NCBI GenBank assembly: GCA_964568305.1
Contig: CAZMPS010000001.1
Location: 1-32,901, forward strand
Source: an uncultured Burkholderiaceae bacterium
GTDB taxonomy: Bacteria > Pseudomonadota > Gammaproteobacteria > Burkholderiales > Burkholderiaceae_D
Length of the DNA stretch: 32,901 nucleotides
Reading direction: 5' to 3'
In this document: piece by piece, positions 1 through 32,901 of the stretch
Layout: each line of letters opens with the position of its first letter
Numbering within the stretch: the first letter of the stretch is position 1
Notes under the pieces: generated by a model
What the model was told of the DNA's origin: nothing
The model's database searches: none
What the model saw: the letters and a program-made list of their open reading frames with translations, nothing else
Program-made: the position numbers and the translations under genes

Positions 1-651
1 GCCACTGGCACCAGCCAAAGCACGCCCACGCAAGGGTGCGTACACATGAATACTGCCATCGGCGATGACTTCTGCCCCGTTATTGACCGCTGCGGTAACA
101 ATCAAATCTGCACCACGCGCATAAATACGTTGGCCAGCACGTACGGGCGTATCAATAATCATCGTGCCTGGTGCGACTTCTTTGAGCATGGTTGTGTTAG
201 CTGTCGTGTTTTCTTGTTGCGCAGTTTCTGAAGCGGTTTCTGTCGTCCTTACTTTAGTCGCGGGTTCGTCTTCAACATCGCTGCTTTGATCTTGATCGGT
301 GTAGGCGGTTGCTGTGGTGTCAAGGCTTAACCCATTTGCCAAAATGCTGTCATGCATGCATGCTGGCGCGTTGCGTACTGCGACGGGGTTTAACTGATGT
401 GCTTTGAACAACGTAATCAGCGTTGGCCAGTCTATAGCATTGACGGCTTCTATTTCTGTCACTGTGTGCAGATCCAGTGCGCCAAGATCAATCACGGCAA
501 ATTCATGATCAAAAAAATCCGACATGCCGCCCGTCATTTTTTTTAATGACGCTTCCCATTGCACTGGGTTGGATGAATGAAGAATCGCCGAAATAGCAAC
601 AACCGTGGATATTTTGATTTCGATGGGTTTGCGATTTGAACTGGATGACAT
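1..651 (-). CDS. minC: Septum site-determining protein MinC. The start codon is in the window; the C-terminal end runs off the left edge.
   Basis: Absent from the ORF track because it is open at the window edge. Reverse-strand translation from CAT at 649-651 reads [18 protein letters not shown]... and ends ...[52 protein letters not shown]. That ending is the conserved MinC C-terminal domain pattern. Confidence 0.85.
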
Positions 652-771
652 AGAGAAAATAAAAATAGAGGCTTTGAAAGCCTGTTAAACCTGATTTGAA
701 TCTAATTTGAGCCTAATTTGGCACTAAAACGCTTAAACAGAAGCAGTAGCGCCAAAAAAGTAAGCAGTATA

Positions 772-1758
772 TTACATTACAGAAACCGCTTGAAAATCAT
801 CTTGCGCATCTTGTGCCGTTTGTAATGAGATCACTTTGGAATCCCCCAAATTGCTGGAATTGCTGGAGCATGGTTCGTCATCAAATGCAATATCACCTTG
901 CGCATTGGGAATGCCGTTTGCCTCTAAATTGGCAAAATTGAACTGATTGCGATCCATTAAATGCGAAGGTACAACAGTGGATAAAGAAGAAAAAATGCTT
1001 TCCACTCGTCCTGGAAATTGTTTTTCCCAATCGCGCATCAATTGTTTGATTTGTTTGCGCTGCAGATTCTCTTGCGAACCGCATAAATCGCAAGGAATGA
1101 TGGGAAATTGCTTGACCTGCGCATAACGCTCTGAATCTTTTTCTTTTACATACGCCATGGGGCGAATCACGATATGTTGTCCGTCATCCGATTGCAATTT
1201 GGCTGGCATACCTTTGAGTTTGCCTCCGAAGAACATATTCAGGAAAAAGGTTTCCAGAATGTCGTCTCGGTGGTGGCCTAGTGCAATTTTGGTTGCCCCG
1301 AGCTCATTGGCCACGCGATACAAAATACCGCGCCGCAAGCGTGAACAGAGTGAGCAAGTGGTTTTACCTTCAGGAATGACACGCTTGACGATGCTGTAGG
1401 TATCTTGATTTTCAATGTGAAAAGGCACACCGAGTTTGGTCAAATATGCGGGTAGAATGTCGGCCGGAAAGTTGGGCTGTTTTTGATCCAGATTGACGGC
1501 GACAATATCAAAATGAATCGGCGCCCGTGCGCGTAGCGTGAGCAAAATATCCAGCAAGGTATAGCTATCTTTGCCGCCAGACAAACAAACCATGACCTTG
1601 TCGCCCTCTTTGATCATGTCAAAATCCTGGATGGCCTGACCGACCTGGCGACATAAGCGTTTATGTAACTTGTTGTTTTCGTACTGCACTTTTTCAGCCT
1701 GCTTACTTAATTGTGCACTACATTGTTCTGTACGTTGCTCAGAGACATCAACATCCAT
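772..1758 (-). CDS. ttcA: tRNA 2-thiocytidine(32) synthetase TtcA
   Basis: PP-loop [16 protein letters not shown] and CDLCG motifs. The track start at 1827 is an upstream extension into the divergent gene. The MDVDVSEQ start (CAT 1756-1758) has an AAGGA Shine-Dalgarno about 9 nt upstream. Confidence 0.9.
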
Positions 1759-1796
1759 TTGTGTATTCCTTTTAATGCGAAAGATTTCAGGCCGAC

Positions 1797-2975
1797 ATGA
1801 TACTACCCGAACCGAGTGAACAGGCACGCGCTGCGTCGGATGCGCTTACTTTACATATCAGCCGTGAAATTGAATCTCATGATGGGTGGGTTTCGTTTGC
1901 GCGCTTTATGGAGTGGCTGTTGTATACGCCAAAGTTGGGTTATTACAGTGGCGGTGCAAAGAAATTAGGCGAACAGGGGGATTTTACAACCGCACCAGAA
2001 ATGACGCCCTTGTTTGGTGCGACGCTGGCGCAGGTGGCGGCTAAGTTGATGGCGCAAAGCACGCCGCAATTGCTGGAGTTTGGCGCTGGCACCGGTCAAT
2101 TGGCGTATGACGTGTTGACTGAATTGGCGGCCATGAATGTGCCGGTGACGCGTTATGCGATTGTTGAATTGTCTGGCGAATTGCGTGCGCGCCAGCAAGA
2201 AAAGCTGCGTGACTTTCCTCAAGTCTGTTGGTTAGATGCCTTACCCGCTGCATTTTCTGGCGTGGTATTGGCGAATGAAGTGCTGGATGCGATGCCGGTT
2301 CATTTGGTCTGCAAGCAAAGTGAAAATACCTGGTGTGAGCAAGGCGTGGCGTGGTCGGAAGAACGTGGCTTTGTGTTTGCTCAGCGTGAATGCACTCCTG
2401 AGTTGTTACAGCAAATCGGGCAACAAATCCTGGATGCAGAGGATTTGCCAGTCGGTTATTTGACGGAAGTCCATCCGCTGGCGTGCGGTTTTATCCATAC
2501 TTTGGCCGCCATGCTGCAAGCTGGGCGAACGCAAAGTGATAGTGGTAGCGGTGGCGCGGCGATTTTGATCGATTATGGCTTTCCAGCGCATGAATACTAT
2601 TTAGCTCAGCGCTCGCAAGGAACGTTGATGTGTCATTACCGCCACCATGCGCATGCTGATCCATTTTATTTACCTGGTTTGCAGGACGTGACAGCGCACG
2701 TGGATTTCAGCGCGATGGCGCGTACAGCGCTCATGGGCGGCCTGGATGTGTTGGCGTATATGGGGCAAGCGGCGTTTTTGATTCATGCTGGCATCGGTGA
2801 TTTATTAATGCGCACGCCGGTGACGGATTCGCTGCGGTATTTGCCACAAGCGAAAGCCGTGCAGAAACTGGTATCGCCTGCTGAAATGGGTGAGTTATTC
2901 AAGGTGCTGGTGCTGGGTTTGGATGTCGAGTTACCACCCGAATTTGCGCGTGGGGATCATAGTTATAAATTGTGA
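1797..2975 (+). CDS. Class I SAM-dependent methyltransferase, MidA/NDUFAF7-like (DUF185)
   Basis: 392-aa ORF. It has [16 protein letters not shown] (SAM-binding GxGxG), [11 protein letters not shown] and ILIDYGF segments typical of the MidA family. Confidence 0.7.
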
Positions 2976-3030
2976 TGGTTGCAGTCTTGTTTTTTATTGC
3001 TCTTTTGTTTTCTCAACGTGAAGGATGATT

Positions 3031-3943
3031 ATGAAAATTGCTCAAGATGTTGTTCAATTGATAGGTAATACACCTTTGGTGCGTATTAACCGCTTAGCTA
3101 GTCGCCAAGCTGGAGTTTTATAACCCAGCTCACAGCGTAAAAGACCGGATAGGCGCCGCCATGATAGAAGCGGCGGAGCGCGCCGGTTTGATCAAAGCCG
3201 ACACGATTATCGTAGAACCCACCAGCGGTAATACTGGTATTGCGCTAGCCATGGTGTGCGCGGCACGTGGTTATCGTTGCGTGTTGGTGATGCCAGAAAC
3301 CATGAGCAAAGAACGCCGCATGTTGTTGCGTGCTTATGGTGCGGAATTGATTTTGACACCTGGTGCAGAAGGCATGCCCGGTGCGATTAAAAAAGCAGAA
3401 GAATTAGCCGCGTCCGATTCACGTTATTTTTTGCCACAGCAATTCAAAAATCTCGCCAATCCAGAGATTCATCGCAACACCACCGCAGAAGAAATTTGGC
3501 GCGACACTGACGGCAAGATTGATATTTTAGTCGCCGGTATTGGTACGGGCGGCACGATTACCGGCGTGGGTGAAGTGTTAAAAGCACGCAAACCGGATGT
3601 CCAAATTATCGCCGTAGAACCCGATGCCTCTCCCATGTTGTCATGTGGCACCAAAGGGCCACACGTCATTCAGGGTATCGGTGCCGGTTTTGTACCAGAC
3701 ATCCTGAATACCAAAATCTATGACGAAGTCGTGCGCGTCACCAATGACGATGCCTTGCAAACAGCGCGTCGATCAGCGAAGGAAGAAGGCTTATTAGTCG
3801 GCATTTCATCCGGCGCAGCATTGTGGGCTGCGATACAAGTGGCGCAAAGACCAGAAAATGCTGGCAAGTTGCTGGTGACGATTATTCCGTCATTTGGCGA
3901 GCGTTATTTGAGTACGGCCTTGTTTGCGGATTTGGCGCAATAA
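3031..3943 (+). pseudogene. cysK: Cysteine synthase A (O-acetylserine sulfhydrylase), disrupted by an out-of-frame lesion near codon 23
   Basis: Frame 1 from ATG 3031 reads [30 protein letters not shown], then TAA at 3121. A different frame is open from 3098 and reads [27 protein letters not shown]... through to ...[15 protein letters not shown] (stop at 3943). The track ORF (3161..3943) starts after the PLP-lysine motif SVKDR. Confidence 0.8.
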
Positions 3944-3955
3944 AACAATCAAACA

Positions 3956-3996
3956 TAAAAAAGCGCGGAGTGATTTGACTCACTCCGCGCTTTTGT
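3956..3996. terminator. Bidirectional rho-independent terminator between convergent cysK and pckG
   Basis: 12-bp perfect stem AGCGCGGAGTGA (3962-3973) / TCACTCCGCGCT (3980-3991) with a 6-nt loop. Flanked by an A-run upstream and TTTTGTTTG downstream. Confidence 0.8.
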
Positions 3997-4023
3997 TTGT
4001 GTTTCTGCTTTTGCTTCTGTTTT

Positions 4024-5907
4024 TTACATGTCTAGATGTTGACCGCCATTCAAACGCGATTGCAATTGCGCTTTGGTAGTCTGCAAAGCTTGTGGCAAGC
4101 GGTAGTGCAGTTTTTCAAACAATTCGCTATGCAATTTCAGCTCGGTTTCCCACGCTGCTTTGTCGATCGAGGTGATGGTGTTGAATTGTTCTTGCGTAAA
4201 TTCAATGCCATCCCATTTCAAGTCGGCAAATTGTGGTGATACGCCAAAAATGTTTTCAACGCCAGTGGTTTGGCCTTCAATGCGATCTAACATCCACTTC
4301 AACACGCGCATATTGTCGCCAAAGCCAGGCCAGACGAATTTGCCTTCAGCGTCGGTGCGGAACCAGTTGACGCAGTAGATTTTTGGCAAAGCTGCGCCAG
4401 CTTGTTGGATTTTTTCGCCGACATTCAACCAATGTTGGAAATAGTCGCTCATGTTGTAACCCATGAATGGCAACATCGCGAATGGATCGCGGCGTACTAC
4501 GCCCATTTGACCGGCAGCAGCAGCGGTGGTTTCTGAACCCATAGTCGCTGCCATGTAAACGCCTTCAACCCAGTTACGTGCTTCGGTGACGAGTGGCACG
4601 GTGGTGGAACGACGGCCGCCGAAAATAAAGGCAGAAATTGGCACGCCAGCTGGATCATCCCAAGCTGGATCGATGACTGGGTTTTGTGTTGCAGCAACAG
4701 TGAAACGCGCATTAGGATGCGCTGCTTTGCGGCCAGTTTCTTTAGCGATTTCTGGTGTCCAGTCTTTGCCTTGCCAGTCGATCAAGTGCGCTGGTGCTTC
4801 TTTGGTCAAACCTTCCCACCAAACATCGCCATCGTCGGTCAATGCAACGTTGGTGAAAATGGTGTTTTCGTTCATGGAAGCCATGCAATTGGAGTTGGTT
4901 CTGGTATTGGTGCCAGGTGCAACGCCGAAGTAACCGGCTTCTGGGTTGATTGCATACAAGCGGCCATCTTTGCCAGGCTTAATCCATGCAATATCGTCGC
5001 CGATGGTGGTGACTTTCCAACCTTCAAAACCCTTAGGTGGAATCAACATGGCGAAGTTAGTTTTGCCGCAAGCGGAAGGGAATGCAGCTGCGACGTAGTG
5101 TTTCTTACCTTCGGGGGATTCCACGCCCAAAATCAACATATGTTCAGCCAACCAGCCTTGATCGCGGCCCATGGTGGATGCAATACGCAAGGCGAAGCAT
5201 TTTTTACCTAACAATGCGTTGCCGCCGTAACCGGAGCCATAAGACCAGATTTCACGTGTTTCAGGGAAATGCACGATGTATTTGGTTGCGTTGCATGGCC
5301 AAGCGACGTCTTTTTGACCCGCTTCCAATGGTGCGCCAACTGTGTGTACGCAAGGGACAAATTCACCGTCTGTGCCCAATACGTCGTACACCGCTTTGCC
5401 CATGCGCGTCATGATGCGCATGTTGACGGCGACGTAAGGGGAGTCGGACAATTCAATTCCGATGTGGGCGATTGGTGAACCTAATGGGCCCATAGAAAAT
5501 GGCACGACATACATGGTACGACCGCGCATGCAGCCATCAAACAAGCCATTCAATGTGGTGCGCATAACAGCGGGTTCCATCCAGTGATTGGTTGGGCCAG
5601 CGTCTTCTTTTTTCTCGCTGCAAATAAAGGTGCGGTCTTCAACACGTGCAACGTCTGATGGATCGGAGCAGGCTAAATAGCTGTTTGGGCGTTTGGCATC
5701 GTTGAGCTTTTTCATGGTGCCACTTTCGACCATCAAAGCGCACAAACGATCGTATTCGCTTTGTGATCCATCACACCAATAGATACTGTCTGGTTTGGCC
5801 AGGGCAGCGACTTCTGCGACCCAGTTGATTAATTTTTGATGTTTGACATAAGCTGGAATGTTCAGTGTTGCAACATCAGCCTTATCAGTCTTAACAGGTT
5901 GATTCAT
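4024..5907 (-). CDS. pckG: Phosphoenolpyruvate carboxykinase (GTP)
   Basis: About 627 aa with the GTP-PEPCK signatures FPSACGKTN and [12 protein letters not shown]. The MNQPVKTDK start at 5907 is preferred because GGAG lies 7 nt upstream. The track start at 5919 adds 4 codons. Confidence 0.9.
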
Positions 5908-6300
5908 AGAGTGCTCCAATGCTAGTAAAGAAAATTTGACTTGTCCGGCACGATGATTGCCAACTTACGGCTACTTAGAATTGTTTTTATGCTAGCGCGA
6001 TTGATGAGTGGCAGTGGCTACGGCGGTTTTTCTGCAAGAATTCTGTAATCGAATCCGAGATGATAGCAGGTCTTTGGATGCTCCATCTAGACCTTGTCGT
6101 GAATAAAACCAGCTTCTATATTCCATCTATATCTTATCTATGCCTGATCTGTACTGTACTCGAGGCTTTATAATTTACTACCGATGATGATTTTTGTTGT
6201 GGAACCGCCAATTGTTAATTTCTCATTATTAATTTACTATCTTTTGATGTTTTCGTGAGACGGAGCGAGGAAATAGTCGCTTTTATTTGCTGTTTTTGTA

Positions 6301-7218
6301 ATGTTAAAGGAAAAATGTATGTTTCGAATCTCTTCAGGAGTGGCTAAAGCTGCCTTTGTTAAAGGCTCCATAATGTTGGGCCGGGGCATGTCGGTTGGTT
6401 CCAGCCCAAGTCAAACTTTTAGTCGGCTGACTTCCCCTATTGCGCCAGGTACGAGCAATATTGGGCAAGTTGCTGGAAAAAATTCTTTGGCGTTTGGCGC
6501 AGTGCAACCAATTGCACAGTTATCTCTACAACGACCTATATCTGACCAAATATCAAACGATTCTGTCGATTTTGAGCATCCTCATATACAAATGGCAGTG
6601 CTCGAAAAACTGATTTCCGGACAAAAAATAAATCAGCGTGTCATTGATGGCATCCAAAATTGTAATGCACGCTTGTGGGTTTATGGGGATCAAGAAAAGA
6701 TCAAGGAGCAATTATTGGAATTGTTATTGCAACAACCGCTCACATCGAATGCGGCTATGACCTTGCGGTTTTTAAACGATCTTTTAGAGGACGACCAAAA
6801 CAGCCTCGCAACAGCACTGCTTCGTGAGAATTCTTCCTATATTCATGTTGAGTCAGCAGCATTGAAAACAGTGCTTGGCAGTCTCCATATATTTGATAAC
6901 CCTGAGGTCAAGGCAAGGCTGATAGAAAGTGCTACGGCGGAGCTTGATAAGGAGAGTCCTGATCCAGAAATGCTGGATGTCATCATGCAAAATGTCGATG
7001 ATTTGATCGATAATCCAAGAGCGCAACGAGCTGTTGCATGGACTATTTGGGAAGGGGGGGTCGGCGATGATCGCATACAGTTTGCTGCAGTCGGTAAACA
7101 ATTTACCGATCAGAAGGCCAGATTAATCATTGCTAAGGCACTTGAAATAGAATCTTTTCACATGAGTAATCTCGATGCCATAAGGGCGCGTCAATCTCTG
7201 CGCCAATTGCTTGGTTAG
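6301..7218 (+). CDS. Hypothetical protein with a Ser/Gly/Pro/Gln-rich N-terminus followed by a helical-repeat-like body
   Basis: Long ORF in an AT-rich region, with no signal peptide or recognisable catalytic motif. The alternative start MFRISSG at 6319 has AAGGA upstream and is probably the real start. Confidence 0.55.
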   Translation: MLKEKCMFRISSGVAKAAFVKGSIMLGRGMSVGSSPSQTFSRLTSPIAPGTSNIGQVAGKNSLAFGAVQPIAQLSLQRPISDQISNDSVDFEHPHIQMAVLEKLISGQKINQRVIDGIQNCNARLWVYGDQEKIKEQLLELLLQQPLTSNAAMTLRFLNDLLEDDQNSLATALLRENSSYIHVESAALKTVLGSLHIFDNPEVKARLIESATAELDKESPDPEMLDVIMQNVDDLIDNPRAQRAVAWTIWEGGVGDDRIQFAAVGKQFTDQKARLIIAKALEIESFHMSNLDAIRARQSLRQLLG

Positions 7219-7564
7219 TGCAATAGCTGTATCTCATTGAGGACTGGCACACCGTTTTTCCATACAGCCATACGTGGCACGCCGGGTTTGGTCGCTTCAT
7301 GGTCTGTTTGGGAAAACTGTGCGTGATAGATGGCGCCTTTGATTTTTCCACCGTCGTGACTGATGTTTGCCTGCGTAATTGCCGCGCAATCAAATCGGAA
7401 CAGGAAACAGATTTTGCATGTTGAGGTGTTTGGAATGAGGAAGCAATAGGAACTTATTTAAAACATTTTCAAAAAATGAAAGGGCTGAAGTAAATGCTAT
7501 TTATTAACTCTGTCAACAGCGATACAAAATTGATACACCCCGTTCATTTCTGAATACGTATTTT

Positions 7565-8206
<642 letters not shown>

Positions 8207-8560
8207 TTAGGTACACAGCTAATGCCAATCCGACGAAAAATACAGCAAGAAACGCAGTGCCCCTACTTGCTTCATGTCCGATTAGCTTGTTTTTCATACT
8301 GTCTCAAAAAGTTGGAATTAACAGAGGTCTTACACCTTAGTTTGGCTGATTATTGTAGATGACTTTGCGCACTCATGGCCACGAGCGATCGACTGAAAAT
8401 AGATGATAGTGGACATTATGATAACCGCACGTTTATATACGAAACGTCGTGGTGCATTGACTATGCGAATTGGTGGTGATTTTGGGAAGAGAATTGATGG
8501 CTACTTTCGTGTGCTACTGAACTGAATGGTTATTTTGACGCGAATATTCAAGTTATACCA

Positions 8561-8779
8561 TCAGCGCTTGAAGCGACTAATAAGTTTTCGCTGTGGCGAG
8601 ACGCATGCATGGCTTGCGCAGTGGGAAATTGTTAGTGCTGCATTAATGGCTAGGCCATAAGAGTGATACCCAATTAATTGTCTTACCCACTCTCGCAACT
8701 GTTTAATTTTGTTGTTGGCTGTATCGACCATGCTGTTGCAATACATAAAAAAGTATCTTATATGGGTCATTTTATTCAT
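8561..8779 (-). pseudogene. Possible C-terminal relic of a transposase (ISL3-like NNKIK motif)
   Basis: The 72-aa ORF contains NSMVDTANNKIKQLR...GYHSYG. This resembles the conserved (T/S)NxxxExxNxKIKxxKR..GY C-terminal motif of ISL3-type transposases. The match is weak and the ORF is isolated. Confidence 0.25.
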
Positions 8780-8864
8780 ATTATAATTAACATTGTCCCA
8801 TTAAAAGATACTAAAACTACGCCTATCTTTAATGCCCCAAATACAATGACAATGGAGTACTCGC

Positions 8865-10145
8865 ATGGAGTGTCACTTTCAAATCTTTGTTGATGATCAT
8901 TGGATTGATTGTGCCACCCTCGCGGCACGAGGAAGCGGTAATGCTGGGAGCATTTTTGAATATGACCTGGATTATGCGTTCAGCGACATACTGGAACCTG
9001 TTTCACTGCGGTTCCCCGTCGATGCGATACATCATATAAGCCCTCATTGGCCAGCCTTTTTTTATGATTTGATTCCTCAAGGAAGTGGCCGCAAATTTTT
9101 GCTTGGACAACTTGGATTGCCAGATGGCCCAGGTGCGGATTTTTCTCTTGTTCGTGCGGGGGCGTTCAATCCAATTGGCCGTGTGCGGGTTGTGGAGGCG
9201 GTCGACTATTTCAACCAACATGTCCAGCGTCATGACGTTCGTGGCATGGATCAGGGTTTTACTTTGGCGGAAATGATGGAGCGTGGGGAAGATTTTCACG
9301 AACGCATGATGATACATAGCATGTTGGCAGCAGGAACAACTGGGGTTCAGGGCGCGGCTCCGAAGTATTTGCTCACCAAAGATGGACAAGGTTTATGGCA
9401 TGTAGACGGTGCTTTGCCTGATGACAAGGCCGCATCACACTTCATTGTGAAACGGCCACGTGGTACTTCAGAAGCAGACAAAAAAGTCTTACGGAATGAA
9501 GCCGCTTATATGGATGTGGCCGCATCCATGGGCATTCGTACACACGGCAAGCTTGCGCACCATGATGGATTTTTGTTTATTCCTAGATTTGATCGTCAGC
9601 TTGAAAACGGAAGAGTGATCCGCCTGCATCAGGAAAGCGCAGCATCCTTGGCTGGGTTGATCGGCTTCGATGCCAGGCCAAGCCAATTTGCGCTTTTATC
9701 CGCGCTCAGAACATTTGTCACAGACAAAACTGCCGAAACGATCGAATTTCTGAAACGTGACGTGTTGAATCTGGCGATGCGTAATACGGACAATCATGCG
9801 CGTAATACCGCCGTGCAGAAGATTGGGCAAATTGTTCGCTTAACCCCACTGTTTGATTTTGCGCCGATGTATTTGGATCCAGAAGGCATTTCACGCACAG
9901 CGCGTTGGTATCATCCCGTCACAAAAAAAGAGCTGACCGAGTGGCGTGATGTCATCGCAACACTTGAATTGGAAAAGGATGAAGCCCATCACATTACGTC
10001 CGCATTGCAAGCATTTGGGGAGCAACTACATGCGTTGACGCATCACATGCGGCAGGCGGGTGTCGATGAGGACATCGTCAATTTTGTAGGGCCGCATATC
10101 GAAGAGCAAATTCGACAGTTGCGTTCGATAGGAGAGATCAAATGA
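8865..10145 (+). CDS. HipA-family Ser/Thr kinase (putative toxin), module 1
   Basis: 426 aa. N-terminal HipA-coupling-like segment (FFYDLIPQGSGRKFLLGQLG). Gly-rich nucleotide loop GVQGAAPKYLL, plus IPRFDR. Catalytic loop RNTDNHARNTAV (DxHxRN variant of DxHxKN) and Mg-binding TPLFDFAPM. GGAG lies 7 nt upstream of the ATG. Confidence 0.85.
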   Translation: MECHFQIFVDDHWIDCATLAARGSGNAGSIFEYDLDYAFSDILEPVSLRFPVDAIHHISPHWPAFFYDLIPQGSGRKFLLGQLGLPDGPGADFSLVRAGAFNPIGRVRVVEAVDYFNQHVQRHDVRGMDQGFTLAEMMERGEDFHERMMIHSMLAAGTTGVQGAAPKYLLTKDGQGLWHVDGALPDDKAASHFIVKRPRGTSEADKKVLRNEAAYMDVAASMGIRTHGKLAHHDGFLFIPRFDRQLENGRVIRLHQESAASLAGLIGFDARPSQFALLSALRTFVTDKTAETIEFLKRDVLNLAMRNTDNHARNTAVQKIGQIVRLTPLFDFAPMYLDPEGISRTARWYHPVTKKELTEWRDVIATLELEKDEAHHITSALQAFGEQLHALTHHMRQAGVDEDIVNFVGPHIEEQIRQLRSIGEIK

Positions 10146-10555
10146 CATTGCGCAAAAAACCACTATCCCCATCGGATAAAGAAGCCGCTAAGCAGTTGCG
10201 AGCGCAGCTAAATGACGCCATTAATCGCGGTGAGTTAAGCATTCAAGATGCAGTGAAAAAAATGCGCAAGATATCTCGCCTGACGCAACCTGAGTTTGCC
10301 CATCACCGCGGCGTGAGTGCCAAAGTCATCAAGGAAATCGAGCGTGGTGTTGGGAATCCAACCGTGAATACGCTGAATCGAATCGGCGCGTTTTTTGGTT
10401 TGGAGGTGGCATTTGTGCGTTCCGAGCGATTGCGTGGTTTTGATGGTCAAATGAGTCAAGCGGGTTTGGCTGCATCGACTTCAGGTGCGCGTTCACCGAT
10501 AGAGGATTTGCGTCGGCTGGTAGATGAATTGGAAGCTGCGCAGAGAGGGCTGTAA
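10142..10555 (+). CDS. XRE-family helix-turn-helix protein (putative antitoxin/regulator) encoded downstream of kinase 1
   Basis: 137 aa. The central HTH is LTQPEFAHHRGVSAKVIKEIERGVGNPTVNTLNRIGAFFGLEV, with N- and C-terminal extensions of about 40 aa each. The start overlaps the kinase stop as ATGA (10142-10145). Confidence 0.8.
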   Translation: MTLRKKPLSPSDKEAAKQLRAQLNDAINRGELSIQDAVKKMRKISRLTQPEFAHHRGVSAKVIKEIERGVGNPTVNTLNRIGAFFGLEVAFVRSERLRGFDGQMSQAGLAASTSGARSPIEDLRRLVDELEAAQRGL

Positions 10556-10579
10556 ATTAATTTCTGTATATTTGTGTAT

Positions 10580-10601
10580 CACTGAGTAAATTTACTCAGT
10601 G
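10580..10601. repeat. Perfect 22-bp palindrome between convergent genes (hairpin terminator or dimeric-HTH operator)
   Basis: CACTGAGTAAATTTACTCAGTG equals its own reverse complement. It lies between the stop at 10555 (+) and the stop at 10627 (-). No U-tract follows directly on either strand. Confidence 0.7.
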
Positions 10602-10626
10602 GCCTACATTTATTTGTATTCATTAC

Positions 10627-11973
10627 TCACCCCAACCGCCCAATTTTGCTACTAGCCGCTTCAACATGCCGCTGCAACTCCGTGACGCAAGGTGCAAATC
10701 GCTGGCTGAATTCTGTTGAATCTATGATGCGAGTCAAAAACACACGTGCCAGTTCTTCTGCGCGGCGCCAGGTTTCGTTAGGCACGCTGGCGTGAATGTT
10801 GGCCTCTAACAGTGTGTCAGGCCGCTCGCCGCTACTACGGGGGGCGAAGGCCATTGGTGTCATGTCATACGCTGGGGCAATGTGATAAGGGCGTCCCTGT
10901 TCGGAGATGAAGGACAAGTTGCCGCTGTGCATGTCGGAGTTGCCGATCAGGGTGCCAAACGCCCATAGCAAGTTGGCGCTTTGCGCTGCTTCTGGCGTGA
11001 TTTGGCCGTCAGTCGCAAGACGGCGAGTGATGATAGGCCAGCTGGCTGTGCCTGAGCCGACGAATTCGGCATCTAGCGCTGCTAGTGAGATCAACGCACG
11101 CCGGCCTAGATCACCCACGCGGTCAAAACGTTCGACTTCCAGAAAACGTTGGTTGCCATGGTTGACTATGTGTGTGCTGGCAGCAGAGATGCCAGCATCG
11201 CGCAGTGTGCCTAGCGCCAGATGTTCAGCCAGCAGCAAATCACGCCAGCGTTCGCTCACGGGGCTTTCTTCCAGCGTGCTGAATTTCACAATCACATGCC
11301 GTGCGCCTGTTGGTGTCATGGCAAAAGCGGTGAATTTCGGCTGTTCGCCACCTGCGGATGATCCGGGTTTCTCGCCACTAGAGGTTGCTAGCGCCAGACT
11401 GGCATATTGCACGGCTTTTTGCTCTTCCGCGATGGGTTCTGCGGGCGTTGCTGCCAGAAAACGATCTCGTGCCATATCGCCAAGCAGCAGATTACCCACC
11501 ACATCATGACCATGCACCAGCAAAGCTCGCAGTGCGTGGCTATCGTTCCAATCCTTGAGCCCCGACGGCAGCCCAAGTTCCGCACCATAACGGGCAGCGT
11601 ATGCCCGCCCAAGATATCCCTGTGGCCGCATATCAAACAACCACCACGGCAGGCCTTGGCTATGCAAGGTCACGCCATCTTCTTGCTGCATGACAAACCC
11701 TTCCGGGCATACCGGTACCAATGTGCCTAAGCGTTTAATTCGACCTTCTGCATCAACCCGATAAATAGCAAAATCTGAGAACCCACGCGCGCTATCCTGC
11801 AACGCATAGTGAATAGATCGCGCTGCCCCAATCCGAATGATGTCATCCCCCAACTCAGCCAACGCACGCGCCATCGTCGGCTGGCTGACATTGATCTTCT
11901 CAGCCAGCTGCCGAGCGGACAATGGCCCACGAGCGAGGTACATGCGGATGGTGTCTATACGAGGGAGTGACAT
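10627..11973 (-). CDS. yjjJ: YjjJ/HipH-like protein: N-terminal HTH domain fused to a HipA-family kinase
   Basis: 448 aa. N-terminus LARGPLSARQLAEKINVSQPTMARALAELGDDIIRIG (HTH). Then WWLFDMRPQGYLGR, Gly-rich loop SSAGGEQPKFTAF, VERFDR, catalytic loop IGNSDMHSGNLSF and APAYDMTPM. Size and layout match E. coli YjjJ (443 aa). Confidence 0.8.
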   Translation of the reverse strand: MSLPRIDTIRMYLARGPLSARQLAEKINVSQPTMARALAELGDDIIRIGAARSIHYALQDSARGFSDFAIYRVDAEGRIKRLGTLVPVCPEGFVMQQEDGVTLHSQGLPWWLFDMRPQGYLGRAYAARYGAELGLPSGLKDWNDSHALRALLVHGHDVVGNLLLGDMARDRFLAATPAEPIAEEQKAVQYASLALATSSGEKPGSSAGGEQPKFTAFAMTPTGARHVIVKFSTLEESPVSERWRDLLLAEHLALGTLRDAGISAASTHIVNHGNQRFLEVERFDRVGDLGRRALISLAALDAEFVGSGTASWPIITRRLATDGQITPEAAQSANLLWAFGTLIGNSDMHSGNLSFISEQGRPYHIAPAYDMTPMAFAPRSSGERPDTLLEANIHASVPNETWRRAEELARVFLTRIIDSTEFSQRFAPCVTELQRHVEAASSKIGRLG

Positions 11974-11987
11974 GTTAGGTTAGTTTG

Positions 11988-12083
11988 TGAATAAATGTTT
12001 GAATATATTTATGAATAATTTTATGAATAGATAAATGAATTATATTATGAATATATTTGTGAATATATTTATGAATGGATATT
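11988..12083. repeat. Eight tandem, exactly phased 12-bp direct repeats (consensus TGAATAtATtTa)
   Basis: TGAAT starts at 11988, 12000, 12012, 12024, 12036, 12048, 12060 and 12072. Units 2 and 7 are identical (TGAATATATTTA) and unit 6 differs from them by 1 nt. Units 1-7 fill the gap between hipA (stop 12069-12071) and the yjjJ-like start (11973). Unit 8 encodes the last four hipA codons (NIHS). Confidence 0.95.
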
Positions 12084-13310
12084 GTAGGAAAAAAGACGAT
12101 CCTGCAACAGTTCGTGCAACTCCGGCGTCAACATCGGTGTGATTTCCACGAAAGCGTCTTTGATGTGTTGATACGTGTCTTGGAGTTCCTGCTCGGCTTG
12201 CTCCTTTGTCTTGATCCCAAAATATCGATGGTCAGCCAGAAGCGCGTTTCCACTCACGTCGGTTTGCCCTGCAGAAACCTGCATGGTGAGCTTCTTGGGA
12301 TGTTCATCAGGATTCGGTACCACGTCGAATGCTGGCGATAGACGCCACCGGCGTTCGTCATGCTGGTAAACAACTGCATGATTGCGTGGATGGTCATCAT
12401 CGTTACCGACGATGGCATTAAAAATCATGCGACGAAATAGCTCTAATTGATCCTCCGCCGGCGCACCAATCTGCTTTAACACCTCAGCCAAGCGTGGATA
12501 GCTGGCGCCCTCGCTATCGTTTTTTGACAAGAATGGATAGTGAATTTGTAGCAGCGAAGCGCAACTGATCGTCATCATGCGTTGATTGCCGCGCCGATCA
12601 AATCGCTTGACCCGAACAACGCTACGCCCAACAGACATCGGATGATGATGGGTTTCTGCAAAATTCATCCCAGCTTTGCGGCCCCACAATTGGGTTGCGT
12701 GCTCAAGAAGTGCAAGATCCACGGTGTCGGTATGCAAGCCGGGTTTAACAAGCCAAAAAGTGTCGCCATCTTGCACCGTCGCTTTGGGTCTGGCGCCACC
12801 CATGCTGGGCGTGGCAAATAATCGTTTGCGCAAGGCTGGATGCACAGCGGGTTTTGATTCAGTCAATGCAGTCAGCTCAGCAACCAAGTCATCTACCCGA
12901 TTTAATTTGGGACTCGCAAGGTGAGCGACGCTGGCTTTTTTGGAAGTGCCAATCGCCAATGCGCCCCAACGATCACCATTGCCAGCTTTGATGAGATAGT
13001 CCAACGCGGTCGATTTTTCCGACAACCCCTCTTTTTTCCTCAGCAGCATTTGCCCCCAGGCATCTGGACCCGCGTCGCGCAATACGTCGAATAATCCCCC
13101 ATATCGTCGTGCGATATGCACCTCGCCCTTGATGAGCGGAAGATTGACAGGATCAATCGCCCATTTCAGCCCAGCGTCGAAGTAGCTCGGCGCATACACG
13201 AACTCGCCGATGTCGCGCATATGTTGATAACGCCCCACCACAACCCACTCGCCATTGTCTGGCCTTTGTAGATAGACATACAGGTCCTGAACCCGATTAG
13301 AAATAGTCAT
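12069..13310 (-). CDS. hipA: HipA-family Ser/Thr kinase toxin, module 3 (canonical hipBA)
   Basis: MTISNRVQDLYVYL start at 13310; the track start at 13403 is an extension into hipB. Motifs are DAGPDAWGQMLL, Gly-rich loop SMGGARPKATV, VKRFDR, catalytic loop GNDDDHPRNHAV and SPAFDVVPN. Confidence 0.85.
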   Translation of the reverse strand: MTISNRVQDLYVYLQRPDNGEWVVVGRYQHMRDIGEFVYAPSYFDAGLKWAIDPVNLPLIKGEVHIARRYGGLFDVLRDAGPDAWGQMLLRKKEGLSEKSTALDYLIKAGNGDRWGALAIGTSKKASVAHLASPKLNRVDDLVAELTALTESKPAVHPALRKRLFATPSMGGARPKATVQDGDTFWLVKPGLHTDTVDLALLEHATQLWGRKAGMNFAETHHHPMSVGRSVVRVKRFDRRGNQRMMTISCASLLQIHYPFLSKNDSEGASYPRLAEVLKQIGAPAEDQLELFRRMIFNAIVGNDDDHPRNHAVVYQHDERRWRLSPAFDVVPNPDEHPKKLTMQVSAGQTDVSGNALLADHRYFGIKTKEQAEQELQDTYQHIKDAFVEITPMLTPELHELLQDRLFSYNIHS

Positions 13311-13626
13311 CGTCCATACTCCTATCCCTATTTCCACTTGCACGCGGCGCAGCCGATTGCATTTCCCATAAATGCCCCTCCAAACGCGGCGCGGCATGAT
13401 CAAGCAAACCTAGAACATTCAGCGCAGCCAGGTACAAAGACGCAGCAGCGGCAGTATCGCCATTCTCAAGACGCCGCAACGTTGGACGCGAAATACCCAA
13501 ACGACCACACAAATCTTCCGCCGTCATACGCAACGACACACGCTGCTTACGTATCGTTGCCCCCCACGTCTGCAGTCTTTCCACTACGCTGCTGGGGATA
13601 TCACCTGCGGTTCTTTTTTTCTTCAT
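13297..13626 (-). CDS. hipB: HipB-like XRE-family HTH antitoxin
   Basis: 109 aa with MTAEDLCGRLGISRPTLRRLENGD (HTH). It lies immediately upstream of hipA on the same strand and overlaps it by 14 nt (ATGACTATTTCTAA). Confidence 0.8.
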   Translation of the reverse strand: MKKKRTAGDIPSSVVERLQTWGATIRKQRVSLRMTAEDLCGRLGISRPTLRRLENGDTAAAASLYLAALNVLGLLDHAAPRLEGHLWEMQSAAPRASGNRDRSMDDDYF

Positions 13627-13736
13627 ATGTGTATTTTTATGGAATTTATTATTTACATTGTATGATGTTATGGAAAATTTATGTTACTGTTTTAATGAAT
13701 AACTATAAGTGATGGACGTATTTTTTAGGAGCGTTT

Positions 13737-13967
13737 ATGCGCAAAAAAATGACTATTACATTGGATGAAGCTGTTTATGACGGACTTTATAGAGTTGTTG
13801 GGAAACGCAAAATCAGTCAATTCATCGAAAATTTAGTCCGCTCTTATGTCGTCAAAAATGATTTATTAGAAAGTTATCAGGCGATGGCAAAAGATACCGA
13901 ACGCGAGCGCGAGGCATTGGAATGGAGTAATGACTTGATTGGGGATGTAACCGATGCTGCGCGGTGA
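13737..13967 (+). CDS. Ribbon-helix-helix (CopG/Arc-like) antitoxin paired with the MazF/PemK-family toxin
   Basis: 76 aa. MTITLDEAVYDGLYRVVGKRKISQFIENLV has the RHH strand-helix-helix pattern, followed by an acidic C-terminal half. AGGAG lies 6 nt upstream of ATG 13737. Confidence 0.7.
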   Translation: MRKKMTITLDEAVYDGLYRVVGKRKISQFIENLVRSYVVKNDLLESYQAMAKDTEREREALEWSNDLIGDVTDAAR

Positions 13968-14276
13968 GGTATGGTGGGTAGTTTTGATCCGGCAATGGGT
14001 GGGGAAATTCAAAAAACTCGCCCTGCCGTTATCATCAGCAACAACGCGGCAAACACTACCTTAAACAGAATTCAAGTTATTCCATTAACCAGTAATACTG
14101 GACGACTGTACGTCAGTGAGGCTGTTGTTAGCGTAAAAGGAAAATCCAGCAAAGCAATGGCTGATCAACTCACTACAGTGGCTAAAGAACGGCTCAAGGG
14201 TAAGCTGGGGGCAATTTCAGCGCAGGATATTGAGGCGGTAGAGCGGACCATTAGGATTCAGCTTGGGATGGAGTGA
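13954..14276 (+). pseudogene. mazF: MazF/PemK-family endoribonuclease toxin, frameshifted near codon 10. The longest intact ORF is 13971..14276.
   Basis: ATG 13954 overlaps the antitoxin stop and reads MLRGEVWWV, the canonical MazF first strand. The family body FDPAMGGEIQKTRPAVIISNN...IPLTSN continues in another frame (track ORF from 13971). The two frames differ by one nucleotide at the T-run 13982-13985. Confidence 0.75.
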
Positions 14277-14354
14277 TCGGGACAAGCAAAATATTTACAT
14301 TGAATGTATCTACTTCGTCTTAATAAGTAGTTTTATTGCTCTGTTTTACCCACA

Positions 14355-14404
14355 AAAACATAAAACGCCCCGCAAATTTCATCAACTTGCAGGGCGTTTT
14401 GTCC
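14355..14404. terminator. Rho-independent terminator downstream of ssb (usable in both directions)
   Basis: Stem AAAACGCCCCGCAA (14362-14375) / TTGCAGGGCGTTTT (14387-14400) with one mismatch. T/A runs flank it on both sides. Confidence 0.75.
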
Positions 14405-14427
14405 TTCACAGACGTTTTTATTGCGTT

Positions 14428-14943
14428 TTAAAACGGAATATCATCATCCATATCCGAAAAGTTCGGTGCTGGTTTTGGTGCAGGCGCTGGGCGTGCAGGC
14501 GCGTTGTTTTGATTATTGTTGTTGCTGTAATTATTGTTCTGATTGTTATTCTGATACGGCGCAGCGCTGCCGTAGCCGTCGTCCATTGGTGCGCTGCCCA
14601 TTCCTTGGCGGCTGCCTAGCATTTGCATGGTGTCGGCGCGGATGTCGGTTGCGTATTTTTCTATGCCGTCTTTGTCGGTGTATTTACGGGTGCGTAGACT
14701 GCCTTCTATGTAGACTTGCGAGCCTTTTTTGAGGTATTGGCCGGCGATTTCGGCTAATTTGCCGAAGAAGGTGATGCGGTGCCATTCGGTTTGTTCTTTC
14801 TTTTCACCGGTGTTTTTGTCTTTCCAGTTGTCGGTGGTGGCGACGGTGATGCTTGCCATGGCATCGCCGCTGGGCATGTAGCGCATTTCTGGGTCGCGGC
14901 CTAGGTTGCCGACGATGATTACTTTATTGACTGATGCCATCAC
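14428..14943 (-). CDS. ssb: Single-stranded DNA-binding protein
   Basis: N-terminal OB fold [20 protein letters not shown], a disordered linker, and the canonical acidic tail DMDDDIPF. Confidence 0.95.
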
Positions 14944-15093
14944 GCACTCCTTCGTTTTCTATTGTCTGTTTTCCGTTGCCGGGGCGATTCTACGACGATC
15001 GCCAAAAGCCGCTATAGTAGCAGGTTAGCTTGTTTGTCGGCTTGTTTATCCGCAACAGTTTATTCATTCCTCATTGAAAGCAGAAAGCAGTAC

Positions 15094-18222
<3,129 letters not shown>

Positions 18223-18227
18223 TCAGC

Positions 18228-18749
<522 letters not shown>

Positions 18750-18811
18750 CTAAATAGCTGCCAAATTGCAGGATCAGAAAAGGCCGCATTATGCCTGAAA
18801 AAAGGGGAAGC

Positions 18812-19453
18812 TCAGTTGGCCTTTTTGCGCTGCAACAAGTGATAAAACACATTGCCAGCTTGATCGGCACGCACGATTTCCCAATCAGCCAAGTAATCTG
18901 GCGTAGTTTCCATTTCGTTTTCAAGCGGCGTGCCAGATTCCACATACAATAAGCCATCTTCGGTCAGTAATTGCGTGCAGCTAGGCCAAATTTTGCTTAA
19001 GCATCCTTGTTGATATGGTGGATCCAAAAAAATCATATCAAAACGTTGCCCACGTTTAGCCATCGTTTGCGCAATGGCGCAGGCATCGCCATGGAGGATG
19101 GTGGTTTGCTCTGCCTGTAATTTCGTTTTCGTTGCATTCAATTGCTGAATCACGGGTGAGTAGTAATCCACCATGGTAACGCTCGCCGCGCCGCGGCTGG
19201 CGGCCTCAAAACCCAGTGCGCCTGTTCCTGCAAATAAATCTAATACGGCTCGTTGGTTCCAATCTTGATCAACAATATGGTTGATCCAGTTAAACACCGT
19301 TTCACGCACGCGATCTGGTGTTGGGCGCAAACCAGCGGCTTCTAGTACCGGTAGATTTGTGCGTTTCCACATTCCACCAATAATGCGAACCTGGCGAGGC
19401 GCGGAGGATTGTGTATGCGTATGCCTGTTAGATGTAGATGTTTTTCTTTGCAT
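18812..19453 (-). CDS. rsmD: 16S rRNA (guanine966-N2)-methyltransferase
   Basis: RIIGGMWKRTNLPV, DLFAGTGALGFEAASRGA and FLDPPY motifs. It is adjacent to coaD, as in many proteobacteria. Confidence 0.85.
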   Translation of the reverse strand: MQRKTSTSNRHTHTQSSAPRQVRIIGGMWKRTNLPVLEAAGLRPTPDRVRETVFNWINHIVDQDWNQRAVLDLFAGTGALGFEAASRGAASVTMVDYYSPVIQQLNATKTKLQAEQTTILHGDACAIAQTMAKRGQRFDMIFLDPPYQQGCLSKIWPSCTQLLTEDGLLYVESGTPLENEMETTPDYLADWEIVRADQAGNVFYHLLQRKKAN

Positions 19454-19584
19454 GTTGAATTAATTTGATTCTTCAGTTCTGTTTGATTTAAGTTGGAAAA
19501 TTCAAAAATCTCAAGGTATAAGGCTTATACTGCCTGCTTGCTCTTTGCGTCACTTCGTTTCTCAATTTTTCAAGGAGTATCAAT

Positions 19585-20031
19585 ATGAAACATCTTGTCG
19601 TTTCGCGACATCGCCAATCTGCGCAAGCGGGCCTGACATTGATTGAATTGATGGTGATTATCGCCATCCTCGGTGTTTTTGCTGCACTCGCGGTTTCCAG
19701 CTATCGAGATTATTTGGTGAAATCACGTTTTCCTAATGTCAAATTATCGCTTGAGCCAATCAAGACAGCGATGACTTCATGCTTGCAACAACACGATGGA
19801 TCATTGGTTGCATGCGACAGCTTCAAAAAACTGGACGTTATGATGCCAGCACCGACGGAAGATTTGGCTAGCGTTAGTATTGCCAGCAATACTGCGGTTA
19901 TCACTGCAACAGCAACAGCACCTGTCGGTGGATACACCTACATTTTGACGCCATCGGTTACCACAACAGGAGATAAGAAAGTTGTTTTTAAAGTGTCGGG
20001 AACTTGTATTGTGCAAGGAGATATTTGTTGA
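19585..20031 (+). CDS. Type IV pilin-like protein (prepilin N-terminal cleavage/methylation domain)
   Basis: QAG/LTLIELMVIIAILGVFAALAVSSYRDYLVKSR has Glu at +5. There are two Cys pairs, including a C-terminal CIVQGDIC loop. AGGAG lies upstream. Confidence 0.8.
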   Translation: MKHLVVSRHRQSAQAGLTLIELMVIIAILGVFAALAVSSYRDYLVKSRFPNVKLSLEPIKTAMTSCLQQHDGSLVACDSFKKLDVMMPAPTEDLASVSIASNTAVITATATAPVGGYTYILTPSVTTTGDKKVVFKVSGTCIVQGDIC

Positions 20032-20077
20032 TTGCTTAGATATGGTTTAAAGATTGCCATATTTAAAGCCAAGATTT

Positions 20078-20116
20078 AAAGCACCTTATGCTGAAAAGCC
20101 TAAGGTGCTTTTTAAT
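20078..20116. terminator. Rho-independent terminator after the pilin gene
   Basis: Stem AAAGCACCTTA (20078-20088) / TAAGGTGCTTT (20101-20111) followed by a T-run. Confidence 0.75.
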
Positions 20117-20161
20117 ATTCTTAAACATCAACAAGTTTGTGTGTGACATTAGTGCATGACA

Positions 20162-21346
20162 TTATTCGATTTCGTTGTCGATATTGCTTCTAATCCGTTT
20201 GGCGTTTGGCCTTTTTCCTACTGTAACGGTCAGCATTAACTCCTGATTTCGTCTTAACACGGTCATTTTTACCGTTCTAGTGGGTGATAATTTCGCAATA
20301 AAATCCAGCATTTCAGTGGTGTCCGAGATGGGTTTGTTTTCAATTGCTAATAAAATATCACCGGGTTTTATTCCGGCTTTATCCGCTGGCCCATTTCTCA
20401 ATACACCAGCAATCAGTGCGCCGGTTTTTTTCTTTAAACCAAAACTCTCGGCTAAATCGGCAGTGATATTTTGTGGCTCGACGCCGATCCAGCCGCGAAC
20501 AACGTGACCGGTTTTAATAATGGATTCCATCACTGTTTTGACGGTTGATACTGGAATGGCGAAGCCAATTCCTTGTGAACCCCCACTCCGTGAATAAATG
20601 GCGGTATTGATGCCAATTAAATTGCCATTTGAGTCGGTCAATGCGCCACCAGAATTGCCCGGGTTAATTGCCGCATCGGTTTGAATAAAGTTTTCAAAGG
20701 TGTTAATGCCAAGATGATTGCGGCCTAAGGCAGAAATAATACCCATCGTTACTGTTTGTCCGACGCCAAATGGATTTCCAATAGCGAGCACCACATCTCC
20801 AACTTTGGATAGTTCGACATGACCAAGGGTGATTGCTGGTAAATCGGGCAAATCGATTTTAATCACAGCAAGATCGGTTTCGGGATCGGCACCAACAATT
20901 TTTGCGGTAGTTTTGCGTCCATCAGCCAATGCCACTTCTATTTCATCGGCTGCCTCAATGACGTGATTATTCGTCAGGATATATCCTTGTGGACTGACGA
21001 CGACACCAGAGCCTAGGCTAGATTGTTTTTCTTCCTCACGGAAGCGGTCACCGAAAAATTTCCTAAAAAATGGATCTTCTAATAACGGAGTTCTCGCTTG
21101 TCTGTATTCTTTCGTCGTAAAAATATTAACCACAGAAGGCATTGCCCGCTTCGCCGCATCACGATAGGACGCTTGTGCTATCGATGCGGGTGCTTCTTGT
21201 AGCGTCACTGTAGAAGAAGCAATATGCATATCCTGCGCCCCACTCATCATTTGCTTTACCCATTCAGGTTTTAGTGTGGCGAAAATAAAATAAATAGCCA
21301 AACCGACAGTCACGGTTTGTGCAAATAACAGCCAAAAACGTCGCAT
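20162..21346 (-). CDS. Membrane-anchored S1C serine endoprotease with one PDZ domain (DegS/AlgW-like)
   Basis: N-terminal TM helix. Catalytic His (TNNHVI), Asp (DLAVIKI) and Ser (GNSGGAL). A single C-terminal PDZ-like region (GIKPGDILLAIENKPI). Confidence 0.85.
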   Translation of the reverse strand: MRRFWLLFAQTVTVGLAIYFIFATLKPEWVKQMMSGAQDMHIASSTVTLQEAPASIAQASYRDAAKRAMPSVVNIFTTKEYRQARTPLLEDPFFRKFFGDRFREEEKQSSLGSGVVVSPQGYILTNNHVIEAADEIEVALADGRKTTAKIVGADPETDLAVIKIDLPDLPAITLGHVELSKVGDVVLAIGNPFGVGQTVTMGIISALGRNHLGINTFENFIQTDAAINPGNSGGALTDSNGNLIGINTAIYSRSGGSQGIGFAIPVSTVKTVMESIIKTGHVVRGWIGVEPQNITADLAESFGLKKKTGALIAGVLRNGPADKAGIKPGDILLAIENKPISDTTEMLDFIAKLSPTRTVKMTVLRRNQELMLTVTVGKRPNAKRIRSNIDNEIE

Positions 21347-21653
21347 ATCAAACCTATCAATAAACGAGAAGCAAAAATTAAATGATTTAACAACTCTTAA
21401 AACATAGAGTTTCCAATATGGGGATAGCTGCTGAGAATATCTAGTATTTTTTGCAAATAGAGTGTTTGTTAAAAGTGTTAATTGGGGATGGTTGAGTTTG
21501 TTGTGCGTGTTGCTTTTAATTTGTGGTCAATAACAATACGATAATCCTATAGATCGACATTTTTCTTTATAACAAGGCTCGGCTCCGTTATAATTTAAGG
21601 TTATGGGTTTTTTTACAAATTTTTTGATTTTTTGACTGATTGGTGGAATTGGT

Positions 21654-22262
21654 ATGAGTGAAGAAAAGCAGGTCGATTCCGGCCGACGCGGCTTGCTCGT
21701 CGCCACGTGTGCGGCGGGTGGTGTTGCGGGATTGGCGACAACGGGGGCATTGGTAAGTACATTCCAGCCGTCTGAGCGCGCGAAAGCTGCTGGCGCGCCA
21801 GTGGAGGTGGATGTAACGGGCTTGGCTCCTGGTGAAATGAAAACAGTTGAGTGGCGTGGCAAACCTATCTGGATCTTGAAGCGCTCCCCAGAAATGGTGG
21901 AGTCGCTCAAAAAATCGCATGATCAACTCGCAGATCCCGATTCTCAGCGTAACAAAGATGAATTGACGCCGGAATACGCGCGCAAAGAATATCGCTCCAT
22001 CAAGCCAGAATTGTTGGTTGTAGTCGGTATTTGTTCCCATCTCGGTTGTTCTCCAAGTACTAAGTTCCAGCCGGGCCCACAATCTTCTTTGCCAGATGAT
22101 TGGCCAGGTGGATTTTTGTGTCCTTGTCATGGCTCCACCTTCGATCTCGCTGGTCGTGTCTATAAAAACAAACCAGCGCCTGATAATTTACAAGTGCCGC
22201 GCCATATGTTTGTTGGCGATAACAAACTAATCATTGGCAAGGACGAAAAGGGCGAGGCGTAA
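21654..22262 (+). CDS. petA: Ubiquinol-cytochrome c reductase Rieske iron-sulfur subunit
   Basis: Tat-like N-terminus SGRRGLLV. Rieske boxes CSHLGC and CPCHGS. Confidence 0.95.
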
Positions 22263-22264
22263 TC

Positions 22265-23674
22265 ATGGCATTTCAAGAAAAAAAACTTCCGGCTAACGCA
22301 CCTACTGCTAAAAAAGCATTGAATTGGGTGGATGCGCGTTTCCCCCTTAGCAAGCTTTGGAATGATCAGTGGGGCCAGTATTATGCACCGAAAAATTTTA
22401 ATTTTTGGTACATCTTTGGCTCGCTAGCGATGTTTGTATTGGTTTTGCAGATTGTCACAGGTATTTTTTTGACGATGCACTACAAACCTGATGCAAATCT
22501 GGCATTTTCTTCCGTCGAATACATTATGCGTGAGGTGCCATGGGGTTGGTTGGTACGTTACATGCACTCAACCGGTGCTTCGGCCTTCTTTATTATTGTG
22601 TATTTGCACATGACGCGCGGCTTGCTGTATGGCTCATATCGCAAACCACGAGAGTTAATTTGGTTGTTTGGTTTTGCCATTTTCTTGTGTTTGATGGCTG
22701 AAGCGTTTTTCGGTTATTTGCTTCCTTGGGGACAAATGTCCTATTGGGGGGCGCAAGTTATTGTTAACTTATTCGGCGCAATTCCTTTCATCGGACCGGA
22801 TCTTTCCTTGTGGATACGTGGTGATTACGTTGTGTCGGATGCGACTTTGAATCGTTTCTTTGCATTTCACGTGATTGCTATTCCTTTGGTCTTGTTAGGT
22901 TTGGTCGTGGCGCATTTGATTGCATTGCATGAGGTGGGTTCAGGTAATCCAGATGGTATTGAAGTAAAAGAGCATCTTGGCGAAGATGGTCATCCTTTAG
23001 ATTCGATTCCTTCGCACCCGTACTATTCAGTGCATGACATTTTTGGTGTGTCAGTTTTCTTGCTCATTTTCAGTACGATTGTATTTTTTGCGCCTGAAAT
23101 GGGTGGGTATTTCTTGGAATATAACAATTTTATTCCTGCTGACTCCTTGAAAACACCGCCACACATTGCGCCAACCTGGTATTTCACGCCGTTTTATTCA
23201 ATTTTGCGTGCCACAACCTCTGAGTTTTTGTATGCGCTCATGGTTGGCATTGTTGCTTACGTTAGTTTGATTTACCTGAAATCAAAATTGAGCGGTAAGG
23301 TAAAGGCAGCTATCGCTGCTGTCGGTTTGGTGGCGATTGTTGGCATGTTGCCAGGTGCATTAGATGCAAAGTTCTGGGGTGTGGTGTTGTTTGGTTCCTC
23401 AGTCGTTATTTTGGCTGCTTTGCCTTGGTTGGATTTGTCTCCTGTTAAATCTATTCGTTATCGTCCAGATTGGCATAAATACGTCTATCTTGTATTTGGC
23501 ACTGCTTTTGTTACTTTGGGTTATTTAGGTGTGCAGGCGCCTTCACCAATCGGAGAGCGTATATCGCAAATATGTACCTTCATTTATTTTGGCTTCTTTT
23601 TGTTGATGCCATGGTGGAGTACCATGGGAACATGCAAAAAAGTTCCTGATCGTGTGACGTTTCATCCACACTAA
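22265..23674 (+). CDS. petB: Cytochrome b of the bc1 complex
   Basis: 469-aa polytopic membrane protein with conserved W..RY.H..GAS and heme-ligand His positions. It lies immediately after petA. Confidence 0.95.
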
Positions 23675-23725
23675 ATTGACCAATAAATGAACTTAAGCAT
23701 AAGAATAAGCATAAAAGGGACATAC

Positions 23726-24496
23726 ATGAAATTGCTTAAAAAATTAATAGCAACGCTAACCTTAACCTTGATCCCATTATTTGCGTGGTCAAGTGGTGGT
23801 TCGCATCCGTTGGATCAAGCACCTGATCGTTCTACTGATATGGCTGCTTTGCAGAATGGAGCGAAATTATTCGTTAATTATTGTTTAAATTGTCATTCCG
23901 CTTCTGCAATGCGTTATAACCGGCTCAAGGATATAGGCTTAACCGAAGAGCAAATTGCGCAAAATTTGTTATTCACCGGTGATAAGGTTGGTGAGTTGAT
24001 GAAAACATCTTTATCAGCGAAAGATGCAAAAGCGTGGTTTGGTGTAGTCCCACCGGATCTTTCTGTGATCGCACGTGCTAAGTCTTCTGGTGCTGGTTCA
24101 GGTGCTGATTATTTATATACCTATTTGCGAACTTTCTATAAGGATGATGCGCGTGCTAATGGTTGGAATAATTTGGTGTTTCCAAATGCGGCCATGCCAC
24201 ATGCTTTGTGGGAATTGCAAGGTGTCAAGAGTGCCAAATTTATTGAAATGAAAGATCCACACGACGAAAGCAAAGTGATTCATAAGTTTGATAGATTTGA
24301 AACAGTCAAAGCAGGTAAATTGACCGCGACAGAATATGATTCTGCCGTTGCCGATTTGGTGGCTTATCTGAATTGGATGGCGGAACCAGCGCAAACCCAT
24401 CGTAAACGTTTGGGCGTTTTGGTATTGTTTTTCCTTGGCGCGTTGTGTTTGTTGACCTGGCGTTTGAATGCGGCTTATTGGAAAGACATAAAGTAA
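23726..24496 (+). CDS. petC: Cytochrome c1
   Basis: Signal peptide MKLLKKLIATLTLTLIPLFAWS, heme motif CLNCH and a C-terminal TM anchor. The ATG 23726 start with an upstream AAGGGA RBS is preferred over the track start at 23687. Confidence 0.9.
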   Translation: MKLLKKLIATLTLTLIPLFAWSSGGSHPLDQAPDRSTDMAALQNGAKLFVNYCLNCHSASAMRYNRLKDIGLTEEQIAQNLLFTGDKVGELMKTSLSAKDAKAWFGVVPPDLSVIARAKSSGAGSGADYLYTYLRTFYKDDARANGWNNLVFPNAAMPHALWELQGVKSAKFIEMKDPHDESKVIHKFDRFETVKAGKLTATEYDSAVADLVAYLNWMAEPAQTHRKRLGVLVLFFLGALCLLTWRLNAAYWKDIK

Positions 24497-24582
24497 ACTT
24501 GTCGCCTGTATAACAGGTAATTATTTTGGGGTGATCGCATATACACAGCGCTTCACCCCTTATTTCTTAAGGAACTATAACA

Positions 24583-25194
24583 ATGATGGTTCTCTACTCT
24601 GGTACCACATGCCCTTTTTCCCAACGTTGCCGTCTCGTTTTGTTTGAAAAAGGGATGGATTTTGAAATACGGGATGTCGATCTGTTTAATAAACCAGAAG
24701 ATATTTTGGTTATGAATCCGTATGGCCAGGTGCCTGTTTTGGTTGAGCGTGATCTCATTTTGTATGAATCCAATATCATTAATGAGTACATTGATGAGCG
24801 TTTTCCTCATCCGCAACTTATGCCGGCAGACCCATTGATGCGTGCACGTGCGCGGCTGATGCTTTTTAATTTTGAAAAAGAATTATTTATTCATGTACAC
24901 ACGCTTGAAAATGAAAAAGCTGGAAACCTGGAAAAGGCACATGAAAAAGCACGCGTAGAAATTCGTGATCGTTTGACCATGTTGGCACCTCTGTTTTTGA
25001 AAAACAAATACATGTTGGGTGATGAGTTTTCTATGTTGGATGTGGCGATTGCGCCGCTACTGTGGCGTTTAGATCACTACGGTATTGAGCTTTCTAAGAC
25101 GGCTGCGCCTTTGATGAAGTATGCTGAACGTATTTTTTCTCGTCCGGCATATATTGAAGCGTTGACACCTTCTGAAAAGGTAATGCGTCGTTAA
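24583..25194 (+). CDS. sspA: Stringent starvation protein A (GST-like)
   Basis: The 203-aa GST fold begins MVLYSGTTCPFSQRCRLVLFEKG and is followed by sspB. Confidence 0.9.
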   Translation: MMVLYSGTTCPFSQRCRLVLFEKGMDFEIRDVDLFNKPEDILVMNPYGQVPVLVERDLILYESNIINEYIDERFPHPQLMPADPLMRARARLMLFNFEKELFIHVHTLENEKAGNLEKAHEKARVEIRDRLTMLAPLFLKNKYMLGDEFSMLDVAIAPLLWRLDHYGIELSKTAAPLMKYAERIFSRPAYIEALTPSEKVMRR

Positions 25195-25240
25195 TTTTGC
25201 GTGGTGTGATTTGGCACCAAGTTTTAGTACAGCGAAAATT

Positions 25241-25780
25241 ATGTCCGAAATTTCCACTAAACCCTATATGCTGCGAGCCATTTATGAATGGTGTGCAGAT
25301 AGCGGCTATACCCCATATATCGCAATTAAAGTTGATAGGAACACTCGTGTACCAATGGAGTTTGTCAAAAATGGCGAAATTGTATTAAACATCAGTTTTG
25401 GTGCCACGAGTGGTTTGAAAATGGACAATGATTTCATCCAATTTCATGCTCGGTTTGGTGGTGTTTCGCGCGAGATTTTGGTTCCCGTACAAAATGTCTT
25501 GGCAATTTATGCTAATGAAAATGGTCAAGGCATGATGTTCGATGCACCTCCTCCGATAATTGATGAACCTGTTGTTTCGACAAACGTGGTGCCAAAGTCT
25601 GGGCCACGCGGCGTGCTCAAAGGCGTGCCTACTTCTGCGCTTGCAACATCCAAATCAGGCGAGTCGTTGACTTCATCAGATTTGTCTTATTCGTCTAGTG
25701 ATGTAAGGCAAGGTGATGGTGATGATAACTCCCCTCCTCCAAAAAAAAATGGAAAACCCAACATTGTGCGGATTAAATAG
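25241..25780 (+). CDS. sspB: ClpXP adaptor, stringent starvation protein B
   Basis: MSEISTKPYMLRAIYEWCADSGYTPYIAIKVD N-terminal domain, a low-complexity linker, and a C-terminal basic ClpX-binding tail (PNIVRIK). Confidence 0.9.
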   Translation: MSEISTKPYMLRAIYEWCADSGYTPYIAIKVDRNTRVPMEFVKNGEIVLNISFGATSGLKMDNDFIQFHARFGGVSREILVPVQNVLAIYANENGQGMMFDAPPPIIDEPVVSTNVVPKSGPRGVLKGVPTSALATSKSGESLTSSDLSYSSSDVRQGDGDDNSPPPKKNGKPNIVRIK

Positions 25781-25806
25781 GGTATAATTCGGCTTCTTCA
25801 GTTTTC

Positions 25807-25882
<76 letters not shown>

Positions 25883-25887
25883 AAGAT

Positions 25888-25921
25888 AAAAAGGGCTTAC
25901 AGAAATGTAAGCCCTTTTTTG
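25888..25921 (+). terminator. Rho-independent terminator after tRNA-Thr
   Basis: Stem AAGGGCTTACA (25891-25901) / TGTAAGCCCTT (25906-25916) followed by TTTTT. Confidence 0.85.
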
Positions 25922-26137
25922 CTTGGTAGTTACATTGGCTAAATATTCACTCTAACTGGTACATAGCATACCTATCATTGCAAATTTATACGTAATCCCA
26001 ACATAGTTGTCTCCTTATGGGTATGAGGAATATCAGTTACAATCGCGATTGGTTGTTCCATGCAATTGATGTCAATTAAATATTTAAATAAACGTTGATA
26101 TCGCGCATTAAGTTAAACAATAAAGATAAACCACATC

Positions 26138-26947
26138 GTGTCTAATTTCGTTGAAATTCGTGATTTACAGTTCGCTTATGGTGAGCGCCAGATTTTGTCG
26201 GGCGTGAATATGGACTTTCCGCGTGGCAAAATTGTGGCGGTAATGGGTGGTTCCGGTTCAGGCAAGACGACGGTTTTGCGTTTAATCGGTGGCCAGTTAC
26301 GGCCGCAAGAAGGTACTGTATCCGTTGATGATCAGATTGTGCATGAGTTAGATAGCAAGAACTTGTATGTTTTGCGGCGCAAAATGGGGATGTTGTTTCA
26401 ACATGGAGCGTTGTTTACCGATTTGTCCGTATTTGAAAATGTTGCTTTCACTTTGCGTGAGCACACGAATTTATCTGAGTCGTTGATTCATGATTTAGTC
26501 TTGATGAAGTTGAATGCGGTGGGATTACGAAATGCACAGCAATTGATGCCTAGCGAAATGTCCGGTGGCATGGCCCGTCGCGTTGCCTTGGCGCGTGCAA
26601 TTGCCCTAGATGCACAGCTTTTGATGTATGACGAACCATTTGCTGGGTTAGACCCGATTTCTATGGGTGTCATCGCCAATTTGATTCGTAAATTGAATAA
26701 TGCGCTTGGTTCGACTTCAATTTTGGTTTCCCATGACGTACAGGAATCTTTCTTAATCGCTGATTTTGTCTATTTTTTATCGCAGGGAAAGATCATCGCC
26801 CAGGGCACACCTGCAGAAATGTTAGTTTCTAATGATCCTTACGTACGTCAATTTGTGCACGCCGAAACAGATGGTCCCGTCCCTTTTCATTATCCGGGTC
26901 CGTCAATCGCACAGGATTTGAGGATGCGGCAGGAGCCAGGCGCATGA
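26138..26947 (+). CDS. mlaF: Phospholipid ABC transporter ATP-binding protein MlaF
   Basis: Walker A GGSGSGKTT, signature MSGGMARRVALARA, Walker B LLMYDEP. GTG start. First gene of the mla cluster. Confidence 0.9.
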   Translation: MSNFVEIRDLQFAYGERQILSGVNMDFPRGKIVAVMGGSGSGKTTVLRLIGGQLRPQEGTVSVDDQIVHELDSKNLYVLRRKMGMLFQHGALFTDLSVFENVAFTLREHTNLSESLIHDLVLMKLNAVGLRNAQQLMPSEMSGGMARRVALARAIALDAQLLMYDEPFAGLDPISMGVIANLIRKLNNALGSTSILVSHDVQESFLIADFVYFLSQGKIIAQGTPAEMLVSNDPYVRQFVHAETDGPVPFHYPGPSIAQDLRMRQEPGA

Positions 26948-27726
26948 AGCTTAATTTTTTGTCCCATTTGGGGCGTCCTGTGCGTAAGTTTGTGATTCGT
27001 CTTGGTATGGCGACACGTTTGTTTTTTGCATTATTGGTGGCTTCATTTTCTGTTTGGCGACGTCCGAGATTGGTAACCCAGCAGATACATTTTATCGGTA
27101 ATCATTCTTTAGTCATTATTGCTGTGTCCGGTTTGTTTGTTGGTTTTGTATTGGGGTTGCAGGGTTATTACACTTTAAATAAATATGGTTCGGAGCAGGC
27201 GTTGGGTTTGTTAGTCGCTTTGTCTTTGGTGCGTGAGTTAGGGCCAGTAGTGACAGCTTTGCTGTTTGCTGGGCGGGCGGGAACTTCGTTAACGGCTGAA
27301 ATTGGTTTGATGAAGGCTGGTGAGCAGTTGGCGGCCATGGAAATGATGGCGGTCAATCCTTTACATCGTGTACTGGTGCCACGTTTTCTGGCGGGCGTGT
27401 TTGCTATGCCAGTTCTGGCGGTTATTTTCAGTGCACTTGGTGTGGGTGGTGCTTATGTTGTTGGTGTGCAATTGATTGGCGTGGATGACGGCGCATTTTG
27501 GGCACAAATGCAGGCAGGTGTCGACGTGATGCAGGATATTGCGAATGGTGTGATTAAAAGCATTGTCTTTGGTTTTGCGGTAACGTTCGTTGCTTTGTTC
27601 CAAGGTTATGAGGCGCAAGCGACCCCAGAAGGTGTGTCTAGAGCGACAACGCGCACGGTTGTGATCGCGTCATTGATCGTGCTTGGATTGGATTTTGTGC
27701 TGACGGCATTAATGTTTAGTAAGTAA
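26944..27726 (+). CDS. mlaE: Phospholipid ABC transporter permease MlaE
   Basis: 260-aa polytopic permease. It overlaps mlaF by 4 nt. Contains the conserved LVRELGPVVTALLFAGRAG segment. Confidence 0.9.
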   Translation: MKLNFLSHLGRPVRKFVIRLGMATRLFFALLVASFSVWRRPRLVTQQIHFIGNHSLVIIAVSGLFVGFVLGLQGYYTLNKYGSEQALGLLVALSLVRELGPVVTALLFAGRAGTSLTAEIGLMKAGEQLAAMEMMAVNPLHRVLVPRFLAGVFAMPVLAVIFSALGVGGAYVVGVQLIGVDDGAFWAQMQAGVDVMQDIANGVIKSIVFGFAVTFVALFQGYEAQATPEGVSRATTRTVVIASLIVLGLDFVLTALMFSK

Positions 27727-27791
27727 TAAATTAATTCAATTCAATATCTAAAAGTACAACACTATATATAAACATAAAGTAAGTGGAAATT

Positions 27792-28292
27792 ATGCAAGAT
27801 AAACAACTTAATAAGCGCAATACATTGCACACGTTAGATATGTGGGTAGGCTTGTTCGTATTGTTGGGTGTGGCTGCGTTGTTATTTTTGGCGCTCAAGG
27901 TGGGCAATATGAGCGCGTGGTCATTGGATAAAAATTATGTGGTAACTAGTAAGTTTGACAATATTGGAGGTTTAAAGTTGCGTGCGCCAGTGAAAAGTGC
28001 TGGCGTGGTGGTGGGCCGTGTAGTGAATATCAAGTTTGATGATAAGAATTTTCAGGCATTGGTCACCATGAATTTGGATGCGCGTTATCAATTCCCCAAA
28101 GATAGCTCAGCCAAAATTTTGACATCAGGTTTATTGGGTGAGCAATACATTGGTTTGGAGCCTGGTGGTGATACGCATAATTTGGTGGCTGGAGACCAGA
28201 TTAAGATGACACAATCTGCCATCGTATTGGAGAGTCTGATTAGTCAATTTTTGTATAGCAAGGCAGCGGAAGGAAAGAGTGACAGTAAATGA
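27792..28292 (+). CDS. mlaD: MCE-domain protein MlaD
   Basis: N-terminal TM anchor, then an MCE fold (GGLKLRAPVKSAGVVVGRV). ATG 27792 is preferred over the GTG at 27783. Confidence 0.85.
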   Translation: MQDKQLNKRNTLHTLDMWVGLFVLLGVAALLFLALKVGNMSAWSLDKNYVVTSKFDNIGGLKLRAPVKSAGVVVGRVVNIKFDDKNFQALVTMNLDARYQFPKDSSAKILTSGLLGEQYIGLEPGGDTHNLVAGDQIKMTQSAIVLESLISQFLYSKAAEGKSDSK

Positions 28293-29059
28293 AGCATTTT
28301 TCTCGTTTTATGCGCTTGTTTGTTGTTGGTGTGGTAATTTTTTTGTCTGGCTGTGCCAATTTTCATAAGTCCTCTGATCCTTTTGAGGAATTTAATCGGG
28401 CAATGTTTACGTTTAATGACAAGGTTGATGACGTTGCATTAAAACCCGTTGCGACCATGTATCAATCGTTGGTGCCATCTTTCGTCCAAACTGGCATTGC
28501 GAATTTTTTCGGCAATTTGGGTGACGTCTGGACCGCAGTTAATAATTTGCTCCAAGGCAAAGTGGCTGAGGGAATGTCAGATATTACGCGTGTTAGCTTT
28601 AATACTACTTTCGGATTGGGTGGTTTGATTGACTTGTCGTCCGAAGTTGGTTTGGCTAAGCATAAAGAAGATTTTGGTCAAACTTTGGGCGAATGGGGTG
28701 TGCCAGCAGGTCCTTACGTTGTATTGCCATTCTTTGGTTCATCCACTTTACGTGATAGCGCTGCTCTTCCAGTTGATATGAGTGCAGACTTGTGGAGCCA
28801 AAAAGAACCGGTGCGTTGGCGTAATGTGGGGACGGCTGTGCGTTTGGTGGATACTCGCGCTGCGGTGTTGGGTGCGTCTGGGTTATTGGAAGATGCTGCA
28901 CTAGATAAATACGAATTTGTGCGAGATGCGTATTTGCAACGACGTGTTGGACAAATTAATGATGGTGAACCAGTACGTTCTGGTTTGTCTGAGTATTTTA
29001 AATTTGATAATGATGACCTTGATTCTCGGCCTCTCAATGGTGTTGATATCCGGCAATAA
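28289..29059 (+). CDS. mlaA: Outer-membrane lipoprotein MlaA/VacJ
   Basis: Lipobox FLSGC. VacJ-family segments FNRAMFTFND and VLPFFGSSTLRD. Overlaps mlaD by 4 nt. Confidence 0.85.
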   Translation: MKHFSRFMRLFVVGVVIFLSGCANFHKSSDPFEEFNRAMFTFNDKVDDVALKPVATMYQSLVPSFVQTGIANFFGNLGDVWTAVNNLLQGKVAEGMSDITRVSFNTTFGLGGLIDLSSEVGLAKHKEDFGQTLGEWGVPAGPYVVLPFFGSSTLRDSAALPVDMSADLWSQKEPVRWRNVGTAVRLVDTRAAVLGASGLLEDAALDKYEFVRDAYLQRRVGQINDGEPVRSGLSEYFKFDNDDLDSRPLNGVDIRQ

Positions 29060-29117
29060 ATCATGAGGATCATTGAATAATTTATGCAATAAAAAAGTAG
29101 AAATAGGGGTAAAAATC

Positions 29118-29792
29118 ATGCAAATACGCAAACAATTATTTGTTCTCACGTTTTTTATGAGCGTTTTTTTTGCTCTGTCGACGAGTGTTCGCGCAGCGGA
29201 AGAGACGCCGGATGTTTTAATCAAACGTATTAGTCAAGAAGTGCTAGATGCTGCAAAAGCAGATAAAGAGATTCAGCTGGGTAACCAGAAACGTATTCTG
29301 GATTTAGTGGAAACAAAAATTTTGCCTTATGTTAATTTCCAGCGTATGACGGCTTTAGCTACTGGTCGTCACTGGCGTTCTGCGAGTCCGGAACAACAAA
29401 AGCAATTGAGTGATGAGTTTCGCACTTTGTTGGTCTATACCTATTCCGGTGCCATTTCACAAATCAAAGACCAGCGTTTGGAATTCAAACCTTTGCGTGT
29501 TGATCCAGCGGACACAGAAGTCGTCGTACGTTCTCAAGTTGTGCAGGCAAGAGGTGAGCCGATTCAGCTGAACTATCGACTTGAAAAAGGTTCTGCTGGT
29601 TGGAAAATTTATGATATCAACGTGTTAGGCGCATGGTTGATTGAGACTTACAAGGGTAATTTTGCTACTGAAATCAATAAATCTGGTATCGATGGTTTGA
29701 TTCAAGTTTTGGTGGACAGAAATAAGAAGTTAGCAGAAAAAGCTGCCAAAACGAATAAAGTGAACAGTGTCAATATTGTGAATAACAAATAA
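29118..29792 (+). CDS. mlaC: Periplasmic phospholipid-binding protein MlaC (Ttg2D family)
   Basis: Signal peptide MQIRKQLFVLTFFMSVFFALSTSVRA and a Ttg2D-like body (FQRMTALATGRHWR). The RBS AGGGG lies upstream of ATG 29118. Confidence 0.85.
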   Translation: MQIRKQLFVLTFFMSVFFALSTSVRAAEETPDVLIKRISQEVLDAAKADKEIQLGNQKRILDLVETKILPYVNFQRMTALATGRHWRSASPEQQKQLSDEFRTLLVYTYSGAISQIKDQRLEFKPLRVDPADTEVVVRSQVVQARGEPIQLNYRLEKGSAGWKIYDINVLGAWLIETYKGNFATEINKSGIDGLIQVLVDRNKKLAEKAAKTNKVNSVNIVNNK

Positions 29793-29835
29793 ACACATTT
29801 ATAAATAAGCACTCTAATCAATACATTTTTCCACT

Positions 29836-30111
29836 ATGTTTACACTAGGTGCAACCCTGACGATGGACCAGCTTGATCAAGCAAAAAGTACGTTGGATGC
29901 TGGTTTGCTGGCGATTGCGCAAGGTCAGCAGGTGTTTGATTTGTCGCCAGTGTCAGCCTGTGATTCGATTGCTGTTGCGATTTTACTTGGATGGCAACGT
30001 GCTGCTCAGGAACAGGGCGTTGCATTACGTTTTGTTTCTGTTCCTGCTAATTTGCAAAGTCTAGTAGAACTGTATGGCGTGACGGATTTGTTGAGTATTT
30101 CTGACCTGTAG
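29836..30111 (+). CDS. mlaB: STAS-domain protein MlaB
   Basis: 91-aa STAS/anti-sigma-antagonist-like ORF directly after mlaC. Confidence 0.7.
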   Translation: MFTLGATLTMDQLDQAKSTLDAGLLAIAQGQQVFDLSPVSACDSIAVAILLGWQRAAQEQGVALRFVSVPANLQSLVELYGVTDLLSISDL

Positions 30112-30176
30112 GCAATCGATAACGTACAACGAGTTCGCTGATTAGTTAATTAATAAATTATCATTGGTTAGGCAGT

Positions 30177-31109
30177 ATGGCAGCAGCCGTTTATATTGAA
30201 GATGTCAAAAAGAGTTATGGCTCCTTGCAAGCTTTGGATGGCGTTTCGCTATCGATAGAAGAAGGTGAGTTTTTTGGCTTGTTGGGGCCGAATGGTGCCG
30301 GTAAAACCACTCTTATTTCCATCATTGCTGGCTTGAACCGCGCGGATGCCGGCAGCGTGAGCATTCATGGCCATAATGTCGTCAGCGATTACCGTGATGC
30401 ACGCCAAAAGCTCGGCATGGTGCCGCAAGAATTAGTGTTTGATCCTTTTTTCACCGTGCGCGAAACACTGCGCCTACAGTCCGGTTATTTTGGTATCGCC
30501 AATAATGATCGTTGGATTGATGATGTGATGGAAAATCTGGATTTGACGCATAAGGCTGATACTAATATGCGTGCGTTGTCCGGTGGCATGAAACGGCGTG
30601 TCTTGGTTGCGCAAGCGTTGGTACATAAACCGCCTGTCATTGTGTTGGATGAGCCGACTGCTGGTGTGGATGTGGAATTGCGCCAGACATTGTGGAAATT
30701 TATCACTCGCCTCAATCAAGAAGGTCACACCATCATTTTGACGACGCATTATTTGGAAGAAGCCCAATCTTTGTGCAAGCGTATTGCTATGTTGAAAAGC
30801 GGCAAAGTGGTGGCTTTGGATACCATGGCGGCACTGATTAAGCGTATTTCTGGTGTGCAGCTGGTGGTGCAATTGACATCAGGTGATTTGCCTTCTAGTT
30901 TGAAACCGCTGATGTTGCGCACGGGCGAAGTGCAATCAGGTACTGAAAATAGTAAGAATAATAAATTTGTTCTGCATATTAATGACTATGCCGAGATTGA
31001 ACATATTTTGGCCAGGATTCGTGAAAACGGCGCTGTTATAGAAGATATGCATTTGCAAAAAGCCGATTTGGAAGATGTGTTTTTGCAAGTGATGAGTGGA
31101 AATGCGTAG
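30177..31109 (+). CDS. ABC-2 type exporter ATP-binding protein
   Basis: Walker A GPNGAGKTT, signature LSGGMKRRV, Walker B VIVLDEPT. Confidence 0.85.
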   Translation: MAAAVYIEDVKKSYGSLQALDGVSLSIEEGEFFGLLGPNGAGKTTLISIIAGLNRADAGSVSIHGHNVVSDYRDARQKLGMVPQELVFDPFFTVRETLRLQSGYFGIANNDRWIDDVMENLDLTHKADTNMRALSGGMKRRVLVAQALVHKPPVIVLDEPTAGVDVELRQTLWKFITRLNQEGHTIILTTHYLEEAQSLCKRIAMLKSGKVVALDTMAALIKRISGVQLVVQLTSGDLPSSLKPLMLRTGEVQSGTENSKNNKFVLHINDYAEIEHILARIRENGAVIEDMHLQKADLEDVFLQVMSGNA

Positions 31110-31118
31110 TGATGCCCA

Positions 31119-31910
31119 GTGAAAAATATGTTGAATAATCCTACCCATTTGATTTCTGTTGGTTTTCGTACTTTGTTTTACAAAGAGGTATTGCGCTTTT
31201 TGAAAGTGGCAACGCAAACCGTGACTGCGCCGATCTTAACGGCCATGTTGTATTTGCTTATTTTTGGTCATGTATTGGAGGCGCATGTTCAGGTTTATAC
31301 AGGTGTGCGCTATACCGCCTTTTTAATACCAGGCTTGGTGATGATGAGTGTGTTGCAAAATGCATTTGCCAATGCGTCTTCTTCGCTGATTCAATCCAAA
31401 ATTACTGGTAATTTGGTGTTTGTGTTATTGCCACCGCTTTCGACATTGGAGTTGTTTTGCGCTTATGTGTGTGCCTCTATCCTACGTGGTTTGGTTGTTG
31501 GTGGTGGCGTTTTGTTGATTACGATGTGGTTCGTGCCTTTATCGCTTGTTGCGCCTTTGTGGAGTATCGTGTTCGCCTTATTGGCAGCTGCTTTGCTTGG
31601 TACGATGGGCTTGATTGCTGGTATTTGGGCGGAAAAATTTGATCAGTTGGCCGCATTCCAGAACTTTATCATCGTGCCCGCGACCTTCTTGTCTGGCGTG
31701 TTTTATTCCATTCATACGTTGCCGTATTTTTGGCAAATGGTGTCGCATTGCAATCCATTTTTTTACATGATCGATGGCTTTCGGTATGGATTCTTTGGTG
31801 TTTCCGACGTCAATCCATGGCATAGCTTGCTGATTGTGAGCGTATCTCTTGTTGCGCTGGCTAGTGTTGCGATGGGCTTATTGAGAAGCGGTTATAAATT
31901 GCGTCATTAA
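31119..31910 (+). CDS. ABC-2 type exporter permease
   Basis: 263-aa six-TM protein immediately after the ATPase gene. The start is uncertain: GTG 31119 or ATG 31128. Confidence 0.8.
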   Translation: MKNMLNNPTHLISVGFRTLFYKEVLRFLKVATQTVTAPILTAMLYLLIFGHVLEAHVQVYTGVRYTAFLIPGLVMMSVLQNAFANASSSLIQSKITGNLVFVLLPPLSTLELFCAYVCASILRGLVVGGGVLLITMWFVPLSLVAPLWSIVFALLAAALLGTMGLIAGIWAEKFDQLAAFQNFIIVPATFLSGVFYSIHTLPYFWQMVSHCNPFFYMIDGFRYGFFGVSDVNPWHSLLIVSVSLVALASVAMGLLRSGYKLRH

Positions 31911-32007
31911 GAATCACTTGTATTCTCGTATCTCCATCTCATTGTATTACGTATAAGCGTATTGACGTATTAATGCGTTATTAAATTATTAATATTAGGA
32001 AAATTCT

Positions 32008-32247
32008 GTGTTACCTACCCCAGAACTCGTTAAAAATTACATCACGGCTGGCCTCGATTGCACGCATATCGAAGTCGAAGGAGATGGCCAGCATTTTAAT
32101 GCTGTGATTGTCTCGTCTTTATTTACCGACAAGCGTTTGATTGCTCGTCATCAATTAGTCTACGCTGCCTTGGGTGAGCGTATGCGGGAAGAGATTCATG
32201 CCTTGTCGATGAAAACATTGACGCCAGAAGAATTTCAAAAATATTAG
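32008..32247 (+). CDS. ibaG: BolA-family protein (IbaG/YrbA-like)
   Basis: 79 aa. IEVEGDGQHFNAVIVSSLFTDKRLIARHQLVYAAL matches the BolA fold pattern. It lies directly upstream of murA, as ibaG does in E. coli. Confidence 0.8.
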   Translation: MLPTPELVKNYITAGLDCTHIEVEGDGQHFNAVIVSSLFTDKRLIARHQLVYAALGERMREEIHALSMKTLTPEEFQKY

Positions 32248-32261
32248 AACAACAACAATAA

Positions 32262-32901
<640 letters not shown>

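Follow-up and report, generated by a model that had tools for sequence, protein, structure and literature searches.

The window, that is, the whole stretch of 32,901 nucleotides analysed from an uncultured Burkholderiaceae bacterium (GCA_964568305.1, CAZMPS010000001.1:1-32901), contains three HipA-type kinase modules packed between an insertion-sequence remnant and a conserved core gene. These modules are real gene content and no chance pattern. The features of the locus are as follows.

7565..8200, minus strand: IstB, the IS21 helper ATPase, N-terminally truncated (Pfam IstB_IS21, 246.9 bits)
8865..10145, plus strand: K1, predicted full-length HipA-family Ser/Thr kinase, 426 aa (HipA_C)
10142..10555, plus strand: H1, XRE-type HTH protein, putative antitoxin/repressor of K1, 137 aa (HTH_3)
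10580..10601, no strand: 22-nt perfect palindrome between the convergent H1 and hipH (repeat search)
10627..11973, minus strand: K2, which is HipH/YjjJ, a kinase with a fused N-terminal winged-HTH, 448 aa (NF007297)
11984..12076, minus strand: eight tandem 12-nt repeats (ATTCAy-N6), candidate HipH operator/leader (TRF)
12069..13310, minus strand: K3, predicted full-length HipA-family kinase of a canonical-order hipBA pair, 413 aa (HipA_C)
13297..13626, minus strand: H3 (hipB3), HipB-like XRE HTH protein, putative antitoxin/repressor, 109 aa (HTH_31/HTH_3)
13737-13967, plus strand: mazE-like gene (MazE-family antitoxin, 25 bits, below the cut-off)
13971-14276, plus strand: mazF/PemK (PemK_toxin, 72.6 bits; NCBIfam MazF, 41 bits)
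14428..14943, minus strand: ssb, a conserved core gene (SSB profile, 137.7 bits)
about 15094-17967: uvrA, divergent from ssb

The IstB remnant marks the left edge of the island. It covers profile positions 45-237 of 238 in Pfam IstB_IS21 and scores 359.7 bits with the NCBIfam IS21-like IstB profile, and no adjoining IstA ORF was found among the ORF calls in the window. The right flank is formed by the mazE-like gene and mazF/PemK (13737..14276), which are oriented divergently from hipB3 and constitute a fourth type II toxin–antitoxin pair at the locus. Beyond them, ssb with the divergent uvrA anchors the island.

An initial annotation had proposed three divergent kinases of the HipA family here, each with a different HTH arrangement, and Pfam, NCBIfam and alignment results bear this out. 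HipA_C (PF07804) was recovered in K1, K2 and K3 at 100.7, 88.0 and 141.3 bits, respectively, against a gathering cut-off of 30.5 bits. All motifs reported from the ORFs are present in the translations, given here in the order K1, K2 and K3: the Gly-rich-loop segments TTGVQGAAPK, SSAGGEQPK and PSMGGARPK; the xRFDR segments IPRFDR, VERFDR and VKRFDR; the catalytic loops DNHARN, DMHSGN and DDHPRN; and the Mg-binding motifs FDFAP, YDMTP and FDVVP. In an alignment that included E. coli HipA and HipH (numbering of E. coli HipA), residues G153, K157, K181, R235-F236-D237, D309, H311, N314 and D332 are invariant in the three kinases, and all three active sites are intact. The Lys of DxHxKN (Lys313) is conserved in none of them, as had been noted, but this is typical of their families and no defect. 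Among the matches listed, DNHARN occurs in 114 of 120 K1 relatives and DDHPRN in 104 of 120 K3 relatives; DMHxGN is found in nearly all HipH relatives, and E. coli HipH itself has DMHAGN. The proposal that a Ser/Thr before each Gly-rich loop corresponds to the HipA autophosphorylation site held for K2 and K3, whose Ser aligns exactly with Ser150, but not for K1, which has Gly in that column; the Thr-Thr of K1 lies 1-2 residues upstream, where its family shows TT, SL, GT and TL. An assignment to HipBST, in which HipT is accompanied by HipS, was rejected: the kinases are all 413-448 aa long, a HipS-like ORF is absent, and the N-terminal subdomain is covered in the K1 and K3 fold matches.

Module 1 has the kinase first and the XRE-HTH gene second with a 4-nt ATGA overlap, and here as at the 14-nt H3/K3 overlap the ORF calls agreed with the coordinates reported earlier. 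H1 scores 23.8 bits with HTH_3 (Pfam cut-off 23) and 45 bits, below the cut-off, with NCBIfam couple_hipB/Y4mF; Couple_hipA in K1 lies just under the Pfam cut-off at 21.5 bits. The AlphaFold model of K1 (pTM 0.83) gives TM 0.68-0.70 with full-length E. coli HipA, and its scores are 0.62-0.70 against full-length HipA structures versus 0.46 against HipT, so that K1 is modelled as a full-length kinase with N-subdomain-1 and a HipA fold. The kinase-then-HTH order is kept in nine of nine homologous loci examined (L001-L009) and also in L012; an H1-type gene always lies downstream of the K1 homologue in the loci examined, with a partner length of either 135-138 aa or 243-251 aa. K1-H1 homologues adjoin ssb-uvrA in L001-L006, Glaciimonas GG7 and one metagenome contig carry K1-H1 by itself next to ssb-uvrA, and in Janthinobacterium the pair occupies another genomic position. 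Reversed-order modules with an overlapping HTH gene resemble module 1 and were assigned by Gerdes et al. (2021, PMC8262856) to clade IX (hipEB, HipE) and to hipAB subclades V or VI (the paper varies) and VII. They made up 20 of the 1,239 modules in that survey, whereas the K1 family comprises at least 120 sequence clusters at ≥56% identity to K1, with Burkholderiales and metagenomes as the main sources. No PADLOC model matched K1. Candidate half-sites upstream of K1 are AGTATCTT/AAGATACT. Downstream of H1, the RNA of 10556-10626 folds at -17.5 kcal/mol (z = -4.3), and no T-tract follows the palindrome at 10580..10601, which may possibly form a bidirectional terminator hairpin of H1 and hipH.

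Module 2 had been described as an HTH fused to the N-terminus of the kinase in the YjjJ/HipH layout, and K2 matches the NCBIfam YjjJ equivalog NF007297 over residues 7-447 of 448 at 593.6 bits (cut-off 401). HipH proteins carry an HTH domain of about 100 aa ahead of the core kinase; the N-terminus of K2 is colinear with that of E. coli HipH, residues 11-60 give sub-threshold Pfam matches to MarR, HTH_11, ArsR and HTH_24, and the tree places K2 in the HipH family with 100/100 bootstrap. Like HipH/YjjJ of E. coli K-12 (Hip Tree clade X; Gerdes et al. 2021, PMC8262856; Gratani et al. 2023, PMC9948734), to which it is 39% identical, K2 combines the fused HTH with an SS-AGGEQPK Gly-rich loop, a DMHxGN catalytic loop and a YDxxP Mg motif. 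The interval from the K3 stop codon to the hipH start codon is filled by the repeat array at 11984..12076 (TRF period 12, 7.8 copies); the stop codon itself lies inside the first ATTCA repeat, and a TACAAT hexamer stands just before that repeat in the hipH leader. ATTCA-N7-ATTCA occurs seven times in the whole window, against 0.21 expected, and always within this array. Repeats of the same 12-nt spacing lie directly 5' of the hipH start codon in E. coli K-12, and ATTCA repeats also precede hipH in Sulfuritalea and L012; they were found upstream of hipH in 70 of 78 metagenomic loci versus 2 of 10,798 control windows. Eight copies are present here, in contrast to the three that are usual in other hipH loci. 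The array is a likely HipH operator. Clade X hipH is typically monocistronic without a linked hipB, whereas the present gene is flanked by a same-strand hipBA pair that ends 95 nt upstream and by the convergent hipAB pair (K1-H1) 71 nt downstream; it nevertheless retains the repeat leader typical of its family.

Module 3 is a hipB gene followed on the same strand by hipA with a 14-nt overlap, as annotated. H3 exceeds the Pfam cut-offs of both HTH_31 (34.9 bits) and HTH_3 (33.4 bits), and the K3 start at 13310 is backed by homologues that start there with the same overlap (L010, L011). Couple_hipA gave no Pfam match in K3. The AlphaFold model of K3 (pTM 0.82) aligns with Shewanella and E. coli HipA (4PU4/3DNT) at TM 0.69-0.72, normalised to the query, and with HipT at about 0.46, which points to a full-length kinase with N-subdomain-1, unlike the split HipS/HipT. 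The module thus resembles canonical hipBA of E. coli K-12 and Shewanella oneidensis (HipAB, PDB 4PU3-5) in its upstream overlapping hipB, and K3 has the Ser150-equivalent Ser and all catalytic residues of E. coli HipA. It differs from clade I HipA in sequence (about 20% identity), in clade and in catalytic loop (DDHPRN versus DAHAKN). GltX, LysS and TrpS are the targets of clade I HipA (E. coli K-12 HipA, Caulobacter HipA1/2). K3 homologues occur in ordinary hipBA pairs, and K3-type hipBA was found on a TrwB/TrwC conjugative element and adjoining leuA. Candidate half-sites upstream of H3 are CCAT-N11-ATG.

The clustering of three Hip modules is rare: a second Hip gene was found near hipH in none of 80 other metagenomic hipH loci (506 kb of flanking sequence). 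The hipBA, reversed hipAB/hipEB and hipH layouts were all described by Gerdes et al. (2021, PMC8262856); since each module is thus of a catalogued type, only their tight clustering is unusual. This clustering is not accidental, because a related metagenomic locus in a sister lineage (L012/L013) has the same order, namely orf305, K1-H1, hipH, a K3 remnant and H3, at 81-86% nucleotide identity. In that lineage K3 is deleted and H3 is kept intact in L013. Values of dN/dS against the sister locus are 0.07-0.14 for K1, H1, HipH and H3 (0.14 for H1, 0.07 for H3), which indicates that these four genes are under purifying selection. A 404-aa opposite-strand gene lies between hipB3 and hipH in L012/L013. 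L012 additionally carries a VapBC-like pair and, between H1 and hipH, a 5.4-kb insertion with PDC-S01 (519 bits in PADLOC) and EruA, an anti-phage protein of the NACHT type (1009 bits in NCBIfam, cut-off 1000). In the homologous region of L004, an Abi_2 gene accompanies a type I restriction-modification system. The locus resembles defence and toxin–antitoxin islands at chromosomal hot spots: an IS remnant and multiple toxin modules share the space between core genes, and relatives hold other defence systems at the homologous positions.

We consider it probable that the region of 8.9-14.3 kb is a toxin–antitoxin/defence island, located in the variable segment next to ssb-uvrA of a betaproteobacterium resembling Oxalobacteraceae, and that it comprises four independently acquired, self-regulating type II modules: a reversed-order hipAB-type pair (K1 then H1), hipH/yjjJ as a lone gene with its DNA-binding part presumably in the N-terminal HTH of the protein itself, a canonical hipBA pair (H3 then K3) and mazEF. 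The independence of the modules is argued from their occurrence alone elsewhere and from their separate cis elements. All three Hip kinases are predicted to be active on Ser/Thr; release of a kinase from its partner would lead to phosphorylation of an essential target linked to translation and to growth arrest. The prediction for H1 and H3 is that each binds and neutralises its cognate kinase and represses its own promoter, and for HipH that it represses itself through the 12-nt-periodic ATTCA leader repeats. Abortive phage defence and island stabilisation, singly or together, would be likely roles. Validated phage-defence systems include one with a HipA-family kinase (HipAD/DS-6, PMC13092281); it differs in having a DUF3037/DUF1829 partner rather than HTH partners. 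Gerdes et al. (2021, PMC8262856) list 'None' as analysed for every clade except I, III and X. The loss of K3 in the sister lineage counts against the island reading in that at least this module is dispensable.

An alternative, which seems unlikely, is a cross-wired network in which H3 acts as a trans antitoxin and/or co-repressor of HipH, hipBA3 transcription feeds hipH, and the kinases phosphorylate each other. HipB rescues E. coli from the toxicity of YjjJ/HipH, YjjJ is a substrate of HipA7, and over-production of YjjJ changes HipA activity (PMC9948734); the neutralisation of YjjJ in trans argues against strict independence of the modules. No terminator was predicted in the 95-nt gap between hipBA3 and hipH, so that read-through and some coupling would be possible, and an intact hipB3 persists next to hipH in the lineage that lacks K3. 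However, since dN/dS averages over the entire divergence, the low value for hipB3 may largely reflect the time before K3 was lost, and hipB3 and hipH are separated by the opposite-strand gene in L012/L013. The solitary state of hipH in 80 of 80 other loci implies that a neighbouring hipB is not generally needed, and hipH is absent beside the K3-type hipBA homologues of L010 and L011. The ATTCA array is absent from the other two Hip promoters, and no operator motif common to the three modules was found. Cross-regulation among them, as suggested in the initial annotation, is speculative.

It is quite unlikely that at least one kinase, rather than being a toxin, serves in regulation or is inert and decaying, and that the cluster arose as mobile DNA built up neutrally at a permissive hot spot. 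RpmE and CsrA are substrates of E. coli HipH, which confers no antibiotic tolerance (PMC9948734), K3 was lost in the sister lineage with no apparent consequence, and the IS21 remnant accompanies rapid gene turnover at the locus. Against this, moderate over-production of YjjJ is toxic in E. coli (PMC9948734), the active-site residues are all intact, overlapping kinase–HTH pairs are kept across many genomes, and the dN/dS values point to selection on K1, H1, HipH and H3.

The descent of the kinases had been ascribed to separate acquisition rather than local duplication, and the comparisons agree. Pairwise BLASTP among K1, K2 and K3 gave partial alignments at 23-31% identity; K1, K3, HipH and the E. 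coli HipA clade form four clades, each with 100/100 bootstrap and 20-22% identity between them, so that the three kinases fall in three separate clades, none of which is that of E. coli HipA. Each of these three includes numerous sequences of other genomes at 55-90% identity, and each kinase has relatives at 57-90% identity in other genomic contexts. A placement of K1 and K3 in HipA clade I was rejected on their own clades and their 20-21% identity to clade I; in the clade I part of Table S1 of Gerdes et al. (2021), neither DNHARN nor DDHPRN occurs and DAHAKN appears 143 times. The idea of a recent local origin of the kinases as paralogues through tandem duplication, with later shuffling of partners, has only their adjacency and common HipA_C domain in its favour and is refuted by the BLASTP identities and the bootstrap tree, which leaves it a negligible probability. 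The N-terminal architectures of the kinases also differ, as does their GC content: hipH is the most GC-rich, as had been observed, at 56.5% versus 51.6% for K3 and 49.1% for K1, with 46.2% for the window.

The open reading frames of the initial annotation were reproduced exactly in the ORF list of the window, and all the motifs quoted in it were present in the translations. The genes of the Hip cluster are as follows:

8865-10145, + strand: K1, HipA-family kinase gene, 426 aa
10142-10555, + strand: H1, XRE-HTH partner of K1, 137 aa, ATGA overlap with K1
10627-11973, - strand: K2 (hipH), HipA-family kinase gene of the HipH/YjjJ type, 448 aa
12069-13310, - strand: K3 (hipA3), HipA-family kinase gene, 413 aa counted from the ATG at 13310
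13297-13626, - strand: H3 (hipB3), partner of K3, 109 aa, 14-nt overlap with K3

The mechanical ORF of K3 reaches a TTG at 13403, and the start was set at the ATG at 13310 because homologues begin there. The proposal of three HipA-family kinases with HTH partners was confirmed by Pfam searches, in which HipA_C was matched by K1, K2 and K3 (100.7, 88.0 and 141.3 bits, respectively; cut-off 30.5) and HTH_3/HTH_31 by H1 and H3. K2 was recognised over its full length by the NCBIfam YjjJ/HipH equivalog (593.6 bits against a cut-off of 401). As had been judged by eye, hipH is the richest in GC (56.5%, compared with 49.1% in K1, 51.6% in K3 and 46.2% in the window). In PADLOC, K1 was without a model, and K2 and K3 yielded weak PDC-M03A matches only; an Rfam scan of window positions 7000-15000 returned zero matches.

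Comparison of the kinases with one another by BLASTP gave 23-31% identity over partial alignments. A neighbour-joining tree was constructed from 388 alignment columns; every homologue set was represented in it, together with HipA and HipH of E. coli and with three sequences of clade I from the available part of Table S1 of Gerdes et al. 2021, whose Hip Tree supplies the clade numbers used here. The tree resolved clade I, HipH and the families of K1 and K3 as four groups, all supported at 100/100 bootstrap, with a between-group identity of 20-22%. The kinases are divergent, as had been claimed, and occupy separate clades; K1 and K3 are both outside clade I. Local duplication is rejected by the pairwise BLASTP and the tree. 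Neither DNHARN nor DDHPRN, the catalytic loops of K1 and K3, occurs among the clade I rows in the available part of Table S1.

In the survey of Gerdes, Baerentsen and Brodersen (mBio 2021; PMC8262856), 989 of 1,239 modules are hipBA and 101 are single-gene hipH with a fused HTH, and the reversed order is represented by hipAB (8) and hipEB (12). K1-H1, hipH and hipBA3 (H3 plus K3) each belong to catalogued kinds, because all three layouts are described in that survey. Experimentally analysed Hip members are listed there for clades I, III and X only (PMC8262856), and a literature search for studied reversed-order modules gave nothing beyond the same paper. The reversed-order family of K1, which may be HipE or a hipAB subclade, and the non-clade-I hipBA family of K3 are without an experimentally studied member.

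The three kinases were aligned with HipA and HipH of E. coli K-12 (NC_000913) to locate the active-site residues. The columns G153 and K157 of the Gly-rich loop, the ATP-binding Lys K181, R235-F236-D237, D309, H311, N314 and D332 were invariant in the five sequences; thus, K1-K3 have the full set of residues that catalysis and the binding of ATP and Mg require. The Lys of DxHxKN is missing from all three kinases, as the initial annotation stated, but its absence is the family norm and not distinctive. Among the 120 best homologues per kinase, the catalytic loop was DNHARN (114) or DNHGRN (6) in the K1 family, DDHPRN in 104 of the K3 family with other DDHxRN forms in most of the remainder, and DMH(S/N/G)GN in 113 of the HipH family, E. 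coli HipH itself carrying DMHAGN. Degeneration of the kinases through loss of this Lys is rejected, since the substitution is normal within each family. The Ser/Thr preceding each Gly-rich loop had been suggested as an autophosphorylation site by analogy with HipA Ser150. The suggestion suits K2 and K3, in which a Ser aligns exactly with Ser150 and is kept across both families, and suits K1 less closely, since this column holds Gly there. A Thr-Thr lies 1-2 positions upstream in K1, and its family has TT, SL, GT or TL at this site, always with at least one Ser/Thr. The candidate sites are thus T158/T159 in K1, S205/S206 in K2 and S169 in K3. AlphaFold models of K1 (pLDDT 77, pTM 0.83) and K3 (pLDDT 79.5, pTM 0.82) matched the full-length E. 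coli and Shewanella HipA structures with TM scores of 0.62-0.72 and short HipT with a score of about 0.46; both kinases therefore possess N-subdomain-1.

The single modules were then compared with their counterparts in other genomes. UvrA of the window shares 87% identity with its counterpart in Glaciimonas sp. GG7, an indication of Oxalobacteraceae, and homologues of K1 and K3 are predominantly from Oxalobacteraceae and other Burkholderiales. The K1-H1 pair was intact in each of the nine homologous loci examined. It adjoins ssb-uvrA, as in the window, in Glaciimonas GG7 (L001-L003) and in a metagenome lineage (L004-L006), where hipH, K3/H3 and mazEF are absent beside it, and it occupies another genomic position in Janthinobacterium (L007-L009). 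A scan of a genome collection with K1 recovered three Janthinobacterium loci only, none with extra Hip genes. K3-type homologues are ordinary hipBA pairs with the identical 14-nt overlap and different surroundings, such as a locus next to leuA (L010; 86% identity) and a TrwB/TrwC conjugative element of Glaciimonas CA11.2 (L011). HipH is strongly conserved, with 70-76% identity in Sulfuritalea, Nitrosomonas, Methylomonas and Collimonas; a second Hip kinase was found near hipH in none of 80 metagenomic loci (506 kb of flank), and H3 had one match, weak and distant, in the same flanks. The occurrence of K1-H1, hipBA3-type pairs and hipH without the others supports the separate acquisitions proposed at the outset. 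The triple cluster is rare, because the other loci of these modules that were examined hold no such set. The finding is less novel than was originally suggested, since the architectures and the "non-canonical" catalytic loops were already known features of the families.

One related arrangement was found in two metagenome contigs from SRR32919007 (L012, 1-13165) and SRR32919018 (L013, 1-4466), hereafter the sister locus, which has the same arrangement as the window and is 81-86% identical to it in nucleotide sequence. Its genes follow the order orf305, K1 (88% amino acid identity), H1, hipH (90%) and H3 (87%). Only the first 29 codons of K3 are left, and a 1.45-kb segment with an opposite-strand gene of 404 aa stands in its place; hipB3 remains intact despite this loss. 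The dN/dS values between the window and the sister lineage were 0.09 (K1), 0.14 (H1), 0.11 (HipH) and 0.07 (H3). The cluster thus predates the split of the lineages, as indicated by the shared arrangement, and is under purifying selection, as indicated by these values. In the sister locus, H1 and hipH are separated by 5.4 kb of inserted DNA, which carries PDC-S01 (PADLOC, 519 bits) and EruA, a NACHT anti-phage protein (NCBIfam, 1009 bits against a cut-off of 1000). At the position corresponding to the IS21 remnant of the window, L012 has a VapBC-like pair together with a gene paralogous to that of 404 aa. The two paralogues (L012 308-1522 and 11153-12394, both - strand; 404 and 413 aa, 55% identical) flank the Hip cluster, one of them at the K3 place, are absent from the window and show weak similarity to TauD/VioC-like dioxygenases.

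Two further features of the window lie beside the Hip genes:

7565-8200, - strand: IS21 IstB helper ATPase, N-terminally truncated, IstA not adjacent; left edge of the island
13737-14276, + strand: mazE-like/mazF (PemK) pair, fourth type II module of the island

Transcription of the mazE-like/mazF pair and of hipB3 diverges from the AT-rich 110 nt that lie between them. The defence-gene turnover in the sister locus, the IstB remnant and the mazEF pair together identify a toxin-antitoxin/defence island beside ssb, and the surroundings of the cluster are a region where defence genes turn over fast. The ssb flank as a defence hot spot is further supported by L004, in which a type I restriction-modification system and an Abi_2 gene (2222-9838) lie near ssb beside the K1-H1 homologue. 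The convergent genes H1 and hipH have between them a perfect palindrome of 22 nt, CACTGAGTAAATTTACTCAGTG (10580-10601; -17.5 kcal/mol, z = -4.3), at the position of the 5.4-kb insertion; it may be a terminator acting in both directions or a site of recombination or insertion. The initial finding is real and was correctly interpreted. Three deep Hip lineages within 4.8 kb, in a defence hot spot and kept in a sister lineage, are unusual.

The leader of hipH contains a repeat array, which was also detected before other hipH genes:

11984-12076, - strand: ATTCAy-N6 array of eight 12-nt repeats, spanning the whole 95 nt from the K3 stop to the hipH start
L016 (E. coli K-12), 4735-4768: array of three boxes in the hipH leader
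L014, about 5486-5520: array in the hipH leader
L017-L096 (metagenomic hipH loci): array upstream of hipH

ATTCA-N7-ATTCA occurs seven times in this leader and never in the rest of the window (0.21 expected). The boxes, with a consensus of approximately tCTATTCAy, are direct repeats exactly 12 nt apart, the last of them a few bases short of the hipH start codon, and the same boxes precede hipH in E. coli K-12, Sulfuritalea and L012. At least two in-register boxes were present within 100 nt upstream of hipH in 70 of 78 metagenomic loci, and at least three in 40 of 78; such boxes were found in 2 of 10,798 control windows, and none occurred on the other strand of these upstream regions. The usual copy number is three, and the maximum is seven elsewhere and eight in the window. 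Of 66 hipH leaders, 46 have a -10-like hexamer ahead of the first box, and only 1 has a Shine-Dalgarno-like motif. Most simply, the boxes are read as a candidate operator for HipH's own N-terminal HTH; a literature search found no description of a HipH/YjjJ operator or an ATTCA element. This candidate is the most useful by-product of the analysis and its most promising lead, and it extends to the E. coli K-12 gene, for which regulation and the "missing antitoxin" have so far been without explanation.

The hipH boxes were looked for at the K1 and H3 promoters and were absent. Inverted half-sites, AGTATCTT/AAGATACT, lie upstream of K1 in both the window and L012, and CCAT-N11-ATG(G) lies upstream of H3 in both the window and L010; these motifs differ from the hipH boxes and therefore give no sign of shared operators. 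Promoter claims are limited to directly read local hexamers, because consensus scans for sigma-70 promoters and terminators yielded no more sites than shuffled sequence.

The best-supported model, which we hold with moderate confidence, is that of four independent type II modules within a defence/toxin-antitoxin island. K1, K2 and K3 would be active Ser/Thr kinases restrained by their partners, H1 acting on K1, H3 on K3, and the HTH domain of HipH on HipH itself, possibly with a factor in trans. Once freed, the kinases would phosphorylate translation-related targets and cause growth arrest. We infer the toxicity, neutralisation, targets and defence role of the Hip modules by analogy with their families, and a recent study has validated a kinase of the HipA family in phage defence (PMC13092281). 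Functional cross-wiring of the modules, notably H3 acting on HipH, is the main rival and appears unlikely. It is favoured by the rescue of YjjJ toxicity by E. coli HipB and the phosphorylation of YjjJ by HipA7 (PMC9948734), by hipBA3 directly adjoining the hipH leader, and by the sister lineage keeping hipB3 although K3 is lost, but hipH is solitary in all other places examined. Of similarly low probability is the fuller proposal that the cluster is a functional unit rather than a chance accumulation, with HipB3 as a trans antitoxin/co-repressor of HipH and the leader as a new cross-family HipH operator, in E. coli K-12 too, of ATTCA boxes at 12-nt intervals between the -10 region and the start codon. 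HipB3 acting in trans would explain both the retention of hipB3 beside hipH after the loss of hipA3 and the running of hipBA3 directly into the hipH leader, and the expansion to eight copies would change autoregulation.

With three widely differing Hip kinases and as many HTH partners in one genetic background, the locus offers a compact system to test cognate versus cross neutralisation, the latter being known in E. coli so far only between distant loci. The locus also documents the quick turnover of toxin-antitoxin and anti-phage genes at an ssb-adjacent hot spot. Among the minor observations, orf305 (6301-7218, + strand; 305 aa), which had zero Pfam, NCBIfam or PADLOC matches, recurs with 70% amino acid identity at the edge of L012. 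H1-type partners exist in a short form of 135-138 aa (window 10142-10555, L004 11270-11677 and L012 8585-9001) and a long form of 243-251 aa (Glaciimonas GG7, L001 11290-12021, and the P0002 contig), which has an additional C-terminal region of about 110 aa.

Follow-up and report, generated by a model that had tools for sequence, protein, structure and literature searches.

A kinase-first Hip gene pair in a Burkholderiaceae genome as a probable member of a large proteobacterial clade of reversed toxin-antitoxin operons

The gene pair described here, in which the gene of a HipA-family Ser/Thr kinase is directly followed by that of a HipB-like helix-turn-helix (HTH) protein, probably makes up a type II toxin-antitoxin operon of the reversed Hip kind, drawn from a large proteobacterial clade that has this order as its rule. 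It lies in a window of 32,901 nucleotides, the whole stretch of DNA that was analysed, on a contig of an uncultured Burkholderiaceae bacterium. That the antitoxin would neutralise the toxin in this pair is argued from the strict linkage of the two genes and from the precedent of a reversed pair in Shewanella putrefaciens.

Gene layout and translation

Both genes lie on the plus strand. The kinase gene, encoding the putative toxin (8865..10145; 426 aa; an open reading frame with a HipA_C match), precedes an XRE HTH gene whose product is the putative antitoxin and autorepressor (10142..10555; 137 aa; HTH_3 match). The ATG of the latter, at 10142, overlaps the TGA of the former, at 10143-10145, and both reading frames are as the initial annotation had described them, kinase first and HTH gene second, with an ATGA overlap at 10142-10145. 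On inspection of the sequence, GGAG stands about 8-11 nt before both starts, and the Shine-Dalgarno sequence that the HTH gene possesses in its own right falls within the 3' end of the kinase gene, an arrangement that together with the stop/start overlap suggests that the kinase and the HTH protein are co-translated.

This layout is not that of canonical hipBA, clades I, II and IV-VIII of the Hip Tree, in which hipB is found upstream of the kinase gene, since here the partner HTH gene lies downstream and the kinase gene is preceded by the operator-like motif; nor is it that of HipBST, in which a short kinase without the N-domain is accompanied by a separate HipS gene. The kinase, at 426 aa, has its N-domain and the module consists of two genes only, in keeping with the earlier statement that a HipS-like third component seems unnecessary. 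Upstream, the end of a truncated IstB gene falls at 8200, and from there 664 nt of AT-rich DNA devoid of long open reading frames (none of at least 100 aa) extend up to the kinase gene.

The kinase

The first protein is a member of the Hip (HipA-homologous) kinase superfamily, as judged from a match to Pfam HipA_C (PF07804) above the gathering score (100.7 bits against a cut-off of 30.5; E=1.2e-28) and from its conserved motifs. The model of the HipA N-terminal domain, Couple_hipA, scores 21.5 bits, slightly below its cut-off of 22.5. Because the AlphaFold2 model of the kinase (pLDDT 80, pTM 0.85) is aligned by Foldseek over its full length with the HipA proteins of E. coli and S. oneidensis (about 450 columns, TM ~0.68-0.70, 17-19% identity), the claim that the kinase is full length and includes a HipA N-domain-like region holds, and N-subdomain-1 is taken to be retained. 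In a sequence search against solved Hip kinases the protein proved very distant, HipT(Lp) being the only one matched (E=1e-3), and its identity to the characterised HipA and HipT toxins is 17-20%.

The kinase motifs were mapped by profile alignment to a clade I HipA and comprise a Gly-rich loop (T158-T159-G-V-Q-G-A-A-P-K167), H255-Q-E-S, the catalytic loop D309-N-H-A-R-N314 and the Mg-binding D331; within them, G160-V-Q-G-A-A-P-K167, H255-Q-E, D309-N-H-A-R-N314 and D331 are invariant in 26 relatives. The replacement of Lys by Arg that had been read in the catalytic loop, DNHARN, is indeed present, and since R313 does not vary within the family the arginine is probably functional. In the same alignment Gly160 falls opposite the autophosphorylated Ser150 of E. 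coli HipA, and regulation of the kinase may therefore differ from that of HipA. The Gly-rich loop TTGVQG, with a Ser/Thr directly before the Gly, is presumably nearer to the loop of HipT and HipH than to that of HipA.

Gene order and distribution

Sequence comparison indicates that the kinase-then-HTH order is a clade-wide rule and no local accident. In 78 of the 79 informative species genomes, down to 44% kinase identity, the kinase gene is directly followed by a homologous HTH gene, at a spacing of -29 to +19 nt in 77 of these 78 genome loci; there is one homologue of the partner protein per locus, always 3' of the kinase. The same order is seen in four metagenomic relatives (32-33% kinase identity) and in five annotated plasmids (29-45%) from Acinetobacter, Variovorax, Agrobacterium, Rahnella and Pseudomonas, and it spans Alpha-, Beta- and Gammaproteobacteria. 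The conservation of gene order among orthologous pairs, which the initial annotation had put forward as a check, thus came out clearly in favour of a kinase-first arrangement in these three sets.

The distribution is patchy, with 364 matching stretches among 185,579 species (one genome per species); 134 plasmid records carry family members, and the kinase family amounts to 194 clusters at 50% identity (E<=1e-30). A nucleotide search of plasmids with the window locus returned no match. Flanking genes vary among the family loci, as far as the ORF-based upstream survey, noisy in high-GC genomes, allows them to be read; HicAB, VapBC and ParDE genes adjoin the modules of relatives, and other toxin-antitoxin neighbours are frequent. 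The reversed clade also occurs on the At plasmid of Agrobacterium fabrum and on many Acinetobacter plasmids.

In the window the module belongs to a small island that also holds a HipH/YjjJ gene, a canonical hipBA pair and a MazEF-like pair. The gene next door, at 10627-11973, is a HipH equivalog (NF007297, 593.6 bits against a cut-off of 401). In 80 other genomes the module is found without HipH, the canonical hipBA, a 305-aa open reading frame and IstB, so that the clustering of three Hip kinases is regarded as local.

The HTH partner

On the second protein HTH_3 covers residues 38-90 (E=4.5e-5), the NCBIfam model couple_hipB/Y4mF gives 6.6e-12, which is below the cut-off of that model, and a Foldseek comparison of its predicted structure places HipB(Lp) and HipB(So) among the best matches. 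The AlphaFold2 model is made up of an N-terminal helix (residues 10-29), the HTH core (34-83), the conserved segment GLEVAFV (86-92) and a tail helix (119-136), thereby giving extensions of ~33 aa at the N-terminus and ~45 aa at the C-terminus, close to the 40 or so aa annotated on each side of the DNA-binding core. Residues 1 to ~97 are conserved among homologues and the C-terminal tail is variable or absent, the unit common to the whole clade being a ~30-aa N-terminal helix, the HTH and an FGLxVGFV strand. As a neutralising element the conserved N-terminal helix is a stronger candidate than the C-terminal extension, which is lineage-specific. In E. coli HipB the C-terminal tail has a known role in binding HipA and another in the turnover of HipB.

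The upstream palindrome

An 8-bp inverted repeat, AGTATCTT (8752-8759) and AAGATACT (8805-8812), had been proposed, as a weak signal, to be an operator around a TATAAT hexamer; the repeat is exact, and the hexamer is located at 8782-8787 instead of the annotated 8783-8788. As evidence by itself the bare repeat was rejected, since one of that length also turned up in 435 of 2000 dinucleotide-shuffled versions of 8740-8864 (22%). What does stand is its wider setting: the repeat is the outer end of a 61-bp imperfect palindrome (8752..8812), a candidate operator pair centred on TATAAT and bracketing it with the arms AGTATCTTATATGGGTCA and, in reverse complement, AGTATCTTTTAATGGGACA, whose self/reverse-complement score of 29 compares with 15.3 +/- 3.3 in shuffles, one in 1000 of which reaches 29. 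In the left arm a CTTATAAG-like core is recognisable at one mismatch, and the operator-like sites of the window differ from the family core by 1-2 bases. Of 70 related loci, many of them close relatives of one another, 42 carry a palindromic core of this kind before the kinase gene; the sites number 57, against 5.5 +/- 2.2 in shuffles, and 28 of the 70 loci are without a close match to the core. The palindrome and TATAAT are situated ~80-110 nt upstream of the kinase gene, with similar positions in other loci. A promoter scan called no full sigma-70 site at TATAAT because the -35 is poor. The idea of a candidate operator, at chance level as far as the short repeat is concerned, is supported by the extended palindrome and by the motif conserved in the family.

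Relation to described Hip systems

The initial annotation had left it undecided whether this organisation matches a described family, and the answer is yes in kind: the order is identical to that of the hipEB and hipAB operons, with the kinase gene before the HTH gene, that were defined by Gerdes, Baerentsen & Brodersen 2021, mBio (PMC8262856), and a reversed pair has been found functional (PMC8978831). The reading is valid, but with the reversed order already published the novelty that had been hoped for is largely absent. The data set of Gerdes 2021 held only 12 hipEB and 8 hipAB modules, none of them characterised, and HipE was assigned to clade IX of the 1,239-sequence Hip Tree (PMC8262856). 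Our family shares with HipE and the reversed hipAB subclades the succession of a kinase gene and a HipB-type HTH gene, reversed throughout the clade, and it shares with HipE a kinase that branches deep relative to classical HipA and retains N-subdomain-1, which is missing in HipT, HipG, HipI, HipJ and HipM (PMC8262856). It differs in being much larger, with its 194 clusters and 134 plasmid records against 12 hipEB and 8 hipAB modules. The likeness is one to the published description (gene order, N-subdomain-1), and the family may represent either clade IX or a further independent reversal.

The functional precedent is the HipA-HipB pair of genomic island GI21 in Shewanella putrefaciens CN-32 (Sputcn32_2916/2915; Front Microbiol 2022), whose kinase is toxic and is neutralised by its partner, and which represses its own promoter (PMC8978831). 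Compared by description, the two modules share the order hipA then hipB, a kinase very distant from E. coli HipA and an XRE partner; the GI21 pair differs in its 448-aa kinase, in a 152-aa HipB with a C-terminal HTH and in a distance of 4 bp between the genes (PMC8978831), whereas the window genes overlap and the HTH occupies residues 34-90 of 137. A Rahnella plasmid carries a relative (29% kinase identity) whose partner, of 157 aa and with the HTH at its C-terminal end, resembles the HipB of GI21.

With the canonical HipBA systems of E. coli K-12 and S. oneidensis MR-1 the module has in common the kinase fold, N-terminal domain included (TM ~0.69), a HipB-like antitoxin built of an HTH and then a C-terminal strand and, probably, autoregulation through palindromic operators. 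It departs from them in the opposite gene order, in a kinase identity of ~18%, in a catalytic loop that reads DAHAKN there and DNHARN here, in the Gly at the Ser150 position, and in an antitoxin with a conserved ~30-aa N-terminal helix and a C-terminal tail that is unconserved across the clade. The kinase core and motifs are shared with HipH/YjjJ and HipBST as well; unlike HipH/YjjJ, which is monocistronic, the window kinase has no fused N-terminal HTH (NF007297, 27.6 bits against the cut-off of 401), and unlike HipBST it keeps its N-domain in the same chain, in a module that lacks a HipS gene.

Proposed working and alternative readings

In the toxin-antitoxin operon that we favour, transcription would start from a promoter with the -10 hexamer TATAAT at the centre of the 61-bp palindrome, and the kinase would be translated first, the HTH protein being produced along with it by way of its own Shine-Dalgarno sequence and coupling at the ATGA overlap. 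The family-wide CTTATAAG-like motif and the precedent of HipB lead us to infer that the HTH protein dimerises via its HipB-like C-terminal strand (GLEVAFV), binds the arms of the palindrome and represses the operon. It would also bind and silence the kinase, most likely through the N-terminal helix and the HTH core, which are conserved throughout the clade, and not through the lineage-specific tail. Once the antitoxin is lost, the free kinase would phosphorylate an essential protein and growth would stop; as HipA targets GltX and HipT targets TrpS, an aminoacyl-tRNA synthetase is a possible target here too, and Thr158 and Thr159, beside the Gly-rich loop, are candidate autophosphorylation sites. 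A more far-reaching proposal, to which we attach a rather low probability, is that the kinase is neutralised via the clade-wide N-terminal helix, which is absent in canonical HipB, and not by canonical HipB contacts, with the further possibility that the three unrelated Hip kinases of the island cross-talk through their HTH elements. If true, neutralisation by the N-terminal helix would represent a way of inhibiting Hip kinases that no structure has yet shown.

Other readings of the locus must be weighed against this one. The pair might serve as an anti-phage abortive-infection module, instead of or besides a stabilising or persistence toxin-antitoxin system, such that a phage cue removes or titrates the HTH protein and the released kinase shuts down translation; its place in a small island dense with further toxin-antitoxin genes and the HicAB, VapBC and ParDE genes beside its relatives would suit such a role, phage defence has been proposed for other Hip families by Gerdes 2021 (PMC8262856), and the HipA-like candidate defence proteins of PADLOC (PDC-M03A) match, if weakly, the neighbouring canonical kinase. 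We nonetheless hold this to be unlikely, as PADLOC yields no match for the kinase itself, no relatives of it were found in viral contigs, and no restriction, CBASS or similar defence genes were seen adjoining the module in the window.

Somewhat less probable still is a non-toxic signalling pair, whereby the kinase phosphorylates the HTH regulator or another target for the control of transcription, growth is not arrested and the partner is no antitoxin. The union of a kinase and a transcription factor in one operon, the distance of the kinase from the characterised toxins (17-20% identity to HipA/HipT, and HipT(Lp) at E=1e-3 only) and the missing Ser150 equivalent would all fit, but the family bears the hallmarks of mobile toxin-antitoxin systems, namely patchy spread (364 stretches in 185,579 species), 134 plasmid records and variable neighbours, and the sole reversed hipA-hipB pair tested to date acts as a toxin-antitoxin system (PMC8978831). 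We give very little credence to the reading of the locus as a remnant that is silenced or in decay, which an upstream IS21-related rearrangement may have separated from its native promoter and which may no longer be expressed: it draws on the truncated IstB gene ending at 8200 and the 664 nt of AT-rich DNA without long open reading frames that follow, whereas both reading frames are undamaged and, set beside their orthologues, of full length, and the operator-like palindrome and TATAAT are still found ~80-110 nt upstream, in positions like those of other loci.

Taken as a toxin-antitoxin operon of the reversed type, the window locus is one more example of a published class, a sound but ordinary find, because the reversed layout is typical of a large published family. 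The survey is more useful than the locus, in that it makes the reversed order the fixed layout of a large and deep clade of Hip kinases that is carried both chromosomally and on plasmids in Alpha-, Beta- and Gammaproteobacteria. A minimal partner of ~90-100 aa, made up of N-terminal helix, HTH and strand, also emerges from it, as does a candidate operator core, CTTATAAG; together they offer concrete constructs for a first structural and biochemical study of the reversed class.

The downstream palindrome

A perfect 22-bp palindrome, annotated earlier at 10580..10601, is present there and unique in the window; it lies within the 71 nt that separate the convergent HTH and HipH/YjjJ genes. A terminator scan did not call it because it has no clean T-run. 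Its use as a second operator is less likely than termination, given its position where the 3' ends of two converging genes face each other, the stable fold of its RNA (-17.5 kcal/mol, z = -4.3) and, on inspection, the lack of sequence resemblance to the upstream operator-like motif; most likely it is a transcription-terminator hairpin shared by the two genes.

Organization and conservation of the module

The two genes form what is probably a reversed-order type II toxin-antitoxin operon, in which an autorepressing HipB-like antitoxin would be paired with a HipA-fold kinase toxin as the most likely mechanism. Both reading frames are intact on the forward strand, the kinase gene at 8865-10145 (426 aa) and the HTH gene at 10142-10555 (137 aa), with the ATG of the latter overlapping the TGA of the former as ATGA and a GGAG lying approximately 8-11 nt 5' of both starts. 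The kinase-first, overlapping arrangement reported in the initial annotation is therefore confirmed as an observation, and its interpretation is supported.

Scanning one genome from each of 185,579 species by sequence pattern yielded 364 stretches encoding kinase relatives. The best 80 of these 364 gave 79 loci that include the region, and in 78 of them a homologue of the HTH gene lies directly 3' of the kinase gene; kinase identities reach down to 44%, and the hosts are from the Oxalobacteraceae, Burkholderiaceae, Comamonadaceae, Rhodocyclales and Nitrosomonadales. In all but one of the 78 loci, the HTH gene starts between -29 and +19 nt from the kinase stop, and therefore it is the tight linkage, not the exact ATGA overlap, that is conserved. 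Searched against 1.84 billion cluster representatives, the kinase belongs to a smooth family of 194 clusters (clustered at 50% identity; matches at E<=1e-30), across which identity declines gradually from 64% to 33%. Among the most remote of the matches listed, the four members looked up (32-33% identity) all have a small overlapping downstream gene with an HTH_3 match, two of them with cluster members from Rheinheimera and a Pseudomonadaceae genome. Kinase relatives also occur on 134 plasmid records, and five annotated plasmids, from Acinetobacter towneri, Variovorax paradoxus, Agrobacterium fabrum (the At plasmid), Rahnella aceris (29% identity) and Pseudomonas aeruginosa, list a 'HipA domain-containing protein' and then a 'helix-turn-helix transcriptional regulator'. 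Since the order is kept in the loci, the four remote relatives and the five plasmids, the reversed order is a fixed layout of a large clade across Alpha-, Beta- and Gammaproteobacteria.

The Agrobacterium fabrum member (locus L091, NZ_CP067039.1 120949-122567; 34% kinase identity) lies immediately 3' of traA, the conjugative relaxase gene, on the At plasmid of a standard laboratory strain, and offers a convenient model for experiments. The sole exception among the 79 loci is L072:5266-5685, from a MAG (JAUSDP010000100.1), where the orthologous kinase gene (49% identity) is followed, and overlapped as ATGA, by a gene for a phosphatase-like protein of 139 aa (HAD_SAK_2; PF18143, 4.3e-25) instead of the HTH gene; there the antitoxin may have given way to an enzymatic partner.

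The kinase

The kinase scores 100.7 bits against Pfam HipA_C (cut-off 30.5) and 21.5 bits against the HipA N-terminal domain model, slightly under the 22.5 cut-off. An AlphaFold2 model built from 26 relatives (pLDDT 80, pTM 0.85) aligns over its full length with HipA of E. coli and Shewanella oneidensis (TM-score about 0.68-0.70, 17-19% identity), and its alignment to HipT and CtkA is limited to the core. The kinase is therefore full length, N-terminal lid domain included, as the initial annotation had proposed, and a HipS-like third gene is neither needed nor present. By sequence the solved Hip kinases are very remote, phmmer against all PDB chains returning Legionella HipT only (E=1e-3).

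Aligned by profile with a clade I HipA, the kinase has its Gly-rich loop at G160-V-Q-G-A-A-P-K167, the HQE segment at residues 255-257, the catalytic loop at D309-N-H-A-R313-N314 and the Mg-binding residue at D331, all of them invariant in the relatives. The replacement of Lys by Arg in the catalytic loop, singled out previously, is real and a trait of the whole kinase family; it is also found in the unrelated canonical Hip kinase of the window (DDHPRN; GNDDDHPRN). Whereas E. coli HipA is autophosphorylated on Ser150, the aligned residue here is Gly160, directly preceded by Thr158 and Thr159, and the Gly-rich loop is the lowest-confidence part of the model.

The HTH partner

The partner matches Pfam HTH_3 over residues 38-90 and the HipB-type NCBIfam model 'couple_hipB/Y4mF antitoxin' at E=6.6e-12, under that model's cut-off, and the top structural matches to its core include HipB of Legionella and of Shewanella. 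Orthologues keep residues 1 to about 97, in which a basic N-terminus is followed by a helix, the HTH core and an FGL-x-V-(A/G)-F-V segment, and diverge or end beyond about residue 100, their lengths being mostly 91-110 aa and in some cases 165-250 aa. All ten partners in a clade-wide alignment likewise have an N-terminal lead of about 30 aa with a near-invariant Gly at its end, the HTH and the strand, and their C-terminal tails are variable or absent.

These comparisons bear on the earlier proposal that either extension could neutralize the kinase. In the model of the window's protein (pLDDT 82) both an N-terminal helix (residues 10-29, confidence 83-89) and a C-terminal helix (119-136) are confidently predicted; the tail, however, is variable or absent across the clade and therefore is not its general neutralizing element. 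The better candidate, judging from sequence conservation, would be the N-terminal helix, a feature absent from E. coli HipB. Close relatives of the partner (L090:4290-5036; proteins P0123-P0136) carry longer C-terminal extensions, 186-248 aa in total, with no Pfam match beyond the HTH, and such extensions are lacking in most of the clade.

Candidate regulatory signals

The 8-bp inverted repeat previously suggested as an operator is exact but alone unremarkable, being present in 22% of shuffles of the region. It forms the tip of a 61-bp imperfect palindrome (8752-8812; arms AGTATCTTATATGGGTCA and AGTATCTTTTAATGGGACA) centered on TATAAT, a hexamer located at 8782-8787, one base off the position first reported; the palindrome's self/reverse-complement alignment score is 29 against 15.3 +/- 3.3, and 1 of 1000 shuffles reaches 29. 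Allowing one mismatch, 42 of 70 related loci carry the core CTTATAAG in the 160 nt that precede the kinase gene, often near -69 and often with palindromic flanks (e.g., CGCCTCTTATAAGAGGCG). Its 57 sites in the 70 loci compare with 5.5 +/- 2.2 in shuffles, and the hexamer CTTATA is found in 40 of 70 upstream regions versus 7 of 1400 control windows, counts that are not independent because many of the loci are close relatives; the motif also recurs in distant genera. This pattern fits a candidate autoregulatory operator 5' of the kinase gene, a position that also confirms the kinase gene as the first of the operon. Owing to a weak -35, a simple promoter scan called no full sigma-70 site in this upstream region.

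A second operator candidate, the 22-bp perfect palindrome at 10580-10601, was set aside: it lies in the 71-nt gap between the convergent ends of the HTH and HipH genes and folds stably (-17.5 kcal/mol, z = -4.3), and we read it as a terminator hairpin instead.

Genomic context

Chromosomal housekeeping genes flank the module, namely PEP carboxykinase (4024-5919), ssb (14428-14943), uvrA (14962-17967) and, farther along, genes for cytochrome bc1 and ABC transporters. Between PEP carboxykinase and ssb/uvrA lies a small island (6301-14276) with four toxin-antitoxin-type modules in a row: our pair, a HipH/YjjJ equivalog kinase (10627-11973, reverse strand; 593.6 bits, cut-off 401), a canonical hipBA pair (12069-13626, reverse) and a MazEF-like pair (13737-13967 and 13971-14276, forward). 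At the island edge, a 305-aa ORF (6301-7218, forward) lacks matches in Pfam and PADLOC as well as relatives in the 80 related loci; it is followed by a truncated IS21-family IstB ATPase gene (7565-8200, reverse; profile positions 45-237 of 238) with no adjoining IstA, and by 664 AT-rich nt without long ORFs before the kinase gene. For the canonical-order kinase (12069-13403, reverse), the listed ORF begins at TTG and shares about 100 nt with the upstream HTH gene, and translation more likely starts at an internal ATG (MTISNRV...).

The three Hip kinases share only 23-31% pairwise identity over local stretches, so they are not recent duplicates; nor do they travel together, the island neighbors not being found beside the module in the 80 other genomes. 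Elsewhere the module adjoins HicAB, VapBC or ParDE, and such patchy and mobile surroundings, rich in toxin-antitoxin genes, are in keeping with a toxin-antitoxin module.

Relation to known Hip systems

Whether the organization falls in a described family, a question left by the initial annotation, can be answered: it is already a published class, with one experimental precedent. In a classification of 1,239 Hip kinases, Gerdes, Baerentsen and Brodersen (2021; PMC8262856) reported several independent reversals of the hipBA order: eight hipAB modules belong to subclades nested in larger clades, and a deep-branching clade IX (HipE) consists throughout of hipEB operons, whose kinases retain N-subdomain-1 and whose downstream gene encodes an HTH HipB; these hipAB and hipEB modules were described without functional tests. 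Our module shows every checkable feature of the hipEB description and may belong to clade IX or to a further independent reversal, and our literature search found no later paper using the name HipE. In 2022, the reversed hipA-hipB pair of a Shewanella putrefaciens genomic island, which resembles ours in its kinase-then-HTH layout, was characterized (PMC8978831): the kinase is toxic in E. coli, the downstream XRE protein neutralizes it, and HipB represses the promoter, the more so together with HipA.

What our analysis adds to the literature is modest. The reversed clade is shown to be large and broad, its HTH partner keeps an N-terminal helix, and a candidate operator core is named; Hip kinases of three different types are crowded together at this locus; and in one genome (L072) a phosphatase-like gene overlaps the kinase gene in place of the HTH gene.

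Follow-up and report, generated by a model that had tools for sequence, protein, structure and literature searches.

The window, that is, the whole stretch of 32,901 nucleotides analysed here, carries hipB, hipA and hipH in this order on its minus strand, together with an array of eight 12-bp direct repeats that runs from the last codons of hipA to shortly before the start codon of hipH (Table 1). These genes are part of an island (7565-14276, lying between pckG and ssb/uvrA) that contains four toxin-antitoxin-type modules, with three Hip-family kinases within 5 kb. A different, 15-bp tandem repeat (14504-14550) is located inside ssb and corresponds to the Asn/Gln-rich linker of SSB.

Table 1. 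Features of the hipBA-hipH locus and of related repeats. Positions refer to the window unless another locus is named; u1 to u8 are the repeat units, numbered in the direction of hipH transcription.
Feature	Position	Strand	Remarks
305-aa ORF	6301-7218		no Pfam match; adjoins the island
IstB (IS21) fragment	7565-8200
Second hipA and downstream HTH gene	8865-10555		reversed order
hipH, 448 aa	10627..11973	-	full-length HipH/YjjJ kinase
Winged-helix coding region of hipH	11779..11973	-	residues ~1-65; helix SQPTMARAL, wing RIGAARSIHYALQD
14-nt stretch CAAACTAACCTAAC	11974..11987	-	from the last unit to the hipH ATG (11973-11971); no Shine-Dalgarno sequence
Eight 12-bp direct repeats	11988..12083	-	contiguous; all seven spacings exactly 12
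Units u1-u4, 5' to 3'		-	u1 AATATCCATTCA, u2 TAAATATATTCA, u3 CAAATATATTCA, u4 TAATATAATTCA
Units u5-u8, 5' to 3'		-	u5 TTTATCTATTCA, u6 TAAAATTATTCA, u7 TAAATATATTCA, u8 AACATTTATTCA
-10-like box TACAAT	12086-12081	-	overlaps unit 1, within the last hipA codons (Y-N-I-H-S)
Possible -35 hexamer TTGCAG	12102..12107	-	15 nt upstream of TACAAT, inside the hipA CDS
hipA, 413 aa	12069..13310	-	HipA_C domain; upstream of hipH
hipB, 109 aa	13297..13626	-	Xre-type HTH antitoxin; overlaps the hipA start by 14 nt
Promoter-like site TTTCCA-17-AATAAT	13648..13676	-	upstream of hipB; region conserved in L002 and L204
mazE-like and mazF pair	13737-14276
Distant-clade repeats, Vitreoscilla plasmid	L209 1342-1444
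Distant-clade repeats, Allochromatium plasmid	L210 1393-1478
Distant-clade repeats, Polaromonas plasmid	L214 about 458-546

On the plus strand of the window, TGAAT occurs at 11988, 12000, 12012, 12024, 12036, 12048, 12060 and 12072. The initial annotation had described eight exactly phased 12-bp units, and its phase and its list of 12-mers are borne out by the window sequence and by shuffling: three phased TGAAT gave six overlapping hits in the window, all within the array, with 0.00 expected (100 shuffles), and two phased ATTCA gave seven hits, again all within the array, with 0.21 expected. On the minus strand, the coding strand of hipA and hipH, the array reads NNNNNNNATTCA and ATTCA is present in all eight units, whose 9-mer cores agree with the family core ATCTATTCA (see below) at 5 to 9 of 9 positions. 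Tandem Repeats Finder places the repeat at 11984-12076, with a period of 12, 7.8 copies and 71% matches, and gives an alternative period-24 reading with 75% matches. As RNA, the array showed no hairpin potential (MFE -4.5 kcal/mol, z = -0.88, no better than shuffled). Unit 1, the last unit when counted from hipH, was correctly said to encode the C-terminus of HipA: 12083-12072 reads AAT ATC CAT TCA on the minus strand, which encodes N-I-H-S, and the hipA stop codon TAA (12071-12069) falls within unit 2. The distance from the array to the hipH start codon had been given as 15 bp and is in fact 14 bases.

The protein encoded downstream of the array matches the NCBIfam equivalog NF007297 (YjjJ) over residues 7-447 of 448 with a score of 593.6 bits (cut-off, 401). 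Pfam HipA_C matches with E = 9e-25, and there are weak winged-helix hits at residues 11-53. Homologues with 70-90% identity carry the source name "HipA family toxin YjjJ", and E. coli K-12 HipH, which also falls under NF007297, is 39% identical over the full length. The model match, the names of the homologues and the relationship to the E. coli protein together identify the gene product as a HipH/YjjJ kinase in the nomenclature of Gerdes et al. (PMC8262856), who described HipH/YjjJ as a monocistronic operon.

Alignment of the N-terminal domains revealed a SQPT.SR helix that is nearly invariant across the family, followed by a wing with the pattern v-R-i-G-a-a-R-S-I-Q-Y-a-L-R-D. When a profile of this domain was compared with the PDB, the ArsR-family protein NmtR (2lkp, E = 5e-4) and the MarR-family protein AdcR were matched; the Pfam ArsR family HTH_5 matches the N-terminal domains of 25 of the 33 members and Pfam Arg_repressor gives faint hits in five of the 33 (best E = 0.002), all of these winged-helix matches being below the curated family cut-offs. 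On this profile evidence, the N-terminal domain of HipH is an ArsR/MarR-like winged helix. An AlphaFold2 model of the whole of HipH, calculated with 30 homologues, is confident for the kinase core and poor for residues 1-165; with a pLDDT of 33-69, the N-terminal domain is too poorly defined for a structural test of the binding mode. Our search for solved structures found none of HipH, only those of the distant HipA and HipT.

The relatives of hipH were represented by 80 genome loci encoding HipH homologues with 55-76% identity, to which we added two contigs with a 90% identical homologue (L001 and L002) and the E. coli K-12 locus (L083). Almost every locus, including 78 of the genome loci, the 90% homologue and E. 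coli K-12, has ATTCA in 12-bp phase on the hipH coding strand, at positions of about -34, -22 and -10 relative to the ATG. The family core is ATCTATTCA with an invariant ATTCA, and the unit consensus is wwwATCTATTCA; the 43 loci with an exact triple share the consensus ccTAtAaTATCtATTCA..tATCTATTCAtaaATcaATTCA..c..ATG, in which a -10-like hexamer lies over unit 1. Phased triples occur in the window only in the array. A search of both strands in 507 kb of hipH loci gave 44 exact triple-phased hits of ATTCA, every one of them directly upstream of hipH and on its strand. A motif-free k-mer count of the 60 nt upstream likewise found ATTCA to be the most enriched 5-mer (58-fold), and identical 5-mers in the same region are most often spaced by 12 (315 pairs), then by 24 (110 pairs), with a smaller maximum at 11.

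Exact ATTCA chains at 11-13 bp were counted in 81 loci. They comprise three units in 50 loci, two in 22 (most of which show a degenerate third unit) and one in seven; four units occur in a single Acidovorax locus, and eight in the window only. The family norm is three units with the last about 5 nt from the ATG; the window has eight, with 14 nt between the last of them and the ATG. In E. coli K-12, the hipH ATG follows 3 nt after the last of three perfect ATCTATTCA units spaced by 12 bp. On Enterobacter, E. coli and Proteus plasmids, in unrelated contexts, hipH is again accompanied by three ATTCA at 12 bp.

Several further observations concern E. coli. In K-12, a fourth ATCTATTCA is found right after the deoD terminator (L083 2169-2177), ~65 nt upstream of the triple; this copy might serve as a distal site, for instance in looping. 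hipH is missing from most of the E. coli genomes in the collection, for example from O104:H4 (L205, NZ_CP027394.1, 2930-3050) and ~3650 others. These genomes nevertheless retain the triple ATCTATTCA and the ATG, and also the distal ATCTATTCA after deoD, beside an HTH pseudogene on the opposite strand, and the sequence from the distal copy to the triple repeat differs from that of K-12. A second hipH type, 53% identical to the window protein, is carried by 31 E. coli plasmids (~66-100 kb, most predicted to be non-mobilizable), and the triple repeat is present in L207 (CP122667.1), the one plasmid with this type that we examined.

A metagenome scan for at least five phased ATTCA returned at least 120 stretches, and no HipH relative is encoded among the matches listed; these stretches are unrelated satellites, and the scan is thus uninformative on expanded hipH arrays. 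We found no description of the repeat element in the literature on yjjJ/hipH operators, repeats or autoregulation, and searching the literature for the motif string ATCTATTCA produced unrelated primer hits only. Judging from the sequence comparisons, this appears to be a previously undescribed, operator-like element of a known toxin family, of which the window holds an unusual expansion to eight units.

The surroundings of the array can be compared with those in its closest relatives. HipA homologues align up to ...ELLQDRL and then diverge. The last seven residues of the window protein, FSYNIHS, are unique; the DNA encoding them is that of the hipH promoter and unit 1, so that the reading frame of hipA just continues into the hipH promoter. 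In L204, which has the nearest hipBA (86% HipA identity), neither hipH nor the array is present. In L001 and L002, the region upstream of hipH contains hipB (87% identity) and hipA up to codon 28. Their array consists of three phased units, two of which are identical to the window units 2 and 3, followed by a truncated unit and a displaced one; the two contigs come from two samples and are identical. Taken together, the altered leader of this relative and the window array indicate a lineage with a rearranged and lengthened leader, of which the window holds the longest, perfectly phased form. The search for same-species relatives returned no exact record of the window SSB (with two alternative starts), CoaD or MazF. 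In the E. coli collection, all seven full-length entries among the matches listed match over exactly 151 bases, which means that they have kept the three units.

Three other features of this region may be mentioned here. In L002 (518-1747, minus strand), and likewise in L001, an opposite-strand ORF of ~404-409 aa without a Pfam family replaces hipA after codon 28. A single TATTCA unit is located upstream of the hipB promoter-like site (13696-13700, TGAAT on the plus strand) in the window and likewise in L002, both with hipH further downstream. L204, with hipBA but no hipH, lacks this unit; a single pentamer could be due to chance. No useful inverted repeats turned up in the regions preceding hipB and the second hipA operon.

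Unit 1 overlaps the conserved -10-like hexamer. The window sequence TACAATATCCATTCA at 12086-12072 corresponds to the family consensus TAtAaTATCtATTCA, which combines the -10 box with unit 1, and TACAAT is thus the putative promoter -10 of hipH. TTGCAG is a weak candidate for the -35 element. A simple promoter consensus scan, which required a spacer of 16-18 nt, did not call the TACAAT site with TTGCAG. It had been argued that any promoter of hipH must lie inside the array; this is not so, as the family-conserved TACAAT sits at the upstream edge, within the hipA coding sequence. The gene hipH has a -10-like box of the family type and follows hipBA on the same strand at a distance of 95 bp, and no intrinsic terminator (GC-rich hairpin followed by a T run) was called on the minus strand between 11800 and 13800. 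Read-through from the hipBA promoter is therefore also possible. The hipH leaders of the 81 loci are made up only of repeat units, and a Shine-Dalgarno 4-mer core at -18 to -4 was found in none of them.

The repeat sequence changes with the recognition helix of HipH. The clearest cases are three distant plasmid proteins, two of which are 37-40% identical to the window protein. Upstream of the Vitreoscilla plasmid HipH (helix SVATLHRLL), AAAATCTTyKCAA occurs three times, with spacings of 12 and 78; the Allochromatium plasmid HipH (helix DRATLLRWV) is accompanied by three copies of AAAATCGTTG, with spacings of 63 and 12 and the core ATCGTTG; and the Polaromonas plasmid HipH (helix SRATLMRAV) by ATTGTTTCA and ATCGTTTCA 12 bp apart, plus a copy beside the ATG. 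Each locus of this distant clade has one 12-bp-spaced pair and a third copy 63-78 bp away (ATCTTyKCA, ATCGTTG and ATCGTTTCA, respectively). E. coli HipH is equally distant overall (39%), yet it retains both the SQ.T.SR helix and ATCTATTCA. Within the main clade, Comamonadaceae proteins have the helix SQPTATRAL and an altered wing, and their units read TTTTwATTCA at 11 and 12 bp. Finally, a substitution of Ser by Ala before the invariant Arg is found only in the window protein and its 90% identical relative in L001, both of which favour ATATATTCA over ATCTATTCA. This co-variation, which comprises few phylogenetic events, is the pattern expected if a protein and its own site had evolved together, and it points to HipH's own HTH as the binder.

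From the sequence comparisons above, we think it probable that the array is a cis-regulatory element of hipH expanded from three to eight units, which are most likely bound by HipH and would bring about autorepression. Each 12-bp unit would be bound by one HipH winged-helix domain, head to tail. Unit 1 would lie over the -10 box, and the remaining units would extend over the transcription start and the leader as far as the ATG. With all of these occupied, RNA polymerase would be blocked, and a toxin without a separate DNA-binding antitoxin would be autorepressed. The five extra units of the window may strengthen repression or cooperativity, or block read-through from hipBA. The repeats with their phase, their conservation and place in the family, their restriction to hipH and their co-variation with the helix are observed; HipH binding, repression, the position of the transcript start and the effect of the extra units we infer. 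The initial annotation had proposed an operator for one of the local HTH proteins. With phased ATTCA before hipH in about 80 other genomes and plasmids, and with the helix co-variation, the comparative evidence strongly supports this proposal for the adjacent HTH-kinase. HipB and the 137-aa HTH protein are unlikely binders, since the element accompanies hipH in genomes that have neither.

Published work on the E. coli protein bears on this question in both directions. The HTH of E. coli HipH is required for toxicity and the protein localises to the nucleoid (PMC11452175), and Gerdes et al. noted that the HipH HTH "may function to bind DNA" (PMC8262856). ChIP-exo of myc-tagged YjjJ in E. coli K-12, on the other hand, detected zero binding sites (PMC8464067). 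Low expression, the tag or inactive conditions might account for this negative result, which still counts against HipH binding.

Autorepression need not be the whole story. HipH kinases might polymerise head to tail on the 12-bp iterons, in which case the eight units would give the array an added function beyond autorepression; we regard this extension as doubtful. Eight units would correspond to about one superhelical turn of bound protein, and the added function could be to block read-through from hipBA or to hold the toxin on the DNA as a reservoir.

An alternative to binding by HipH is that the repeats are bound by another host-encoded regulator, such as a c-di-GMP-responsive factor acting on the E. 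coli hipH promoter. Transcription of E. coli hipH is indeed controlled by c-di-GMP at its promoter through a regulator that has not been identified (PMC11452175), and the empty YjjJ ChIP-exo screen (PMC8464067) is in keeping with a different binder. However, the element accompanies hipH through Gamma- and Betaproteobacteria, on plasmids and in unrelated neighbourhoods, so such a factor would have to exist in all of these hosts, and the repeats change along with the recognition helix of HipH itself. We therefore consider a host regulator unlikely.

It is similarly improbable that the repeats act in the mRNA, as an unstructured AU-rich leader without a Shine-Dalgarno sequence that sets the translation of the toxin, or as the target of an RNA-binding factor. 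The units follow the conserved -10 box and are invariably found on the coding strand, none of the 81 loci has a Shine-Dalgarno core, and the window leader is unstructured, all of which would suit such a role. Yet most of unit 1, given its overlap with the -10 box, would not be transcribed, the distal ATCTATTCA of E. coli is situated ~65 nt upstream of the triple and beside the deoD terminator, and in the distant clades copies are 63-78 nt apart, some of them well upstream of the proximal copy. Moreover, we know of no RNA mechanism that requires a strict 12-nt phase in the absence of structure, and co-variation with a DNA-binding helix fits DNA recognition better.

The array might also be a slippage-prone minisatellite, in which the number of units tunes the expression of hipH or the C-terminus of HipA, as the initial annotation had suggested; this reading would be compatible with an operator function. 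The eight units of the window, set against the three phased units, the truncated unit and the displaced one of the 90% identical homologue, lend it weak support, as does the Acidovorax locus with four. But the units are diverged (71-75% matches) and so are no product of recent slippage, L001 and L002 are the same, and the seven listed E. coli entries have a constant length. In the count of units in relatives, which the initial annotation had proposed, the number differs from that in the closest homologue; it is exactly three in 50 of the 81 loci and three in the listed E. coli entries. We give little credence to slippage as the explanation of the array.

It is highly improbable that HipB (13297-13626) or the 137-aa HTH protein (10142-10555) uses the array as its operator. 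Besides proximity, this reading has in its favour that HipB reportedly neutralises the toxicity of YjjJ in E. coli (Maeda 2017, as cited in PMC7180214). Against it, Xre-type HipB dimers are described as binding palindromes in their own promoter (PMC8262856), and a separate conserved promoter region is present upstream of hipB. The repeats precede hipH in dozens of loci without a nearby hipBA or homologue of the 137-aa protein, and the hipBA closest to that of the window comes without hipH and without the array. Lastly, the earlier idea of intrinsically curved or otherwise structural AT-rich DNA with no specific binder finds no support and is most unlikely: the composition is AT-rich (the block 12001-12500 has 44% GC and the array far less), but a 12-bp period is out of phase with the helical repeat of ~10.5 bp, so that bends would not add up, and the invariant part is a specific pentamer, ATTCA, across loci of very different GC content.

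To our knowledge, HipH/YjjJ alone among the well-known Hip kinase toxins has no antitoxin gene as its partner. What keeps its expression and activity in check has been described as unknown (PMC8262856). An element that is found from E. coli to Betaproteobacteria, lies over the -10 box and co-varies with the protein leads to the hypothesis that hipH of K-12 is autorepressed via three 12-bp sites, and it may explain why the promoter region is important in c-di-GMP control (PMC11452175). Should the polymerisation reading be true, the repeats would be an unrecognised, family-wide operator restraining a toxin that has no antitoxin gene. As an autorepression operator, with or without polymerisation, the eight-unit array would be a natural dosage variant beside a second Hip module, useful for studying cooperativity as well as cross-talk of hipBA with hipH. 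The hipB-hipA-hipH arrangement is also of interest in view of the neutralisation of YjjJ by HipB reported by Maeda (2017, as cited in PMC7180214).

Several known classes of repeats were considered and rejected. As stated in the initial annotation, the array is neither a CRISPR array, the units being contiguous and without spacers, nor an intrinsic terminator, none having been called in this region of the minus strand and the RNA fold being no better than that of shuffled sequences. Replication-origin iterons were dismissed because the neighbours are hipA and hipH and the ORF list of the window contains no rep gene. The ARG box of ArgR is an 18-bp palindrome, TGAAT-N4-ATTCA, that usually occurs in tandem pairs, and it has the TGAAT/ATTCA pentamer in common with the array. 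The array, however, contains only direct TGAAT, with no inverted partner at the ARG spacing; its inverted pairs are weak and AT-rich, and the element is hipH-specific.

Repressors of the ArsR/SmtB and MarR families are the best sequence and profile matches of the HipH N-terminal domain. They are dimers that usually bind inverted repeats, and have metal or ligand sites; HipH differs from them in its kinase body and its direct repeats. Similar in the layout of the DNA are TubR, which binds the 12-bp repeats of tubC, and ParR, which binds parC: such small winged-helix or ribbon-helix-helix proteins polymerise along direct-repeat DNA. The likeness lies in short direct repeats with a period greater than the helical repeat, eight 12-bp units amounting to about one superhelical turn. 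In contrast to these systems, the window has no partition or replication gene, the array is situated between a -10 box and the start codon of a toxin kinase, and polymerisation of HipH is hypothetical.

The operators of hipBA likewise belong to a Hip-kinase locus in which several operator copies at the locus's own promoter are read by an HTH encoded at the same locus (PMC8262856). HipB is a separate, Cro/Xre-type dimer that binds palindromes, whereas HipH has a winged helix fused to its kinase and would read 12-bp direct repeats. A close counterpart of the window array is that of E. coli K-12 hipH (yjjJ, b4385), which shares with it the unit ATCTATTCA, the 12-bp phase, the strand and the place before the ATG, likewise without a Shine-Dalgarno sequence. 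It differs in having three perfect units 3 nt from the ATG and a distal copy, compared with eight diverged units at 14 nt in the window, and E. coli hipH stands alone after deoD, whereas hipH of the window follows hipBA.
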